The notes under the pieces: model-generated
Told to the model about the DNA's origin: nothing
Database searches by the model: none
The model's input: the letters and a program-made list of their open reading frames with translations, nothing else
Program-made: the position numbers and the translations under genes
Part shown: piece by piece, positions 1 to 64,000 of the stretch
Layout: every line of letters starts with the position of its first letter
Position numbering within the stretch: the stretch's first letter is position 1
Origin: a virus
IMG/VR virus record: IMGVR_UViG_3300032093_000017
Length of the DNA: 64,000 nt
Reading direction: 5' to 3' (one strand)

Positions 1-1356
1 AATAATCACGGAATGTATGCAGCAAATAATCAAGTAATTTTAAGTGGAATTGAATCCGATTATTCACCAGAAACTTTAGTTAGTGATTATTCTGCCACAT
101 CTACTGATAATATTGTAGTTTCTTCTGGTTCTATTTTTTCTACTTTTGAAAATGTTGGTGTTGCATCAACAAATCCAGGATATATTTTAATTGATCAAGA
201 AATTATTAAATATACTGGAGTTTCTGGAAATTCATTAACTGGAATAACAGGAAACAGAGGAATAGATGGAACAATACCAACTTTACATAAAGCAAAATCT
301 TTAGTATTTAAATATGAAATGAATGGCATTTCATTGAGAAGAATTAATAAAACACATACATTCACTGATGTTGATGTGAGTAATTATCCAATTGAAATGG
401 ATTCTTATTATTTAAAAATTGATACATCGTCAAAAACTGGAACAGACAGAACTACTGGAAGTGCTGTTGGTCCAGAACTATTCTTCAACCAATCAAAATC
501 TTGTGGTTCTTATCTAACAAATACTCCACAACTGAATTCAATAAATGGACAAAAGGCAACGCAAAATTTAGTATTTAATAGTATTAGGCCAAACATAGTC
601 ACAATGTTACCAGACACAACTTCAATTTCTGCAAAATTGAGAACAACATCTGCGACTAGTGTAAATGGAAATGAATTATCATTTATTGATTCTGGTTTTA
701 CTGATATTTCTTTAAACTCAAATAATGAATTTAATTCTTTAAAAATGATTTGCTCTAAGGTCAATGAAGAGTTTTATTTGAGTTCTTTACCTGGAAATAA
801 ATCGTTGACTATAGAAATGTCCTTACAGACCAAGGATTCTAAAGTTTCTCCTGTGATTGATTTTGATCGTGTAAGTTTAATTACTACTATGAATAGGATT
901 GATACTCCAATTAAAAATTATTTAACTGACCCAAGAGTTAATCAATTAACTGGTGATCCAAATTCAGCAATTTACTTATCAAAAATAGTAAAGTTAGAGA
1001 AATCATCAGACAACTTAAAAGTTTTATTTGATGCATACAGACATCAATCTAATGATATTAGAGTTCTTTATCGTTTATTCAGAAATGATACTCCAGACGA
1101 ACAACAAATATTTGAGTTTTTCCCAGGATATGATAATTTAGATCAAAATGGTAATATCGTAGATTCATCTAAAAATAATGGAAGACCAGATAGATTTGTG
1201 CAATCATCTAATACCATAAATGATTATGGAAATTATGAATTCACCGCAAAAAATTTGCCTTTATTTAATGGATTTCAAATTAAAATTATTATGACAGGAA
1301 CAAATCAAGCACAAGTTCCTTATATTAAAGACCTTCGTATTATTGCAACAATATGA
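1..1356 (+). CDS. C-terminal part of a large virion structural (tail/baseplate, VrlC/DUF4815-like) protein; 5' end lies outside the window
   Basis: Frame is open from base 1; Ser/Thr/Asn-rich beta-type sequence ending FQIKIIMTGTNQAQVPYIKDLRIIAT; position upstream of g13 as in cyanomyoviruses. Confidence 0.7.
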   Translation, partial: NNHGMYAANNQVILSGIESDYSPETLVSDYSATSTDNIVVSSGSIFSTFENVGVASTNPGYILIDQEIIKYTGVSGNSLTGITGNRGIDGTIPTLHKAKSLVFKYEMNGISLRRINKTHTFTDVDVSNYPIEMDSYYLKIDTSSKTGTDRTTGSAVGPELFFNQSKSCGSYLTNTPQLNSINGQKATQNLVFNSIRPNIVTMLPDTTSISAKLRTTSATSVNGNELSFIDSGFTDISLNSNNEFNSLKMICSKVNEEFYLSSLPGNKSLTIEMSLQTKDSKVSPVIDFDRVSLITTMNRIDTPIKNYLTDPRVNQLTGDPNSAIYLSKIVKLEKSSDNLKVLFDAYRHQSNDIRVLYRLFRNDTPDEQQIFEFFPGYDNLDQNGNIVDSSKNNGRPDRFVQSSNTINDYGNYEFTAKNLPLFNGFQIKIIMTGTNQAQVPYIKDLRIIATI

Positions 1357-1553
1357 TACCAGTAGAAGGACATAAAGGACTCTATAGAGATGAGACCACT
1401 AATGCAATTGTAAATTGTAATGACTATCAGTATCAAGAATATATAAAATTGAAAAATGAATCTTTGAGTGAAAAAGAAGAAATTGAAAATTTAAAAAATG
1501 AATTGTCAGAAGTTAAGAAATTGCTGAAAGATTTAATAAACAATCATTCATAA
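1353..1553 (+). CDS. conserved cyanophage hypothetical protein (coiled-coil C-terminus)
   Basis: 66 aa ORF (VEGHKGLYRDETTNAIVN) coupled to upstream gene by ATGA overlap. Confidence 0.75.
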   Translation: MIPVEGHKGLYRDETTNAIVNCNDYQYQEYIKLKNESLSEKEEIENLKNELSEVKKLLKDLINNHS

Positions 1554-1582
1554 ATACTATAAAATAAAAGTTTTTTAATATA

Positions 1583-1936
1583 ATGTCTATATACGTAGTC
1601 AATATAGTAATTCCTTCTGGTTCTGATTTTAGTCAATCATTTTTTCTTGAAAGTGATGAATCAGATTCTGCTTTTAATTTGACTAACTATAGTGTGTATT
1701 CAATGATCAAAAAAAGTCCATTATCTCTGACAACAGCAGCAAATTTCAATGCTTCTATTGTCTCCCCTCCAACTCAAGGTCAAATAATCATTTCTTTGGG
1801 ATCTAGTATTACTGCATCGTTAAAACCAGGAAGATATTCTTATGATGTTTTAATAAAAAATAATTCATCAGGATTAAAAACTAGAGTTATTGAAGGAAGT
1901 GCTTTAGTTACAGCAGGAATTACAACAACGGTGTAA
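1583..1936 (+). CDS. small virion structural protein (baseplate-upper/BppU-like beta sandwich)
   Basis: 117 aa; GRYSYDV...RVIEG motif; preceded by late promoter CATAAATA at 1549. Confidence 0.6.
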   Translation: MSIYVVNIVIPSGSDFSQSFFLESDESDSAFNLTNYSVYSMIKKSPLSLTTAANFNASIVSPPTQGQIIISLGSSITASLKPGRYSYDVLIKNNSSGLKTRVIEGSALVTAGITTTV

Positions 1937-1939
1937 AAA

Positions 1940-2755
1940 ATGGCTCAACCATCAACAAGGCAGGGATTAATTGATTATTGTTTGAGAAAACTGGGATATC
2001 CAGTTTTGGAAATAAACGTTGATGAAGATCAAATTGATGATTTGGTTGACGATGCAATTCAATATTTTAATGAAAGGCATTTTGATGGAATAGAAAGAGT
2101 ATATTTAAAACACAAATTAACTCCCGAAGAAAAAACCACAATAAGAACAGGAGTTTCTACAACCACTGCAACTAGTGGTGTTGGAATTACAGCAATTTCT
2201 TTTCAGGAATCAAATAATTTTATAAAATTACCAGATACTGTAATTGGAGTATTTAATGTCTTTAAATCAGATGCAAATACAATATCCAGTGGGTTGTTTA
2301 ATATAAAATATCAGTTATTTTTGAATGATTTATATTATTATGGAGCATTGGACCTGTTAAATTATGCAATGGTAAAAACTCATCTTGAAGATATTAGTAG
2401 AATTATCACTCCAGATGTTCAATTGAGATTCAATAAAAAACAACACAGATTATATTTGGATATTGATTGGGCTATGGTTAATGAAAATAGTTATATTATT
2501 ATTGATTGCTTTAGAATTGTTGATCCATCAGATTTTCCAAAAGTTTACAATGACTGGTGGATAAAAAAATATTTAACTGCACTCATTAAAAGGCAGTGGG
2601 GTCAAAATCTCATTAAATTTAATGGTGTCCAACTTCCAGGCGGAATTACTTTAAATGGAAGACAAATTTATGATGATGCAATTTTGGAAATAGAAAAACT
2701 TGAAGAAAAACTTCATAATGAATATGAATTACCACCAATGGATATGATCGGATAA
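1940..2755 (+). CDS. g13: neck protein gp13
   Basis: YCLRKLGYPVLEINVDEDQIDD, KRQWGQNLIKF, LPGGITLNG motifs. Confidence 0.95.
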   Translation: MAQPSTRQGLIDYCLRKLGYPVLEINVDEDQIDDLVDDAIQYFNERHFDGIERVYLKHKLTPEEKTTIRTGVSTTTATSGVGITAISFQESNNFIKLPDTVIGVFNVFKSDANTISSGLFNIKYQLFLNDLYYYGALDLLNYAMVKTHLEDISRIITPDVQLRFNKKQHRLYLDIDWAMVNENSYIIIDCFRIVDPSDFPKVYNDWWIKKYLTALIKRQWGQNLIKFNGVQLPGGITLNGRQIYDDAILEIEKLEEKLHNEYELPPMDMIG

Positions 2756-4131
2756 TGTCACCATTAAATCCTTATTTCTTACACGGTTCATCAAGTGAAC
2801 AAAGACTTGTCCAAGACTTAATCAATGAGCAATTGAGAATGTATGGTCAAGATGTTGTTTATATGCCAAGAAAATTAATTAATGAAAAATCTATCATTAA
2901 AGAGGCAATTGTTTCTAAGTTTGATGATAGTTTTAGAATAGAAGCATATGTAATGAATTTTGAAGGTTTTGGGGGACAAGGTGATATTTTAAGTAAATTT
3001 GGAGTAAGAACAACGGATGAATTAAATTTAATCATATCAAAAGAAAGATATGAAGATTTTATTTCCCCATTTTTGGTTTCAGATCAAAAAGTAAAAGTTG
3101 CTACAAGACCACAAGAAGGAGACCTTATTTATTTTCCTCTTGATAATTCTTTGTTTGAAATTAAATATGTAGAAGGAAAACAACCATTTTATCAATTGAA
3201 TAATTTATATGTTTATCAATTGAAGTGTGAGATATTTGAATATGAAGATGAAAACATTTCAACAACAATTGAAGAAATTGATAAATCTGTTCAAGAGTTT
3301 GGGTACATTCAAACAATTACAATGGTAAGTTCCGGTGCAACTGCTGCATCGGCAAGTATTTCAAATTTACCATCACCAAGTTCTCTTCAATATATTGATC
3401 TAATTAATGATGGAACTGGGTATTTGACAACTCCAACAATTCGTATTGAAAAAGCACCTGTTGGTGGAACAGACGCATCAGCAGTTGCAATTATGACATA
3501 TAGACCACCAAGAAATGGTAGCTCTATAGATAAAATTTTACTCATAAATCCTGGAGCAGGATATACAGTACCACCAAAAGTTGAAATATTAAGTGATACT
3601 GGAACTGGTGGAATCGCAACAGCAGTCATTTCTAATGGTTCTCTTGGACAAATATCAATATTAACTAATGGATCTGGATATTCTTCTGCACCAACTGTTT
3701 CAATATCTTCTGCACCTTCTGGTGGCACAAATGCAACTGCATTGGCATTTATAAATTCTTCCGGAATAGTTACAGCAATTAGGTATACAAATACCGGTGC
3801 TGGATACACTTCACTCCCATCTATTACATTGTCCTCTCCTGTTGGAACTTCCACTGGAAACTTTATATTTAATGAGTCAATCAGAGGAGTTTCTACAGGG
3901 ACAACAGCATATGTTAAAGATTGGGATGCAGACACCAAAGTCCTTAAAGTTTCAATTGCAAATGGAAACTTTGCTCTTGGTGAATTAATAGTTGGTTCTA
4001 ATGCAACTCATAAAGTATTTTCAATTCAATCTGATGATTTGTATGACCCATATGCTCAAAATACTGAAATAGAAAATGAATCAGATTCAATGTTAGACTT
4101 CTCTCAAAGAAATCCATTTGGTGATTACTAG
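2755..4131 (+). CDS. g14: neck protein gp14 with internal repeat insertion
   Basis: NPYF..EQRLVQDLINEQLRMYG, PQEGDLIYFP, C-terminal DFSQRNPFG; four N.G.GY...P repeats in the middle. Confidence 0.93.
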   Translation: MSPLNPYFLHGSSSEQRLVQDLINEQLRMYGQDVVYMPRKLINEKSIIKEAIVSKFDDSFRIEAYVMNFEGFGGQGDILSKFGVRTTDELNLIISKERYEDFISPFLVSDQKVKVATRPQEGDLIYFPLDNSLFEIKYVEGKQPFYQLNNLYVYQLKCEIFEYEDENISTTIEEIDKSVQEFGYIQTITMVSSGATAASASISNLPSPSSLQYIDLINDGTGYLTTPTIRIEKAPVGGTDASAVAIMTYRPPRNGSSIDKILLINPGAGYTVPPKVEILSDTGTGGIATAVISNGSLGQISILTNGSGYSSAPTVSISSAPSGGTNATALAFINSSGIVTAIRYTNTGAGYTSLPSITLSSPVGTSTGNFIFNESIRGVSTGTTAYVKDWDADTKVLKVSIANGNFALGELIVGSNATHKVFSIQSDDLYDPYAQNTEIENESDSMLDFSQRNPFGDY

Positions 4132-4166
4132 TTATTAATTACTAAATAATTATAAAGTGTTTGATT

Positions 4167-5225
4167 ATGTTAGGAAATTATAGTTATCACGAAATTATAA
4201 GAAAGACGGTTATATCTTTTGGTACGCTTTTTAATAATATTTTAATCAAACACGAAGAGCAAGATGGAACTGATTATAGTTTAATCAAAGTTCCCATTGC
4301 GTATGGACCAATACAGAAGTTTTTAGCAAGATTAGAACAGAAGCCAGACTTGAGAAAAAGAGTTGCATTGACTCTTCCTCGTATGTCTTTTGAATTAACT
4401 AGTATCAATTATGATGCAAGCAGAAAGGTATCTACGGTACAAACATTCAAAACATTAAATTCCGAGAATCAAAATAAAGCAATAAAAGTTTATATGCCAG
4501 TCCCATACAATTTGGGAATAAAATTAAGCATAATGGCAAAATATAATGATGATATGCTCCAAATTTTGGAGCAAATTTTGCCATTTTTCCAACCATCATT
4601 TAGTTTAACTATTGATTTAGTATCATCCATTGGAGAAAAAAAAGATGTTCCAATGATATTGGAAAATATTCAAATGGAAGATAATTACGAAAGTGACTTT
4701 ACCACAAGAAGAGTTTTAGTTTATACTCTAAATTTTGTTGCCAAAACTTATATTTTTGGACCAATTGCAGATAGTACAGAAGGTTTAATTAAAAAAGTGC
4801 AAGTTGATTACTATACGGATACAAATATAAAAAATTCATCAAGACAGTTGAGATACACAGCAACACCAAGAGCAATTAAAGATTACAATAATGATAATAC
4901 AAATACACTAACAGAAGATATTAATGAGTATGTTACAAAAATTTCTGTTTCTGATGCTTCACTACTGAGCGAAAATACTTACATTATGATAGAAAAAGAA
5001 GAATTACTCATTAAATCTATTGAAGGAAATGACTTAACAGTATTAAGGGGACAAGACGGAACAACGGCAGTTCCGCATTTAATTAATTCTTCAATTGATG
5101 TAATAAATGCGGTTGATGATAGTTTAGTTGAACCAGAAGATGATTTTGGATTTAATGAAAGTTATTTTGATTTTGGTGATGGAAAAATTTATAGTCCAAC
5201 AAAAGGAATAGATGTATCATTATGA
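4167..5225 (+). CDS. g15: tail sheath stabiliser/completion protein gp15
   Basis: YHEIIRKTVISFGTLFNNI, KVPIAYGP, LPRMSFE, LQILEQILPFFQP. Confidence 0.95.
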   Translation: MLGNYSYHEIIRKTVISFGTLFNNILIKHEEQDGTDYSLIKVPIAYGPIQKFLARLEQKPDLRKRVALTLPRMSFELTSINYDASRKVSTVQTFKTLNSENQNKAIKVYMPVPYNLGIKLSIMAKYNDDMLQILEQILPFFQPSFSLTIDLVSSIGEKKDVPMILENIQMEDNYESDFTTRRVLVYTLNFVAKTYIFGPIADSTEGLIKKVQVDYYTDTNIKNSSRQLRYTATPRAIKDYNNDNTNTLTEDINEYVTKISVSDASLLSENTYIMIEKEELLIKSIEGNDLTVLRGQDGTTAVPHLINSSIDVINAVDDSLVEPEDDFGFNESYFDFGDGKIYSPTKGIDVSL

Positions 5226-5644
5226 CAAGTAAATTTGAAAATATAGACGAAGCATTAGAAATAGAAGCAACTTCTGTATCAAAAGAAATTGTAAAAAAAT
5301 CAAAAGAAGCAATAGCAAGACCAATCTCTGGAGAAGAAAGTGATAAGGATTATGAATACACACGAGGAAATTTGTATTCATTGATTGAAAAGGGTCAAGA
5401 AGCAATTGATAGTATTATGGATTTAGCACAACAAAGTGATAGTCCAAGAGCATATGAAGTTGCAGGTCAATTAATTAAAAATGTTGGTGATGTGACTGAT
5501 AAGTTAATTGATTTGCAGCATAAAATGAAAAAACTTAAAGAAGAAGATGCTAGAGGTCCTTCTACCGTTAATAACTCTGTTTTTATTGGTTCCACTGCGG
5601 ATCTCCAAAAATTACTCAAACAAGGATTTGCCGACAATAAATAG
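5222..5644 (+). CDS. g16: terminase small subunit gp16
   Basis: DYEYTRGNL, SDSPRAYEVAGQLIK, NNSVFIGSTADLQKLL. Confidence 0.95.
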   Translation: MTSKFENIDEALEIEATSVSKEIVKKSKEAIARPISGEESDKDYEYTRGNLYSLIEKGQEAIDSIMDLAQQSDSPRAYEVAGQLIKNVGDVTDKLIDLQHKMKKLKEEDARGPSTVNNSVFIGSTADLQKLLKQGFADNK

Positions 5645-5654
5645 TTCAAAAACT

Positions 5655-6833
5655 ATGAAAACTTTTTCACAATTTCTTTTAGAAGCAACTGACCCAAAGG
5701 GACCCATTAAGAAATATATGTCCTTAGAAGAGATTGCGAAAAAGCATAAAATCTCAATGAAAACTTTAAGTTCCCAATTAGAGATGGGAATTAAAGTAGA
5801 AAGTGAACATACTGGAAGCAAAAGAATGGCAAAAATGATTGCCCTTCAACACTTAGAAGAACTGCCCGATTATTATACAAGATTGAAGAAAGCAGAAAAA
5901 ATTAAAGAAGAAACTGCATCTGGTGATGAAACTCTTGGGGATTGGTTTAGGAAATCCGACGCAATAGACCCCAAAACTGGAAGAAAAGTTCCGGGGTGGC
6001 GTCAGATTGGTGGACCATTTGCTGGTGCTCCTTGTGCTCGTCAACCTGGACAAACTTCTACTCCAAAATGCGGAAGTTCCAAGATGGCAGCAAACTTATC
6101 AGATGAAGAAGAGGATAAAGCATTTAGAAGAAAAAATAAAAAAGATCCAAATCAACCACAAAAATCTGGTTCTGCAAAACCAACTAATGTTGCAACAGAA
6201 GAAACTATTATTGAGAAAAAAGATGCTTGCTACCATAAAGTAAAATCTAGATATAGAGTTTGGCCTTCTGCTTATGCTTCTGGTGCTTTGGTTAAGTGCC
6301 GTAAGGTTGGTGCAGATAGTTGGGGAACAAAAACAGAAAGTACTGATGCTCTTGCATATGATTGGGATGGACCAATATATCAAGGGGAAAAGAGATATTG
6401 TCCCAACTGCCAAAAGATGGAATATATGAAAGAGTGCAAATATGGTCCAAAGTATTGGTTGTTATATTCTTCTGCAGTTGAACCGACATTTCCCACGATT
6501 CAAATTTATAATAAAAAATATGACCCAAATAGACCCCATCCAGCAAATGAGGAAGTAAAATACAATTACTCTGACAATAAAATAAAAAATATCCGAGAAA
6601 TATATACTAGAATACAATCAAGAGGTTCAACTTATACTATAATTTTTAATTGGAGAGGAAGATCTCTTTCATCTCAAATGTTTTTCCCCCAATTCACTAG
6701 ACCATCAAAACCACAGGTGACTTATGAACTGAGAAAAATATACCCAGGTGCTATTGTTTTAACTTTCAACCCTGCACCAAAAGACCCAACAAAACCTTTA
6801 TTATTTACAGGAGAATTAGATGGATCCAGATAA
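5655..6833 (+). CDS. modular hypothetical protein, putative internal head protein (DUF5661-like module and others)
   Basis: ATG at 5655 after late promoter ATAAATA; N-terminus MKTFSQFLLE resembles the T4 capsid-targeting sequence; GIKVESEH...HLEELPDYYTRL and KKDACYHKVKSRYRVWPSAYASG modules. Confidence 0.7.
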   Translation: MKTFSQFLLEATDPKGPIKKYMSLEEIAKKHKISMKTLSSQLEMGIKVESEHTGSKRMAKMIALQHLEELPDYYTRLKKAEKIKEETASGDETLGDWFRKSDAIDPKTGRKVPGWRQIGGPFAGAPCARQPGQTSTPKCGSSKMAANLSDEEEDKAFRRKNKKDPNQPQKSGSAKPTNVATEETIIEKKDACYHKVKSRYRVWPSAYASGALVKCRKVGADSWGTKTESTDALAYDWDGPIYQGEKRYCPNCQKMEYMKECKYGPKYWLLYSSAVEPTFPTIQIYNKKYDPNRPHPANEEVKYNYSDNKIKNIREIYTRIQSRGSTYTIIFNWRGRSLSSQMFFPQFTRPSKPQVTYELRKIYPGAIVLTFNPAPKDPTKPLLFTGELDGSR

Positions 6834-7008
6834 AATTATTCTTGATTGTTTATCTAAAAATTTTGAATATGAAAGGATTTCAAGAGAATTAGATACTTGC
6901 GAAAATATAGAACAAGTAAAAGATATAGCAAAATCATTTGTTAAATTATATTTGAAGCAACAAGAAGTTATGACACAAATTGGTATAATTGATGGAAAAA
7001 CATTATAA
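6820..7008 (+). CDS. small helical protein, possibly NblA-like
   Basis: 62 aa helix-loop-helix pattern L..LS..F...EQVKD...VKLY..Q. Confidence 0.55.
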   Translation: MDPDKIILDCLSKNFEYERISRELDTCENIEQVKDIAKSFVKLYLKQQEVMTQIGIIDGKTL

Positions 7009-8638
7009 GGGAAATCCCAATCTAAAAGCAGAAAATGTTCAAATTGAATTTACGACAGAACAAATTCAAGAATACTTAAAATGCAAAAGTGACCCAATTC
7101 ATTTTGCAAAAAATTATGTAAGAATTGTCTCTCTTGATCACGGATTAGTTCCGTTTGATATGTATGATTTTCAAGAAGAATTGATTACAAACTTTCACGA
7201 GAATAGATTTAATATTGCAAAATTACCAAGGCAAACAGGTAAATCTACGACTGTTGTTTCATATTTGTTGCATTATGCTCTCTTCAATGACAACATAAGA
7301 ATCGCAATTCTAGCAAACAAAGCAGAAACTGCAAGAGAACTTTTAGGTAGATTGCAATTATCTTATGAAAATTTACCAAAGTGGTTGCAGCAGGGTGTTG
7401 GTTCTTGGAATAAAGGTTCGTTGGAACTTGAAAATGGTTCCAAAATTGTAGCAGCATCTACCTCATCTTCTGCCGTCCGAGGAAACTCTTTTAATATTAT
7501 TTTCTTGGACGAATTTGCATTCATTCCAAATCATATTGCAGAGCAGTTCTTCTCTTCTGTGTATCCTACTATTTCTTCGGGACAGAGTACAAAGGTTATT
7601 ATCATCTCAACTCCAAATGGGATGAATATGTTTTATAAACTTTGGCACGATGCAGAAAGAGGAAAGAATGGTTATGTTCCACTAGAAGTCCATTGGTCTG
7701 CGGTGCCTGGAAGAGATGCAGAGTGGAAACGGCAAACAATTGCGAATACTTCCGAAAGACAATTCACACAAGAGTTTGAGTGCGAATTTTTGGGGTCTGT
7801 TGATACTTTGATTACTCCATCAAAACTTAGAATGATGGTTTATGATGATCCATTAACCAGAAATAAAGGATTGGATGTTTATGAAGAACCACAAGAAAAA
7901 AATACTTATTTAATGACTGTAGATGTTTCTCGTGGAATGAGTAATGACTATTCTGCATTTATTGTATTTGATATTAGTCAATTCCCATATAAGGTAGTCG
8001 CAAAATATAGAAATAATGAAATTAAACCTATGCTTTTTCCAAATATCATTCACGAAGTCGCAAAAGCTTATAATAAAGCATTTGTCCTCACTGAAGTAAA
8101 TGATATCGGGGAACAGGTATCAAGTATTTTGCATTTTGATTTAGAATATGACAATATTTTGATGTGCTCTATGAGAGGTCGTGCAGGTCAATTGGTTGGT
8201 CAAGGATTTTCCGGAAAGAAAACTCAATTGGGAATTAAAATGTCCAAAACCGTCAAAAAAGTTGGATGTTCAAACTTAAAAACAATCATTGAAGATGATA
8301 AATTATTAATAAAAGATTATGATATTATTAGTGAATTGACAACTTTTATTCAAAAAAGTCAATCTTTTGAGGCAGAAGAAGGTTGCAATGATGACCTTGC
8401 GATGTGTCTTGTAATTTTTGCTTGGTTGGTCGTTCAGGACTATTTTAAAGAGATGACTGACAACGATGTTCGTAAAAGAATTTACGAAGATCAAAGGGAT
8501 CAAATAGAACAAGATATGGCACCATTTGGATTTTTATCAGATGGATTAAGTGAAGAAACTTCTTTTGTTGATGAAGATGGAGATAGATGGCATTTGGACG
8601 AATATGGAGATAGATCATATATGTGGGAATACAGATAA
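6992..8638 (+). CDS. g17: terminase large subunit gp17
   Basis: PRQTGKST Walker A, IIFLDEFAF Walker B, ISTPNG, nuclease motifs VDVSRG and DDLAM. Confidence 0.98.
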   Translation: MEKHYKGNPNLKAENVQIEFTTEQIQEYLKCKSDPIHFAKNYVRIVSLDHGLVPFDMYDFQEELITNFHENRFNIAKLPRQTGKSTTVVSYLLHYALFNDNIRIAILANKAETARELLGRLQLSYENLPKWLQQGVGSWNKGSLELENGSKIVAASTSSSAVRGNSFNIIFLDEFAFIPNHIAEQFFSSVYPTISSGQSTKVIIISTPNGMNMFYKLWHDAERGKNGYVPLEVHWSAVPGRDAEWKRQTIANTSERQFTQEFECEFLGSVDTLITPSKLRMMVYDDPLTRNKGLDVYEEPQEKNTYLMTVDVSRGMSNDYSAFIVFDISQFPYKVVAKYRNNEIKPMLFPNIIHEVAKAYNKAFVLTEVNDIGEQVSSILHFDLEYDNILMCSMRGRAGQLVGQGFSGKKTQLGIKMSKTVKKVGCSNLKTIIEDDKLLIKDYDIISELTTFIQKSQSFEAEEGCNDDLAMCLVIFAWLVVQDYFKEMTDNDVRKRIYEDQRDQIEQDMAPFGFLSDGLSEETSFVDEDGDRWHLDEYGDRSYMWEYR

Positions 8639-8869
8639 ATGAATATAAGTGACCAATTTGAATTAGAGCACTTATTTTTAACAGAGAGAAAATGCAGAGT
8701 ATGTAAAGAAATAAAAGATTTAATTGATGGTTTTTATTTAACTCGCAAAGGAAGGGGGGACATACCGTCAGCATATTCATATGAATGTAAAAATTGTACA
8801 GTAAAAAGAATTATACAAAGTAGGAAAAAAATTAGAAATATACCAAATTGGGAATATCCAGATTGGTAA
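8639..8869 (+). CDS. small Zn-finger protein (CxxC...CxxC) conserved downstream of g17
   Basis: CRVC and CKNC pairs; C-terminal WEYPDW. Confidence 0.7.
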   Translation: MNISDQFELEHLFLTERKCRVCKEIKDLIDGFYLTRKGRGDIPSAYSYECKNCTVKRIIQSRKKIRNIPNWEYPDW

Positions 8870-8907
8870 TGTTCACGGGTGGTTTCCCCATTGTAACGTA
8901 TCTAATT

Positions 8908-8915
8908 TATAAATA
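8908..8915 (+). promoter_or_regulatory. T4-type late promoter for g18
   Basis: TATAAATA about 40 nt upstream of the g18 ATG with GAGGGG RBS. Confidence 0.85.
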
Positions 8916-8953
8916 CTTCTAGGCAAAATGAACTTCTTAACGAGGGGAAACAA

Positions 8954-11350
8954 ATGGCGTTAAATTTAGTATCACCTGGCGTCAAAATTAGAGAAGTTGA
9001 CTTAACTGTTGGTGGAATTACAGCTGGGTCAAATCAGGTGGGTGCTATTGCCGGACCTTTCCAAAAAGGTCCTGTCAATCAACCTATTTTAATTGAAACT
9101 GAAAATGATTTACTTAATGTTTTTGGAAAACCGATTTCTTCAGATTCTCAATATGAATATTGGTTGAGTGCATCATCTTTTCTTTCTTATGGTGGAATTC
9201 TAAGAGTTGTAAGATGTGATGGTGACAATTTAAAAACAGCAAATGCTGGGGTTTCATCAGCATCAGCAAATTTAAAAATTGAATCATTAGAAGATTATGA
9301 TACTAACCATACTTCGGACACTCATTGGTATTGGGCATCAAGAAATCCAGGTTCTTGGGCAAACAAATTAAAAGTCTGTATCGTTGATAATCTTGCTGAC
9401 CAAAGGATTTCAATTGCTACTACTGGTCTTGCTGTTGGTTGTGGAGTTAGTGCATCATACACAAGAACTTCTGCTGGTATAGGAACTACTTCATCGGAAA
9501 CTGGAGTTTTAAAAGGAATTATCACACAAGTTAATGTTGGTTCAATAGACGTAAAAATTCTCAGCAAAAATGTTGGTGGAGTTGATAGTGAAGTTTCTTA
9601 TCAACAAGGTGGTACATACGAATTTAAGTCTTCAGATTCCATAGGAATTAATAGTGCAGGAACTCTCGTTAGAGTCAATTCATCAACAGTTACTAATATT
9701 TCTGCTGTAGTTGCAACTGCTTCATCCATTGTTCTTCCTGGTCCTAGTGTTACTGGTTCAACACCATTTGCAAGTGCTGGTTATTCAGTTGGACAAGTTG
9801 TAAGAACAGTTGCAGATAATGGAGTGCAAGTTCCACCTACTGCAATTGTTGGTTTTGGAACCACTAATGTTAATGGTTTGCAACAAGATACTTTACTTTT
9901 AGCAAGTAATTCTCCAGCTTCCAGTGGAACAACAACAATTGGTGTATTTAATGCAACCACAACTATATCTGCCCCTTCAGATTGGTATGATCAACAAACT
10001 CTTGGATTGACAAATTCAACTGTTTATTGGAAAAATATTGCACCAAGACCAGGAACATCTCAATATGCAGCAGAACGAAGTGCAAAAAATGACGAAATCA
10101 ATATTGTTGTTGTAGATGATACTGGAGCAGTCACTAGTTCAGTTGGAAATATTTTAGAAAAATACCAAAGAGTTTCTAAAGCATCTGATGGTAAAATTTC
10201 TCCAAATCAAGCAATTTATTATAAAGATATCATTAGAGAACAATCTCAATATATTTTTGCAGGCATTGCATCAACTGGTGTTAAAACTAAATTCTCTACT
10301 TTATCTGGATATTCTGCAGCAACTGACACTACTTGGGGATTAGAGGCACAAGGAAATACATTCAATTGTGTTGGAGCAAAAACTTACGAATTATCTGGTG
10401 GAGCAGATTATTCCGGTGTAACTAATAATGTTGGTGGTTATTCTGCAAGTTTATCAAATGTAATTACTGCTTATAGAAAATTTACAAATCCAGCAGAATA
10501 CTCTATTGATTATTTAATTAGTGGTCCTTCAGGTGGAGCAACAATTTATGATTCACAAGCAAAGGCAAATGAGTTAATTGCAATTGCAGATTTACGTAAA
10601 GATTGTATTGCAGTTATTTCTCCACATAGAAGTGGAGTGGTTAATGTTTCAAACTCAGAAACTCAAACTAATAATATAATTGAATTTTTTGGTCCATTGA
10701 CATCATCTTCTTATGCTGTATTTGATGGTGGTTACAAATACACTTATGATAGATTCAACGGCACATTTAGATACATCCCTTGTAATGCTGATATTGCTGG
10801 ATTGATGGCAAGAACTTCTAATAATTCTTTCCCTTGGTATTCACCTGCAGGATCAAGCAGAGGAACAATTAATAATGCAACTAAACTTGCATATAATCCA
10901 TCACAAGAACAAAGAGATAGACTATACACAACAAGAATCAATCCAATTATATTCTCCCAAGGTGCTGGAATTATTCTTTTTGGAGATAAAACTGCTTTAT
11001 CTTATGCTTCTGCGTTTGATAGAATTAACGTTCGTCGTCTATTCTTAACCATTGAAAGGGCAATTGAAAGAGCAGCAAGAGCACAACTCTTTGAATTCAA
11101 TGATTTGATTACTAGATCAAACTTTGTTAATATTGTTGAACCATATCTTCGTGACGTAAAAGCAAAAAGAGGTGTTTCTGATTATGTTGTAATTTGCGAT
11201 GAAACTAACAATACTCCAGACATTATTGACTCCAATCAGTTTAAAGCTGACATTTATGTCAAACCAGCAAGAAGTATTAACTTCATTGGACTGACTTTTG
11301 TTGCTACTCGCACTGGAGTTAGTTTTGAAGAAGTTATCGGTACTGTTTAA
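8954..11350 (+). CDS. g18: tail sheath protein gp18
   Basis: LVSPGVKIREVDLT, PWYSPAG..RG, FDRINVRRLF, IYVKPARSINFI. Confidence 0.98.
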   Translation: MALNLVSPGVKIREVDLTVGGITAGSNQVGAIAGPFQKGPVNQPILIETENDLLNVFGKPISSDSQYEYWLSASSFLSYGGILRVVRCDGDNLKTANAGVSSASANLKIESLEDYDTNHTSDTHWYWASRNPGSWANKLKVCIVDNLADQRISIATTGLAVGCGVSASYTRTSAGIGTTSSETGVLKGIITQVNVGSIDVKILSKNVGGVDSEVSYQQGGTYEFKSSDSIGINSAGTLVRVNSSTVTNISAVVATASSIVLPGPSVTGSTPFASAGYSVGQVVRTVADNGVQVPPTAIVGFGTTNVNGLQQDTLLLASNSPASSGTTTIGVFNATTTISAPSDWYDQQTLGLTNSTVYWKNIAPRPGTSQYAAERSAKNDEINIVVVDDTGAVTSSVGNILEKYQRVSKASDGKISPNQAIYYKDIIREQSQYIFAGIASTGVKTKFSTLSGYSAATDTTWGLEAQGNTFNCVGAKTYELSGGADYSGVTNNVGGYSASLSNVITAYRKFTNPAEYSIDYLISGPSGGATIYDSQAKANELIAIADLRKDCIAVISPHRSGVVNVSNSETQTNNIIEFFGPLTSSSYAVFDGGYKYTYDRFNGTFRYIPCNADIAGLMARTSNNSFPWYSPAGSSRGTINNATKLAYNPSQEQRDRLYTTRINPIIFSQGAGIILFGDKTALSYASAFDRINVRRLFLTIERAIERAARAQLFEFNDLITRSNFVNIVEPYLRDVKAKRGVSDYVVICDETNNTPDIIDSNQFKADIYVKPARSINFIGLTFVATRTGVSFEEVIGTV

Positions 11351-11369
11351 TTAAAAGAGGTAAAAACCA

Positions 11370-12047
11370 ATGGCAAATACAGAAAACCTTCTCCCATCAG
11401 TAAGAACTTTAAATGATTTTAAGAGCAGACTAACTGGAGGCGGAGCAAGACCTAATCTTTTTGAATGTGTAATTAATTTTCCAAGTGCTGCCCTTCCTAG
11501 TAATATTGACGCAAATGCATTACAAGAAAAAACTAGATTTCTTGTAAAGGCAGCAAATTTACCTGCTTCAACTTTGAGTGTAATTGATATTCCATTCAGA
11601 GGAAGAAATTTAAAAATTGCTGGTGACAGAACATTTGATCCTTGGACTATTACAGTAATAAATGACACTGATTTTGTAATCAGAAATGCATTTGAAAGAT
11701 GGATGAATTTTATCAACAAACACGAAGATAATTCTGGACAAATCAATCCAGTTGATTATCAAACAAATATGAAAGTACATCAACTTGGAAGAGCAATAGT
11801 TGGAAAAGATATGTCTAGTAATACAAAAATTCCGTATTTAAAGTCATATGAATTTTATGGGACATTCCCAACTTCAATTAGTGCAATTGATTTGTCTTAT
11901 GATTCAACAGATGTAATTCAAGAATTTACTGTAGATTTACAGGTTCAGTGGTGGGATGCCCTTAACGGAGAAACTCAAGATAGTATTCTTGGATCGGGAG
12001 ATTTGGAAGAATTTAACGAATCTTCTGTAAGCAAAGGGATTTTTTGA
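11370..12047 (+). CDS. g19: tail tube protein gp19
   Basis: GGGARPNLF, IPFRGRNLKIAGDRTFDPWTITV. Confidence 0.97.
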   Translation: MANTENLLPSVRTLNDFKSRLTGGGARPNLFECVINFPSAALPSNIDANALQEKTRFLVKAANLPASTLSVIDIPFRGRNLKIAGDRTFDPWTITVINDTDFVIRNAFERWMNFINKHEDNSGQINPVDYQTNMKVHQLGRAIVGKDMSSNTKIPYLKSYEFYGTFPTSISAIDLSYDSTDVIQEFTVDLQVQWWDALNGETQDSILGSGDLEEFNESSVSKGIF

Positions 12048-12083
12048 ACAGTCTAAATAATAGATATAGACTCAATTATTACT

Positions 12084-13754
12084 ATGGCTAAATTATTTGG
12101 ATTTAAAATAAAGGATACGGGAGACAATAATTCTAAAGGGATTATGTCTCCCATTCCTCGTAATGAGGAAGATAAATCCGATTTTTATATTTCTAGTGGT
12201 TTTTATGGACAATATGTAGATATTGAAGGTGTTTATAAGACTGAAGCAGATTTGATTAGAAGATATCGTGAGATGTCTTTGCATCCAGAATGTGATAGTG
12301 CAATTGAAGATATTGTGAATGAAGCAATAGTTTCCGACCTTAATGATTCTCCTGTAGAAATAGAACTTTCAAATCTTCCAGCATCTGATAAATTAAAAGA
12401 TATTATCAGAGAAGAATTTAAGTATATTAAAGAGATTATGGACTTTGATAAAAAGTGCCACGAAATCTTTAGAAATTGGTATGTTGATGGAAGAATTTAT
12501 TATCATAAAGTGATTGATTTAAAAAAACCAAATGAAGGCATAAAAGAAATTAGATATGTTGATGCCCTTAAAATTAAATATGTAAGGAAATTAAAAAAAG
12601 GGAATAATGATGCTTTTGGTGTTGATTATAGGCAATTTGTAAATGGAAAAAATAAAATTGATTTTTCAACACAAGATCTTGAAGAGTACTATATTTACGA
12701 TCCAAATGTTGGGTCTTCTCAAAATGCAACATATAAGTCATCAGATGTTAATAGTGTAAAAATCGCAAAAGATGCTATTACTTACATAACTTCTGGTTTA
12801 GTTGATCGTAACAAACAAACCGTATTATCATTTTTACATAAAGCAATCAAATCACTCAATCAATTAAGAATGATTGAAGATAGTCTTGTAATTTATAGAC
12901 TATCTCGTGCTCCAGAAAGAAGAATTTTTTATATTGATGTTGGCAATCTTCCAAAAATCAAGGCAGAGCAATATCTCCGTGATGTGATGAATCGTTATCG
13001 TAACAAGTTAGTATACAATGCAGACACTGGTGAAATTAAAGATGACCGAAAATATATGGCAATGCTTGAAGATTTTTGGCTTCCAAGAAGAGAAGGTGGC
13101 AGAGGAACTGAAATCACAACTCTTCCTGGTGGTCAGAATCTTGGAGAACTTGCTGATATTGAATATTTCCAGAAAAAACTTTATGATTCTTTAGGTGTTC
13201 CCCCAACTCGTCTTGATGCTGGTGGAGGATTTAATCTTGGACGTTCATCAGAAATTCTTAGAGATGAATTAAAATTCACAAGATTTGTCGGAAGACTGAG
13301 AAAAAGATTTTCTCAAATCTTTATTGATATGTTGAAAACTCAGTTAATTCTTAAGAATATTGTAACACCAGAAGATTGGAAAACCTTAAGTGATCACATT
13401 CAATTTGACTATGTTTATGATAATCATTTTTCAGATTTGAAGAAAAATGAATTAATGAACGATAAGTTGGGTGTTGTTGCAGCAATGGAACCATATGTTG
13501 GTCGTTATTTTTCATCACAGTATGTAAGGTCAAAGATACTTGGTCAAACTGATAGTGAAATTTTAGAAATTGACAAGCAAATTAAAAAAGAAATTAAAGA
13601 TGGAATTATTCCTGACCCATCTTTAGCAATGAATCCTATGATGGGTATGCCTCCTGGACAACCATCTTCAAATAATTTTGGTAATATTCCACAAGAAGGT
13701 GGACTCACTGATGCCCAAACAGGAGTTGAATTGGGTAGTCAGGGAGAGATATAA
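12084..13754 (+). CDS. g20: portal protein gp20
   Basis: RMIEDSLVIYRLSRAPERRIFYIDVGNLPK, EDFWLPRREGGRGTEITTLPGG. Confidence 0.99.
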   Translation: MAKLFGFKIKDTGDNNSKGIMSPIPRNEEDKSDFYISSGFYGQYVDIEGVYKTEADLIRRYREMSLHPECDSAIEDIVNEAIVSDLNDSPVEIELSNLPASDKLKDIIREEFKYIKEIMDFDKKCHEIFRNWYVDGRIYYHKVIDLKKPNEGIKEIRYVDALKIKYVRKLKKGNNDAFGVDYRQFVNGKNKIDFSTQDLEEYYIYDPNVGSSQNATYKSSDVNSVKIAKDAITYITSGLVDRNKQTVLSFLHKAIKSLNQLRMIEDSLVIYRLSRAPERRIFYIDVGNLPKIKAEQYLRDVMNRYRNKLVYNADTGEIKDDRKYMAMLEDFWLPRREGGRGTEITTLPGGQNLGELADIEYFQKKLYDSLGVPPTRLDAGGGFNLGRSSEILRDELKFTRFVGRLRKRFSQIFIDMLKTQLILKNIVTPEDWKTLSDHIQFDYVYDNHFSDLKKNELMNDKLGVVAAMEPYVGRYFSSQYVRSKILGQTDSEILEIDKQIKKEIKDGIIPDPSLAMNPMMGMPPGQPSSNNFGNIPQEGGLTDAQTGVELGSQGEI

Positions 13755-13780
13755 ATAAAAATAGTTAATTTTGCATAGTT

Positions 13781-13936
13781 ATGGAAGAATTAGTAGATAT
13801 GATTGCTGGTGAATCATCACCATCAGATGTTTCTGATAAGATTAAAGAAATTCTTTTCTCAAAAGCTTCAGAAAAAATCAATTCGGTAAGACCAGAAGTT
13901 ACCGCAACAATGTTTAATTTAGAAGATGAGGAGTAA
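13781..13936 (+). CDS. small acidic protein after g20 (prohead-core/gp67 position); not in ORF track
   Basis: 51 aa MEELVDMIAGESSPSDVSDKIKEILFSKASEKINSVRPEVTATMFNLEDEE; late promoter TATAAATA at 13750. Confidence 0.7.
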   Translation: MEELVDMIAGESSPSDVSDKIKEILFSKASEKINSVRPEVTATMFNLEDEE

Positions 13937-13942
13937 TAATAA

Positions 13943-14938
13943 GTGAATTTTGAAGATAATTCAAAAGATTTATCTGATTTTTTTAATACTATTAGTTCGG
14001 GAAAACAAAAAAGAAAAAAAGAATTGCAAGAGACTGTAGGAGACTCTGTAAATGATTTTTTTCAAACCATTAGTATTGGCAAAAAAATAGAAAAAGAAAA
14101 AAAGGAGTCTTTAGTTGGGGACTCCTTTGAAACTCTTTTTTTGTCAAAACTTGAAGAAAGTAAAAAAGAAATAAAAAAGAAAAAAATACAAGAACAAAAG
14201 ACTGTAAAGGCATTTGAGGATTGGTTATATTCTGAGACACCAAAACAACAAGAACAAGTAATTGAAGATGTAATTGAAGAATCTTTGGATGAAGTTCTTG
14301 AAGTTTTGGAAGAATATAAAGAAGAACTTGAAAAACCCAAAGAAGACCTGATTGAAAAATCATTAGGTCTTCTTGCTGAACCAAGTGATGTTAAAGTTCA
14401 ACAAGACCCATTAACTCCATTAGACCAAAAGTTCGCAACACTTGACGATTTACAGAAACATTACAAACTGTTTCTTTCTCGTATTCAACAACAACTATCA
14501 ACAGTTGGTGGAGGTGGCGAAACCAGATTAAGATACTTGGATGATATTGTAGGCATCGCAACTAATTCTGGTGCTTATAATAATAAATTTTTACAATGGA
14601 ATTCCACAACAAATCAAGCAGAGTTTGTTGATCCAAATGATGTTGGTGGCACAACAATTGTAAATATCTCTGGTATTACCACTTACTATCAGGCATCGAA
14701 TGTTGATGATTATATTGGTGTAAGTGCAAATGTTCCAGTAACAATTGTATTGCCACAAATTCCTTCTTATGGAAAAAAACTCATCATAAAAGACGAGGGT
14801 AATAAGATTGCTACATACAATATAACAGTCCAGGCAGGTGCTGGAACAAGTGTAGAGAATGATAGTTCAGTTATTATGACTATCAATCATCAAAGTTTTA
14901 CTTATTTTTACAATGGTTCAAATTGGTTTCTAATTTAA
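13943..14938 (+). CDS. hypothetical structural protein (charged N-terminus, GGGGE motif, fibre-like C-terminus)
   Basis: GGGGETRLRYLDD motif and C-terminal TIVLP...IIKDE...YNGSNW domain typical of phage fibre/appendage proteins. Confidence 0.6.
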   Translation: MNFEDNSKDLSDFFNTISSGKQKRKKELQETVGDSVNDFFQTISIGKKIEKEKKESLVGDSFETLFLSKLEESKKEIKKKKIQEQKTVKAFEDWLYSETPKQQEQVIEDVIEESLDEVLEVLEEYKEELEKPKEDLIEKSLGLLAEPSDVKVQQDPLTPLDQKFATLDDLQKHYKLFLSRIQQQLSTVGGGGETRLRYLDDIVGIATNSGAYNNKFLQWNSTTNQAEFVDPNDVGGTTIVNISGITTYYQASNVDDYIGVSANVPVTIVLPQIPSYGKKLIIKDEGNKIATYNITVQAGAGTSVENDSSVIMTINHQSFTYFYNGSNWFLI

Positions 14939-14939
14939 T

Positions 14940-16316
14940 ATGTCACATAATCCTCTTCCACAACCAGCAGATGTAGTAGTCATTAGTGCTGGTTCATCAG
15001 TAACAGAAGTTAATAGATTTCCAGTAGGTATTGGAACAACTGGGCAAGTATCAATCAATCTCAACAATTCACCAGTCAGCACAGCAAATCCATTTCCAGT
15101 TACTCTACCACCAATAGCAACTGACGCATTTGGTAGACAAAGAATATCATCACCACTTACACTTTTTGATAGTTCGCACAGATATAGAGATAATAATCTT
15201 TGGAGTGGTTTAGTTGTTGGTACTGGTTCAACAGTTGGATTTGTAACAGCACAAGGTTTAGTAAATTTAACTGTTGGTGTTGGAAGCACTGCATCAATCA
15301 TCAGAGAAACTACAAAAGTATTTTCGTATCAACCAGGAAAATCATTACAAACATTAAATACATTTGTATTCAACCCAGCAAAAGCAAATCTTCGTCAAAG
15401 AGTAGGATACTTTGGTGCAGATAATGGAATGTATTTGGAACTTGATGAAACTAATTTATATTTTGTAGAAAGAACATATGTTCCAGGAATTACAACAGAA
15501 ACAAGAGTAGCACAAGCAGACTGGAATATTGATACGATGCTTGGTGCTGGACATCTCAATCCATCTGGTGTCACATTAGATATTTCCAAAGCACAGATTA
15601 TGTGGATGGATATTGAGTGGTTGGGACTTGGAACCGTAAGATTAGGATTTGTAGTTAATGGTAAGTTTATCCATTGCCATTCATTCCATCACGCAAATAT
15701 TATCAATACAACTTATATCACAACAGCATCACTACCATTAAGATATGAAATTGCAAATACAGGAATTACAACCAGTGCAAGCACACTTAAACAAGTTTGT
15801 TCTTCGGTAATTTCAGAAGGTGGTTATGAACTTCGTGGATTGCAACAAGCAGTTGGAACACCTGTTCAAACACCAGTCGATTTAACAACGGCAGGAACTT
15901 ATTATACAGTTATATCAATTCGCCTTAAAGCAACACCAAATAGATTGGATGCAATTGTAATTCTAACTGCACTTTCAATTCTTGGTATTACAAATAATGC
16001 AACTTATAACTGGCAAGTAAGAGCATCTGGAACATCTGTTGGTGGAACTTGGAATGATGCTGGTCTTGATAGTTCTGTTGAATATAAAATTGATGGTGGA
16101 ACTTATACTGGTGGAAGAATATTAGCATCTGGATATTTGTACGGGTCTAATCAAGGTTCAACACCGGTTGATATTCTTAAAGAGGCATTATTCAAGTTTC
16201 AGTTAGAAAGAGATGCATTAAATGGGACACCTTATGAACTTTCTCTCGTTGCTTCTTCCGATGCTAATGGTGCAGATATTCACGGGTCTATGGACTGGGA
16301 AGAAATTAGTAGGTAA
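14940..16316 (+). CDS. virion structural protein, lectin-like beta-sandwich
   Basis: DAFGRQRISSPLTLFDS, YQPGKS, WLGLGTVRLGF motifs. Confidence 0.65.
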   Translation: MSHNPLPQPADVVVISAGSSVTEVNRFPVGIGTTGQVSINLNNSPVSTANPFPVTLPPIATDAFGRQRISSPLTLFDSSHRYRDNNLWSGLVVGTGSTVGFVTAQGLVNLTVGVGSTASIIRETTKVFSYQPGKSLQTLNTFVFNPAKANLRQRVGYFGADNGMYLELDETNLYFVERTYVPGITTETRVAQADWNIDTMLGAGHLNPSGVTLDISKAQIMWMDIEWLGLGTVRLGFVVNGKFIHCHSFHHANIINTTYITTASLPLRYEIANTGITTSASTLKQVCSSVISEGGYELRGLQQAVGTPVQTPVDLTTAGTYYTVISIRLKATPNRLDAIVILTALSILGITNNATYNWQVRASGTSVGGTWNDAGLDSSVEYKIDGGTYTGGRILASGYLYGSNQGSTPVDILKEALFKFQLERDALNGTPYELSLVASSDANGADIHGSMDWEEISR

Positions 16317-16358
16317 TACTAGATATTGATAAATAACTAATATAGTCCAATTATTACA

Positions 16359-16910
16359 ATGTCCGTATATAAGATTGTACAAAAAATTACGCCATTGACG
16401 ATGACTGGTGCAGCAGTAACCAGTAATCCAATTGCTTTGAGGTCTGGTTTTTTGAGAATTGTTCCAGAACAAGATGCTTATGTTGAGGTTGCTCCAACCC
16501 CAACAATTAGTACTTCTACGAGTGCTAGTATTTTTGTGAAGGCTGGAACTGAACTTGTTTTAAAAGATACCGCAGTCACTCAAACTATTGTTGGTGTAAC
16601 TACTGGAACTACCACTGTTGTGACTTTACCAGAAGGTACTTTCTCTGATTTTTCTGCTGGTGATATTGTTGAACTTACTGGTATTGTTCCCGCAGGAATT
16701 AACACAACAGCAGCAACTGTTGCATCAGTTGATGCAACGAATGATGCTGGAACAGGTGGATTTAATAGAGTAATTACTCTTACTTGGAATACTTCAAGTC
16801 AAGGACCAGTAACTACTTCCACTGGTGTTTTGAGAAGAGTAACAAAAGTTGCTGCTTATGGTGCAAGTGGAAAACTTCACATCACAGAAATTCAAATCGC
16901 AGGTGGTTAA
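16359..16910 (+). CDS. hypothetical structural protein upstream of g21
   Basis: 183 aa Thr-rich ORF with late promoter ATAAATA at 16329. Confidence 0.65.
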   Translation: MSVYKIVQKITPLTMTGAAVTSNPIALRSGFLRIVPEQDAYVEVAPTPTISTSTSASIFVKAGTELVLKDTAVTQTIVGVTTGTTTVVTLPEGTFSDFSAGDIVELTGIVPAGINTTAATVASVDATNDAGTGGFNRVITLTWNTSSQGPVTTSTGVLRRVTKVAAYGASGKLHITEIQIAGG

Positions 16911-16914
16911 TCCA

Positions 16915-17565
16915 ATGAAACTTATCACAGAAGAAATAGAAAAGGTAAAAGTAATTACCGAAGAAAAAAATGGAGTTAAATCCCTTTTTATTGAAGGTGT
17001 TTTTCTTCAGGCAAATAGACCAAATAGAAATAAAAGACTCTATGAAATGAGAACTCTTGAAAGAGAAGTCAAAAGATATAATGAAAATTTTATTGCTAAA
17101 GGTCGTGCTCTTGGTGAATTGGGACATCCAGATGGACCAACTTTAAATCTTGATAGAGTATCCCATAAAATTACTATGCTTGAAAGAAAAGATGATAATT
17201 TTATAGGAAAAGCAAAAATTCTTGATACCCCAATGGGAAAAATTGCTTCTTCACTTTTAGGTGAAGGTGTGATGCTTGGTGTTTCTTCTCGTGGTGTTGG
17301 CTCATTGATTCCAACTAATGAAGGTTATTCTTTAGTTGGTGAAGATTTTATGCTTGCAACTGCTGCTGATATTGTTGCAGACCCTTCTGCTCCTGATGCT
17401 TTTGTGAATGGAATTATGGAAGGAAGAGAATGGATATATGATTCCAATAAAAAAACTTGGATTGCGGAATCAATTAAAAATATTATTGAAAAGGATGTAA
17501 AACAAAGAAAATTAACTGAACAGAGAAAATTACAGCATTTTGAAAAGTTTTTGGATATGCTTTGA
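16915..17565 (+). CDS. g21: prohead protease gp21
   Basis: MKLITEE start, RALGELGHP, VSSRGVGS, DIVADPSAPDAFV. Confidence 0.97.
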   Translation: MKLITEEIEKVKVITEEKNGVKSLFIEGVFLQANRPNRNKRLYEMRTLEREVKRYNENFIAKGRALGELGHPDGPTLNLDRVSHKITMLERKDDNFIGKAKILDTPMGKIASSLLGEGVMLGVSSRGVGSLIPTNEGYSLVGEDFMLATAADIVADPSAPDAFVNGIMEGREWIYDSNKKTWIAESIKNIIEKDVKQRKLTEQRKLQHFEKFLDML

Positions 17566-17635
17566 TTTTATACATTAAAATTATAAATTATAAATAAATA
17601 TAGATTTAAGAAACTAGTTAAATCGGAGAGTTCAA

Positions 17636-18865
17636 ATGTCCCGTGGTAGAAACTTACAAGAAATGGAATCAGACACAAAACAATCTAAAACTGCTGTAAA
17701 TGCCGGTGCAAAGGCAGCAGAACCAATGCAAAAGTTAACCACAGGAATTCCTGATGGTCAAACAGGCAGTTGGGAAGACCTTGGTGGTCCTACTCCAGAA
17801 AATTATCGTTCAGATGATGACTCTGCAAAATTAAAAGACCCTTCAACAACTCTTAAGCAAGTTAAGGATATTGTAAATAAGGGTGCAAAAGCAGCAGAAG
17901 CAATGAAAAAAATGGCTTCTCCAGTCAAAGAATCTTCAGAAGAAGATGAAGATGAAGAACTCGTAGAAGGTGAATATGAAGAAGATGATGATGAAGTAGT
18001 TTCAGAAGCTAAGCATAAGTCCGAAAAGGACGAAGAAGATGAAGAAGATGAAGATGAATACGAAGAAGGTGATGAAGAGGACGAAGAAGATGAGGATGAA
18101 AAAAAGGAAAAGGCAATGAAAGAGGCATTTGCCCAAATTGAAGAAGAAATTGAGGAAGATGTTTCTGCTCTTCTTTCTGGAGAAGAACTTTCCGAAGATT
18201 TTAGAGTAAAAGCAAAAACTGTTTTTGAAGCAGCATTGAATGCTAGAACAAAGCAAATTGAAGAAGCAGTTGTTTTACATTATGAAGAGCAACTTACTGA
18301 AGAAATTATTGCCATTAAGGAAGAACTCACCGAAAGACTTGATTCTTACCTTGAGTATGTTGCTGACGAGTGGATTCAGGAAAATGCTCTTGCAATTGAG
18401 CAAGGCATTAAGACTGAAATGACTGAGAGCTTCCTCTCAGGAATGAAGAGTCTTTTTGAAGAACATTATGTAACAATCCCTGAAGAAAAATATGATGTTA
18501 TTGAAAGTATGGTAGATAAACTTGATGAAATGGAGACAAAACTCAACGAGCAAATTGAAAGAAATGTTGCTCTAAATAAGAGATTAGCCGAATCAGTTAC
18601 CGATGTAATCTTTGCCGAAGTTACTGATGGTCTTGCTCTTTCCCAGAAAGACAAACTCGCTTCTCTTGCCGAAAATGTTGAGTTTGATAGTGAATCAGAC
18701 TATCGTGAGAAACTAGTAACTCTAAGGGAATCTTATTTCCCAAGATATACTGGTGCTCAAATAGACAACTCAGATTATATCTCAGAAGGTATGGAGTATC
18801 GTCAAGAAGTTTCAGGGTCAATGGCCTACTATCTTGATGCACTTGGAAGAGTTTCTAAAAAGTGA
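17636..18865 (+). CDS. g22: prohead core scaffold gp22
   Basis: KAKTVFEAA, DSYLEYVADEW, FLSGMKSLFEEHY; long acidic tract; late promoter at 17589. Confidence 0.95.
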   Translation: MSRGRNLQEMESDTKQSKTAVNAGAKAAEPMQKLTTGIPDGQTGSWEDLGGPTPENYRSDDDSAKLKDPSTTLKQVKDIVNKGAKAAEAMKKMASPVKESSEEDEDEELVEGEYEEDDDEVVSEAKHKSEKDEEDEEDEDEYEEGDEEDEEDEDEKKEKAMKEAFAQIEEEIEEDVSALLSGEELSEDFRVKAKTVFEAALNARTKQIEEAVVLHYEEQLTEEIIAIKEELTERLDSYLEYVADEWIQENALAIEQGIKTEMTESFLSGMKSLFEEHYVTIPEEKYDVIESMVDKLDEMETKLNEQIERNVALNKRLAESVTDVIFAEVTDGLALSQKDKLASLAENVEFDSESDYREKLVTLRESYFPRYTGAQIDNSDYISEGMEYRQEVSGSMAYYLDALGRVSKK

Positions 18866-18915
18866 TTTTTACATTATAAACGATCAAACTAAAACTTTTT
18901 AAAGAGGTAAAAAAA

Positions 18916-20358
18916 ATGCAAATGTTCAATGCAGAGCATCTGCAGGAGAAGTGGTCACCACTCCTTGATTATCAAGGTCTGGACCCAATCAAAGACTCAC
19001 ATCGCAGAATGGTAACTGCGGTTCTCCTGGAGAATCAAGAAAAATTCCTTCGTGAGGAAAGAGAATTCCTCGGCGAAACAACCGCACCAACTAGCACAAC
19101 TGGTTCAACTGGTTCAAGTGCTGGTTTCTCTGGTGGTGCTGTTGCGGGTGGTCCAGTAGCAGGTTTTGATCCTGTTCTGATCTCCCTGATCCGTCGTTCA
19201 ATGCCTAACCTGGTCGCATATGACCTCGCAGGTGTTCAACCAATGAATGGTCCTACAGGACTTATCTTCGCAATGCGTTCACGTTACACCAACCAATCAG
19301 GTGCCGAGGCATTCTTTGATGAAGTTGATACTCAGTTCTCTGGCAGAAAGGGTAATCAATCTCAGTATGCTGTTAATCCTACTGTTGAAGCAAACGTAGG
19401 TTTTGGTACTACTGCTGCACAATCTGGTAGCAATCCTGGTCTTCTTAGTGCTGGTGGTTCTCAGCAAGATTACAACGTTGGTGGTGGTATGTCCACTGCT
19501 GATGCAGAGATTCTTGGTTCCGACTCCGGTGCTTCATTCAATGAGATGGCATTCTCAATTGAGAAAGTCACCGTTACTGCAAAATCCAGAGCACTGAAAG
19601 CCGAGTATTCACTTGAGCTTGCACAAGACCTGAAGGCAATTCACGGTCTGAATGCTGAGGCTGAATTGGCAAACATTCTCTCAACCGAGATTCTTGCTGA
19701 AATCAACCGTGAAGTTATCCGTACCATCTATAAGACTGCAGAGTCTGGTGCTCAGTTCAACGTTGCTAATGCTGGTACTTTTGACCTTGACATTGACTCC
19801 AATGGTCGTTGGTCAGTTGAGAAGTTCAAGGGTCTGATTTTCCAAATTGAAAGAGACGCAAACGCAATTGCACAGCGTACTCGTAGAGGAAAGGGCAACA
19901 TCATTATGTGCTCCTCTGACGTTGCTTCTGCTCTCTCAATGGCTGGTCTCCTTGACTACACCCCTGCACTCAATACAAACCTTAACGTAGATGATACTGG
20001 CAATACTTTTGCTGGTGTTCTGAACGGTAAGTACAGAGTTTACATTGACCCATATTCAGGTGGTGCTGGTAACCCAGCTTCTGGTGCAACTGGTGGTCAG
20101 TACTATGTTGTCGGTTATAAGGGTTCTTCCCCTTATGATGCAGGTCTCTTCTACTGCCCTTATGTTCCTCTCCAAATGGTTCGTGCCGTTGGTGAGAACA
20201 CCTTCCAGCCAAAAATCGGATTCAAGACTCGTTATGGTCTTGTTGCTAACCCATTTGCTGAAGGCAAGTCTGCATCTGCTCCTGAGAGCAATCTTGGTCG
20301 TATTCAGACTAACTCAAACCGTTACTACAGAAGAGTTCAAGTTAAGAACCTTATGTGA
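18916..20358 (+). CDS. g23: major capsid protein gp23
   Basis: DPVLISLIRRSMPNL, AKSRALKAEYSLELAQDLKAIHG, FQPKIGFKTRYG. Confidence 0.99.
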   Translation: MQMFNAEHLQEKWSPLLDYQGLDPIKDSHRRMVTAVLLENQEKFLREEREFLGETTAPTSTTGSTGSSAGFSGGAVAGGPVAGFDPVLISLIRRSMPNLVAYDLAGVQPMNGPTGLIFAMRSRYTNQSGAEAFFDEVDTQFSGRKGNQSQYAVNPTVEANVGFGTTAAQSGSNPGLLSAGGSQQDYNVGGGMSTADAEILGSDSGASFNEMAFSIEKVTVTAKSRALKAEYSLELAQDLKAIHGLNAEAELANILSTEILAEINREVIRTIYKTAESGAQFNVANAGTFDLDIDSNGRWSVEKFKGLIFQIERDANAIAQRTRRGKGNIIMCSSDVASALSMAGLLDYTPALNTNLNVDDTGNTFAGVLNGKYRVYIDPYSGGAGNPASGATGGQYYVVGYKGSSPYDAGLFYCPYVPLQMVRAVGENTFQPKIGFKTRYGLVANPFAEGKSASAPESNLGRIQTNSNRYYRRVQVKNLM

Positions 20359-20377
20359 TTTCGGTCCACAAATACTG

Positions 20378-20404
20378 GAGGGTCCAAAAGACCCTCTTTT
20401 TTTA
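20378..20404 (+). terminator. Rho-independent terminator after g23
   Basis: GAGGGTC-CAAAA-GACCCTC followed by T8. Confidence 0.9.
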
Positions 20405-20425
20405 TGTCTATAAATAAAAATAAAA

Positions 20426-20968
20426 ATGAGTCCGAGTCCTTGGTCAAAACAAATTAGTAATAGAAATTACTTGTCCCCTGTAGGATTTAAATTTATTTTA
20501 TCCGAATATCCTAAGGTTGATTTTTTTTCTAATTCATCACAAATACCAGGTATAAATTTAGGAGTTGCAGTTCAATCAAACTATCTGAAAGATATTCCAA
20601 TTCCTGGAGATAAACTTTCTTATGATGATTTTTCTTTTGAGTTTTTTGTAGATGAAAATTTACAAAATTATTTACAAGTCCATAATTGGATGAGAGGTCT
20701 TGGATATCCACAAAGTGTATCTGAATTTCAAGAATTATTAAATTCTGATGAATTTAATCCAGGAGTTCAAGATGCAAACTTTGGACAATCAGATGGAAGT
20801 TTAATCATCTATAATAGTAATTACAATCCTATATCACAAGTCAATTTTAGAGGATTGTTTCCAGTTTCATTATCTACTATAGATTTTAATGCTAAAGAAC
20901 AAGATATCAATTATGTGACTGCAAATGTCACATTCAAATATACTTTATATGACATAGTTGTTTATTGA
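20426..20968 (+). CDS. g3: tail completion/tube terminator gp3
   Basis: NRNYLSPVGFKF, VDENLQNY, FRGLFPVSLS; late promoter at 20409. Confidence 0.9.
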   Translation: MSPSPWSKQISNRNYLSPVGFKFILSEYPKVDFFSNSSQIPGINLGVAVQSNYLKDIPIPGDKLSYDDFSFEFFVDENLQNYLQVHNWMRGLGYPQSVSEFQELLNSDEFNPGVQDANFGQSDGSLIIYNSNYNPISQVNFRGLFPVSLSTIDFNAKEQDINYVTANVTFKYTLYDIVVY

Positions 20969-20973
20969 TTTTT

Positions 20974-21402
20974 ATGAACATTGATGAAATTCAAACATTA
21001 TGGGAAGAAGATTCAAAGATAGACCCAGACAATCTGCATCAAGAATCACTTAAAATTCCATCTTTACATTCAAAATATTATAAAATATATAATAACATTA
21101 CTCTTCTTAAAAAAATGGAAGAGAATAAATATAAAATTTTAAAAAAAGAAAAATGGTTATATTATTCTGGAAAAGCAGAACCAGAAGTATATAAAAATAA
21201 TCCATTTGATCATAAGGTTTTAAAACCGGACCTAGATAAGTATATGGATGCAGATCCTGACTTAATCAAAGTAGTATCAAAAATTGAATACTACCAAATG
21301 ATGATTAACTATTTGGATGGGATTTTAAAGACAATATTAAATAGAACCTACCAGATCAAAAATGCCATTGAATATATGAGATTTACTGCGGGATATGACT
21401 AA
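20974..21402 (+). CDS. uvsY: recombination mediator UvsY
   Basis: W.EDSKID, IPSLHSKY, RTYQIKNAIE. Confidence 0.9.
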   Translation: MNIDEIQTLWEEDSKIDPDNLHQESLKIPSLHSKYYKIYNNITLLKKMEENKYKILKKEKWLYYSGKAEPEVYKNNPFDHKVLKPDLDKYMDADPDLIKVVSKIEYYQMMINYLDGILKTILNRTYQIKNAIEYMRFTAGYD

Positions 21403-22858
21403 TATAATTATTCAAAAAAAGAACGAAATATATTTAAAAGTAGAGGCAGAACCACATATACATCAGGAATTATTTGATTATTTTACTTTTGAAGTTCCTG
21501 GTGCAAAGTTTATGCCTCAATATAGAAGCAAATATTGGGATGGAAAAATAAGACTTTATAGTAATCATACTGGTGAAATATATGTTGGTCTTTTAGACAA
21601 ATTAGTTGCTTGGGCAAAACGATATGAATACACAGTAGAATTTAAAGATAATAAATTTTATGGTTCTCCATTTGAAGAGAACGAAATGATTTCTTTTAAT
21701 GGTGTTTCCGATTATATGAATAAAATATCAAAACACCAACCAAGAGATTATCAAATTGATGCTGTTTATGATGCTTTGCGGTATAATAGAAAACTTTTAA
21801 TTTCCCCAACAGCATCTGGAAAATCTTTGATGATATATACAATCGTAAGATATTTTGTGGATAATAATAAAAATATTTTATTGATTGTTCCAACTACATC
21901 ATTGGTTGAGCAAATGGTAAAGGACTTTTTAGATTATGGATGGGATTCGGAAAAGTATTGTCATAAAATTTATTCTGGAAAAGAAAAAAATACAGACAAA
22001 CCAGTAGTAGTAACCACTTGGCAATCTATTTACAATCTTCAAAGGTCTTTTTATGAAAACTTTGATGTGGTGATTGGGGATGAAGCACATCAATTCAAAT
22101 CAAAGTCTCTCGTGGGCATTATGACCAAGATGGACAATACAAAGTATAGATTTGGATTCACTGGAACTTTAGACGGGTCACAGACTCATAAATGGGTACT
22201 TGAGGGACTCTTTGGTCCATCATACAAAGTCACACAAACAAAAGAACTTATTGAAAAAGGTCATCTTTCAAAACTACAAATTAAAATTTTATTATTAAAA
22301 CATAATTCTCATCAATTTAATGAATATGAAGAGGAAGTTCAATATATTATTGGACACGAAAAACGAAATAATTTTATTAAAAATCTTGTATTAGATTTAA
22401 AAGGTAACAGTCTTGTCCTTTTTAATCGTGTTGAATCTCACGGACAGATTCTATACGAACTTATAAATAATTCTGCTTCAAAAAATAGAAAAGTATTTTT
22501 TGTTCACGGTGGAGTTAATACTGAAACAAGAGAAAAAATAAGAGAAATAACTGAGAAAGAAAACAATGCAATCATTGTTGCTTCTTACGGCACTTTTTCT
22601 ACTGGTATTAACATTAGAAATTTACATAATGTTATTTTTGCTTCCCCTAGTAAATCAAGAATCAGAAACCTCCAATCAATCGGAAGAGTCTTGAGGAAGG
22701 GAGAAAATAAAAATAAAGCAGTTCTTTATGATATTGCTGATGATGCTACATACAAGTCAAGAAAAAATTATACTCTCAATCATTTAATAGAAAGAATTAA
22801 AATATACAATGAAGAAAAATTTAACTATGAAATTTTACAAATTAACTTTAAAAAATAA
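21395..22858 (+). CDS. uvsW: UvsW RNA-DNA/DNA helicase
   Basis: SPTASGKS, DEAH, GFTGT, LQSIGRVLR. Confidence 0.97.
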   Translation: MTNIIIQKKNEIYLKVEAEPHIHQELFDYFTFEVPGAKFMPQYRSKYWDGKIRLYSNHTGEIYVGLLDKLVAWAKRYEYTVEFKDNKFYGSPFEENEMISFNGVSDYMNKISKHQPRDYQIDAVYDALRYNRKLLISPTASGKSLMIYTIVRYFVDNNKNILLIVPTTSLVEQMVKDFLDYGWDSEKYCHKIYSGKEKNTDKPVVVTTWQSIYNLQRSFYENFDVVIGDEAHQFKSKSLVGIMTKMDNTKYRFGFTGTLDGSQTHKWVLEGLFGPSYKVTQTKELIEKGHLSKLQIKILLLKHNSHQFNEYEEEVQYIIGHEKRNNFIKNLVLDLKGNSLVLFNRVESHGQILYELINNSASKNRKVFFVHGGVNTETREKIREITEKENNAIIVASYGTFSTGINIRNLHNVIFASPSKSRIRNLQSIGRVLRKGENKNKAVLYDIADDATYKSRKNYTLNHLIERIKIYNEEKFNYEILQINFKK

Positions 22859-23254
22859 ATGGAAGAAGACTTTTACGGAATTATAAAATTAATCTCTGGT
22901 GAAGAAGTGTTTGCTAAGATTTGTCCTTTTGATGATGGTGATGATGATACACTTTTAATGTTAGATTCTCCAGTTACTATGGAAACAATTGTAGTTCGTC
23001 AATTGGGAATGACTACAATTAAAGTGAGTCCTTGGATCAAAATGAGTGATGAAGATTTATTTATTATAAAGATGGATAAAATTATAACTGTTACAGAAGT
23101 TTCTGATAAAGATTTAATTAAAATGCATATAAAATATGTAAAAGATAAAAATAGAAAATCAAATAAGACAAAGTTATCAGAAAAAATGGGATATCTATCA
23201 AGCATTGCTGATGCAAGAATATCCTTAGAGAAATTATATAAATCTAATAACTAA
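22859..23254 (+). CDS. conserved hypothetical protein (Sm-like fold likely)
   Basis: IIKLISGEEVFA...PW motif; synteny between uvsW and g55. Confidence 0.7.
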   Translation: MEEDFYGIIKLISGEEVFAKICPFDDGDDDTLLMLDSPVTMETIVVRQLGMTTIKVSPWIKMSDEDLFIIKMDKIITVTEVSDKDLIKMHIKYVKDKNRKSNKTKLSEKMGYLSSIADARISLEKLYKSNN

Positions 23255-23287
23255 AAGATATAATTTATCTTCAAACCTAACAGAGTG

Positions 23288-23338
23288 ATTTTACTCATAT
23301 TTTAAATGTTTGTCAAGTTCCCATTGATGTGGTAAAAT
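23288..23338. promoter_or_regulatory. overlapping divergent sigma70-type promoters upstream of g55
   Basis: Minus strand TTGACA (23316-23311)-17 bp-TAAAAT (23293-23288); plus strand TTGTCA (23310-23315)-17 bp-TAAAAT (23333-23338) with a TG extended -10. Confidence 0.6.
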
Positions 23339-23376
23339 TATAGTTATTATTAGTAGTTCTACTTTCTCCTTTACAA

Positions 23377-23847
23377 ATGAATAAAATTAAAAAGAATCCA
23401 CATTACGTAAACAATAAAGATTTTTATGATGCTTTATTAGTTTATAAAAATAAAGTTAAAGCAGCAAAAGAACAAGATTTGCCAATCCCACCAATAACAA
23501 ATTATCTCGGTGACTGCTTTTTAAAGATTGCAACACATTTATCATATCGTCCTAATTTTGTAAATTATATTTTTCGTGAAGATATGATTAGTGATGGTGT
23601 TGAAAATTGTGTTCAATATATTAATAATTTTGATTTAAATAGGTCAAATCCATTTGCTTATTTTACTCAAATTGTCTATTATGCTTTTTTGCGTCGTATT
23701 CAGAAAGAGAAAAAGCAAATGGAAATAAAAGAAAAGATTATTGAAAGAAGTGGATACGAGCAGTTGTTTTATGTGGATGATGACTCACCAAATTCTTCTG
23801 ACTATAATACAATTAAAGAAAATATTCAAATGAAATCATATCAATGA
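23377..23847 (+). CDS. g55: late sigma factor gp55
   Basis: HYVNNKDF, LSYRPNFVNY..REDMISDG, NPFAYFTQI..AFLRRI.KEK. Confidence 0.97.
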   Translation: MNKIKKNPHYVNNKDFYDALLVYKNKVKAAKEQDLPIPPITNYLGDCFLKIATHLSYRPNFVNYIFREDMISDGVENCVQYINNFDLNRSNPFAYFTQIVYYAFLRRIQKEKKQMEIKEKIIERSGYEQLFYVDDDSPNSSDYNTIKENIQMKSYQ

Positions 23848-24884
23848 AAATTGGAATTATAACTGATACTCATTATAATTTTCGTAAAGCTAATAAGGCA
23901 TTTCACGAATACTTTGAAAGATTTTATAATGATATATTTTTTCCAAACTTAAAGAAAAATAAAATTAAAACGGTTGTTCATCTTGGAGATGCTTTTGATA
24001 ATCGTAAAGGAGTAGATTATTGGGCATTGCAATGGGCAAAACGGAACGTATACGATAAGTTTGAACAACTTGGAATCACTGTATACAGTATTGTTGGAAA
24101 TCACGATGCATATTATAAAAATACTAATGAAGTAAATTCAATTGATGTTTTATTAAACGAGTACTCAAACATTGTAAAAATATCAAGTCCAACTGAAATT
24201 TTTATTGACGATACTGAGTGTGTTTTTTTACCCTGGATTTGCACTGACAATGAGAAGGACACATTCTCACTATTAGAAGAATCAACTGCAAAAATTGTAT
24301 TTGGTCACCTTGAACTGTCTGGATTTTCTGTTTATCCTGGACACGTTCAGGAAAACGGACTGAATAAAAATGTATTCAAAAAGTTTGATAGAGTTTTTTC
24401 TGGGCACTATCATACTTCTAGTAATGATGGCAAGATTTTTTATCTTGGGAATCCATATCAAATGTTTTGGTGTGATGTGAACGATAAAAGGGGATTTCAT
24501 ATTTTTGATACTGATGATTATGCATTAGAAAAAATTGAAAATCCTTACACTATGTTTGAAAAAGTTTATTATGATGACGATAGTGAGGATATTGATTTTT
24601 CCTCACTATCAAACAAGATGATTAAACTTTTTGTACAGAAAAAAGAAAATCATTTAAAGTTTGATAAGTTTGTAAGTCAAATTGTAAATGCAAATCCATT
24701 AGAATTTAAAATTGTTGAGAATTTTGATGTTTATGATGATGATGTGAATTCTGATGAATTTTGTATGGAAGATACACTTAGTATTCTGGATAAATACGTT
24801 GAAGAGTCTGAATTTAATTTAAATAAAACAATCATCAAAAATCTTTTAAGAGATGTTTACAAAGAAGCATTAGAGATAGAGTAA
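23844..24884 (+). CDS. g47: recombination endonuclease subunit gp47 (Mre11-like)
   Basis: DTH, GDAFD, GNHD, GHLE, SGHYH metallophosphoesterase motifs. Confidence 0.96.
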   Translation: MKIGIITDTHYNFRKANKAFHEYFERFYNDIFFPNLKKNKIKTVVHLGDAFDNRKGVDYWALQWAKRNVYDKFEQLGITVYSIVGNHDAYYKNTNEVNSIDVLLNEYSNIVKISSPTEIFIDDTECVFLPWICTDNEKDTFSLLEESTAKIVFGHLELSGFSVYPGHVQENGLNKNVFKKFDRVFSGHYHTSSNDGKIFYLGNPYQMFWCDVNDKRGFHIFDTDDYALEKIENPYTMFEKVYYDDDSEDIDFSSLSNKMIKLFVQKKENHLKFDKFVSQIVNANPLEFKIVENFDVYDDDVNSDEFCMEDTLSILDKYVEESEFNLNKTIIKNLLRDVYKEALEIE

Positions 24885-25171
24885 TGTACGTACTATCAAT
24901 TAAAGAACAAGAAGATGAAGGTGCATATGCAGTAATGAATGAAGATGGTGATAAAACTTTGTATATATTTGAAGAAGAAGACGATGCAGAAAGATATGCT
25001 GGTCTCTTAGAAGCAGAAGACTATCCAGAGATGTCTGTGGTTGAAGTAGAAGACGAAGTAGCAATAAAAACCTGTGAAGTATATGGATATAGTTATGCTA
25101 TAATTACCCCTAATGACTTTGTAATACCCCCACGAGATTATGATTCTGTTCAAGAAAATTTCATATCGTAA
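24884..25171 (+). CDS. conserved hypothetical protein (DUF3110-like)
   Basis: FEEEDDAERYAGLLEAEDYP motif. Confidence 0.7.
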   Translation: MYVLSIKEQEDEGAYAVMNEDGDKTLYIFEEEDDAERYAGLLEAEDYPEMSVVEVEDEVAIKTCEVYGYSYAIITPNDFVIPPRDYDSVQENFIS

Positions 25172-26855
25172 TTTTTTATCATCTGGAAATCAACCTACAC
25201 AAATTAATCTTTCAGAAAATCAAACAACATTAATTGTGGGGTCTAATGGTTCTGGAAAAAGTACCTTATTAGATGCTTTGTGTTTTGTGTTGTTTAATAA
25301 AGCATTCCGAAAAATTACAAAACCTCAACTTATAAATTCAACTAATTCTAAAGATTGTTTGGTTGAAATAGAGTTTAGTATTGGCACTAAAGAATATAAA
25401 GTAGTAAGAGGAATTAAACCAAATATTTTTGAGATTTGGGTAGATGGAGTTTTGCAAAACCAATCCTCGGCTACGGTGGACCAGCAAAAACAACTAGAAG
25501 AGAGTATTCTTAAATTGAATTATAAGTCATTTACTCAAATTGTTATTTTGGGAAGTGCATCTTTTGTTCCCTTTATGCAACTTTCTGCTTCAACAAGAAG
25601 AGAAATTGTTGAAGATTTGTTGGACATAAAAATATTTTCCTCTATGAATTCTGTAATTAAAGATAAAATTCGTAAAATCAATGAAGAAATAAAGGACTCA
25701 TCTTTTATTGAAAAGACAACAGAAGAAAAAATTGAGATGCAAAAGAGTTTTATTGAGGAACTTGAGAATCGTGGTAATGCCAACATAAATGCCAATAAGG
25801 AAAAGATTGCCAAGTTAAATACTGAAATTGACAATTATGAGGCAGATAATGATGCCATAGGATATGGTCTTAAGGGTCATCAAAAAGATCAAGAAGAACT
25901 CATTGGTGCTGATGATAAGTTAGTAAAACTAAACAATCTCAAAGGTAAAATCTCTCAGAAAGTATCTGTGATTACTAAAGAGCATAAGTTTTTTACTGAA
26001 AATACGGTCTGCCCTACTTGCACTCAAACAATTGAAGAAGAGTTTCGGTTAAATAGAATTACAGACGCTCAAAATAAAGCAAAGGAACTCCAGAAAGGGT
26101 TTCAAGAACTTGAGGAGACTATAAAGTTAGAACAAGAGCGAGAGCGTCAATTTGTTGTTCTTTCTAAGGAGATCACTAAACTTACATATGAAATTTCTCA
26201 AAACAATACTCGGATCAGTTTCAATCAAAGACAAATCCGAGAACTTGAATATGAAATTCAAACTATTACCGACAAAAGTAAAAACAGAACTTCTGAGAGA
26301 GATGAATTAAAAAAGTTAGAAAAACAACTTATTGAAATAACGAAGAATAAAGTTAAACATAAAGAAAATATTTCTTATTATGATTTTTTGCATTTATTGA
26401 TGAAAGATGGTGGAATTAAGGCAAAAATTATACAAAAATATTTGCCTTCTATGAATCAACTTATCAACAAATATTTGCAATTGATGGACTTTTATATCAA
26501 TTTTACTTTTGATGAAGAATTTAAAGAAATAATCAAATCCCCAATTTATGAGGACTTTAGTTATGATTCCTTCAGTGAAGGAGAAAAGATGAGAATTAAT
26601 CTTGCAATTTTATTTACTTGGAGAGAAATTGCAAGACTTAAAAATTCTGTAAATACTAATCTTCTTATTCTAGATGAAGTATTTGATAGTTCTTTAGATT
26701 TTGCTGGAACTGATTATTTTACAAAAATTATTAAGTTTATGATTAGCAATACTAATGTATTTGTCATATCACATAAGACAGATGAATTAATTGATAAATT
26801 TGACAAAGTGATTAAATTTGAAAAAGTTAAAGGATTCAGCAAAATGGTTGACTGA
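25140..26855 (+). CDS. g46: recombination ATPase gp46 (Rad50-like)
   Basis: GSNGSGKST, CPTC Zn-hook, FSEGE signature, LILDEVFD. Confidence 0.97.
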   Translation: MILFKKISYRNFLSSGNQPTQINLSENQTTLIVGSNGSGKSTLLDALCFVLFNKAFRKITKPQLINSTNSKDCLVEIEFSIGTKEYKVVRGIKPNIFEIWVDGVLQNQSSATVDQQKQLEESILKLNYKSFTQIVILGSASFVPFMQLSASTRREIVEDLLDIKIFSSMNSVIKDKIRKINEEIKDSSFIEKTTEEKIEMQKSFIEELENRGNANINANKEKIAKLNTEIDNYEADNDAIGYGLKGHQKDQEELIGADDKLVKLNNLKGKISQKVSVITKEHKFFTENTVCPTCTQTIEEEFRLNRITDAQNKAKELQKGFQELEETIKLEQERERQFVVLSKEITKLTYEISQNNTRISFNQRQIRELEYEIQTITDKSKNRTSERDELKKLEKQLIEITKNKVKHKENISYYDFLHLLMKDGGIKAKIIQKYLPSMNQLINKYLQLMDFYINFTFDEEFKEIIKSPIYEDFSYDSFSEGEKMRINLAILFTWREIARLKNSVNTNLLILDEVFDSSLDFAGTDYFTKIIKFMISNTNVFVISHKTDELIDKFDKVIKFEKVKGFSKMVD

Positions 26856-26957
26856 TTCCAAGTTAACTGATATGATTGATGAAGGTTATTATGACTTTCC
26901 CTAATTATGTTTGGACCAGAAGATTAACGCAACCGTGCAAATAAATTCACACCCATT

Positions 26958-27305
26958 ATGAATGATCATAATGGACTAAATGATATTACAAAAAAACCTA
27001 CTTTTATGACCGAAAACACAAATACTAATGGTTTCTGGAAATACAATGAAGATAAAATCCTGAAACAACTTGAAGAATATATTGCTGGCACTTATAATCA
27101 GCATTATCTTGATAAGAGTTCTGGTGGAACAGAACAGACACAGGATAAAATCAAACACAATCGTCGTGAAGGTTTCTTTGCTGGCAACATTACTAAGTAT
27201 GCTGATCGTTATGATACCAAAGGAACTCCTCGTGCTGACTTGTTCAAAGTATTGCACTATACTATTCTTTTGATCAATCATCTCAATCTCGTTGAAAATA
27301 AGTGA
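26958..27305 (+). CDS. DUF3310-like protein (possible nucleotide kinase)
   Basis: KYNED...TYNQHY...GNITKYADRY..KG...DL.K.LHY. Confidence 0.65.
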   Translation: MNDHNGLNDITKKPTFMTENTNTNGFWKYNEDKILKQLEEYIAGTYNQHYLDKSSGGTEQTQDKIKHNRREGFFAGNITKYADRYDTKGTPRADLFKVLHYTILLINHLNLVENK

Positions 27306-27322
27306 AACTGAAACCAAAAATT

Positions 27323-27988
27323 ATGAAACTTTCTGAAACTACTCTCACTATTCTAAAAAACTTTTCTTCAATTAATCAGTCTATTTTGGTTAAGGAAGGT
27401 TCCAAACTTCGCACAATTTCTGTGATGAAAAATATTCTTGCGGAAGCAGAAATTAACGAAGAGTTTCCAAAGGACTTTGCAATTTATGACCTCAATCAAT
27501 TTCTAAATGGTCTTGGGTTGCATCAAGATCCAGATCTTGATTTTGAAAATGATTCCCACGTAATTATTCGTGAAGGAAAACGTAGGGTAAAATATTTCTT
27601 TGCTGATCCTGAAGTGATTGTGTCACCACCAGAAAAGGAAATTTCTCTTCCATCGCAGGATGTTTGTTTTCAATTAGAACATTCTCAAATGGAAAAATTG
27701 ATTAAAGCATCTGCAGTTTATCAACTTCCAGATCTTTCTGTTATTGGTGAGAATGGTGTAATTAAACTGGTGGTTCGTGACAAAAAGAATGATACTTCCA
27801 ATGAATATTCAATTATTGTAGGTGAAACTAATAAAACATTCACGTTCAATTTTAAGGTGGAAAACATTAAGATTATTCCTGGTGCCTATGACGTTATAGT
27901 GTCTTCTAAACTTTTGTCACAATTTAAGAATAACAAGTACAATCTTTGCTACTATATTGCTCTTGAACCCGATTCTTCTTTTGAATGA
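27323..27988 (+). CDS. g45: sliding clamp gp45
   Basis: MKLSETTLTILKNFSSINQSI, FAIYDLNQFL, YYIALEPDS. Confidence 0.96.
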   Translation: MKLSETTLTILKNFSSINQSILVKEGSKLRTISVMKNILAEAEINEEFPKDFAIYDLNQFLNGLGLHQDPDLDFENDSHVIIREGKRRVKYFFADPEVIVSPPEKEISLPSQDVCFQLEHSQMEKLIKASAVYQLPDLSVIGENGVIKLVVRDKKNDTSNEYSIIVGETNKTFTFNFKVENIKIIPGAYDVIVSSKLLSQFKNNKYNLCYYIALEPDSSFE

Positions 27989-28497
27989 ACATCTTTGCAA
28001 CTTGCCCTTGGCCTGCTGAAAGTGCTATTTGTCTTCCCGATAAACATATCGTCAAGATGCCTCTGGAATGCTGCCAAATGCTTTCTATTGTGGCATCTAA
28101 AAAATGGGGTCATAATTATGGAACACTTCCTAAAGCAGATGGAACTCCTTATGCAACTGAAAAAGGTGCTTTTCGTAATCACCCCTGCACTAAATGGGCA
28201 TCAGAAACTATTGATAATGCCTATTGGTTGATTAAGCACGGAATGAATTTATGTGATGAATATCATTTAAGATATGGAAAACAACATTCGTGCTATAATA
28301 CTTTACTTCAAGCATATTATATTTTTCCAAAAGGAAAAATAGATAATATAACTCCATTTGCTCGTGCTATGCCTGATGAGTATAAACTTGATACAAGCAT
28401 TGACACTTTTACTGCTTACAAGATGTATATCGCATCCAAACCTTGGGTTGCATCTAATTATCTTCGTATGCCTCAACGAAAACCTGAATGGATCTAA
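27985..28497 (+). CDS. pyrimidine-dimer DNA glycosylase-like protein
   Basis: MNIF...DKHIVKMPLECCQML, NHPCTKW, EY..RYGK.H, AMPDEYK. Confidence 0.75.
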   Translation: MNIFATCPWPAESAICLPDKHIVKMPLECCQMLSIVASKKWGHNYGTLPKADGTPYATEKGAFRNHPCTKWASETIDNAYWLIKHGMNLCDEYHLRYGKQHSCYNTLLQAYYIFPKGKIDNITPFARAMPDEYKLDTSIDTFTAYKMYIASKPWVASNYLRMPQRKPEWI

Positions 28498-28500
28498 ATT

Positions 28501-29445
28501 ATGACAAGTGAATTTCTTTTTGTGGAGAAGTACCGTCCTAAAGTAATTGAGGACTGTATTCTTCCTGATGATACTAAAAAAACATTTAAGGAGTTTGTGG
28601 AGAAGGGTGAGATTCCCAATCTCCTTCTCGCAGGACCTCCTGGTATTGGTAAAACTACAATCGCAAAAGCATTGTGCAATGAATTGGGAGCAGATTATTA
28701 TGTCATCAACGGATCCGACGAAGGACGTTTCTTGGATACTGTACGAAACCAAGCAAAGAACTTCGCTTCGACCGTCTCACTTACGGGATCTTCTAAACAC
28801 AAAGTCATCATCATCGATGAAGCTGATAACACAGGAAACGACGTACAACTCCTACTACGGGCGAATATTGAGGCATTTTATAATAACTGCAGATTTATCT
28901 TCACCTGCAATTATAAAAACAAAATCATTGAACCTCTCCATTCCCGATGTGCAGTCATTGATTTCGCAATCAAAGGAAAACAGAAAGCACAACTCGCAGG
29001 AAGTTTCTTCAAGAGAGTTCTCCAAATCTTGGATCAGGAAAAAATTGAGTACGATCAAAAAGTCGTTGCTGAACTTGTATCCAAGCACTTTCCTGACTTC
29101 AGGAGAGTCCTTAATGAATGCCAAAGGTATTCTACTGGAGGAAAAATAGACTCTGGCATTCTTGTATCTTTTTCGGACGTTACTGTAAATGAACTTGTTA
29201 AACATCTTAAAGAAAAAAATTTCTCAGAAGTCCGAAAGTGGGTGGTCTCCAACTTGGACAATGATTCTTCTGTCATTCTTCGCAGGGTTTATGACACCCT
29301 TTATAGTGTTCTACTCCCCCAGTTTATCCCCGCTGCCGTTCTTGTTATTGCTAAGTATCAATACCAATGTGCGTTCGTGGCTGATCAAGAAATTAACCTC
29401 CTAGCAGCATTAACTGAAATTATGTGTGAGTGTGAATTTAAATGA
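28501..29445 (+). CDS. g44: clamp loader large subunit gp44
   Basis: VEKYRP, GPPGIGKT, IIDEAD, PLHSRC. Confidence 0.97.
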   Translation: MTSEFLFVEKYRPKVIEDCILPDDTKKTFKEFVEKGEIPNLLLAGPPGIGKTTIAKALCNELGADYYVINGSDEGRFLDTVRNQAKNFASTVSLTGSSKHKVIIIDEADNTGNDVQLLLRANIEAFYNNCRFIFTCNYKNKIIEPLHSRCAVIDFAIKGKQKAQLAGSFFKRVLQILDQEKIEYDQKVVAELVSKHFPDFRRVLNECQRYSTGGKIDSGILVSFSDVTVNELVKHLKEKNFSEVRKWVVSNLDNDSSVILRRVYDTLYSVLLPQFIPAAVLVIAKYQYQCAFVADQEINLLAALTEIMCECEFK

Positions 29446-29648
29446 GTTTTTATAAAATTAATAAGACATCTTTTCATGAGATTCCAGCAAAAACAACACC
29501 ACAGAATGTTCAAGAAGCAAATGAAGGTTTGTTTCGGGCAAAGATGACTCTTCCTGCTGCTGCAAAACATTGTGGTATGACACAGAAAGAAATGAAACTT
29601 ACTTTTTTTGAGTACTTAAAGTACAATAGACCTGATTATGAAAGTTGA
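29442..29648 (+). CDS. conserved hypothetical protein
   Basis: 68 aa; MTLPAAAKHCGMT (HTH-like). Confidence 0.65.
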   Translation: MSFYKINKTSFHEIPAKTTPQNVQEANEGLFRAKMTLPAAAKHCGMTQKEMKLTFFEYLKYNRPDYES

Positions 29649-30024
29649 ACTTAAAGATTGGTTGAATTCAATAAATCAAACAAAAAATAATTTAATTGAT
29701 GAAAATATAGAACTAGAAAAAGAATATCCTCCTTACATTATTAATCGGTGTTTTTCTGGGCACATTGATGCAATAATGTTTGCAAATGAAATGAACAGAT
29801 TTCATTTTCTTCCCAAAAAAATGCAATATGATTTTTATATAAATATTTTGAGGAAAAAGAAAAGATTTTCTCCTTGGATTCGTAAAGATGCAATTAAAGA
29901 TATTGATTGCGTTAAACATTATTATGGATACAGCGATGAAAAGGCAAAACAAGCTTTGAAAATTTTAACAAAAGAGCAAATCAATTTTATAAAATCAAAA
30001 TTTGAAACTGGAGGAATGAAATGA
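29638..30024 (+). CDS. g62: clamp loader small subunit gp62
   Basis: YPPYIINRC, ANEMN, RKKKRFSPW, YYGYSDEKA. Confidence 0.94.
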   Translation: MKVELKDWLNSINQTKNNLIDENIELEKEYPPYIINRCFSGHIDAIMFANEMNRFHFLPKKMQYDFYINILRKKKRFSPWIRKDAIKDIDCVKHYYGYSDEKAKQALKILTKEQINFIKSKFETGGMK

Positions 30025-30461
30025 CTACTATTGTTGAACCTATTGTGAATTGGACACCAGAACACATGATTGAAGTGGTTCTTAATGAACCAGATGACTT
30101 CCTCAAAGTTCGTGAGACACTGACCAGAATTGGAGTGGCATCACGAAAAGAGAAGAAAATCTATCAGTCCTGTCATATCCTTCATAAGCAAGGTCGTTAT
30201 TATATTGTTCACTTTAAAGAACTTTTTGCACTTGATGGCAAGTATGCAAATTTAACTTTAAATGATATTCAGAGGAGAAATAGAATTATTCAACTATTAT
30301 CAGATTGGGGGTTGATTACAGTCGTTAAAGTTGAAAAGATTGTAGATATTGCTCCTCTAAATCAAATTAAAGTTATTTCTTATAAGGACAAGGGAGACTG
30401 GATTTTAGAAACCAAATACAATATTGGTGCTAAGAAGAAAAAGGTTGAGGAAACCGAATAA
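30021..30461 (+). CDS. regA: translational repressor RegA
   Basis: DDFLKVRETLTRIGVAS, QSCHILHKQGRYYIVHFKELFALDG. Confidence 0.98.
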   Translation: MTTIVEPIVNWTPEHMIEVVLNEPDDFLKVRETLTRIGVASRKEKKIYQSCHILHKQGRYYIVHFKELFALDGKYANLTLNDIQRRNRIIQLLSDWGLITVVKVEKIVDIAPLNQIKVISYKDKGDWILETKYNIGAKKKKVEETE

Positions 30462-30467
30462 AAAGAG

Positions 30468-30493
30468 GACGGGTTTCCAACCCGTCTTTTTTT
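30468..30493 (+). terminator. Rho-independent terminator after regA
   Basis: GACGGGTT-TCC-AACCCGTC followed by T7. Confidence 0.85.
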
Positions 30494-30569
30494 GTGATCT
30501 TTTATAATTATATACGGATGCCGTAAGGATCCACAAAACGTAAACCTCGCTTTTAAAGGAGATACCATA

Positions 30570-31010
30570 ATGACTAACCTTGCAACATCACGGTTTACTG
30601 CGTCCGATCTTCCCGCTTTGATGGAAAGAATCACTCGCAATAGTATTGGAATGGACGAATATTTTGATCGTCTATTTAATCTTCACGAAACTACAAATAA
30701 CTATCCACCTTATAATCTAGTTCAGGTAAATAATGTGGAGTCTCTTTTAGAGATTGCACTTGCCGGATTCAAGAAGGAAGAGGTGAATGTTTTCACAGAG
30801 TATGGAAAACTTTTTGTCGAAGGGCAAAAATCAGATACAGAATCGGATAGAAAGTTTGTCCACAAGGGTCTGGCTCAACGAAGTTTTAAAAGGATATGGA
30901 CTCTCTCCGACGACACCGAAGTCCGAGAAGTCATCTTTGAAGATGGATTACTTACCATTCGATTAGGAAAGATTGTTCCAGAACATCATAGTCGCAAAGA
31001 TTACCTCTAA
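30570..31010 (+). CDS. hsp20: small heat shock protein Hsp20
   Basis: NYPPYNL, EIALAGF, HKGLAQRSF, DGLLTI.L...VPE. Confidence 0.95.
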   Translation: MTNLATSRFTASDLPALMERITRNSIGMDEYFDRLFNLHETTNNYPPYNLVQVNNVESLLEIALAGFKKEEVNVFTEYGKLFVEGQKSDTESDRKFVHKGLAQRSFKRIWTLSDDTEVREVIFEDGLLTIRLGKIVPEHHSRKDYL

Positions 31011-31044
31011 ATACTTAAGGCTGCCCTACAAATATTGTTGCCGC

Positions 31045-31098
31045 AGGGAGGTAACTGGCAAAAACCAGTTTGACACCTCCCTTTTTTTGTAGTAAAAT
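31045..31098 (+). terminator. terminator after hsp20 with embedded sigma70 promoter
   Basis: AGGGAGGT..AACTGG/CCAGTT..ACCTCCCT followed by a T-run; TTGACA (31070)-17 bp-TAAAAT (31093). Confidence 0.75.
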
Positions 31099-31118
31099 CT
31101 TAAAAAAGGTATGATAAA

Positions 31119-31490
31119 ATGACTGTAAAACTTGCGATATTGAAATCTGGAGAAGATGTGATTGCAGACATTAAAGAATTGGTTTCAGACGAAGAAAAAG
31201 TAATTTCTTATGTCTTTTCAAATCCATTTGTAGTTAAACTAATTGAACCAGAAATTTTAACAAATGATGATCAATCAACAGTAAACAGACAATATGGTTT
31301 GTCTGTTTATCCGTGGATTCCACTTACTGAACAAAAAGACATTGTAGTAAATCCAGATTGGATTGTCACTGTTGTGGAACCTGCTACAACTTTAAAAAAA
31401 TCTTATGAGGAAAAAAATTATGGAAGAGGCAACAAAGAGTCAAGTGATTCAAGTTCTGATACTACAGAATCAGTTGAATTTAATAACTGA
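31119..31490 (+). CDS. conserved hypothetical protein (Sm-like)
   Basis: KLAILKSGEDVIAD...PWIPL...DWIVTVVEP. Confidence 0.7.
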   Translation: MTVKLAILKSGEDVIADIKELVSDEEKVISYVFSNPFVVKLIEPEILTNDDQSTVNRQYGLSVYPWIPLTEQKDIVVNPDWIVTVVEPATTLKKSYEEKNYGRGNKESSDSSSDTTESVEFNN

Positions 31491-31692
31491 AATTGAAGAA
31501 GTTCTTGTTGAATTTGGTGAACCAAATTGCAAATTGACAAAACCATATTTGATTTCTGATGATGGAAGTCTTTCTCCTTGGTTGAAGTCATTTACAAATG
31601 ACACAGAAATTATGATGAGTTCTGATAAGATTTTAACTCTTATTGAACCAAACGGAAAATTACTTGATGAATATACTGAACTTACAAAATGA
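31420..31692 (+). CDS. conserved hypothetical protein (paralogue of the previous gene)
   Basis: GEPNCKLTKPY...PWL...SDKILTLIEP. Confidence 0.7.
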   Translation: MEEATKSQVIQVLILQNQLNLITEIEEVLVEFGEPNCKLTKPYLISDDGSLSPWLKSFTNDTEIMMSSDKILTLIEPNGKLLDEYTELTK

Positions 31693-34184
31693 GATTTTAT
31701 ACCAACGTCTATGAAAAATTTAATAAAATGTTGGTCCGTGGTTATGAAGACGGTAGGTATTTTCAGTCAGAGGAAGAATTTCAACCAACTCTTTATGTAA
31801 CTTCTAAAAAACAAAGTAAGTATAAAACTCTTGATGGGTTGAATGTTGAACCAATTCAACCTGGAAAGATTTCTGATTGTAAGGATTTTTTAAAGAAATA
31901 TGAAAATGTAGAAGGATTTACTGTTTATGGTAATGATAATTACAAAGCACAATATATTTCTGAAACTTATCCAGAAGATGAAATTAAGTTTGATATTAAA
32001 AAGATTCGTCTTGTGACAATCGATATTGAGGTTGCATCCGAGAATGGATTTCCAAATGTATTTGATTGTGCAGAAGAACTTTTGGCAATTACATTACAAA
32101 ACTACGCAACAAAGCATATCATTTGCTTTGCTTCTCGTCCTTATATTAATACTCGTAAGGATGTTATGTATGTTGAATGTAGGGATGAAATTGATTTGAT
32201 TCAACACTTTCTCGCATTTTGGGAAAAGGAAACTCCTGATGTAATTACAGGTTGGAACTGTGAGTTGTATGATATTCCTTATATTGCTGGAAGAATTGAT
32301 AGAATTCTCGGTGAAAAGGAAGCACGTCGTCTTTCTCCTTGGGGAAATATTCGTAGAAGAGAACTTGTAATTAAGGGTAGGGAACAAATCTCTTATGAAG
32401 TTGCTGGGGTTTCAATTATTGACTATCTTGACCTTTATAAGAAGTTTACTTATAAGGCACAGGAATCTTATCGTCTAGACCATATTGCAAATGTTGAACT
32501 GGGACAAAAAAAACTAGACCACTCTGAGTTTGAGACCTTTAAAGATTTTTATACAAAAGATTGGCAAAAGTTTATTGATTATAATATCCGAGACGTTGAA
32601 CTTGTAGATCAATTAGAAGATAAAATGAAGTTAATTGAACTTTGTTTTACGATGGCATATGATGCTAAGGTCAATTTCAATGATGTGTTCTTTCAGGTAA
32701 GAACTTGGGATGCAATCATTTATAACTACTTGAAAAAAAGGAATATTGTTATTCCACCTAAGGACCGTTCGGAAAAGAGTGATAAATTTGCTGGAGCATA
32801 TGTTAAGGAACCGATTCCTGGAAAGTATGATTGGGTTGTTTCTTTTGACCTCAATTCTCTTTATCCTCACCTCATTATGCAATACAACATCTCACCAGAG
32901 ACACTCTTGGAAGAAAGACATCCCAGCGCAACTGTTGAAAGGATATTAAATCGTCAAGTCAAATTTGATAATTATAATGAATATGCGATATGCCCGAATG
33001 GTGCAATGTATCGTAAAGATGTTCGTGGGTTTCTTCCAGAACTAATGGAGAAAATGTATAACGACCGTGTAATCTTTAAGAAAAAGATGTTGGTTGCAAA
33101 GCAGCAATACCAAAAGACTAAGACAAAAGAATTGGAAAAAGAGATTTCTAGATGCAACAACATCCAAATGGCAAAAAAGATTTCTCTTAACAGTGCTTAT
33201 GGTGCTATTGGTAATCAGTATTTTAGGTATTATAAACTAGCAAATGCCGAAGCAATCACAATGTCTGGGCAAGTTTCCATTCGTTGGATTGAAGGTAAAA
33301 TGAATTCTTACTTAAATAAAATTCTTAAAACTAATGATATTGATTATGTTATTGCTTCAGATACTGATTCTATCTATCTTAATCTTGGTCCTTTTGTCCA
33401 AACTGTATACAAAGGAAGAGAAAAAACTACTGAGGAAATTGTTGGCTTCCTTGATAAGGTCTGTAAGATGGAATTTGAAAAATATATTGAAAGTTCTTAC
33501 CAAGAATTGGCGGACTATGTGAATGCTTATGACCAGAAGATGCAAATGAAACGGGAGAATATTGCTGACCGTGGAATCTGGACTGCCAAAAAGCGTTATA
33601 TTCTTAATGTTTGGGATAGTGAAGGTGTTCGTTATGAAGAACCTAAATTAAAAATTATGGGATTGGAAGCAGTTAAATCTTCTACTCCTGCTCCTTGTCG
33701 TCAAAAGATTAAGGATGCTCTCAAAATTGTGATGACTAAAACGGAAGACGAAATGATTTTCTTTATAGATAATTTTCGTAAAGCATTTAATCAACTTCCC
33801 CCAGAAGAAATTTCATTTCCACGTTCAATTAATGACGTAGATAAACATAAATCTTCATCAACTCTTTATAGTAAAGGAACTCCAATTCACGCGAGAGGAG
33901 CACTTCTTTATAATCATCTAATTAAAGAAAAGAAGTTGGATAAGAAGTATGCGAAAATTCAAAATGGTGAAAAGATTAAATTTTGTTATTTGAAACTTCC
34001 AAATCCAATTCACGAAAACGTAATTTCTTATATTCAAGAATTTCCAAAGGAATTTGGACTAGACAAATACATTGATTATGACCTACAATTCAGTAAAGCA
34101 TTTTTGGAACCAATGAAAGTCATTCTTGACGCAATTAATTGGAGAGTTGAAAAAACTGTAAACCTTGAATCATTTTTCTCTTGA
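31689..34184 (+). CDS. g43: family B DNA polymerase gp43
   Basis: ExoI DIEV, SFDLNSLYP, KISLNSAYG, ASDTDS; uninterrupted. Confidence 0.99.
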   Translation: MRFYTNVYEKFNKMLVRGYEDGRYFQSEEEFQPTLYVTSKKQSKYKTLDGLNVEPIQPGKISDCKDFLKKYENVEGFTVYGNDNYKAQYISETYPEDEIKFDIKKIRLVTIDIEVASENGFPNVFDCAEELLAITLQNYATKHIICFASRPYINTRKDVMYVECRDEIDLIQHFLAFWEKETPDVITGWNCELYDIPYIAGRIDRILGEKEARRLSPWGNIRRRELVIKGREQISYEVAGVSIIDYLDLYKKFTYKAQESYRLDHIANVELGQKKLDHSEFETFKDFYTKDWQKFIDYNIRDVELVDQLEDKMKLIELCFTMAYDAKVNFNDVFFQVRTWDAIIYNYLKKRNIVIPPKDRSEKSDKFAGAYVKEPIPGKYDWVVSFDLNSLYPHLIMQYNISPETLLEERHPSATVERILNRQVKFDNYNEYAICPNGAMYRKDVRGFLPELMEKMYNDRVIFKKKMLVAKQQYQKTKTKELEKEISRCNNIQMAKKISLNSAYGAIGNQYFRYYKLANAEAITMSGQVSIRWIEGKMNSYLNKILKTNDIDYVIASDTDSIYLNLGPFVQTVYKGREKTTEEIVGFLDKVCKMEFEKYIESSYQELADYVNAYDQKMQMKRENIADRGIWTAKKRYILNVWDSEGVRYEEPKLKIMGLEAVKSSTPAPCRQKIKDALKIVMTKTEDEMIFFIDNFRKAFNQLPPEEISFPRSINDVDKHKSSSTLYSKGTPIHARGALLYNHLIKEKKLDKKYAKIQNGEKIKFCYLKLPNPIHENVISYIQEFPKEFGLDKYIDYDLQFSKAFLEPMKVILDAINWRVEKTVNLESFFS

Positions 34185-34321
34185 TGAATTTACCGATTAA
34201 CGAAAAAGAATTAGATATAATTATCAATTCATTGAAAGGAAAATTTCCCAGTTTATATGCAAAACTTTGGTCACATAAAATAAATTATTCAAAAAAGGAG
34301 ACTAAAAATGGATTTTCTTAA
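34184..34321 (+). CDS. small hypothetical protein between g43 and uvsX; not in ORF track
   Basis: 45 aa [32 protein letters not shown]...; TGATG coupling to g43. Confidence 0.55.
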
Positions 34322-35312
34322 AGATATTGTAAAAGAAATTGGAGGTGAATATACGCAACTTGCATCTGATATTGATGAGACTGAAACTTATGTTGAAACA
34401 GGTTCATACATTTTTAATGCACTGGTTTCAGGTAGCATATTTGGTGGTGTATCTGGGAATAAGATTACTGCTATTGCTGGAGAATCTTCTACTGGAAAGA
34501 CTTTCTTCTCTCTCGCTGTGGTTAAGAATTTTCTTGATAATCACCCCGATGGTTATTGTCTCTACTTTGATACTGAAGCTGCTGTAAGTAAATCCTTACT
34601 TCAAGGTCGTGGTCTTGACATTAACCGAATTGTAGTCGTTAATGTAGTCACAATTGAAGAGTTTAGAAGCAAAGCATTAAAGGCAGTTGATTTGTATCTG
34701 AAAAAGAAGGAAGGAGAACGCAAACCTTGTATGTTTGTTTTGGATTCTCTGGGAATGCTTTCTACTGAAAAAGAGATTGAAGATGCATTGAATGATAAAC
34801 AAGTTAGAGATATGACTAAATCCCAACTTGTAAAAGGTGCATTCCGAATGCTTACTCTTAAACTTGGACAGGCAAAAATTCCTATGATTGTGACCAATCA
34901 CACTTATGATGTTGTGGGTTCTTATGTTCCTATGAAAGAAATGAGTGGTGGTTCTGGTCTTAAATATGCAGCATCTTCTATTATCTATCTTTCTAAGAAA
35001 AAAGAAAAGGATGGAACAGAAGTTGTTGGTAATATCATCAAATGTAAGACACAAAAGTCTCGTTTGAGTAAAGAAAATAAAGAAGTGGAGGTGCGTTTGT
35101 ATTATGATGAACGTGGTCTTGATAAGTATTATGGTCTTCTTGATCTTGCTGAAAAGTATGAAATCTTTAAGAAGGTGGGAACTCGTTATGATATTGGAGA
35201 TGGTACAACTCAATTTGGAAAAACTATTAATGAAAATCCAGAGAAGTACTTCACGCCAGAAATAATGCAGGCATTAGATGAAGCAGCAAAAAAAGAATTT
35301 TCTTATGGGTGA
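34308..35312 (+). CDS. uvsX: RecA-like recombinase UvsX
   Basis: [32 protein letters not shown]. Confidence 0.97.
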
Positions 35313-35863
35313 TGAGAAACATTCGGGTCATAAAAACTGGAATTGATGTATCTAAAATTTTAGAACAAATAAAACAATATCCAGAAGATTGGGGTTCACA
35401 AAAAAATATTAAAGATAAAAAAATAAAACAACTTGACCCAACAAAATATACTGTTACAGTAGACGTTCTTCAATTAATAATGGGAGGAATAAAAAAGGAA
35501 GGTCAGTATGTTGGTGATACTGAAATTTGCATTCAAACACCAGCATACGAAAAACACACAGAAATTCTTAAATTCTTAAAGACATATTTTAAGAAAATAC
35601 GTCGTTGTGCTTTTCTTTCTTTGCCTATTGGTGAAATAGTAGGTTCTCATATTGATGAAGGAACTTATTATCTTACGAAAGATAGATATCACCTTTCCAT
35701 TCAGGGAAAATACAGGTATAGTGTAGGTGATGAAACTATGATTGTTGAACCTGGAACTTTCTTTTGGTTCAATAATAAACTTCCCCATAGTGCTGAAAAT
35801 ATTGGTGATGAAGTTAGAATTACTTTTGTATTTGATGTGCCTCATCATAAAAAAAATCCATAG
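35312..35863 (+). CDS. 2OG-Fe(II) oxygenase, aspartyl/asparaginyl beta-hydroxylase-like
   Basis: HID...RYHL...WFNNKLPHSAEN.GDEVRI..VFD facial-triad pattern. Confidence 0.8.
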   Translation: MRNIRVIKTGIDVSKILEQIKQYPEDWGSQKNIKDKKIKQLDPTKYTVTVDVLQLIMGGIKKEGQYVGDTEICIQTPAYEKHTEILKFLKTYFKKIRRCAFLSLPIGEIVGSHIDEGTYYLTKDRYHLSIQGKYRYSVGDETMIVEPGTFFWFNNKLPHSAENIGDEVRITFVFDVPHHKKNP

Positions 35864-35874
35864 TTAGAGGAGAA

Positions 35875-37251
35875 ATGGAAAAAGTTGAAACTACGATTCT
35901 TAGAAATCTCTTATTTAATAATGATTATTGTAGAAAGGTATTACCTTTTATAAAAAATGAATACTTTGAGAATCTTCACGAGAAAGTAGTTTTTGAGGAG
36001 ATTTGTAAATTTATTGTTGCTTACGAACAACTAGCAACAAAAGAAGTTCTTTTGATTGAAACAGAAAAAAGAACTGATATTACAGAAGATACTTACAAAA
36101 TTATTTGTGATTATATTTCTAAACTTGATGATGCTCCAGCAGATAAACAATGGTTGGTAGATACTACTGAAAAGTGGTGTAAAGACCGAGCAATTTATCT
36201 TGCTCTTATGGAAAGTATTAAAATTGCTGACGGGCAAGATGAAAAGAAATCTAGAGATTCCATTCCAACAATTTTACAAGAAGCACTTGCTATTGGATTT
36301 GATAGCCACATTGGACACGATTACCTAAAAGATTACCAAGAACGATATGACTCTTATCACAGGAAAGAAGACAAAATTCCATTTGATTTGGAATATTTTA
36401 ACAAAATTACCAAAGGGGGCATCCCTAACAAAACTCTTAATATCGCACTTGCTGGTACAGGTGTCGGGAAATCTCTATTCATGTGCCATGTGGCTAGCTC
36501 CGTGTTGCTCCAAGGACGGAACGTATTGTACATTACGCTTGAAATGGCAGAGGAGAAAATTGCTGAACGAATTGACGCAAATCTCTTAAATGTTAATATC
36601 AAAGATATTGAAACATTGCCAAAAGTAATGTTTGATACGAAAGTAAATAATATTGCGAAGAAAACACAAGGAACTCTGATTATCAAAGAGTATCCAACTG
36701 CTTCGGCACACGCAGGTCATTTTAGAGCACTTCTTAATGAACTCTCTCTTAAGAAATCATTTAAGCCTGATATTATTTTCATTGACTACCTTAATATTTG
36801 TGGGTCCTCAAGATATAAGAGTAATTTTTCAGTCAATTCTTACTCTTATGTTAAAGCAATTGCGGAAGAACTTCGTGGTCTTGCAGTTGAGGCAAATGTT
36901 CCAATTGTTTCCGCTACCCAAACTACTCGTAGTGGATTTTCTAGCTCCGATCCTGATCTTACTGATACTAGTGAATCCTTTGGTCTTCCTGCTACTGCTG
37001 ACCTTATGTTTGCCCTTATTAGCACAGAAGAGTTGGAACAACTTGGGCAGATTATGGTAAAACAATTGAAGAATAGATATAATGACCCAACAATGAATAA
37101 AAGATTTGTAGTTGGAATTGATAGAGCAAAAATGCGTCTTTATGATGTGGAACAAAGTGCTCAAAAGGATATACTTGACTCTGGACAAGAGGAAGAGTAT
37201 AATTATGAAGAAAAGAAACCTAAAAAGTCGTTTGAAGGATTTAAATTTTAA
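35875..37251 (+). CDS. g41: replicative helicase gp41
   Basis: AGTGVGKS, ITLEM, IFIDYLNI, SATQ, KQLKNRY. Confidence 0.98.
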   Translation: MEKVETTILRNLLFNNDYCRKVLPFIKNEYFENLHEKVVFEEICKFIVAYEQLATKEVLLIETEKRTDITEDTYKIICDYISKLDDAPADKQWLVDTTEKWCKDRAIYLALMESIKIADGQDEKKSRDSIPTILQEALAIGFDSHIGHDYLKDYQERYDSYHRKEDKIPFDLEYFNKITKGGIPNKTLNIALAGTGVGKSLFMCHVASSVLLQGRNVLYITLEMAEEKIAERIDANLLNVNIKDIETLPKVMFDTKVNNIAKKTQGTLIIKEYPTASAHAGHFRALLNELSLKKSFKPDIIFIDYLNICGSSRYKSNFSVNSYSYVKAIAEELRGLAVEANVPIVSATQTTRSGFSSSDPDLTDTSESFGLPATADLMFALISTEELEQLGQIMVKQLKNRYNDPTMNKRFVVGIDRAKMRLYDVEQSAQKDILDSGQEEEYNYEEKKPKKSFEGFKF

Positions 37252-37667
37252 TGGAAACTGCTAAACACGTAGATTTTGATAAGTATGCTGAGTTTGTGGA
37301 TGCTGTAACTTCTGATGCATCTAAAGACTTTCTTTCTTTGTCTGATAGGCTTGTTGCACTGGATGAAAAGGGTGCAAATATTGAACGACTCCTGACTGCT
37401 GGTGTTGGTATTAATGCCGAGGGTGGGGAGTTTCTTGAAATCATTAAAAAAATGATTTTCCAAGGAAAACCTTTCAATGAAGATAACCGAGAACATCTGA
37501 TTATTGAACTTGGAGACATTATGTGGTATGTTGCTCAAGCTTGTATGTCACTTGGTGTCAGTATTGATGACGTAGTTGCTCGTAACGTTCAAAAACTTCT
37601 CAAGCGTTATCCTGAAGGTGCTTTTGATGTTTATTTCTCTGAAAACCGTGCTGCTGACGACCGATGA
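37251..37667 (+). CDS. mazG: MazG-like NTP pyrophosphohydrolase
   Basis: AEGGEFLEIIKK...ELGDIMWYVAQ...N..KL.KRYP. Confidence 0.93.
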   Translation: METAKHVDFDKYAEFVDAVTSDASKDFLSLSDRLVALDEKGANIERLLTAGVGINAEGGEFLEIIKKMIFQGKPFNEDNREHLIIELGDIMWYVAQACMSLGVSIDDVVARNVQKLLKRYPEGAFDVYFSENRAADDR

Positions 37668-37849
37668 CTAAAGAAAAACAAGTAACAGTTAAAATGAATG
37701 TTCGTGCTGCTGCTGCAGTTCGTCAAATTTTATATGAAGCACAAAAAGGATACACGACAGACATAAACAATGTCCCTCCACGTATTTTTGAAATTCGTGA
37801 AGTTATTGCAGATTTTGACGATGCAATCACCCAAGTAGTAGAAACCTGA
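37664..37849 (+). CDS. hypothetical protein
   Basis: 61 aa ORF coupled to mazG by ATGA overlap. Confidence 0.6.
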   Translation: MTKEKQVTVKMNVRAAAAVRQILYEAQKGYTTDINNVPPRIFEIREVIADFDDAITQVVET

Positions 37850-37859
37850 ACTATATTAT

Positions 37860-37896
37860 AAATCCCTAATTTCTAAATAAAAGAAACTAGGGATTT
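37860..37896 (+). promoter_or_regulatory. hairpin covering the RBS with a late promoter in the loop
   Basis: AAATCCCTA.TTTCT / AGAAA.TAGGGATTT inverted repeat; CTAAATA at 37873-37879; ATG at 37901. Confidence 0.65.
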
Positions 37897-37900
37897 TTTA

Positions 37901-39043
37901 ATGGCAATTATTAATAGTAGTGGATACAAATTACTAAATGCCACAACAGTAATTAATATTTTAAAATCTAGTGCGGTTCAAAATCAAAATTATCCTCATG
38001 TAAGGTCTAGATTTTATGATTTAAAGAGAACAAGTGATAGTAAAATTTTATTAACTGTGAAGTCTCAGTATTCTTCTAATTTGGAAAGAATATATGATGA
38101 TATAACTAAATTATTTTCTACTGACGTTTTATTAAATGGAAAAAGTATTTTTGTTACTGGAAGACAATCCAATGTTTTGGGTGTAGATTTTATATTAACT
38201 TTACAAAAAGCAACCTCTAAATTTGAAATATTTTTTAAAAGTCAAAAATCAATAAAACCAAAAGTTCCAGAATTATTAAGGCCAGGTATTTTGAATGAAG
38301 AATATTTTGTTTCAAAAATTAATGATCAGGTAAAAAAAATTAATGAGGCAAAAAATACGATTGCTTTGCCAAATTTATTTGACCCGAATTTGAATTTAGT
38401 TTTATATGAAAATAATCAGCAAAAATATACAATAAATGGAATAAAATCAATTGAGAGGGTTGGACAACTTTTAGGGAAAGAGGATGTTTCAATTAAAACT
38501 AAAAATAATAAAAAAATTAAAATTTCTTTAAAAAAGGAAAATTTTTCTTTTTGGGGAAGTGCGAGTCAATATTCTGCAGCAAATGATATTTTGGATTATC
38601 TGATAAAATCTAATTTGATTTCAGTGTCAAATTCTTCCGGAAGGGGGGTTTTGACTGATATTTCTACTGGAAAACCATTAATTGGCATTAGATTAAAAGC
38701 AACAATTGGAGAAATTAAAAAATATTGTTTTGGTGAAGGTATGAATAAAGTTGATTATATTTTAATACAATCATTTAATGTTGGAGATTTCAGGGATATT
38801 AGAAAAGTTGGAGGTGGTCAAGATTATAAGTTGGAACTAAATTCTTCAATAATATATAAAGAGACTTCAAATGACATAATAAGAATGAGAGATAATGTTT
38901 ATTTGACAATTGTTCCTAGTTCTAGCAATTCTTCTGCCTTGATGCCAAATTATCCTGGATTTAGAATACAATTTGCCACTAAAGGAGCATCAAAGGGTTA
39001 TTATGAACCATCACTTGCTAATATTTCGTTAGGAAGATTGTAA
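37901..39043 (+). CDS. orphan protein, putative PD-(D/E)xK nuclease
   Basis: Very AT-rich 380 aa ORF with E...KEDVSI...ISLKK motif. Confidence 0.5.
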   Translation: MAIINSSGYKLLNATTVINILKSSAVQNQNYPHVRSRFYDLKRTSDSKILLTVKSQYSSNLERIYDDITKLFSTDVLLNGKSIFVTGRQSNVLGVDFILTLQKATSKFEIFFKSQKSIKPKVPELLRPGILNEEYFVSKINDQVKKINEAKNTIALPNLFDPNLNLVLYENNQQKYTINGIKSIERVGQLLGKEDVSIKTKNNKKIKISLKKENFSFWGSASQYSAANDILDYLIKSNLISVSNSSGRGVLTDISTGKPLIGIRLKATIGEIKKYCFGEGMNKVDYILIQSFNVGDFRDIRKVGGGQDYKLELNSSIIYKETSNDIIRMRDNVYLTIVPSSSNSSALMPNYPGFRIQFATKGASKGYYEPSLANISLGRL

Positions 39044-39070
39044 TTATAAATATTTAAAAAACAAGTAATA

Positions 39071-40270
39071 ATGAAGAGTTTTACTCAATTTGTAAGAGAA
39101 GCAGTAGAAACCCTTGCATCTACCGAAGCAAAAAATCGTGGTCTTGTTGGAAACGGACACGGTGATTGGTATGATAAGCAAGGAAATTTTGTTGCGAAAA
39201 CAGTAAACGGAAAATTAAAGTTTTTTGGTCAAGGTGATACCACATCTCAAGACGGAATACCCGGAGAAGAAACAAAAAAACAAAGTAGTGCAACTCAAGC
39301 AGCACCACAACCATCTACAACAGAAAAACTACCAGCAGAACAAACTGCAAATGGAATTGTAGTAGTTTTAGGGAGATTTAACCCCCCATCCAAAAATCAC
39401 GAACAATTATTAAAAGCAGGATTTAATAATGCAAAAAGAATGGGATATGAGTATAGAATATATCCAAGTAGAATCCAAGATGGTCAATCAAATCCATTAA
39501 GTCCAAAAACAAAAATTTCTCTTATGAGAATGATGTTTAAAAAATATTCTGAATATATTGTTGATAGTGAAGAAACTAGAACTGTTTTTGATTCTTTAGT
39601 CTCAATTTATAATGATGGATATACTGATGTTACTATTGTGGTTGGGCAAGACAGATTGGGAGAATTTCAAAGTTTAGTTCATAAGGGAGAGGGTCAAGAC
39701 TATCAGTTTAATAATATTCAAGTTATATCTGCTGGAATTAAAGACCCTGATGGTGAAATTGAAGACCCTGGTTCTTCTGCAAAAATGAGAACATCTGCAG
39801 CAGTAGGAGATTATGCTGGATTTGTTCAGGGAATTCCTTCTGGAATAAGTCAGGCAGACAAAGAAAAAATATTTAATATGGTTTCAAAATCTATGAATGT
39901 AACTGAAGACACAGAAGTTTGGAGAATTGTTCCTGAACTTGATTATGATGGATTGAGGTGGAATTATAAGAACAATGGACTTTTTGAAGTTGGTACATTT
40001 GTGGAAAGTTTGAGTAGTGGTCTTATTGGAAAAATATTCCGCAGAGGTTCTAATTACTTGATTTGTGTAACTGAAGATGGAAAGATGTTTAAAAATTGGT
40101 TGAAAGATGTTCGTGAAGTTTATGAAGTTGGAACTTGTAATTACAGAAAGCACACACAGGAAATGACACCTAAAGAACCTGTGGTTTCTTTTACTGATGT
40201 TGAAGTTAAAGAAACTATGCCAAAGAAAACGATAAATATCAATAGGAAAAAATTATCTACAAAAAGATGA
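39071..40270 (+). CDS. cytidyltransferase-like (nucleotidyltransferase) protein
   Basis: GRFNPP..H, VVGQDR, SAG, SSAKMR; late promoter at 39045; N-terminal MKSFTQFVRE. Confidence 0.8.
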   Translation: MKSFTQFVREAVETLASTEAKNRGLVGNGHGDWYDKQGNFVAKTVNGKLKFFGQGDTTSQDGIPGEETKKQSSATQAAPQPSTTEKLPAEQTANGIVVVLGRFNPPSKNHEQLLKAGFNNAKRMGYEYRIYPSRIQDGQSNPLSPKTKISLMRMMFKKYSEYIVDSEETRTVFDSLVSIYNDGYTDVTIVVGQDRLGEFQSLVHKGEGQDYQFNNIQVISAGIKDPDGEIEDPGSSAKMRTSAAVGDYAGFVQGIPSGISQADKEKIFNMVSKSMNVTEDTEVWRIVPELDYDGLRWNYKNNGLFEVGTFVESLSSGLIGKIFRRGSNYLICVTEDGKMFKNWLKDVREVYEVGTCNYRKHTQEMTPKEPVVSFTDVEVKETMPKKTININRKKLSTKR

Positions 40271-41658
40271 AAGATTGGGCAGAGATTATTTCTGAAGCAA
40301 AAGATAAAAATAAAGAAAAAGCAGAAAGGCAAAGAAGACTTAAAATTGCTAAGACTGCATTGAAGGGTTCTGCTCTTTTGGATAAAGGGAAAACTGGAAA
40401 AAAGGAAGATAAAAAAGATTCTAGATATTTGGATTATCTTGAGCGTCGTCAAGCAACAAGAGAACAAGAAATTGAAAAGCAAAGAGGACAGGAAGAAGAA
40501 AAGAAAAAGCAAAAATTAATGAGAATAAAAGAAAAAAATCTTGAAAAATCAAAAGAAAGAATCAAGTCAGCAATTGGTGGTGTAAAAACTGATACGATTG
40601 GTTCCAAAGAAGGTGGGGCAACTGCCACAATGAAAGCACTTGGCAATTTAGGTTCTCTTGCAGGTGGATTGGCAAAAGCAGCAATTCATACTCCTGGTTA
40701 TTTAAAAGCAAAAGGAGAATATAAAAAAGCAAAGGAAACTAAAGTCACCTCAAATCAACCAGAAAAAGCAAGAGAAAGAAAAAAACCAGGAAGACCAAAA
40801 AGACCTCCAGTTTCATTATCAACTCAACAATCTTCATCAAGTCCAGAACAAAAAAGACCTGTTCCTGCAACTAAGAGACTTGTTCCTGCTACCAAGAGAC
40901 TTCCATCATCTGGTGGTGTTCCTGAGGGGTCAAGAGGTCCAAAAGCAATGACTTTGGGGCAGAGGGCAAGACAAAATCCAAAAATCAAAGCAGGACTTAT
41001 TGCCCAAAGAAATGAAGAATATTCAAATTGGAGAGAAGAATTCTTGTTTGAAGTTGATGAATTAAAGAATGAAAAAACTGCAAAGACAAAAAACAAAAAA
41101 GATAAGATTGATGTGATGAAGGGCACTAACTCAAAATTTATTGAGATTAATCCAAATATTTCTGAGGACCATAAGGAAATTGCCAGTGGTAAGAAAAAAG
41201 ATGATGAAGGTTATATGGCAAATGTTGAATTGGACCAAATGGAAAGAGCAATCAAAGCACTTCGCAAAAAGATAAAAAAAGCAGATATGCAAATGCCTGC
41301 TTGGGTTCAATCAAAAATTACTAGAGCAGCAGATTATATTGATACTGCTTCCGAATATCTCCAAAGTGATGAAGGTCTTTCTGAATCTGTTGATAAAGAT
41401 GCAATGAAGTGCAACAAACCAAAATCACAAGCACACGGGTCTGGTGAAACTGGAAAGTCACATATTGTAAAGGCTTGTGAAGGTGGAACAGAAAAAATTA
41501 TTCGTTTTGGGCAACTTGGTGTAAAAGGTTCTCCAAAAAAAGAAGGTGAGTCTGAGGCATATGCAAGTCGTCGTCATAGATTCCAAACAAGACACGCAAA
41601 GAATATTTCTAAAGGAAAAATGTCTGCTGCTTATTGGGCAAATAAAGTTAAGTGGTGA
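40267..41658 (+). CDS. Lys-rich modular hypothetical protein, putative internal head protein
   Basis: MKDWAEIISE leader; WVQSKIT.A.DY and K.IRFGQ.G...F..RH...SAAYWANKVKW modules. Confidence 0.6.
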   Translation: MKDWAEIISEAKDKNKEKAERQRRLKIAKTALKGSALLDKGKTGKKEDKKDSRYLDYLERRQATREQEIEKQRGQEEEKKKQKLMRIKEKNLEKSKERIKSAIGGVKTDTIGSKEGGATATMKALGNLGSLAGGLAKAAIHTPGYLKAKGEYKKAKETKVTSNQPEKARERKKPGRPKRPPVSLSTQQSSSSPEQKRPVPATKRLVPATKRLPSSGGVPEGSRGPKAMTLGQRARQNPKIKAGLIAQRNEEYSNWREEFLFEVDELKNEKTAKTKNKKDKIDVMKGTNSKFIEINPNISEDHKEIASGKKKDDEGYMANVELDQMERAIKALRKKIKKADMQMPAWVQSKITRAADYIDTASEYLQSDEGLSESVDKDAMKCNKPKSQAHGSGETGKSHIVKACEGGTEKIIRFGQLGVKGSPKKEGESEAYASRRHRFQTRHAKNISKGKMSAAYWANKVKW

Positions 41659-41707
41659 TTGATGACTAGTTTGAGATAAATAAAATTGAACCTAATAAGA
41701 GGGGATT

Positions 41708-41881
41708 ATGGGAGTAGTAGTTGCATTGGTAAAACCACTCATTCTTCAAATTGCTACACATCCAGAAGTTAAGAAACTTGTAATTGAACTTCTTGAGAAA
41801 TATGTAAAAACAACCGATAACACAATTGATGATATGGTTGTTGTGTTAGTTAAAGAAAAACTCTTTACTCCACAAAAATGA
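41708..41881 (+). CDS. small hypothetical protein; not in ORF track
   Basis: 57 aa MGVVVALVKPL...VKKLVIELLEKYVKTTDNTIDD; GAGGGG RBS. Confidence 0.7.
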   Translation: MGVVVALVKPLILQIATHPEVKKLVIELLEKYVKTTDNTIDDMVVVLVKEKLFTPQK

Positions 41882-42042
41882 TAACTTGTTTTATAACAAA
41901 TTGGGGAGTAACTATTATTTTAGGTTTATTGTTGACTGCATCTGAGTGGTTAGCAAAAACAAAAAAATTTGAAGAAAATGGATTACTAGATTTAACTACT
42001 AACTTTTTAAAAATAATTTTACGCAAAGAAGACAAAAAATAA
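41878..42042 (+). CDS. small membrane protein, holin-like; not in ORF track
   Basis: 54 aa with one hydrophobic helix, LLLTASEWLAKTKKFEENG and a basic C-terminus; ATGA overlap. Confidence 0.55.
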   Translation: MITCFITNWGVTIILGLLLTASEWLAKTKKFEENGLLDLTTNFLKIILRKEDKK

Positions 42043-42096
42043 AGGTCTTCTTTTTTTATAAATATCAGTATAAGAAAAACTTACGGAAAAAAAGAC

Positions 42097-42984
42097 ATGG
42101 CACTTTGGGGTAAGGCAGACGGTGTATTTTCACCAGGAACAGTTACTGTCAACTATACAAATAAAACAATTACTGGTGCTGGAACATCATTTAGAGCAGT
42201 AGGTGTCACTACTGGTGCAGTAATTACCATCGGTGCTGGAGGAACTTTTGGAAATGCGGTAATTTCTGGAATTACTTCGGAGACTCAAATTTCAATTGCA
42301 ACAACTCAGTATCTGAGTGGTGCTGCTATTGCTGGAATTGCATATTCAATATCTCAAAAACCAGTTTATACTTTAGAAGATACAAACTTTGCTACTATAA
42401 CTGGAACTGGCAATTCTGCATCAACTAATAGAGTATATGGTGTTGATGAGTTTGAGCAAACTGCTGCTACCGAAAGTGGTTCAAAATATGCTGCGGCACA
42501 CGCAGGTTGGGTGGGAGTTCATACATATATTGATTGTGAGAATCAACTGAGAGTTAAGACCGAAGTGTTGGTTGCAATGTCTGGAATTAGCACATCTGCA
42601 CTCGCAACATATTCAGCAACTGGTGATGCTGCTGATGATGCAGTATATGCAGACAATTACATTACGATTAGTGCTCAACCATCAAATAGAGTTGGAATTG
42701 CTACAACCGTTGCAACCACATTCGCAGTTACTGCAGCAGCAAATGATTCTGAAGCACTTTCTTATCAGTGGCAGTTCTCAACTGCTGTTGGAGCAGCATT
42801 TACCAATGTTACTACTGGATTGCTTGGTGGTCTTATTTACACCAACCCAACTACAGCAACTCTTGGTATTGCGGCAACAACTACAACTGCCAACAGACCT
42901 AATGGTTACTACTATAGAGTTAACATTACTACTGCTGCTGGTGCTGCGAAGACTTCCGATACAGCAAGACTTACTTATGCGTAA
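42097..42984 (+). CDS. virion structural protein with C-terminal Ig-like domain
   Basis: MALWG start, HAGWV..., ITISAQP...LSYQWQ...YYYRV Ig-like motif; late promoter at 42057. Confidence 0.7.
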   Translation: MALWGKADGVFSPGTVTVNYTNKTITGAGTSFRAVGVTTGAVITIGAGGTFGNAVISGITSETQISIATTQYLSGAAIAGIAYSISQKPVYTLEDTNFATITGTGNSASTNRVYGVDEFEQTAATESGSKYAAAHAGWVGVHTYIDCENQLRVKTEVLVAMSGISTSALATYSATGDAADDAVYADNYITISAQPSNRVGIATTVATTFAVTAAANDSEALSYQWQFSTAVGAAFTNVTTGLLGGLIYTNPTTATLGIAATTTTANRPNGYYYRVNITTAAGAAKTSDTARLTYA

Positions 42985-42991
42985 TTGATAT

Positions 42992-43363
42992 ATGAGATTT
43001 GATGAGTTGAATGAAGATAATTATTTAATGTTTGCAATTAAACATTATGATAATCCACAATCAATGACCCAAGATGATTTTTATGAAGATCTGAAAAGAT
43101 TTAATTGGATTAATAGATTATTGAAAAAATATAAATCATCTGGGTCATTAAATATTCATTTGTTAATTAATCATTTTATAATTCTTTATAATGTATTTGG
43201 AGATGCTACAACTCCTTTATTGTTTTATAAAGTGGATAGTCAATTTTGGAGTATCATTAAAACTTTTATTGTTTATTTGGGAAGACTTCCAGAATACCCA
43301 AAGACTGATATCCATAGCATACCAGTAGATATAGATTTTTTAAAACAATTAAATGTGATCTAA
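42992..43363 (+). CDS. conserved T4-like hypothetical protein
   Basis: FAIKHYDNP...F.EDLKRF...LLINH.IILYNVFG. Confidence 0.75.
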   Translation: MRFDELNEDNYLMFAIKHYDNPQSMTQDDFYEDLKRFNWINRLLKKYKSSGSLNIHLLINHFIILYNVFGDATTPLLFYKVDSQFWSIIKTFIVYLGRLPEYPKTDIHSIPVDIDFLKQLNVI

Positions 43364-43584
43364 TGGATAAAGTAGATAGATTAATTAAAATAATTCGTAA
43401 CATTAAAGAGGAGATGGGTTCTCCTGTGATTGCTAATTCCACAAACAACCCAAACGGTCCGATTAATATTGCAGGATTGCCACCAGATCAACCACCAGTT
43501 GATTTGAGAAAAGGAAGAAGAAGAAATTGGAACCCATTTTTTAAAGATCTTGCAAAAATTCAGAGAAGAAAACCTCAAAAATAA
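43363..43584 (+). CDS. hypothetical protein
   Basis: 73 aa; IAGLPPDQPPV motif. Confidence 0.6.
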   Translation: MDKVDRLIKIIRNIKEEMGSPVIANSTNNPNGPINIAGLPPDQPPVDLRKGRRRNWNPFFKDLAKIQRRKPQK

Positions 43585-43592
43585 TTAAAAAA

Positions 43593-44015
43593 ATGTTTCA
43601 ACAATCATCTACCGAAACAAAAATAGCTCTCCTTGAGGAGAGAATAAATGTATACGAGCAGATGATGGAACGCATTGATACTGCGATTCAGAAGATAGGA
43701 GAAACGAGTCAAAATATCAGTCAAATGCTTGCCATTCATAATGAAAAGATTGAGCAGTGCAATAGAACAGACAATATTATTGTAAAGATGATTGAAGATA
43801 TTAAAGTATCATCAAAAGAACAACACGAACAAATAAGTGAAAAGTTGGGTGAAAGAATAGGGAAAGTAGAAGAAAAGGTAGAAAGTATTTCAAAATTTAG
43901 ATGGCAAGTACTGGGTGGTTTAGCAGTAGTTGCCATCTTCATTAAATTTGCCCCACCCGCATTAAATCTCTTGACAACACATCATAATTCAAGTAGCATA
44001 GAGAGAACGAAGTAA
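43593..44015 (+). CDS. coiled-coil protein with C-terminal transmembrane helix
   Basis: Heptad pattern followed by KFRWQVLGGLAVVAIFI. Confidence 0.65.
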   Translation: MFQQSSTETKIALLEERINVYEQMMERIDTAIQKIGETSQNISQMLAIHNEKIEQCNRTDNIIVKMIEDIKVSSKEQHEQISEKLGERIGKVEEKVESISKFRWQVLGGLAVVAIFIKFAPPALNLLTTHHNSSSIERTK

Positions 44016-44029
44016 TATTCTTTTTTGTA

Positions 44030-45031
44030 ATGAGTTTTGTTGATTCCAAATACATCGGGCTGGTATCTTCCCGACTGGATAAGTTTGCTAAGAAAAAAGA
44101 AGGTCTTTATAACTTTCGGTGCCCTTACTGCGGTGACAGTCAAAGGACAAAGAGTAAGGCAAGAGGATATATTTACCAATTAAAGAACGACCATAATTTT
44201 AAGTGTCATAATTGTGGAACTTCTAGAACATTTACAAACTTTCTCAAAGACTTAGATGTTGTTCTTTACGACCAGTATGTGATGGAAAGATATAAAGAAG
44301 GAACTACTGGAAAAAGGTCTCAAACAAAGAACCCAGAGTTTAAGTTTGAGAAACCAAATTTTTCAAAAAAGGCATTTGACCTGCCTACCATCGCAGAACT
44401 AAATAAAGAACATTCTGCAAGAAAATACTTAGAAGATAGAAAAATACCTAACAACTATCTGTGTGAATTGTATTTCTGTGAAAAGTTTAAAGAATGGACC
44501 AACACGCAAAAACACACCTTTGATAAAGTAGAACGGGACGAACCACGAATTATTATTCCTTTAATCAATAAAGGAGAAATATTTGGATTTCAAGGTCGTA
44601 GTTTAAATAAAAAATCAAAGGTGAAATACATTACAATTATTCTTGATGATACACATCCAAAAATTTACAATTTGGATAAACCAGACTACGACAAAATTGT
44701 TTATGTTGTTGAAGGACCAATTGATAGTATGTTTTTGGATAATTCAATTGCTATGGTTGGTGCAGACATCGATAAAATGTTTTTCATATCCAACTTTGCA
44801 ACAGAATTTGTAATGGTGTATGACAATGAAAAACGAAATAAACAGATCGTAGATAGAATGGAAAAAGCAATACAAATGCGATTTCCAATCGTCATTTGGC
44901 CGAATGACTTGAAAGAAAAGGATATTAATGATATGATCCTTTCAGGAATTGATGCCCCAAAAATCATCAAGGAAAATACTTATATGGGATTAGAAGCAAA
45001 AGCAAAACTTATTGGATGGAAACGAGTATGA
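44030..45031 (+). CDS. g61: DNA primase gp61
   Basis: FRCPYCGDS, KCHNCG, GFQGR, VVEGPIDS, YDNE, KDINDM. Confidence 0.97.
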   Translation: MSFVDSKYIGLVSSRLDKFAKKKEGLYNFRCPYCGDSQRTKSKARGYIYQLKNDHNFKCHNCGTSRTFTNFLKDLDVVLYDQYVMERYKEGTTGKRSQTKNPEFKFEKPNFSKKAFDLPTIAELNKEHSARKYLEDRKIPNNYLCELYFCEKFKEWTNTQKHTFDKVERDEPRIIIPLINKGEIFGFQGRSLNKKSKVKYITIILDDTHPKIYNLDKPDYDKIVYVVEGPIDSMFLDNSIAMVGADIDKMFFISNFATEFVMVYDNEKRNKQIVDRMEKAIQMRFPIVIWPNDLKEKDINDMILSGIDAPKIIKENTYMGLEAKAKLIGWKRV

Positions 45032-46722
45032 GCAACGGTACAAAGGTAATTAAGAGAAGTGGTGATAATGAACCTCTTGATCTCAATAAACTTCACTTAA
45101 TGGTTGAGGAGGCATGTAGGGACCTCTCTGGTGTTTCTGCATCACAGGTCGAGATGCAATCTGGTATTCAATTCTATGATGGAATTACAACAGCAGAAAT
45201 TCAGGAAATTTTAATTCGTTCTGCATCTGATTTGATTGATTTGGAAAATCCAAATTATCAATTTGTTGCAGCAAGACTACTTCTGTTTTCGGTGAGAAAA
45301 TCTTTGTATGGAAGAGTTCAAGATCATCCTACTTTTGTAGATCATATTAAGAAATGTGTTCTTGCTGGAGTATATGATCCAGAAATCTTGACTAACTATA
45401 CAGAGGAAGAACTTAATCGTCTTGGTGGTTATATTAATCATAACCGTGATTATCTATTTACTTATGCTGGTCTTCGTCAAGTAGTTGATAAGTATCTTGT
45501 TCAAGACCGTAGTGCTGGGCAAGTATATGAAACTCCACAGTTCATGTATATGATGATTTCTGCGACTATTTTTGCTAGATATCCAAAAGAAACTAGAATT
45601 TCTTATGTCAAACGATACTACGACGCAATCTCCAAACACAAAATCAACATTCCCACACCTATCATGGCAGGAGTGCGAACTCCACTTCGACAATTTGCTA
45701 GCTGTGTTCTTGTTGATGTTGATGACACCCTCGATAGCATCTTTAGTTCTGATATGGCTATCGGCAGATATGTTGCACAAAGGGCGGGAATCGGCATCAA
45801 CGCAGGTAGAATCCGTGGCATCAACGCTAAAATCAGAGGTGGAGAAGTTCAGCACACAGGTGTTGTCCCATTCCTCAAAAAGTTTGAAGCAACTGTCAGA
45901 TGCTGCACTCAAAATGGCATCCGTGGTGGATCAGCAACTGTCCACTTCCCAATCTGGCACCAAGAGATCGAAGACATCCTAGTATTAAAAAATAACAAAG
46001 GAACCGAAGACAACCGTGTTCGTAAGTTAGACTACTCTATCCAAATCTCTAAACTGTTCTATGAACGATTCATCAAGAATGAAGAGGTCTCTCTCTTCTC
46101 CCCACACGCAGTTCCTGGTTTGTATGATGCTTTTGGAACTGATGCTTTTGACGAGTTATATGTACGTTACGAACGAGATGAGTCTATTCCTAGAAAGACT
46201 ATCGGAGCTCAAGAACTCTTTTTGGACCTCCTGAAAGAACGTGCTGAAACTGGTCGTATTTACATTATGAATATCGACCACTGCAACTCTCACTCATCCT
46301 TTATGGATAAGGTTGAGATGAGTAATCTTTGTGTTTCTGGTGATACTAAAATCAAAATTAGATATCCAGAACCCATTTATAATGATATTGGTGAAGTATC
46401 TGATTGGAGAGTTTGTGAGATTGAAATTCATATTGAAGATTTAGAAATTTACCTTTCTGATAGGATAGCTATAATTGCATGTCTTTGTGATGATGTTCCT
46501 CAAATAGAAGTTCTTTCTTATAATATAGAAACTAATCAACAAGAATGGGCACCTATTACAGCATTTGCCGAAACATCACCAAAAGCAAAGGTAATGAAAA
46601 TTACTGATGAAGAAAGTGGTAAGAGTATTGTAGTTACACCAGAGCATCAAGTATTCACAAAAAATCGTGGATATGTAGTGGCAAAAGACCTAACCGAAAC
46701 CGATGAGTTGGTAATTAACTAA
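45028..46722 (+). CDS. nrdA: ribonucleotide reductase alpha subunit, N-terminal fragment fused to split-intein N part
   Basis: ATP cone, YETPQ, PTPIMAGVRT, QFASCVL, ...SNL followed by intein block A CVSGDT and block B VTPEH. Confidence 0.95.
   Translation: MSNGTKVIKRSGDNEPLDLNKLHLMVEEACRDLSGVSASQVEMQSGIQFYDGITTAEIQEILIRSASDLIDLENPNYQFVAARLLLFSVRKSLYGRVQDHPTFVDHIKKCVLAGVYDPEILTNYTEEELNRLGGYINHNRDYLFTYAGLRQVVDKYLVQDRSAGQVYETPQFMYMMISATIFARYPKETRISYVKRYYDAISKHKINIPTPIMAGVRTPLRQFASCVLVDVDDTLDSIFSSDMAIGRYVAQRAGIGINAGRIRGINAKIRGGEVQHTGVVPFLKKFEATVRCCTQNGIRGGSATVHFPIWHQEIEDILVLKNNKGTEDNRVRKLDYSIQISKLFYERFIKNEEVSLFSPHAVPGLYDAFGTDAFDELYVRYERDESIPRKTIGAQELFLDLLKERAETGRIYIMNIDHCNSHSSFMDKVEMSNLCVSGDTKIKIRYPEPIYNDIGEVSDWRVCEIEIHIEDLEIYLSDRIAIIACLCDDVPQIEVLSYNIETNQQEWAPITAFAETSPKAKVMKITDEESGKSIVVTPEHQVFTKNRGYVVAKDLTETDELVIN
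46330..46719 (+). mobile_element. split intein N-fragment (IntN, about 130 aa)
   Basis: Starts CVSGDTKI directly after SNL; TPEHQVFT..RGYV.AKDL...DEL blocks. Confidence 0.92.
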
Positions 46723-46726
46723 TAGG

Positions 46727-46780
46727 ATAGGGAGTGTAATTTCTACATTTTATAAATAGTTATGAGATTACACTTCCTAT
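46727..46780 (+). promoter_or_regulatory. leader hairpin with late promoter in the loop for the endonuclease gene
   Basis: ATAGGGAGTGTAATTTC pairs with GAGATTACACTTCCTAT; TATAAATA at 46751-46758; ATG at 46782. Confidence 0.8.
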
Positions 46781-46781
46781 T

Positions 46782-47453
46782 ATGAAAACCTATATTGTAT
46801 ATAAAATTACGAATAAGAAAAACGGAAAGTCTTATATAGGAAAATCTGAATATCCATTAGAGCATCGTTGGAATCGTCATTTATCATCAGCAAGAAATGG
46901 TTCTAAATTTAGATTTCATTCTGCTATTAGAAAATATGGGGAAGATTGTTGGGACTTATCTGTGATTGAAACTTACCAAACTGAAGATGAAAACTTTATT
47001 AATGAAAAGGAAACTCACTTCATTAAACTCTTTGAAAGTGATACTAAAGGTTATAATGCTACTTCGGGGGGAACTGGTGGATGGATGCTTCCAAGATGCT
47101 CACAGGAGGTTCAGGAAGAGTGGAGAAATGGTATTTCCATAAGAACTATTGGTTACAATAATCCAAACTATTCTGGATACACTGATGAGGAACTCATAGA
47201 AGTAGGTGTAAAGTTTGCTAAAAAATATGGATTTATTGGTGGAAGGAAAAGAATAGTTGAGTTTGCTCTTAGTGAATTAAATATTAAGTTTCCAAAACAT
47301 TTCTCCAAAAATAGATTTGACGGAAACCATCAAAACTTTTATAAATCTATTGAAGAACAAACTGGATTGGTGTATAATCCTTATTATAGAGACGAAACTC
47401 AAAGAAAACTTGCTAAACAACTTTTAGAACAAAATAGGAGAAAAAAATGCTAA
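46782..47453 (+). CDS. free-standing GIY-YIG homing endonuclease
   Basis: YIVYKITNKKNGKSYIG, R...H, E..FI, GYN.TSGG. Confidence 0.92.
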   Translation: MKTYIVYKITNKKNGKSYIGKSEYPLEHRWNRHLSSARNGSKFRFHSAIRKYGEDCWDLSVIETYQTEDENFINEKETHFIKLFESDTKGYNATSGGTGGWMLPRCSQEVQEEWRNGISIRTIGYNNPNYSGYTDEELIEVGVKFAKKYGFIGGRKRIVEFALSELNIKFPKHFSKNRFDGNHQNFYKSIEEQTGLVYNPYYRDETQRKLAKQLLEQNRRKKC

Positions 47454-47545
47454 AGATTGAATATCTTGAAGAAGAAATCCCAGTTTATGATATTACAGTA
47501 GAAGGAACTCATAATTTCTTCGCAAATGATATTCTAGTCCATAAT
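47447..47545 (+). mobile_element. split intein C-fragment (IntC)
   Basis: Block F VYDITV..THNF and block G HN/C. Confidence 0.92.
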
Positions 47546-48541
47546 TGCCAGGAAATTACTCTTCCAACAAAACCACTTCAACACATTGATGATCCCAATG
47601 GGGAGATTGCACTTTGTATTCTTTCTGCTGTTAATGTTGGCAAAGTAAAGTCTGATGATGAATTTGAAGATCTTTGTAATCTTTCTGTTCGTGGTTTGGA
47701 AGAATTGATTGATTATCAAAACTATCCTGTAGTTGCTGCAGAGATTGGAACCAAAGCACGTAGATCTTTGGGTGTTGGGTATATTGGTTTGGCACACTAT
47801 CTTGCTAAACTTGGTTTTAATTACGATACTCAAGAAGCTTGGGATGCGGTTCATCAATTGTCTGAATCGTTCCAATATTTCCTTCTAAAAGCATCAAATG
47901 AAGTTGCTAAAGAAAAGGGTGCCTGTGAATATTTTAATCGCACTAAGTATTCGCAAGGTATTCTTCCAATTGACACTTACAAGAAAGATGTGGATGAAGT
48001 TTCTTCTGTTCCTCTTCATCACGATTGGGAATCGTTAAGGCAATCAATCAAAGAGTTTGGTCTCAGGCACTCCACTCTTACAGCACAGATGCCATCTGAA
48101 TCCAGTTCTGTCGTCTCCAATGCCACAAACGGCATCGAACCACCTCGTGGATTTTTATCAATTAAGAAATCTAAAAAAGGTCCTCTCAAACAAATTGTTC
48201 CTCAATATCAACATCTTAAAAACAACTATACGTTGCTTTGGGATATGCCTAGCAATCGTGGTTATATTAATATTGTTGCAGTTATGCAGAAATTCTTCGA
48301 TCAAGCAATTTCTGGAAACTGGTCGTATAATCCAGAAAATTATGCCAATAATGAAGTTCCTGTTAGCGTAATGGCACAAGATATGCTTACTTGTTTTAAA
48401 CTTGGGCATAAGACGGCATATTATCAAAATACATATGACAATAAGACCGACGAAATTAAGGAGGAAAAAACTAATATTGACGATTTGGTTAAAGAACTTT
48501 TAGAGGGGGGGGAAGACGACTGTGAATCCTGTAAAATTTAG
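47447..48541 (+). CDS. nrdA: split-intein C part fused to ribonucleotide reductase alpha C-terminal fragment
   Basis: 33 aa IntC PVYDITVEGTHNFFANDILVHN then CQEI; CILSAVN, MPSESSS, GIEP, C-terminal CESCKI. Confidence 0.95.
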   Translation: MLKIEYLEEEIPVYDITVEGTHNFFANDILVHNCQEITLPTKPLQHIDDPNGEIALCILSAVNVGKVKSDDEFEDLCNLSVRGLEELIDYQNYPVVAAEIGTKARRSLGVGYIGLAHYLAKLGFNYDTQEAWDAVHQLSESFQYFLLKASNEVAKEKGACEYFNRTKYSQGILPIDTYKKDVDEVSSVPLHHDWESLRQSIKEFGLRHSTLTAQMPSESSSVVSNATNGIEPPRGFLSIKKSKKGPLKQIVPQYQHLKNNYTLLWDMPSNRGYINIVAVMQKFFDQAISGNWSYNPENYANNEVPVSVMAQDMLTCFKLGHKTAYYQNTYDNKTDEIKEEKTNIDDLVKELLEGGEDDCESCKI

Positions 48542-49706
48542 AATCACTGCAGAGAAAGAAAAAATGATTCAAGGAATGACCGTATTTAATACTCAAGAGG
48601 TAGATGCCAAAAAGCAACCTATGTTTTTTGGTGCTCCTCTTGGAGTTCAAAGATATGATTCTTATAAGTATCCTGTCTTTGATAAATTAACTCAACAACA
48701 GTTAGGATATTTCTGGAGACCTGAAGAAGTTTCTTTGCAGAAAGATCGTTCGGATTATCAAACTCTTCGTCCAGAACAAAAACATATCTTCACTTCTAAT
48801 TTGAAGTATCAAATTCTTTTGGATTCAGTTCAAGGTCGTGGTCCAGGGATGGCATTTGCACCTTACTGTTCACTTCCAGAATTGGAAGCCTGTATGAAGG
48901 TTTGGGAGTTTATGGAGATGATCCATAGTCGTTCCTATACATACATTATTAAGAATGTTTATTCTGATCCAACAGAAGTTTTTGATTCCATTTTAAATAA
49001 TGAAAAGATTTTAGAAAGAGCATCATCAGTTACTGGTGCTTATGATGACTTTATTAATTCCGCACAACTTTATGGAAACTCAAATCTTTGGGTTCACGCA
49101 CAAGAAGGTGTTGGAACTGCAAAAGAACAAAGATATGAACTAAAAAGAAAACTTTATCGTGCAATTGCAAATGTCAACATTCTCGAAGGTATCAGGTTTT
49201 ATGTCTCGTTCGCTTGCAGCTTTGCGTTTGGTGAACTCAAACTTATGGAAGGATCCGCTAAAATTATCTCTCTCATCGCAAGAGACGAAAATCAGCACCT
49301 TGTTATTACTCAAAACATCCTCAATAAGTGGCGTGAAGGGGATGATCCAGAAATGCAACAAATTGCTAAAGAAGAAGAGGAATGGGTAAGAGGTGCCTTT
49401 GAGAATTGTGTAAATGAGGAAAAGAGGTGGGCAGAGTATCTGTTCAAAGATGGTTCTATGATTGGTCTAAACGATAAACTTCTTTGGAGTTATGTTGAAT
49501 GGGTTGCGAATCGTCGTATGAAAGCAATTGGACTTAAACCACTCTATGATATTTCTGCAAAGAATAATCCACTTCCTTGGACTGAGCATTGGATTTCCTC
49601 TAAGGGACTTCAAGTTGCTCCACAGGAAACGGAAGTAGAATCTTATGTGGTTGGTGGCATTAAGCAGGATATTACAAAAGATTCTTTTAGTGGATTTAAA
49701 CTCTAA
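48522..49706 (+). CDS. nrdB: ribonucleotide reductase beta subunit
   Basis: FWRPEEV, EMIHSRSY, LEGIRFYVSF, RDENQH, VAPQETE. Confidence 0.98.
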   Translation: MNPVKFRITAEKEKMIQGMTVFNTQEVDAKKQPMFFGAPLGVQRYDSYKYPVFDKLTQQQLGYFWRPEEVSLQKDRSDYQTLRPEQKHIFTSNLKYQILLDSVQGRGPGMAFAPYCSLPELEACMKVWEFMEMIHSRSYTYIIKNVYSDPTEVFDSILNNEKILERASSVTGAYDDFINSAQLYGNSNLWVHAQEGVGTAKEQRYELKRKLYRAIANVNILEGIRFYVSFACSFAFGELKLMEGSAKIISLIARDENQHLVITQNILNKWREGDDPEMQQIAKEEEEWVRGAFENCVNEEKRWAEYLFKDGSMIGLNDKLLWSYVEWVANRRMKAIGLKPLYDISAKNNPLPWTEHWISSKGLQVAPQETEVESYVVGGIKQDITKDSFSGFKL

Positions 49707-49732
49707 AATTGTAACAAAAATAACAAAAAAAA

Positions 49733-49762
49733 TTGACTATATAACGTACAAGGGAATATAAT
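49733..49762 (+). promoter_or_regulatory. sigma70-type promoter with adjacent imperfect NtcA box
   Basis: TTGACT-18 bp-TATAAT; predicted TSS near 49769; TGTA-N8-AACA at 49710-49725. Confidence 0.65.
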
Positions 49763-49770
49763 AAGTCCCT

Positions 49771-49834
49771 AACGTTCATCTGCTATTTGCGAATTGCGAA
49801 TGTAGACGGAAGTAAGCCGACTCGGAACGGAACG
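49771..49834 (+). ncRNA. glutamine riboswitch-like aptamer 1 (glnA / Downstream-peptide class)
   Basis: CGTTCATC-stem-GACGGAAGTAAG...GGAACG with P1 CGTTC/GAACG, matching the recalled glnA consensus. Confidence 0.8.
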
Positions 49835-50002
49835 TTCATCTATGGAAGCACTCATTCTATCTTGCTTACAAGCACAATTAATTGTAGGAAGAGTTCATAA
49901 ACAAGACATTCCTAAACAAGCAAAGAATGATTTAATTTGGGAGATTAAACAAATCTCACCAAAGACGTGTAAAATAGACGCAAAAGCCGACTGAAGGAAC
50001 GC
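49833..50002 (+). ncRNA. glutamine riboswitch-like aptamer 2 with a greatly expanded P2 loop
   Basis: CGTTCATCTAT...ATAGACGCAAAAGCCGACTGAAGGAACGC; P1 and P2 close around about 130 nt of insert. Confidence 0.65.
49842..49994 (+). CDS. 50 aa ORF nested in aptamer 2; not in ORF track
   Basis: MEALILSCLQAQLIVGRVHKQDIPKQAKNDLIWEIKQISPKTCKIDAKAD. Confidence 0.55.
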   Translation: MEALILSCLQAQLIVGRVHKQDIPKQAKNDLIWEIKQISPKTCKIDAKAD

Positions 50003-50032
50003 TCTTTAACCTAAAAACTAAGGAGAAACCTA

Positions 50033-50197
50033 ATGTCAAAAGTTGTATACCGTGGTGTTGAATATGACACTACAAACCGTCCTAATCAAACATTTAAATG
50101 TGAACCAAGAGTAGAAATTTATCGTGGTGCTATGTTTTATGTTGATGAAAATGGAAACAAACTTTCTATGCAGAAGTCGGGGGAAACAATTAAATGA
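50033..50197 (+). CDS. DUF4278-family small protein; not in ORF track
   Basis: 54 aa with two YRG motifs (VVYRGVEY, IYRGAMF); AAGGAG RBS. Confidence 0.8.
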   Translation: MSKVVYRGVEYDTTNRPNQTFKCEPRVEIYRGAMFYVDENGNKLSMQKSGETIK

Positions 50198-50286
50198 AAA
50201 AAATTAATGTCCTTCAACTTATTAAAGAACAAAAACAAAAAGAAAATCGTCGTCACCAAGCTAAAATAGTGATGATTAAAAAGTAA
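50194..50286 (+). CDS. 30 aa basic peptide; not in ORF track
   Basis: MKKINVLQLIKEQKQKENRRHQAKIVMIKK; ATGA overlap with the DUF4278 gene. Confidence 0.55.
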   Translation: MKKINVLQLIKEQKQKENRRHQAKIVMIKK

Positions 50287-50290
50287 ATTG

Positions 50291-50321
50291 ATAGGAGGGG
50301 CAATACCCCTCCTATTTTTTT
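50291..50321 (+). terminator. Rho-independent terminator
   Basis: ATAGGAGGGG-CAATA-CCCCTCCTAT followed by a T-run and late promoter TATAAATA at 50321. Confidence 0.9.
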
Positions 50322-50348
50322 ATAAATAACTAAAAACAGTCTAAAAAG

Positions 50349-51734
50349 ATGTCTTTAAGAAATTCATATAAAAGTTTTTATACTGAAGGTGTTGCAGCAG
50401 AACATCCAGATATTGCGGGACAAAAAGAATTTGCAAATAAGGCAGATGCTGAAATTGCTCGTAGAAGAGCAGCAAGAGCAAAGAAAGCAGGACCACAACT
50501 TCCTGGTTTTGTTGCGTCAGTAAAGAAAGAAGAAGTTGAAGTAAATGAAGCACACTGGAATCCAGTAACAAAAAAAATTCAGGATAAACCACCATCAAAG
50601 GAAGAAATTGAATCTTTGGCAGCAAAAGCAAGAACTAAGAAAAAAGTAAGAAAACCACAAGGTTCTATTCGTAAAACTAGTGGAACATTTAAACCATCAT
50701 CACCAGAAGAAGCAAAAGCAAATAAAGCATCTTGGGGTGACTATTGGAGTTCTGCAGCAAAAGGTTACAAAGAGGAATATGTAAATGAAAAAATTGACGT
50801 AGGTGCTGATGTCAGTAAAACAATTAGTGATTTCGTTCATTCAAAGAGCAAAACCTTCAAAGGTGATAGTAAGAAGCAAAGAATTAAGAGAGCACTTGGT
50901 GCTTATTATGCAGCACAAAGAGAAGAAACAGAAAACATTTATAATTATGTAATTGAAACTTTAGTTGATGCTGACTTCGCAGAAAGTTATGAAGCAGCAG
51001 AAGTAATGTTTGAACATATTAGTGATGAGTTTACTGCAGCAATTCTTGAGGAATATATTGAAGAAAAGGCAAGAGGAACCAGAAAGAAAACAACAGTTCA
51101 CGCATATGACGTTGATGAAACCTTATTTGGGCACGGCAAAAAGGGCAAACCAAATGTTCAGGTTCACGTTAAAGACGCATCAGGAAAAAGAGTTAAGAGT
51201 CTAAGCAACCAAGAGTTCAATACTCATAAGTTGGAGAAGGGTCATTCTTATGACTTTAGTGAGTTCCAGAGTGCTAAGAAGTTCAAAGAAACTTCAAGTC
51301 CAAATAAAAAAGTAATCAAGGATATTAAGAGAAAGCAGGCAAGAGGACAAAATGTTCATCTTATTACTGCTCGTTCTAAGTTTGATAAACCAAGTGAATT
51401 CCAAGGTCATCTCAAGAAGCACGGTGTTGATGTAGATAAGTCAAAGATTCACTATACTGGTGGGATGAAAGGTGGTGATATTGGTAAGAAGAAAGTGGAT
51501 GTTGCGAATGCAGTAGCAAAGCAAAGTGGGGCTAAGAGCATTCATATGTATGATGATGCTGCAAAAGTTCATAAGGCATTTGAAAAAGAAAAGAAAGAAG
51601 CACCAACATCAAAGAAAATCAAAACACATATGGTTGCACCAGATAAAAAAGGTGAATCAAGAGTTCGTTCTTATCAAGCAACTAAGAACGAAGAAATGAG
51701 TTCTTACGAGTACTGGAAACAATTTATTGATTGA
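50349..51734 (+). CDS. modular late protein with C-terminal HAD-superfamily phosphatase domain
   Basis: HAD motifs YDVDETL, LITAR, K, MYDD; basic modules separated by (V/I/Y)xE sites. Confidence 0.7.
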   Translation: MSLRNSYKSFYTEGVAAEHPDIAGQKEFANKADAEIARRRAARAKKAGPQLPGFVASVKKEEVEVNEAHWNPVTKKIQDKPPSKEEIESLAAKARTKKKVRKPQGSIRKTSGTFKPSSPEEAKANKASWGDYWSSAAKGYKEEYVNEKIDVGADVSKTISDFVHSKSKTFKGDSKKQRIKRALGAYYAAQREETENIYNYVIETLVDADFAESYEAAEVMFEHISDEFTAAILEEYIEEKARGTRKKTTVHAYDVDETLFGHGKKGKPNVQVHVKDASGKRVKSLSNQEFNTHKLEKGHSYDFSEFQSAKKFKETSSPNKKVIKDIKRKQARGQNVHLITARSKFDKPSEFQGHLKKHGVDVDKSKIHYTGGMKGGDIGKKKVDVANAVAKQSGAKSIHMYDDAAKVHKAFEKEKKEAPTSKKIKTHMVAPDKKGESRVRSYQATKNEEMSSYEYWKQFID

Positions 51735-51771
51735 TAAATAAGTATAGAAAAGTACTTTTTATTACTAAAAA

Positions 51772-53319
51772 ATGAATAAGCAGGACTTGGATGCTTTAGC
51801 AAACTTGTATGGGGAAGTTTATTATCCTCAGGATGTAGAGCAACTTGATGAAATTTCTGTTAATTTTGGAGGACAAGCAGCAGTTGATAAAGTTAGATCG
51901 CAAATGGCAGCACAAAGAAATATTAATGCAACAAATCAAAGAGCACAGTTGGGAGTAGTAAAAACAAATAAAGGATATATTGCAAAACCTGGAGAAACTT
52001 CATATGACCCAGAAAAGGGTGCTGAAGCAATAAGACTTGCGAATAGATTGAATAGAGAAACTGGTTTGGGTAAACCTCAGGCACCAAGACCAGCAGGTTC
52101 TCCTCCACAAAGACCAGCAGCAGGTTCAGGTTCAACACCTCCATCAAGACCAGCAGCATCTTCAACGGTGCTTGCAAAACAAAAAGGAGTTGAAGGGAAA
52201 TTAGATAAAGCAACTGGTAAGTTTACTGCTGGTGCTTTTAGTGGTGCAGAGAAGTCCCGTTATGCAAGTGTTGCCGCACAAAATGCAGCAAGGAATTCTG
52301 CATCATCGGCACCAAAACCTCCAACACCAGCAGTTGGAAAGTTGGGAAATACTTCATTTGAAAGAAGAACTCCAACATCTGCTGAATTAAGAGCAGCACA
52401 ATCAGCAAGAGCAAGTGGTGCGTCTCCAGAAAAAGCACTTCAAGCAGCACAAAAAACCAATCTTCCAACTCAAGGTCCTACTCCTGCAATCCCTGATTTG
52501 AAAAGTATAAATGCAGATTTAGCAAAAGCAAACTCTCCTGCTGTTATAAATAGACCAGCACCAGCAGGTACTGCACTTGCAGCACAACAATCACAACAAA
52601 AAAAACCCCCAACTCCAGGAACAGGAGCAATAAAACCAATGACGCAAAAATCATCTTACGAATGGCCTTCTGCTAAAACAATTAAAGATATTGCAGATGC
52701 TTATTCATCAATTTACGAAGCAAAGAAAAAAGTAGACCAAGATAAAGATGGTGATAATGACTTTGCTGATGTAAGAATTGCAAGAATGGTTGCTTCTGGT
52801 GTTCCCAAAGAAGTAGCAATCGCAAAGGTAAGAAATAAATCATATAATGAAGAAGTTGAGATTGACGAAGCAACTGCAATGGCTAAGAAAGGTTATGATG
52901 AAACTGCAATCCGTAATAAGATTGCAAAATCAACAGGTGGTGGAAAATCTGCTGATAGAGCAACTGCACTTGAAAACAGACCAACTTATGGAGATAGTGC
53001 AAAGCAAAAAGCAAGACAAAATCTTGCCAGAGCACAAAGAGGTGATTTCCGTAAGACAACTTCTTCAAATCCTGGTCTTCACGGATACGCTCACAAGTCT
53101 AATGACCCTGCCGTAAAAGCAAAGCAGGCAGCAAGAGGAGCACAAAGAGGTGCTCTGACCCCTAGAGAGAAAAAGCAACTCAATAGAGAGGCATATGAAG
53201 CATATGAATTTGTAGTATCACATCTTCTTGAAAATAACTTTGCATCAACAGTTGAGGATGCAAATATAATTATCAACAATATGAGTGAAGTTTGGTTCAA
53301 TCATATTATGGAAGGTTGA
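51772..53319 (+). CDS. Ala/Pro/Lys-rich modular late protein, putative internal head protein
   Basis: Late promoter ATAAATA at 51734; repeated L..(A/L)Y..(V/I)Y motif; DQDKDGDNDFAD; helical module shared with the previous gene. Confidence 0.6.
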   Translation: MNKQDLDALANLYGEVYYPQDVEQLDEISVNFGGQAAVDKVRSQMAAQRNINATNQRAQLGVVKTNKGYIAKPGETSYDPEKGAEAIRLANRLNRETGLGKPQAPRPAGSPPQRPAAGSGSTPPSRPAASSTVLAKQKGVEGKLDKATGKFTAGAFSGAEKSRYASVAAQNAARNSASSAPKPPTPAVGKLGNTSFERRTPTSAELRAAQSARASGASPEKALQAAQKTNLPTQGPTPAIPDLKSINADLAKANSPAVINRPAPAGTALAAQQSQQKKPPTPGTGAIKPMTQKSSYEWPSAKTIKDIADAYSSIYEAKKKVDQDKDGDNDFADVRIARMVASGVPKEVAIAKVRNKSYNEEVEIDEATAMAKKGYDETAIRNKIAKSTGGGKSADRATALENRPTYGDSAKQKARQNLARAQRGDFRKTTSSNPGLHGYAHKSNDPAVKAKQAARGAQRGALTPREKKQLNREAYEAYEFVVSHLLENNFASTVEDANIIINNMSEVWFNHIMEG

Positions 53320-53338
53320 TATAATATTACAATTCATT

Positions 53339-53375
53339 AAGGCACCTTGACAGGTGCTTTTTTTATGACTATAAT
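53339..53375 (+). terminator. terminator with embedded sigma70 promoter
   Basis: GCACCT-TGAC-AGGTGC followed by T7; TTGACA (53347)-17 bp-TATAAT (53370). Confidence 0.8.
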
Positions 53376-53438
53376 CACTCTGTTAGGGTTGAAGATAAGT
53401 TATACCTATAAATAACTTGAATATTATTAGGAACCCGA

Positions 53439-53876
53439 ATGAGTTATGAAAACCCTTGGAGATATCAAGGAAGGATATTTGAATCAGAAGATATTCAAGA
53501 TTATTTTGGGTTTGTTTATTTAATTGAATGTTCTCAAACTAACAGAAAATATTTGGGTAGAAAATACTTTTGGTCTTTTAGAACTCCCAAAGGAAAGAAA
53601 AGAAAAGTAAAACAAGAATCAGATTGGAAAAATTATTATGGTTCTTGTCCTGAGTTAAAAGAAGATATAAAAAAAATAGGAAAGGATAAGTTTCAAAGAA
53701 CTATTTTATCACTTCATAAAACTGTTGGTAAAACCAACTATGAAGAAACAAGGCAATTGTTCTTAAACAATGTCTTAACTGAGTCTCTTGACAATGGGTT
53801 TCCTGCGTATTATAATTCGAATATACTTTCGAGATATTTTAGGAAGGATTACTTCAATGAAGATTCACGCCAATAA
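53439..53876 (+). CDS. GIY-YIG-fold protein (conserved in T4-like phages)
   Basis: GFVYLI...RKYLGRK, ESDWKNYYGS, YYNSNI. Confidence 0.75.
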   Translation: MSYENPWRYQGRIFESEDIQDYFGFVYLIECSQTNRKYLGRKYFWSFRTPKGKKRKVKQESDWKNYYGSCPELKEDIKKIGKDKFQRTILSLHKTVGKTNYEETRQLFLNNVLTESLDNGFPAYYNSNILSRYFRKDYFNEDSRQ

Positions 53877-54054
53877 AATGTGTAATGATGTGATTGATAA
53901 TCATATTAATCGTATGCATTTTTTGTGTGATGAAAAAAGAATTAGAGATGCTGAAAGTGTCTATAGTGAAATTCGTGATTGGGTAATTCAAAAAGAAAAT
54001 CTTGAAGTGTTATCTTTAGAATATATCAGTGATTATTTTGTAGATTTTGAGTAA
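53857..54054 (+). CDS. hypothetical protein
   Basis: ORF overlapping the previous stop; start codon uncertain. Confidence 0.5.
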   Translation: MKIHANKMCNDVIDNHINRMHFLCDEKRIRDAESVYSEIRDWVIQKENLEVLSLEYISDYFVDFE

Positions 54055-54144
54055 AATCTAAATAATCTGATATAATGAAAAAATCCTTAAGGATTCCTAT
54101 TATGAGTAGGTTTTTATAAAATGAGTTTTTGACTGTGAAAATTA

Positions 54145-54207
54145 GAGCCGTGGAAGGTGCCTCCCGAGAGGGTTGGTGTACCCCCCTTCTATACGGATGT
54201 AGAGTTC
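54145..54207 (+). ncRNA. candidate structured cis-regulatory RNA in the lysozyme leader
   Basis: GC-rich island; CCGTGGAAGG / CCTTCT..ACGG stem enclosing CCC-GAGA-GGG hairpin. Confidence 0.45.
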
Positions 54208-54218
54208 AATTAATTTAA

Positions 54219-54866
54219 ATGCAAAACATCTTTACTGTAGCCCTGCCTCTTCTGGCATCGGTTACAACCAGTACGGCATCACTGCCATTCGTCAACTACA
54301 AGATGAAAAGTCCTCCTCCCCCGTTGGAAGAGACAATTAAATTGAATCTTGTAGATGAAAAGAAGACAGCAATCCGAGAGGTTGCTCCCGAAAAACCAAA
54401 AGAGAAAAGGCTAATTTGTAAAGGGTGTTCAGAACATGAACAACTTGCTGTGGATTATTTCCAAGAGCAAGGAATTAAAGACAGAAACGCCCTTGCTACT
54501 ATCCTGGGCAATATTAAGCAAGAATCTATGTTCGTGCCTAATATTTGTGAAGGTGGTAGTAGGACTCAGTACCATCACTGCGGTCGTGGTTATGGTCTGA
54601 TCCAATGGACATCTGCCGATCGTTATTATGGATTGGGTGATTTTGCTAAGAGATTTGGTGGAAATCCATCATCTCTTCAAACGCAACTTGGTTATCTAAC
54701 GACTGAGGTTCAGTGGAAACGAATTGCTGATAGGATGAAAACTCCTGGAAAATCTATCAATCGTTACATGGACTATGCGTATAGTTGGATTGGTTGGGGC
54801 ATTCATGGTGCTCGCACATCATATGCTCATGAATATGCTAACCGACTGATCACGGTAGAAGTTTGA
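54219..54866 (+). CDS. phage tail lysozyme-family peptidoglycan hydrolase
   Basis: ALATILGNIKQES, GYGLIQWT, LQTQLGYL; hydrophobic signal-like N-terminus. Confidence 0.8.
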   Translation: MQNIFTVALPLLASVTTSTASLPFVNYKMKSPPPPLEETIKLNLVDEKKTAIREVAPEKPKEKRLICKGCSEHEQLAVDYFQEQGIKDRNALATILGNIKQESMFVPNICEGGSRTQYHHCGRGYGLIQWTSADRYYGLGDFAKRFGGNPSSLQTQLGYLTTEVQWKRIADRMKTPGKSINRYMDYAYSWIGWGIHGARTSYAHEYANRLITVEV

Positions 54867-54922
54867 CACAATAGAATAATATGGGGGGTCAATATAAATC
54901 CCCCCTCTTAAACAAATTTTAA

Positions 54923-54951
54923 TTGACATAATACAAAAGTTGATTTATGAT
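54923..54951 (+). promoter_or_regulatory. sigma70-type promoter for the porin gene
   Basis: TTGACA-17 bp-TATGAT. Confidence 0.75.
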
Positions 54952-55048
54952 GTTGGTCATCTTAAGATTTGCTTAAGACGAATAAATAACGAAGATTTGC
55001 TTTGTTGTAAATCTTCACAATGTCGTTTAGTACACAAAAAACATTTTT

Positions 55049-56548
55049 ATGAAAATCAAACAACTGATGTTTGCACCTGTTGCTCTTGGTATGGTTGCTC
55101 CTGCTTTTGCGAATGCCGCAGATCTTAATATGGCAGCAGTCAATCAATATTCCAGTTCAGAACAAGTCTCAAGTATCACTCAATTGTCTGATGTAAAGCC
55201 TACTGATTGGGCATATCAGGCACTCAGCAATCTTGTCGAACGTTACGGTTGCGTTGCTGGTTATGAAAACGGAACTTACCTTGGTGGTAAGGCAATGACC
55301 CGGTTTGAGGCAGCAGCACTTCTGAATGCTTGTCTGGATCGTGTAACTGAAGTTACCGATGAACTCAGTCGTCTTTCGAAAGAGTTTGCTGATGAACTAC
55401 TTGTCATTCGTGGTCGTGTTGCCAAACTAGAAACACAGGTTGGTCAACTTCAGGCAACTCAGTTTTCTACTACTACCAAACTCAAAGGTGAAGCAACCTT
55501 TGTTCTTGGTGGTGTAGAAGGTGCTCGTCTTGCTAATGGAACCAATGTTGGAAATACTGCATTCAACTATGATGTTCGTCTAAACTTTGACACTTCCTTC
55601 ACTGGTAAGGATTTGCTGAAGACTCGTCTGCGTTCTGGCAACTTCTCTTCACAACCTTTTGGTTCTTCTTCTTCTCTGTTCAAACTGGACAAGGCAGAAA
55701 GTCTTGCAAATGCAGTGCAACTTGACCGTCTTTACTACAGTTTCCCCGCACTTGCTAAAGGTGTGACTCTGACTGCCGGTGCTCTGGTTCGTAACACTGA
55801 GATGGCATGGACTCCTAGTGCTTACAAGTCTGATATTCTGGACTTCTTTGCTGTTGCTGGTGCTCCTGGTGTCTATAACAAGGCAACTGGTTCTGGTTTT
55901 GGTATTCAGTATGCTCAACCTGGTAAGAAGGGTGGTATTGTTGCTGGTCTGAACTATGTTGCTCAGAATGGTAATGATAGTTCCAAGGGTCAATTTGATG
56001 AGACTGGTGCTCTGAACACTCTTGCTCAGATTGGTTATCGTGCTCCTCAGTATGGTATTGCATTTGGTTATCGTTATGGAACCGAAGGCACTCGTGTTCG
56101 TACCTTCAATGCTATTAACGGTGGTTCTGGTGCTCTTGCTTCTGGTCAATCTTCCAACAGCTATGCTATCAATGCTTACTGGCAACCTAAGAAGTCTGGT
56201 ATTGTACCTTCAATCTCAGGTGCTTATGGTTGGAATGATGTTAGCCTGAATTCTCTTGGTAAGACAACTCCTACTGGTGCTACCAACTCCCAGACCTGGT
56301 TTGCTGGTCTTCAGTGGAGTGATGTGTTTGCTAAGGGAAATGCTGCTGGTTTTGCCATCGGTGCTCCTGGTAATGCTGCTTCACTTACTGATAGTCAGAA
56401 GGCTCTGATGTGGGAAGCTTTCTATCGTTACAAAGTCAGCGATAACATTAGCATCACTCCTGCTGTGTTTTATGTTTCCAACAATCAAGGACTCAAGAAT
56501 GCTTCAGATAACTATGGTGGTGTGATTCAGACGACTTTTAGGTTTTGA
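55049..56548 (+). CDS. cyanobacterial SLH-domain outer-membrane porin (SomA/SomB / iron-uptake porin / OprB type)
   Basis: Signal peptide; SDVKPTDWAYQALSNLVERYGCVAGY, TRFEAAALLNACLD, QFSTTTKLKGE; terminal TTFRF. Confidence 0.95.
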   Translation: MKIKQLMFAPVALGMVAPAFANAADLNMAAVNQYSSSEQVSSITQLSDVKPTDWAYQALSNLVERYGCVAGYENGTYLGGKAMTRFEAAALLNACLDRVTEVTDELSRLSKEFADELLVIRGRVAKLETQVGQLQATQFSTTTKLKGEATFVLGGVEGARLANGTNVGNTAFNYDVRLNFDTSFTGKDLLKTRLRSGNFSSQPFGSSSSLFKLDKAESLANAVQLDRLYYSFPALAKGVTLTAGALVRNTEMAWTPSAYKSDILDFFAVAGAPGVYNKATGSGFGIQYAQPGKKGGIVAGLNYVAQNGNDSSKGQFDETGALNTLAQIGYRAPQYGIAFGYRYGTEGTRVRTFNAINGGSGALASGQSSNSYAINAYWQPKKSGIVPSISGAYGWNDVSLNSLGKTTPTGATNSQTWFAGLQWSDVFAKGNAAGFAIGAPGNAASLTDSQKALMWEAFYRYKVSDNISITPAVFYVSNNQGLKNASDNYGGVIQTTFRF

Positions 56549-56570
56549 TAAGTACTCATAAGATGATTGG

Positions 56571-56599
56571 AACCACCCCTTTCTGGGGTGGTTTTTTTT
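56571..56599 (+). terminator. Rho-independent terminator after the porin gene
   Basis: AACCACCCC-TTTCT-GGGGTGGTT followed by a T-run. Confidence 0.9.
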
Positions 56600-56650
56600 A
56601 ACTAGTATAAATAAGTAAAATATTTTGAAATTTATTTATAGGATTGGAAT

Positions 56651-56908
56651 ATGGAAAATATAAAAATTAGATGTCGTTCTTGTGGAAAAGAATTGGAGGG
56701 GCATCCAATAAAAACTATAACTTGTGGTTGTCCAAATATGGCAACTATTCGTGGTGGAGTCATTACAGCATTAGATTTATCTAATATAGTAATGCTGAAT
56801 TTTTTTCACACCAAAGAAAAAAATAATGTATTGACAAATGAAGACATTGCTTGGCAAGAAGCACGTCGTCAAAGGAAAGTAGGACGATTGGATTTTGAAG
56901 TTCGTTGA
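56651..56908 (+). CDS. small Zn-ribbon hypothetical protein
   Basis: CRSC...CGCPN; late promoter at 56606. Confidence 0.7.
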   Translation: MENIKIRCRSCGKELEGHPIKTITCGCPNMATIRGGVITALDLSNIVMLNFFHTKEKNNVLTNEDIAWQEARRQRKVGRLDFEVR

Positions 56909-56917
56909 TATAAGTTT

Positions 56918-56933
56918 TGTAAAGTACTTTACA
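56918..56933. promoter_or_regulatory. perfect NtcA-type box
   Basis: TGTA-AAGTACTT-TACA, a perfect 16 bp palindrome matching GTA-N8-TAC; TTGACA at 56968. Confidence 0.6.
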
Positions 56934-57022
56934 TTTTTTTAATGTCTGTTTGGTAATCAACACAAACTTGACAACCATAATGTGCTGATTATTATAACTA
57001 ATAATATTCAACTTAAAACCCT

Positions 57023-57172
57023 ATGGATCAGCACACCTATGATAATTGGGTGAAGATTAAGGCAACTTTTGAATCTTCTGGCAATACTGACAATATGTTC
57101 TACAAGAGGGCAGTTGAAATTGTAAAGACCAGAAGAGACCCTCTGGCAAAGTTTCTTGGTGATGAAAAATGA
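57023..57172 (+). CDS. small conserved cyanobacterial/cyanophage protein; not in ORF track
   Basis: 49 aa MDQHTYDNWVKIKATFESSGNTDNMFYKRAVEIVKTRRDPL... Confidence 0.7.
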   Translation: MDQHTYDNWVKIKATFESSGNTDNMFYKRAVEIVKTRRDPLAKFLGDEK

Positions 57173-57372
57173 TGTATGAGCAAGAAGAGTTTATTACACG
57201 CACAGAAGTTCAGGAGATGATCGATGCTTCTATACGAAGACACAACCGTAATGCTTCTATCATTAGTATGTGCGTCGGTTGGGTGGTTCTTGCTCTATTT
57301 GCTGAGGGACTTTTAAGGTTGATTGGTGTTATTCCACCATTACTTCCATTTCTTAAAATTACTCTAAACTAA
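57169..57372 (+). CDS. small membrane protein
   Basis: IRRHNRNASIISMCVGWVVLALFAEGLLRL hydrophobic segment. Confidence 0.7.
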   Translation: MMYEQEEFITRTEVQEMIDASIRRHNRNASIISMCVGWVVLALFAEGLLRLIGVIPPLLPFLKITLN

Positions 57373-57381
57373 TCTTTTTAT

Positions 57382-57486
57382 ATGGAAAAAGAAAATATGA
57401 GTAGCACAATATTTTCAGCAATGATTATTTTTGGTATAATCGGACTATTCATTGTTTGGGCACTCAATCACGCATATCCACAATGA
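57382..57486 (+). CDS. NdhQ-like single-helix membrane peptide; not in ORF track
   Basis: (MEKEN)[29 protein letters not shown]; SA..I.G.I...I.WAL..AY pattern as recalled for NdhQ. Confidence 0.6.
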   Translation: MEKENMSSTIFSAMIIFGIIGLFIVWALNHAYPQ

Positions 57487-57605
57487 TTTTTCATATTGTA
57501 GAAGCACTTGCAGATAGTCCAATATGGTTAGGACTTTGTGGAGCAGGTTTGACTATTGCTCCGATTATTGGTATAATGATAATTCACAGATCACCTAAAA
57601 AGTAA
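57483..57605 (+). CDS. small membrane protein; not in ORF track
   Basis: 40 aa [40 protein letters not shown]; ATGA overlap. Confidence 0.6.
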
Positions 57606-57615
57606 TATTTTTTTC

Positions 57616-58617
57616 ATGAAAATAGCATTAATCACTGGCATTACTGGGCAGGATGGTTCTTATCTTGCTGAATTACTTTTAGGAAAAGGATATGAAGTTC
57701 ATGGTATTATTAGGAGGTCTTCTCTTATTAATACTTATAGAATTGATCATATTTACAATCACATTAAATTGCATTATGGAGACCTCACAGACTCAACAAA
57801 TCTTGTAAGGGTGATTCAGCAAGTTCAACCAGATGAGATTTATAATCTAGGTGCTCAGAGTCATGTGAAGGTTTCTTTTGAGATGCCTGAATATACAGGA
57901 CAAACAGATGCATTGGGGACTCTTCGTATTCTTGAAGCAGTTCGTTTGCTTGGGATGGAGGATAAAGTTCGTATCTATCAAGCATCTACATCTGAGATGT
58001 TTGGATTGGTTCAAGAAATACCACAAAAAGAAACAACACCATTCTATCCTCGTTCTCCCTATGGGTGTGCTAAAGTTTATGGGTATTGGATTACTAAAAA
58101 TTATCGTGAAGCATATGGAATGTATGCTTGCACGGGGATTCTTTTTAATCATGAATCTCCTCGCAGGGGTGAGACATTTGTTACAAGAAAAGTTGTAAGA
58201 GCATTATCTAAAATTTCTGTCGGACTTCAAGATTGTTTATATCTTGGTAATTTAAATGCTAAAAGAGATTGGGGACATGCAAAAGATTTTGTGGAAGCAA
58301 TGTGGTTAATGCTTCAGCAAGATAACCCTGATGATTATGTAATTGCAACAGGGAAACAATATTCAGTTAAAGAATTTGTAAATGCTGCCGGTCCTTATTT
58401 TGGTCTTCATATTGAATGGAAAGGTGAGGGGTTGGATGAAGTTGGAGTTGAAAAGTTTAGTGGAAAACCAATCATTCGTGTTGATTCTAAATATTTTAGA
58501 CCGACTGAAGTAGAGACTTTATTGGGTGATGCTACAAAAGCAAAGGAAAAATTAGGTTGGGAACCTCAAATTTCATTTGAGCAATTAGTTGAGGATATGT
58601 GTATTCATGGACAATAA
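57616..58617 (+). CDS. gmd: GDP-mannose 4,6-dehydratase
   Basis: [48 protein letters not shown]. Confidence 0.98.
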
Positions 58618-59569
58618 TTCTAAAATATTGGTTGCTGGTGCCAACGGAATGGTTGGATCGGCAATTGTTAGAAATCTTGAAAGTAAAGGTTATACTAACA
58701 TCATCAAAGGAACTCGTGATGATGTAGATTTCACGAATCAAGATGAAACCGAAAGGTATTTTTGCTCAGAAGAACCTGAATACGTGTTTGTTGCTGCTGC
58801 TAAAGTTGGCGGTATTATGGCAAACAACAACTATAAGGCAGACTTTCTGACTGAGAATATCCAAATACAAACTAATCTTATTCAGCAGTCTTATAACTTT
58901 GGTGTAAAGAAACTGTTGTTTCTTGGTTCATCTTGCATTTATCCTAAGTTTGCAACTCAACCAATTGCAGAAGACCAATTGATGACTGGTCCTCTGGAAC
59001 CGACGAATGATTCCTATTCAATTGCCAAGATTGCTGGTATTATGATGTGTCAAGCATACCGTCAACAGCACGGTTTTAATGCTATCTCTCTGATGCCTAC
59101 CAATCTTTATGGACCTAATGACAATTTCAATCTGGAAACTTCACACGTTCTTCCTGCAATGATTGCTAAGTTTCATAAGGCAAAGGAAGATGGGTATGTA
59201 ATTGATTATGGTGGTCCTTGGTATGGACCATCCGTAAAACTCTGGGGTGATGGTTCTGCAATGAGAGAGTTTCTGCACGTTGATGATTTAGCAGAGGCAT
59301 GTTATGTCTGTATGCAGAGTTATGATGAATTAGAGCATATTAATGTTGGTACTGGTGAAGATGTTAGAATATGGGAACTTGCAAATATTATTTCGGATGT
59401 AGTTGGTTTTCCTGGAGAGATTTCTTGGGACTTCACTAAACCAAATGGAACTCCACGTAAAGTTCTTAATGTGGATAAGATTAAATCACTTGGATGGAAA
59501 CCTAAGATTGGTCTTCGTGATGGTATTGAAAAAACTTACGAATGGTATAAAAATTATGCACAATCATAA
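58607..59569 (+). CDS. fcl: GDP-L-fucose synthase
   Basis: [43 protein letters not shown]. Confidence 0.97.
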
Positions 59570-60356
59570 TTTTCCAACGATTTATTGTGCGAGTCTAAAA
59601 GAAAGCAAAGATCGTCAAGAAAATATAAAAAGACAATTTTTAGAAAATAATATTCAATCATTTCAATTTCTTTTATCAGATAGATTTGAAAATACAAATG
59701 ATATAATTGAAGGTTCTAAAGTATTTTATATTGATGATGGAACAAAGGGAGCAATAACTTCACATCTTAGAATGATAAATTATTGGTATAATAATACTAA
59801 TGAACCTTATGGTTTCTTTTGTGAAGATGATCTGAGTTTAGAAACTATTCAATATTGGAATTTTACTTGGGAAGAATTTATTGAAAATCTACCAAAAGAT
59901 TGGGATTCGATTCAATTAATGTGTGCAAGTGAAAATTCTGATGATATTAGATTGAGAAGAAGAACTTGGGATGATTTTTCTGTTGGTGCTTATATTGTCA
60001 CAAGAAAGTTTGCAAAAGTTTTAATTGATTCTTTCATAAAAGAAGATAAATTTCTTTTGGAATTTCCAAATAATAATGATTGGGTTCCTTTAGCAGAGCA
60101 TTTAATTTATTACTCACCAAAAAGTGTTGTAGATAGTCAAAACTTGCAATATAATGTTTATGTTCTTCCTTTATTCGTAGAAGAAATAAAATTTACTACT
60201 ACTTTTTTTGAAAGAAAATCAAAATATTGGGGAGAAGATACTGGACTATATAAAGAAACACATAAAGGTCATCATATTGATTCTTATCATAAAGTTTTAA
60301 ATTGGTGGAAAAATGTGGGAAAAAATTTATCTTTGAATGAAATATTAAATAAATGA
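59556..60356 (+). CDS. glycosyltransferase family 25-like
   Basis: IYCASL..S.DR, G...SH, CEDD, LPKDWD.IQL, GAYIV. Confidence 0.8.
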   Translation: MHNHNFPTIYCASLKESKDRQENIKRQFLENNIQSFQFLLSDRFENTNDIIEGSKVFYIDDGTKGAITSHLRMINYWYNNTNEPYGFFCEDDLSLETIQYWNFTWEEFIENLPKDWDSIQLMCASENSDDIRLRRRTWDDFSVGAYIVTRKFAKVLIDSFIKEDKFLLEFPNNNDWVPLAEHLIYYSPKSVVDSQNLQYNVYVLPLFVEEIKFTTTFFERKSKYWGEDTGLYKETHKGHHIDSYHKVLNWWKNVGKNLSLNEILNK

Positions 60357-61018
60357 AATTTTTAACATTCTTGAATAGTGGATGCATAAACATTTGCAAA
60401 AATATGTTAATTTCTGCAGAAAGAGTAGGAATTGATGTAAATGATTTTTATATTGCTTGTTTAGATAGTAATGCATATGAAAATCTAAATGAATATAAAA
60501 ATGCTTTTCTTTATGTTGATCAACCAGTAGTTGAATATCAAAATTGGACTTTTGATGAAAATAGTGGGTTTAGAAATATTGTAAAAAATAAATGGAGCAT
60601 TATTCAAAAAATTTATCAAGAACATAAAAATTTATGTTGGGTTGATACTGATATTGTATTTGTTGAAAATCCAATTGAATATATTTCAGGACACGAGGAA
60701 GTTCTTTTTCAGGGGGATTCTCCTGGGTCTACTTTGTGTTCTGGATTTATGGTTTTCAATGAAAGTAAAGAATGTAAACAGATGATAAACGATTGTGCTT
60801 CTTCTGAGGGGCAGGACGATCAATTAATTATTAATGATGTAGCAATTAATAAATATCCAGAAAATATTGCTATCCTAAATCGTGACTTGTTTCCAAATGG
60901 GTATGCATATTATACTGAAGGAAAAAAAGAAAATGCACTCATAGTTCATAATAATTGGATGGTTGGTGTAGATACTAAAATTGAAAAGTTTAAGGAGGAA
61001 AATTTATGGTACTTATGA
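60353..61018 (+). CDS. nucleotide-diphospho-sugar transferase (GT77-like)
   Basis: WVDTDIVF..NP, CSGF, DDQ, LFPNG, VHNNW..G..K. Confidence 0.8.
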   Translation: MKFLTFLNSGCINICKNMLISAERVGIDVNDFYIACLDSNAYENLNEYKNAFLYVDQPVVEYQNWTFDENSGFRNIVKNKWSIIQKIYQEHKNLCWVDTDIVFVENPIEYISGHEEVLFQGDSPGSTLCSGFMVFNESKECKQMINDCASSEGQDDQLIINDVAINKYPENIAILNRDLFPNGYAYYTEGKKENALIVHNNWMVGVDTKIEKFKEENLWYL

Positions 61019-61869
61019 AAAATGATGCATTAAGACCTGCATCAATATCTCCCACATATCCTCCTTATCATACTGGAGAATATCTTGAAGAATATTTCTT
61101 TAAGAGGTGGAACAAAGAAAATATTCAATCAAATAGAGAATATATTGATGTCTTCTGGACGAATAATTTTTGCAATTCAATGTTTGCAGGTCAACAGTAT
61201 GAAAATATTCAAGAAGAGTTAGATGATGCATTAGATTCGGATGGAAAATATTTTACAGTATCTCAATTTGACGATGGGCCTTTTGAAAAATTTCCAAAAG
61301 ATACTTTAATTTTTTCTGCTGGTGGGAATCGTGAAGGAGATAATATTATCCCAATTCCTTTGATTTGTAGTCCAATTCCAAAAGAATGGATTCCAAATAA
61401 AGAAAAAACCATTTTTGCTTCTTTTGTTGGTTCTAGAAATACGCATCCCATTCGTATGGATATGTGTAATCATTTATCAGGAAAGGATGGGTATAAAATT
61501 TCTGCTGGAAATTGGTCTACTGAAGTCCCTATAGACAACTTTAAACGGTTTCTAGACATAACCTGCTCTAGTAAATTTGGACTTGCTCCAAGGGGATATG
61601 GAAAGAGTAGTTTCAGATTATATGAAATTCTTCAATTGGGTACTGTTCCTGTTTACATTTCTAACGAACACTATATTCCTTGGATGGATGAATTAGATTG
61701 GAATGATTTTTGTGTTCCTGTAAATGAAGATGAAATTGAAGACATTGATACTATATTAAAATCAATAGATGATGTAGAGTACAATAGACTTCTTGAGAAT
61801 GGTAGAAAGGTTTATCAGGAGCATTTTTCTCTTGAAGGGGTATTTAAAAATATTATAAAAAGATTATGA
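61015..61869 (+). CDS. exostosin (GT47)-like glycosyltransferase
   Basis: FVGS..THPIR, SKFGLAPRGYG..SFRLYE..GTVPVYIS. Confidence 0.8.
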   Translation: MKNDALRPASISPTYPPYHTGEYLEEYFFKRWNKENIQSNREYIDVFWTNNFCNSMFAGQQYENIQEELDDALDSDGKYFTVSQFDDGPFEKFPKDTLIFSAGGNREGDNIIPIPLICSPIPKEWIPNKEKTIFASFVGSRNTHPIRMDMCNHLSGKDGYKISAGNWSTEVPIDNFKRFLDITCSSKFGLAPRGYGKSSFRLYEILQLGTVPVYISNEHYIPWMDELDWNDFCVPVNEDEIEDIDTILKSIDDVEYNRLLENGRKVYQEHFSLEGVFKNIIKRL

Positions 61870-62777
61870 ATATAGCATTATTATCTGATTATTCCATAGA
61901 AGAATATAAAAAATGTGGAAAAGAAAAATATTGGTCAACACCTAGAGGAATATATGATGCTTTTCTAAAAGACGAAAGAATATCTGAAATAAGATGGTAT
62001 CCATTACCTAGAGGGAATGAGTTTGGATTTATTGAATTGAAAAAACAATATGATGATGGGGAATTTGTTCCTGATATTATTTTTTATATGTCTTGTGGAC
62101 CTGCTAATGCGGATAAATTTTTTAATAAAGAAAATTTCCCAAAAAGTAAATTGGTTGTGGAATGTGGAGATGAACCTCAAACTTTTTCTTACAATGTAGA
62201 GAGAACTAAAAATGCGGATTTAATACTTACTCCCGATGTTGAGTGTTATTTGCATTATAAATCAATCGGTTATGACGTAATATTTACTTCACATTGGACT
62301 GATATGAATATTTTTTATTCATCTTTTACCACATATGAACCATTTGATGTTGTAACTTCTATGTATGGTGAAAGGGGTGAAGTTGTTAGTTATCTCCAAG
62401 AAAATCTTGGATCTTCTTTTTATCTTAAAAATAATTTAAAAGATATTGAAAATGGAGATCTTTATAGAAATGGAAAAATAGTTTTCCAAAAAGCAAGAGC
62501 TGGTGAAGTCACTCGACGTATTTTTGAAGGAATGTCTTGTAAAAAAATGGTAATAACAGATAGACTTGATAAAAATAAACAACTTGAAAATATTTTTGTT
62601 GAGAATGAAGAAATTATATTTTATTCTTCCAAAGAGGAAGCACTTGAAAAGATACAATTTTATTTAAATAATGATGATGAAAGAAATCGTATAGCAGAAA
62701 ATGGATATAAAAAAGTAATAGATTGCTTTACTACAAAAAATATTGTAGAATATGTTTTAACCGGAAAAGATGAATGA
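61866..62777 (+). CDS. GT-B glycosyltransferase (CgeB/Glyco_trans_1_2-like)
   Basis: RRIFEGMSC...ITD...EIIFY...YL..DDER.RIAENG. Confidence 0.8.
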   Translation: MNIALLSDYSIEEYKKCGKEKYWSTPRGIYDAFLKDERISEIRWYPLPRGNEFGFIELKKQYDDGEFVPDIIFYMSCGPANADKFFNKENFPKSKLVVECGDEPQTFSYNVERTKNADLILTPDVECYLHYKSIGYDVIFTSHWTDMNIFYSSFTTYEPFDVVTSMYGERGEVVSYLQENLGSSFYLKNNLKDIENGDLYRNGKIVFQKARAGEVTRRIFEGMSCKKMVITDRLDKNKQLENIFVENEEIIFYSSKEEALEKIQFYLNNDDERNRIAENGYKKVIDCFTTKNIVEYVLTGKDE

Positions 62778-63529
62778 AAAAAATACTATTAGTTTTTGCT
62801 GACTATAATGACAATCGGCAAGAGTTTTTTGATAAGTATATGTCTCCAAGAAATCAAGAATATGCAGACAAGCATGGATTTGAGTATCTTGAGTTAAAAG
62901 AAAATTTATACAAGTATCGTGGAAGTTATACCTGGTTAAAATTTACTGTTCTTGAGCAAATGCTTGATGAAGGATACATCAAAGATGGGGATATTATAAC
63001 ACACCTTGATGCTGATATGTGCGTTGCAAAAATAGATATTCCATATGAGACAACAAAATCCTTTTCATATTCTATTGATTCTGGAAATACCCATTGTATG
63101 GGATCTTTTTCTATTAAAATTAATGAATGGTCTAGACAATTAATTTCAAATGTTCTTTCTGAAGATAGATATAGATCACTTAATGATGCTGTTACCAAAC
63201 ATGAAAGATTTGGATATGTAAATAGTTTTTGGCACGAGTTTAGAGAGCAGGCATCTTGGTATTCTTTAGCAGGAATTAAAAGACATTCTGATGAACCATT
63301 TTGGAATTTACCTGATTTTGGATGGCATTCATCAAAAGATGAATGGACGGTTTATTCTTTAGAAGAACTTTATGAACACGTTGAAGTTCTTCCAACTGCT
63401 TGGAATGTTACTGAACTTGAGGGGGAATCCTCTTGTGAATTTTTAATAAATAAGGTGTCAAAAGGAGATGTAATTATTCGTCATTTTGCTGGTGGACAAC
63501 AATGGAGAAAGGAGTGGTTTGAACAATGA
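62774..63529 (+). CDS. GT34 (GMA12/MNN10)-like glycosyltransferase
   Basis: YADKHGF, W.K, HLDAD, EQ, WN, IRHFAG. Confidence 0.7.
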   Translation: MKKILLVFADYNDNRQEFFDKYMSPRNQEYADKHGFEYLELKENLYKYRGSYTWLKFTVLEQMLDEGYIKDGDIITHLDADMCVAKIDIPYETTKSFSYSIDSGNTHCMGSFSIKINEWSRQLISNVLSEDRYRSLNDAVTKHERFGYVNSFWHEFREQASWYSLAGIKRHSDEPFWNLPDFGWHSSKDEWTVYSLEELYEHVEVLPTAWNVTELEGESSCEFLINKVSKGDVIIRHFAGGQQWRKEWFEQ

Positions 63530-64000
63530 AAAAGTATTTTTTGGATTGTGGAACGAATTTAGCACAAGGTTTGATAAAATTTATAGATGATGGAATTATA
63601 GATAGTACTTTTGAAATTCATTGTTTTGAACCAAATCCTTATGCAATTGAATTTTCAAAAAACAGATTGTTGAATAGTAAGTATAAAAATCATTCTATTA
63701 TTTTTAATGAGGTTGCTTTATGGACTGAAGAATGTAGTAAAGTTTTAACATTGGAATCATTTGATGGTGAATATTTTTGCCAACAAACAGGTAATCTTTT
63801 GGGATATGATTTAAAATCTGGTGGTGCAACTAATATTATGGGTGATGAATGGAGCAAACCTGGATGGATTGAGGATAACTGGATTGATAAAAGTTTGGAA
63901 GTTAAATGTATTGATTTTTCAGAATATTTAAAAAAAACTGTCAATGAAAATGATTATGTCATATGTAAAATGGACATTGAAGGTGCCGAATATGATGTTC
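63526..64000 (+). CDS. FkbM-family SAM methyltransferase (runs off the window)
   Basis: FLDCGTN..QG, HCFEPNP, KMDIEGAEYDV. Confidence 0.85.
   Translation, partial: MKKYFLDCGTNLAQGLIKFIDDGIIDSTFEIHCFEPNPYAIEFSKNRLLNSKYKNHSIIFNEVALWTEECSKVLTLESFDGEYFCQQTGNLLGYDLKSGGATNIMGDEWSKPGWIEDNWIDKSLEVKCIDFSEYLKKTVNENDYVICKMDIEGAEYDV

Follow-up and report, generated by a model that had tools for sequence, protein, structure and literature searches.

Glutamine riboswitches are established regulators in front of DUF4278 genes in cyanobacteria. The type 1 glutamine riboswitch (glnA RNA, Rfam RF01739) is found in the leader of gifB, which encodes IF17, in Synechocystis, where an NtcA box lies in the promoter region and a translational ON switch was proposed in which the C after P1 and the following bases hide the ribosome-binding site (Klahn et al. 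2018, PMC6212724; see also PMC6698751 for the ON-switch model and the DUF4278 link). The glutamine-II riboswitch (Downstream-peptide motif, RF01704) precedes YRG/DUF4278 microproteins (yfr6, PMM1846) of marine picocyanobacteria, and an NtcA motif was reported for PMM1846 (PMC6316151). Tandem glnA RNAs are known (PMC2864571), and glnA RNAs have already been annotated in cyanophages, including Synechococcus phage S-CREM1 (Rfam; PMC9964418). Open reading frames embedded in structured regulatory RNAs, whose translation competes with folding of the RNA, include mgtL in the Mg2+ leader of Salmonella mgtA and the ORFs looped out of group I introns such as T4 td. However, mgtL is a short sensor peptide located in the expression platform and not a conserved folded protein inside a ligand-binding domain, while intron ORFs are homing endonucleases in a ribozyme rather than in a metabolite sensor. 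In the papers we searched or read, we found no description of a gene nested in a glutamine aptamer.

Here, we analyzed a 64,000-nt stretch (the window) of the IMG/VR virus record IMGVR_UViG_3300032093_000017, which is a T4-like cyanophage. The original prediction described a self-contained unit made of a promoter, two tandem glutamine-riboswitch-like elements, a ribosome-binding site (RBS), a 54-aa DUF4278 protein, an overlapping 30-aa basic peptide and a terminator, with an NtcA-like site upstream. We found every one of these features at 49711-50321 (+ strand), and the observation is therefore confirmed. One feature had been missed, since the second element is split and its two halves are separated by 136 nt that encode a conserved 50-aa protein (49842-49994), so that the unit holds three genes and not two. 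nrdB lies upstream of the unit and a late-type motif (TATAAATA, 50321-50328) precedes the next gene. To place these features in context, we collected about 120 related cyanophage contigs, in which the DUF4278 gene follows at a fixed distance. The genome position of the cassette changes.

The sigma-70-type promoter consists of TTGACT (49733-49738), an 18-nt spacer and TATAAT (49757-49762), with 11 of 12 matches to the consensus. The whole window contains nine sites this good, compared with 4.35 expected, but a TTGnnn-N16-19-TAnnnT promoter occupies the same place in 82 of 101 unique relatives. A TATATAA motif (49738-49744) abuts the -35 and is a candidate alternative -10 element (late-type or NtcA-type), a function inferred only from the sequence; relatives have TATATA(G) or TAAATA(G) at this position. 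The NtcA-like box GTAACAAAAATAAC (49711-49724; GTA-N8-AAC) has one mismatch in the consensus triplet of GTA-N8-TAC. By itself, this site is not beyond chance, as the window has 249 sites with at most one mismatch. Its position, however, is the one held by a perfect GTA-N8-TAC in most related cassettes: 82 of 101 unique upstream regions carry a perfect box, against 0.03 expected, most at about the window's distance from aptamer 1. The center of the window's box lies about 52 nt upstream of the start expected from TATAAT, or about 33 nt upstream of that expected from TATATAA, rather than at the activating -41.5. Repressing NtcA boxes lie over the core promoter, and the distance of about 33 nt resembles the repressing gif sites at -30.5 and -28.5 (PMC6316151). 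A leader hairpin (AGGGA/UCCCU, 49751-49770) has the TATAAT in its loop and ends 2 nt before aptamer 1. It is present in the predicted minimum-energy fold, and in 90 unique relatives the best stem averages 6.5 bp against 5.16 in shuffles, with 55 different 5' arms. At the other end of the unit, an intrinsic terminator (50290-50316) with an 11-bp stem containing 6 G-C pairs is followed by a T run (to 50323).

Aptamer 1 (49773-49829) is compact and runs from CGTTCA at 49773 to GGAACG at 49824-49829, with P1 CGUUC/GAACG, an extended P1a hairpin and a ACGGAAGUAAGCCGACUC junction. A search of the whole window at the Rfam gathering threshold returned no match. A search of 751 nt with the glnA and Downstream-peptide models, a check that had been suggested beforehand, matched aptamer 1 to RF01739 at 31.3 bits (E = 1e-4), below the gathering score of 35, while RF01704 had no match in the window at E <= 10. 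Relatives scored only 26.4 and 28.1 bits on RF01704 against a gathering score of 33, with several non-standard pairs. The glutamine-II class shares a YRGxxY protein directly downstream, a CGCA-type junction as in aptamer 2 and GGAACGG as in aptamer 1. In 55 homologues of aptamer 1, P1 is invariant, all 5 P1a pairs show compensatory changes and 99% of cells are paired, with a covariation score of 0.44 against 0.12 in shuffles. Homologous aptamers in relatives scored 33.3 to 39.4 bits on RF01739 and several passed the threshold.

Aptamer 2 begins with CGTTCATCTAT (49833-49843), which comprises the P1 strand CGUUC, an A and the P1a strand UCUAU, and overlaps the first two bases of the AUG at 49842. 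Its 3' half (49974-50002) carries ATAGACGCAAAAGCCGACTGAAGGAACG (49974-50001), that is the P1a strand AUAGA, a CGCAAAAGCCGACUGAAG junction and the P1 strand GAACG, followed by the conserved C50002. The 136-nt insert prevents scoring of the window's aptamer 2 with the covariance model, but compact relatives with this exact core scored 33.9 to 39.4 bits on RF01739, and 5 of 8 were above the gathering score. The long-range P1a stem covaries in 44 unique contexts, with a mean of 5.8 bp against 3.76 +/- 0.22 in shuffles, and 90 of 100 unique aptamer-2 sequences carry the insert. As P1 is invariant, its pairing partner cannot be shown by covariation, and the CGUUC/GAACG strands of the two aptamers can also pair with each other; indeed, a GGAACG-GAA-CGUUC hairpin appears in the predicted fold. 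Both elements share the core of the gifB switch (CGUUCA ... ACGG/CAA ... GAAGGAACGC), although P3 is reduced to 2 bp and each core has only part of the type 1 signature. Aptamer 1 has ACGGAAGUA but CUCGGAACGG, hence no GAAG segment and a G instead of the C after P1 that makes a long-range G-C pair in type 1 switches, whereas aptamer 2 has ACGCAAAA with GAAGGAACGC.

The ORF nested in the P1a loop of aptamer 2 (49842-49994) ends at the UGA of the aptamer core and encodes a 50-aa two-cysteine protein predicted to fold as a helical hairpin (AlphaFold pLDDT 86, two helices). It is under purifying selection, with a median dN/dS of 0.22 and codon-position variability of 11.3/5.4/15.4. The ORF is intact in 84 of 89 unique relatives, from an AUG in the stem to the core UGA, its lengths differ by multiples of three, and the AUG is always 9-11 nt after CGUUCA. 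The two cysteines are invariant. We found 128 homologous protein clusters, a match to phrog_504 (E = 0.004) and a relationship to the genes nested in aptamer 1 of other phages (hhalign 94%). A Foldseek search of the model against the PDB gave no match with E <= 0.001, but a 50-aa helical hairpin is not informative there. We rejected a signal peptide or lipoprotein, since the N-terminal hydrophobic stretch in the window is only 7 residues long, although one related family nested in aptamer 1 does look exported. In P-SSM4, S-SRM01 and DSL-LC02, the nested ORFs are annotated only as hypothetical proteins and no riboswitch is annotated there. The homologous cassette of S-CREM1 has two compact aptamers and no nested gene. 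A scan of 185,579 prokaryote genomes with a 16-nt core returned almost only chance hits, and just two short, probably misbinned, phage-like contigs were relevant.

Downstream of aptamer 2, the RBS AAGGAG (50020-50025) lies 7 nt before the ATG at 50033. In predicted folds, CUCUUUA (50002-50008) pairs with UAAGGAG (50019-50025), thereby hiding the Shine-Dalgarno (SD) of the DUF4278 gene, which fits the published ON-switch model. The same pairing starts directly after GGAACG in 20 unique related leaders, but it is absent from the marine class of cassettes, so this mechanism is not general. The 54-aa protein (50033-50197) contains YRGVEY and YRGAMFY motifs, scored 23.0 bits on PF14105 (E = 1.1e-4; cut-off 25.3) and matched phrog_5049 (E = 4.7e-7). 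As 93 of 95 cassette homologues matched PF14105 at E <= 0.01 (best 1.2e-7), assignment at the family level is safe, although the window protein itself is just under the cut-off. The 30-aa basic peptide (50194-50286), predicted to be helical and translationally coupled by an ATGA overlap, belongs to a conserved family and is fused to DUF4278 in some phages (S-CREM1, and L101 and L113 among the relatives).

The interpretation originally proposed, in which two tandem aptamers let the phage read host glutamine and 2-oxoglutarate status and tune nitrogen assimilation, possibly through a two-piece IF17 mimic, is partly supported. The self-contained unit, the riboswitch kind of both elements, the DUF4278-like gene, the conserved peptide and an NtcA box conserved in the cassette family all held, but in the window the aptamers are not a simple tandem in front of one gene. 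The mimic idea is only half supported. DUF4278 is the N-terminal domain of IF17 and fusions with the peptide exist, but the 54-aa protein lacks the GS-binding C-terminal half of IF17. In IF7 and IF17, GS binding needs arginines in an IF7-like C-terminal region. A profile of the basic-peptide family searched against 1.84 billion representatives found 74 cluster representatives, nearly all 27-45-aa peptides of the same kind and none of IF7 or IF17 size and kind, a result that rests on the profile search rather than on direct alignment with IF7. NCBIfam gave nothing relevant for the three peptides, and PDB sequence searches with DUF4278 and the basic peptide gave chance-level hits only. A search for longer, IF17-like relatives of the DUF4278 protein found none, but this is weak evidence as that search depends on shared words. 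A protein with peptide-YRG repeats (P0153) was traced only to a 2-kb contig. A predicted complex of DUF4278 with the basic peptide scored 0.01, which we do not count either way. Thus, nothing we found links either peptide to glutamine synthetase.

Taken together, we consider it somewhat more likely than not that this is a mobile, self-contained three-gene cassette of T4-like cyanophages. What the sequence analyses establish is its architecture: a promoter and a strong terminator delimiting a predicted transcript of about 550 nt, a leader with two glutamine-riboswitch aptamers 3 nt apart, the second closing its P1 and P1a helices across a real gene, then the DUF4278 protein and the overlapping peptide. 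Its operation, including glutamine binding, transcript start, expression and any effect on glutamine synthetase, is inferred. Without glutamine, CUCUUUA, which begins at the conserved C right after P1 of aptamer 2, would pair with the SD of the DUF4278 gene; glutamine binding would draw that C into the aptamer and free the RBS, so that DUF4278 and the coupled peptide would be made when glutamine is high, as proposed for gifB. Furthermore, as the start codon of the nested gene lies in the P1a stem and its stop codon in the aptamer core, closure of aptamer 2 and translation of the nested gene would exclude each other, and one RNA would give nested protein at low glutamine and DUF4278 plus peptide at high glutamine. 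A ribosome terminating at the UGA could also open the anti-SD helix. The direction of control on the nested gene is pure inference. The weakest step is that the DUF4278 protein and the basic peptide act together on host nitrogen control, with glutamine synthetase or PII/NtcA-linked signalling as the targets we consider most likely.

Other readings appear unlikely. The best surviving one is that aptamer 2 no longer works as a sensor, aptamer 1 regulating the nested gene that starts 9 nt after it, and the 3' half of aptamer 2 being kept only as C-terminal coding sequence (DAKAD-stop) and as leader of the DUF4278 gene, which would be switched on mainly by translational coupling to the nested gene. 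The stop codon of the nested gene lies 8 nt before the anti-SD sequence, so a terminating ribosome would open it, the AUG follows aptamer 1 closely, and a 136-nt loop slows long-range folding. However, the P1a stem covaries across the ORF (although both strands are also constrained by coding), the 5' half CGUUCAUC is invariant in front of every nested ORF, and the 3' core is identical to that of compact aptamers that pass the Rfam threshold. Slightly less likely, the two cores could form one interlocked or strand-swapped double sensor, because their P1 strands are identical and only 3-4 nt apart. The linker between GGAACG and the next CGUUCA is 3-4 nt in 111 of 113 unique cassettes and the hairpin joining them appears in the minimum-energy fold, but each P1a pairs with its own partner, while the invariant P1 strands give no covariation for or against any partner choice. 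That two ordinary aptamers control only DUF4278 and the peptide, with a variable non-coding loop in the second, is very unlikely given the conserved, intact nested ORF, although compact tandems without any insert exist in S-PM2, S-CREM1 and 13 unique metagenomic cassettes.

A conserved protein gene inside the ligand-binding domain of a riboswitch is, as far as we could find, undescribed, whereas glutamine riboswitches before DUF4278 genes, including in cyanophages, are known. Such a layout would make metabolite sensing and translation compete on one RNA, and it also explains why standard RNA-family scans miss these aptamers. The cassette packs three conserved microproteins, a host nitrogen-regulator box and two sensors into 600 bases, small enough to be tested whole in a reporter. 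A tentative possibility is that one glutamine aptamer gives two opposite outputs because a gene sits inside it: at low glutamine, ribosomes translating the nested protein would keep aptamer 2 open, and at high glutamine the aptamer would close over that gene's start codon, silence it and at the same time unmask the RBS of DUF4278 and the basic peptide, the phage thereby switching between two sets of microproteins according to the nitrogen state of its host. If the peptides act on host nitrogen assimilation, the cassette would be a direct route by which abundant aquatic viruses read and reset the nitrogen state of primary producers.

DNA searches placed the region in T4-like cyanophages (Kyanoviridae), with Synechococcus phages DSL-LC03, DSL-LC02 and S-SRM01 as the nearest named relatives and weaker matches to P-SSM2, P-SSM4, S-PM2 and others. 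The gene upstream of the unit is nrdB (PF00268, E = 5.6e-55). The ORF before nrdB (47447-48541) begins with an intein C-terminal segment (...VHN|C) joined to the C-terminal barrel of NrdA (PF14890, E = 3e-7; PF02867), and nrdA is therefore interrupted by an intein here. Downstream, the motif TATAAATA (50321-50328) lies 20 nt before a 461-aa lysine-rich ORF (50349-51734) that has no family match in Pfam or PHROGs, and 13 of the 14 such motifs in the window lie on the + strand.

Every feature listed in the original prediction is present. The sigma-70 promoter TTGACT-18-TATAAT (49733-49762) has 11 of 12 matches, and the whole window has nine sites this good against 4.35 expected. The first element, CGTTCA...GGAACG, spans 49773-49829, and a second CGTTCATCTAT at 49833 has its partner ATAGACGCAAAAGCCGACTGAAGGAACG at 49974-50001. 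We also found AAGGAG at 50020-50025, a 54-aa ORF with two YRG motifs (50033-50197), a 30-aa ORF overlapping it by ATGA (50194-50286), an 11-bp terminator (50290-50316) and the NtcA-like GTA-N8-AAC (49711-49724). Rfam returned nothing at gathering threshold, but a sensitive scan of 751 nt matched the first element to the glutamine riboswitch RF01739 over the full model, at 31.3 bits (gathering score 35) and E = 1e-4. The 54-aa protein matched DUF4278 at 23.0 bits, with a cut-off of 25.3. However, the original prediction missed that the two halves of the second element are 136 nt apart and that this stretch is an ORF of 50 codons (49842-49994). Its AUG overlaps the 5' strand of the hairpin stem (UCUAU), and its stop is the UGA inside the conserved core GCCGACUGAAGGAACG.

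To assess how widespread this cassette is, we searched for relatives. Seven annotated phages have the same module at different genome positions: after nrdB in DSL-LC02 and DSL-LC03, before td in P-SSM2, S-PM2 and S-SRM01, between pstS and talC in P-SSM4, and beside the regA-type repressor gene in S-CREM1, which carries a 'riboswitch glnA' annotation (PMC9964418). The cassette therefore behaves as a movable unit. An exact search of IMG/VR for the 25-nt 3' core of aptamer 2 found at least 120 contigs. Of the 120 examined, 118 have a CGTTCA 5' half within 260 nt, giving 100 unique aptamer-2 sequences, of which ten are compact (41-46 nt) and 90 carry inserts of 125-185 nt. Among unique whole cassettes, 51 have the layout of the window (aptamer 1 compact, aptamer 2 with an insert), 33 have inserts in both aptamers, 13 have none and 6 have an insert only in aptamer 1, while 7 were cut at the contig end so that aptamer 1 could not be classed. 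In three phage loci (L006 from P-SSM4, 515-700; L036, 1071-1268; L069, 4460-4657), a manA RNA (RF01745, 168-184 bits) lies within a few hundred bases of the glutamine cassette. Two short contigs binned as Acetobacteraceae and Dehalococcoidia MAGs (L137 and L185) also carry the phage-type aptamer-2 core, but these are probably misbinned cyanophage fragments.

We then asked whether the aptamers are real. For aptamer 1, an alignment of 55 distinct homologues showed an invariant P1 and core, while all five P1a pairs carry compensatory changes, including the closing pair (U-A, A-U, C-G, G-C). Of the cells, 99% are paired, and the covariation score is 0.44 against 0.12 in shuffles (0 of 500 as high), whereas slid controls collapsed. 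For aptamer 2, compact relatives with the identical 3' core scored 33.9-39.4 bits on RF01739, and five of eight are above Rfam's own threshold. In the insert-bearing copies, the stem that closes across the insert covaries (UCUAU/AUAGA, UCCCA/UGGGA, UCCUUA/UAAGGA, UUCUCA/UGAGGA, UCUUAU/AUAAGA and others). Over 44 unique contexts, the mean contiguous stem is 5.8 bp, against 3.76 +/- 0.22 when 3' strands are shuffled (maximum 4.55 in 2000 shuffles), and in 14 of the 44 contexts the stem is 7-8 bp long and runs over the AUG. Aptamer 2 of the window is therefore the same aptamer as the compact ones, stretched around an insert, which is why covariance-model scans miss it. Because P1 never varies, covariation cannot say which CGUUC pairs with which GAACG. 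Moreover, the linker between the cores is 3-4 nt in 111 of 113 unique cassettes and the predicted fold contains a GGAACG-GAA-CGUUC hairpin, so a coupled or strand-swapped double sensor remains possible, although we consider it unlikely.

The nested ORF is a gene. In 84 of 89 unique relatives, the frame is open from the AUG, which is always 9-11 nt after CGUUCA, to the core UGA, and lengths within subfamilies differ by multiples of three. In 33 unique close relatives, variability by codon position is 11.3/5.4/15.4 and the median dN/dS is 0.22, with synonymous sites near saturation. The protein has 128 homologous clusters in metagenomes, none with a Pfam domain, and the longest contigs reach 247 kb, which is phage-sized. 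It falls in phrog_504, for which no function is assigned. Seventy diverse members share two invariant cysteines (C8 and C43 in the window protein) and the C-terminal DAKAD that the aptamer core encodes. AlphaFold with this alignment predicted a confident two-helix hairpin (pLDDT 86, helices 8-20 and 25-37), which has no informative match in the PDB. Aptamer 1 can also carry a nested gene, as observed in P-SSM4 (L006, 790-1025) and in 39 unique IMG/VR loci. These genes form two further families of 62-69 aa with the same Cys...Cys layout, one of which is clearly related to the window protein (hhalign 94%, E = 8.5e-8), while the other (MTKALLLLAWVPLLS...) starts with a signal-peptide-like segment and is only weakly similar.

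In the contigs with enough downstream sequence, a YRG-bearing ORF (M[AS][KQ]V[TV]YRGV.YD...YRG) nearly always starts 31-37 nt after aptamer 2, occasionally 61-62 nt, behind a (A/U)AGGAG. Of 95 unique proteins, 93 match PF14105 at E <= 0.01. The next small ORF overlaps or abuts the stop codon and is of one of three kinds, namely the basic helical peptide of the window (N[WF]L..I[KR].Q..K......AQL), a hydrophobic membrane-type peptide or a second DUF4278. The hydrophobic peptide, of 27-30 aa (MLVTAEILAASVVFL..IYAEA..LY), replaces the basic one in many marine cassettes (loci L008, L015, L023, L049, L063 and others), and the second DUF4278 occurs in a few. In three cassettes (L044, L054, L122), aptamer 2 is followed directly by a peptide resembling the basic family (MNTLTLIKKQIEK...), with no DUF4278 gene. 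The basic peptide is a real family, with 34 distinct peptides in our loci and 74 cluster representatives in a full HMMER search, almost all 27-45 aa long. Natural fusions with DUF4278 occur in both orders, DUF4278-peptide in S-CREM1 (L003, 1555-1701) and in loci L101 and L113, and peptide-YRG in protein P0153, which repeats peptide-AKAYRG twice. These fusions argue that the two act together. However, no hit resembled IF7 or IF17, and searches of NCBIfam, of the PDB and for longer proteins gave nothing.

The architecture upstream of aptamer 1 is conserved. In order, it holds a TGTA-N8-TACA box, perfect in 82 of 101 unique upstream regions against 0.03 expected and most often centred 51-55 nt before CGUUCA (55.5 nt in the window). 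Next comes TTGAC(T) or TTGCAT directly abutting TATATA(G) or TAAATA(G), then a -10 hexamer 17 nt (18 in the window) after the -35, present in 82 of 101, and a short hairpin whose arms flank that -10 and covary. The NtcA box of the window is a one-mismatch copy at the conserved place, but on its own it is not significant, since the window has 249 such sites. The motif abutting the -35 (49738-49744 in the window) is found in most cassettes and resembles the cyanophage late-promoter motif, and the unit may have two promoters, one early sigma-70 type and one late or NtcA type. Relative to the sigma-70 promoter the box is centred near -52, and relative to a possible start driven by TATATAA it is near -33. 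The second value resembles the repressing sites of the host gif genes at -30.5, -7.5 and -28.5 (PMC6316151), and NtcA boxes are known to be frequent in cyanomyovirus genomes (PMC3037559). The hairpin (49751-49770, and the homologous place in loci L008 to L128) lies directly before aptamer 1 and holds the -10 hexamer in its loop. Its arms covary widely (AGGGA/UCCCU, UGUGUU/AACACA, GGUAU/AUACC and others), with 55 different 5' arms and a mean stem of 6.5 bp against 5.16 in shuffles. This implies either a transcript that starts upstream of it, which the covariation favours, or a DNA-level palindrome.

Glutamine riboswitches, their tandem arrangement and their link to DUF4278 and NtcA are already known (PMC2864571, PMC6212724, PMC6316151), and glnA RNAs have been listed in cyanophages (PMC9964418) and in other marine phages (PMC9004378). 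In the literature we could examine, we found no description of a gene inside the aptamer.

In the predicted fold of 49750-50045 (-67.8 kcal/mol, z = -3.4), CUCUUUA (50002-50008) pairs with UAAGGAG (50019-50025), and its first base is the conserved C that follows P1. In the published model for the gifB switch, this C and its neighbours hide the ribosome-binding site until glutamine binding draws the C into a long-range pair, which makes an ON switch (PMC6212724, PMC6698751). The same pairing, starting directly after GGAACG, is present in 20 unique leaders of the class of the window. The marine class has a small GGGG...CCCC hairpin there instead, and its SD is not hidden in the predicted fold. 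While the aptamer stems and the nested gene are supported by the comparative data, glutamine binding by this RNA is inferred, and three further points are inferred from the geometry alone: a closed aptamer 2 would bury the translation start of the nested gene, ribosomes on the nested gene would keep aptamer 2 open, and a ribosome stopping at UGA 49992-49994 would cover the P1 3' strand and most of the anti-SD. The RNA could thus act as a toggle or as a coupling device.

The original prediction also proposed that the phage reads host nitrogen status and tunes its assimilation, possibly through a two-piece mimic of IF17, an interpretation that our results support only in part. DUF4278 is the N-terminal, stabilising part of the GS inhibitor IF17, whereas the GS-binding part is its IF7-like C-terminal half (PMC6316151), and the phage protein has only the former. 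The YRGxxY motif has also been compared with the PII T-loop (supplement of PMC2864571). Although nothing here shows it and any effect on GS is likewise inferred, we rank a nitrogen-signalling target (GS, PII, PipX or NtcA) as the most likely for these phage proteins.

Follow-up and report, generated by a model that had tools for sequence, protein, structure and literature searches.

The leader located at 49773-50002 of the window (the whole 64,000-nt stretch of viral DNA that was analyzed, with features on its + strand) is best described as a double glutamine-I (glnA) riboswitch in which two cores are nested, an assignment supported by covariation. Since the cores are nested, a 50-codon ORF falls within stem P2 of the inner, circularly permuted core. 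We consider this architecture, i.e., a real gene, a real stem, and nested cores, to be close to certain. In the arrangement we propose, the outer core would be formed by the 5' strand that comes first in the element and the 3' strand that comes last, the inner permuted core would cap the other end of a helix P3 shared by both, and the 50-aa gene would fill the inner-core P2 loop and read out through P3.

The window originates from a T4-like cyanophage, whose nearest annotated relatives are the freshwater Synechococcus phages DSL-LC02, DSL-LC03, and S-SRM01. The riboswitch locus lies 3' of nrdB (PF00268), where an NtcA-like box is followed by a sigma70 promoter, the RNA element (49773-50002), the DUF4278 gene, a 30-aa ORF, and a terminator. 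Further upstream (45016-48541), nrdA is split in two around a GIY-YIG-like ORF (46782-47453), with intein-like ends. The NtcA-like box (49711-49724), which is a GTA-N8-AAC with one mismatch upstream of the promoter, is centered ~52 nt 5' of the inferred start site. NtcA sites are already known in cyanophage genomes (PMC3037559), and a perfect GTA-N8-TAC is present at -70 to -40 relative to the aptamer in 250 of 381 relatives, compared to 3 in a control interval. The sigma70-type promoter (49733-49762), TTGACT-18-TATAAT, matches the consensus at 11 of 12 positions, and transcription probably starts near 49770. The -10 box is flanked by an inverted repeat (49751-55/49766-70), which may be a DNA-level operator or a hairpin; action at the DNA level is conceivable because the 5' arm precedes the inferred start site. 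Within the 32 nt 5' of the aptamer, a hairpin of -3 kcal/mol or lower is found in 326/389 loci. The hairpin at the -10 box (49751-49770 in the window) is kept across most relatives while its sequence changes, and in some marine loci it is itself a GTA-N8-TAC box.

Downstream of the element, the 54-aa product of the gene at 50033-50197 is IF17-like with a YRG motif, and its match to PF14105 (E 1e-4, just under the cut-off) agrees with the DUF4278-like assignment made in the first-pass annotation. YRG is found close to the start in 360 of the 367 ORFs downstream of riboswitch loci. The third gene of the operon is a basic 30-aa ORF (50194-50286; phrog_545, E 0.0014), followed by a bidirectional intrinsic terminator (50290-50316). 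Within 50033-50286, the DUF4278 gene resembles the second half of phrog_545 and the 30-aa ORF its first half, both being weak matches; judging from these sequences, the two modules may be fused elsewhere in the opposite order.

For comparative analysis, relatives were gathered both by protein and by DNA pattern, and 389 distinct complete loci were parsed. Both strands of P1, along with the first half of P3, are preset by the search patterns, so that only free positions count as evidence. In the window, the outer core starts with the 5' strand of P1 (49773-49777), which lies in the RF01739 match and pairs with 49997-50001, this partner being set by the linchpin. It is followed by the P2a hairpin (49779-49806; pair probability 0.97), the loop of which is short in the window, and by a J2/3 (49807-49814) assigned by covariation that contains G22 (49808), the linchpin G23 (49809), and the E-loop AGUA (49811-14). 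Then comes the 5' strand of the shared P3 (49815-49822), which covariation pairs with 49985-49992, with two internal mismatches. The inner, circularly permuted core consists of a P1 hairpin (49825-49838; 49825-29/49833-37, predicted with p = 0.73), which covers -17 to -5 of the nested AUG, and a J2/3 without an E-loop (49979-49984), where the linchpin counts identify G49980 and C49981, the latter being the linchpin to G49830. The 3' strand of P3 (49985-92) and the E-loop GAA (49993-95) follow (49985-49995), with the stop codon UGA overlapping both, and the element ends with the 3' strand of the outer P1 and the linchpin C50002 (49997-50002), which is equivalent to C60, the partner in the G23-C60 role (PMC11477058; PMC6212724).

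This nested assignment, where 49833-37 pairs with 49825-29 and 49997-50001 pairs with 49773-77, differs from that of the first-pass annotation, which had closed a second, self-contained aptamer by pairing 49833-37 with 49997-50001. Two such self-contained aptamers in tandem have points in their favor, since the identical P1 strands allow both pairings, doublets of this kind have been counted as tandem in the literature (PMC9481103), and constrained folds give -56.8 kcal/mol for the tandem versus -53.7 kcal/mol for the nested topology, in an energy model that leaves out E-loops, linchpins, and ligand. Nearest-neighbor folding without ligand likewise gives almost no weight to the long-range P3 and the outer P1. 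However, the linchpins contradict a tandem (pseudo-cooperative) topology. In the known aptamer, the G23-C60 pair forms on ligand binding (PMC11477058; PMC6212724). In the window, unit 1 has G23 but its own position 60 is G, while unit 2 has C23 but its own position 60 is C, so that both self-linchpins would be mismatched (G-G and C-C). Across relatives, tandem linchpins fail in about half of the loci, whereas the crossed linchpin 49809:50002 is paired in 389/389, as G-C in 199 and C-G in 190. The inner linchpin 49981:49830 is Watson-Crick in 376/389 loci (C-G 374, G-C 2). On two trees, the outer linchpin changes 7 or 11 times, always on both sides together, with only 4 well-supported independent pairs (p = 0.125).

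The shared helix tells the same story. The two copies of AGCCGACU (49815-22 and 49985-92) form one helix, P3, the covariation of which also speaks against a self-contained second aptamer. P3 pair 8 is U-A in 258 loci, G-C in 63, and A-U in 54 (375/389 in all), and independent contrasts are 10:0 (p = 0.002), or 8:0 (p = 0.008) on the ORF tree. The E-loop halves are split as well, one in each unit (49811-14 with 49993-95), and each finds a partner only in the other unit; the 3' half of this outer-core E-loop is GAA in 346 loci and AAA in 43, and the inner core has no E-loop. Only in the nested register do both cores place P1 CGUUC/GAACG at a three-way junction with P2 and P3, the invariance of P1 being partly built into the search patterns. 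G22 together with a Watson-Crick 23-60 linchpin is found in 389/389 outer cores and 376/389 inner cores. Finally, in five relatives the 3-nt linker that corresponds to the inner P1 loop contains ORFs of 190-205 codons with both RNA halves kept. This fits a linker that is a hairpin loop, and insertions of 570 nt are what such a loop would accept. We therefore consider the tandem topology extremely improbable.

We next consider the ligand. An Rfam scan of the whole window at the gathering score returned nothing. The first half of the element (49771-49833) matches RF01739 with 31.3 bits (E 1.3e-4; gathering 35), a model that cannot represent nesting, the ORF-bearing half shows no RF01739 match, and four close relatives score 35.6-40.1, above the gathering score of 35. 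A glutamine-II/Downstream-peptide RNA (RF01704) was rejected, with no match at E up to 10 and an E-loop present. In our estimation, it is very unlikely that this fold senses a ligand other than glutamine, or that the outer core alone binds with the inner core as a scaffold. The Rfam score under the threshold in the window, the inner core lacking an E-loop, and the replacement of G23-C60 by C23-G60 in half of the loci are in line with this. Yet the outer core retains CGUUC/GAACG, G22, the linchpin pair, and the E-loop, close relatives exceed the Rfam threshold, and the gene context (DUF4278, NtcA box) is that of validated glutamine switches. The leader thus probably works like a glutamine-I riboswitch, with the outer core displaying the defining features that sequence comparison could address, while the inner core, without an E-loop, may not bind glutamine.

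The nested ORF (49842-49994; phrog_504) has the coordinates previously annotated, with ATG at 49842-44, TGA at 49992-94, 50 codons, and cysteines at positions 8 and 43, which are invariant. It has homologs on 185 viral contigs and is already annotated as a CDS in DSL-LC02 and S-SRM01. An ORF-length loop at P2b is found in 248/389 distinct complete loci, while the other 141/389 lack the ORF and have a short P2b loop; among cultured phages, the nested gene is present in P-SSM2, P-SSM4, P-HM1, and S-SSM7 and absent in S-PM2, S-CREM1, and P-TIM68. Of the 247 loci whose long loop contains an ATG, 243 have a loop length that preserves the frame and 235 have the stop codon at the same place, and all 235 nested proteins have exactly two cysteines. 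All indels are in frame, and dN/dS is ~0.10 for interior codons versus 61 close relatives, indicating purifying selection. Both other forward frames are closed in 112/112 nested-ORF sequences. Synonymous change is suppressed in the last five codons (pS 0.10 versus 0.50 in the ORF interior), which is expected where an RNA structure overlaps coding sequence. These comparisons support a real gene that is conserved as a protein.

As for the protein itself, the phrog_504 profile matches the window protein weakly (E 0.004) and marine nested ORFs strongly (E 2e-21 to 4e-8). It is predicted to be a two-helix hairpin (AF2 pLDDT 83.6), a fold that resembles other cyanophage proteins only. The 50-aa protein belongs to no Pfam family and has no Atlas match, no match among PDB folds (best E 2.8), and no homolog across 185,579 prokaryote genomes. 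JGI labels on its homologs, such as indole-3-glycerol phosphate synthase, were dismissed as misannotation. The RNA motif matches seven contigs in unrelated MAGs and Prochlorococcus single cells, which are probably phage DNA. RNA-library contigs of relatives from four studies span the region; they come from other strains and are uninformative about transcription level and translation.

The ORF is enclosed by a 5-bp stem, P2b, in which TCTAT (49839-43) is complementary to ATAGA (49974-78). The 5' strand (49839-49843) takes in the A and U of the start codon, the only AUG bases that are paired, and the 3' strand (49974-49978) corresponds to codons 45-46, both strands being assigned by covariation. 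It had been proposed that the ORF forms the loop of a riboswitch stem. This holds for codons 1-45, which lie in stem and loop, but not for the final five codons (DAKAD) and the stop codon, which lie outside the loop and occupy J2/3, the P3 3' strand, and the GAA of the E-loop. Since the TCTAT/ATAGA-around-ORF pattern is found once in the 64-kb window and an ORF-length loop recurs in 248/389 loci, P2b around the ORF is not due to chance. Covariation of P2, which was to be checked in homologous loci, is indeed seen. In 243 distinct loops, positions 1-5 are paired in 243, 243, 241, 233, and 226, respectively, and position 6 in 127; 97.6% of the pairs hold in register versus 34-53% when the strands are slid by 1-3 nt; and four or more pair types occur, including U-A, C-G, A-U, and U-G. 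Duplex energy is -7.9 kcal/mol for true end pairs versus -4.7 kcal/mol with shuffled partners. On the protein-interior tree, there is on average no independent contrast against P2b pairing, and for single positions the best p is ~0.03, the others not being significant. At least one AUG base is inside the stem in 215/235 loci. Special selection on the ORF interior for joining the stem ends was considered and rejected, because the interior and the DUF4278 gene both fold better than synonymous shuffles (z -2.25 versus -1.98, p = 0.41); within the interior, only a 4-bp extension (49848-51/49967-70) is common to the clade.

Genes are also found in other loops. The ORFs in the inner P1 loop of the five relatives (L177:4237-4806, L441:1623-2201, L449:5821-6435, L499:3534-4121 on the - strand, and L531:5755-6342) are endonuclease-like, with the homing endonuclease family phrog_314 matched in 3/3 tested. 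In L177 and L441, this ORF ends just 5' of the second CGTTCA and is followed by a 50-aa-type gene, while in L449, L499, and L531 it continues across a short P2b up to the same UGA. The P2a loop is ORF-length in 88/389 loci (e.g., L010:1245-1448). P2a ORFs include a two-Cys type with a hydrophobic N terminus in freshwater loci and phrog_6471 in P-SSM4, and they start ~13 nt from the inferred 5' end, leaving no room for a Shine-Dalgarno (SD) sequence. Profile comparison does not support the freshwater P2a ORF being a paralog of the 50-aa protein (probability 0.7%). Several variants were noted as well. In S-SRM01 (L081:2440-2670), a compensatory change, which counts in favor of the nested topology, turns P3 pair 1 into C-G and thereby removes the stop codon, so that the nested protein is extended through P1 and the anti-SD to 55 aa. 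A GC-richer locus (L608:940-1190) has E-loop halves in both cores, linchpins that are still crossed, and a nested ORF with its stop codon within P2b; an ancestral doublet with swapped strands may have looked similar. Another (L336:6480-6850) has three units, with short, ORF-bearing, and short P2, before a YRG gene.

This diversity bears on whether the enclosed gene is regulated at all. The riboswitch might control DUF4278 only, the loops being tolerant landing sites like the peripheral loops of group I introns, and the loop genes might ride on the NtcA-linked promoter with translation little dependent on glutamine. Several observations fit this: the ORF is optional, with ~80 presence changes on a short-gene tree (a number inflated by recombination), three loops accept genes, including homing-endonuclease-like ORFs, and the stems are predicted to form without ligand. 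In addition, five distant homologs are free-standing, outside any aptamer, and lack the DAKAD tail, which is why we take this tail to be aptamer sequence read through. Mere passengers would not explain, however, why 242/247 loci place the AUG 3-5 nt into the stem and not at some arbitrary point of the loop, as is also the case for P2a ORFs of other families, why the stop is fixed on the P3/E-loop junction, or why the 3' strand of P2b varies along with the AUG offset. We regard the landing-site explanation as rather unlikely and favor regulation of both genes by one RNA.

How this regulation might work is suggested by the position of the element, 5' of the DUF4278 gene with a predicted expression platform (50002-50025), where anti-SD 50002-08 pairs with SD 50019-25 (p = 0.98 in the free fold). 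C50002 starts this 7-bp hairpin over the DUF4278 SD. Because the same C50002 is the linchpin, glutamine should turn DUF4278 on. Based on homology and folding, G49809 would capture C50002 upon glutamine binding, which would weaken the hairpin on the ribosome-binding site (RBS) and switch DUF4278 on. The predicted cost of opening the DUF4278 start region decreases from 8.2 to 3.0 kcal/mol when the aptamer strands and C50002 are occupied. Among relatives, the bound state lowers this cost by over 1 kcal/mol in 99% of the C-type loci and in 85% of the G-type loci, the latter using a different platform hairpin.

For the nested gene, the first-pass annotation had suggested that ligand-induced folding buries the start codon. 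This is at odds with the folding predictions, in which P2 (p = 0.88) and inner P1 (p = 0.73) form without ligand and the nested start region costs ~7 kcal/mol to open without ligand at every nascent length tested. The nested start would therefore be helical from the outset and would be read during breathing or before stem closure. Since the ligand can only add stability, repression of the nested gene by glutamine is plausible and probably graded: the bound fold would lock the start further, so that high glutamine would mean less 50-aa protein and more DUF4278. Conversely, a ribosome on the nested ORF would unfold the aptamer, as had been anticipated, because it must unwind P2, P3, and part of P1. 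The simple reciprocal switch built on this is not supported, since termination on the nested ORF is predicted to make the DUF4278 start about as accessible as glutamine would (3.1-3.6 versus 3.0 kcal/mol, compared to 7.6-8.2 kcal/mol when closed). Unfolding of the aptamer does not simply turn DUF4278 off, because a ribosome footprint that reaches 50002 would open the downstream site. A ribosome on the ORF would thus reset the aptamer and, on stopping, briefly free the downstream site, a coupling that folding energies suggest is a leak in the same direction rather than a strict see-saw.

This coupling could be taken further: in alleles with the ORF, the DUF4278 site might be opened mainly by translation of the nested ORF, so that both genes rise together, with glutamine mattering on untranslated messages only. 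With a modeled terminating ribosome covering 50002, opening costs 3.1-3.6 instead of 7.6 kcal/mol, 235/247 loci have the stop at one fixed position, and there is a precedent for uORF coupling in the M. tuberculosis ppe2 switch (PMC11260477). Nevertheless, the edge of the ribosome footprint is an assumed value, 38 nt separate the stop from the next AUG, the nested SD is weak (-4.1 versus -9.1 kcal/mol for DUF4278), and ORF-bearing alleles fully keep the covariation of the ligand core. Translation as the main opener is therefore improbable. We give about an even chance to the modified reciprocal model, in which glutamine would lower the 50-aa protein and raise DUF4278, with a ribosome leak. With slightly less than even confidence, we propose the general picture of a one-RNA, two-output nitrogen switch across T4-like cyanophages, where whole genes are plugged into the loops of nested glutamine cores with their start codons in stems, and where a single ligand would silence the enclosed gene and switch on the IF17-like gene while ribosome traffic resets the sensor.

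Taken together, these findings imply that the aptamer of a metabolite sensor can extend across 230-450 nt with an entire gene inside it, which makes covariance-model scans miss it and gene callers take aptamer strands for coding sequence. Sensing and translation must then compete for the same RNA. They also suggest that certain glutamine riboswitches described as "tandem" are each a single unit with swapped strands. The element ties the two-Cys phrog_504 family and a phage IF17-like peptide to a nitrogen signal and provides a direct way to study how the nitrogen status of the host may be sensed by cyanophages in the course of infection.

Coding sequence looped out of an intact RNA core is familiar from homing endonuclease ORFs in group I intron loops and from the tag ORF of tmRNA. 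Unlike in these systems, the RNA that hosts the ORF here is a putative metabolite sensor acting on its own message, with the start codon being part of a stem. The nearest precedent for the layout is the uORF uMetE2 inside the M. tuberculosis metE B12 aptamer (~16 codons, +123 to +170; PMC11260477), which is likewise an ORF within an aptamer that is able to affect the downstream gene, translated there and predicted to be translated here. The section on it considered here shows neither conservation nor a protein product, whereas the phage gene has 50 codons, is under purifying selection, and is closed by a covarying long-range stem in hundreds of loci. In a full-text literature search, with Ames & Breaker 2011 and Ren 2015 outside its reach, we found phage glnA RNAs as annotations, doublets as tandem, and one short uORF in a B12 aptamer, and no description of nested glutamine cores or loop genes; within that range, the gene-inside-an-aptamer layout does seem to be new, as first suspected.

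Among glutamine riboswitches, 157 doublets have been counted as tandem and pseudo-cooperative (PMC9481103). Our element similarly has two aptamer-like units in a row before one gene, but according to covariation its units exchange strands and cannot fold independently. Composite binding cores made from strands of two aptamer units are also seen in the domain-swapped crystal dimer of the glutamine-II riboswitch, which is intermolecular and regarded as a crystal artifact (PMC7357161); here the swap is intramolecular and fixed by covariation, which would make it a natural counterpart of swapped dimers so far seen in crystals. A further close relative is the Synechocystis gifB leader (glutamine-I, RF01739), for which a glutamine ON mechanism has been proposed (PMC6212724) and which shares with our element P1 CGUUC/GAACG, G22, the 23-60 linchpin, the E-loop, a C60 in the anti-RBS helix, a DUF4278 gene downstream, and an NtcA-type site upstream. 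In contrast to gifB, the leader described here is phage-borne, its nested cores share P3, its inner core is permuted and without an E-loop, and its P2 is occupied by a protein gene that runs out through P3.
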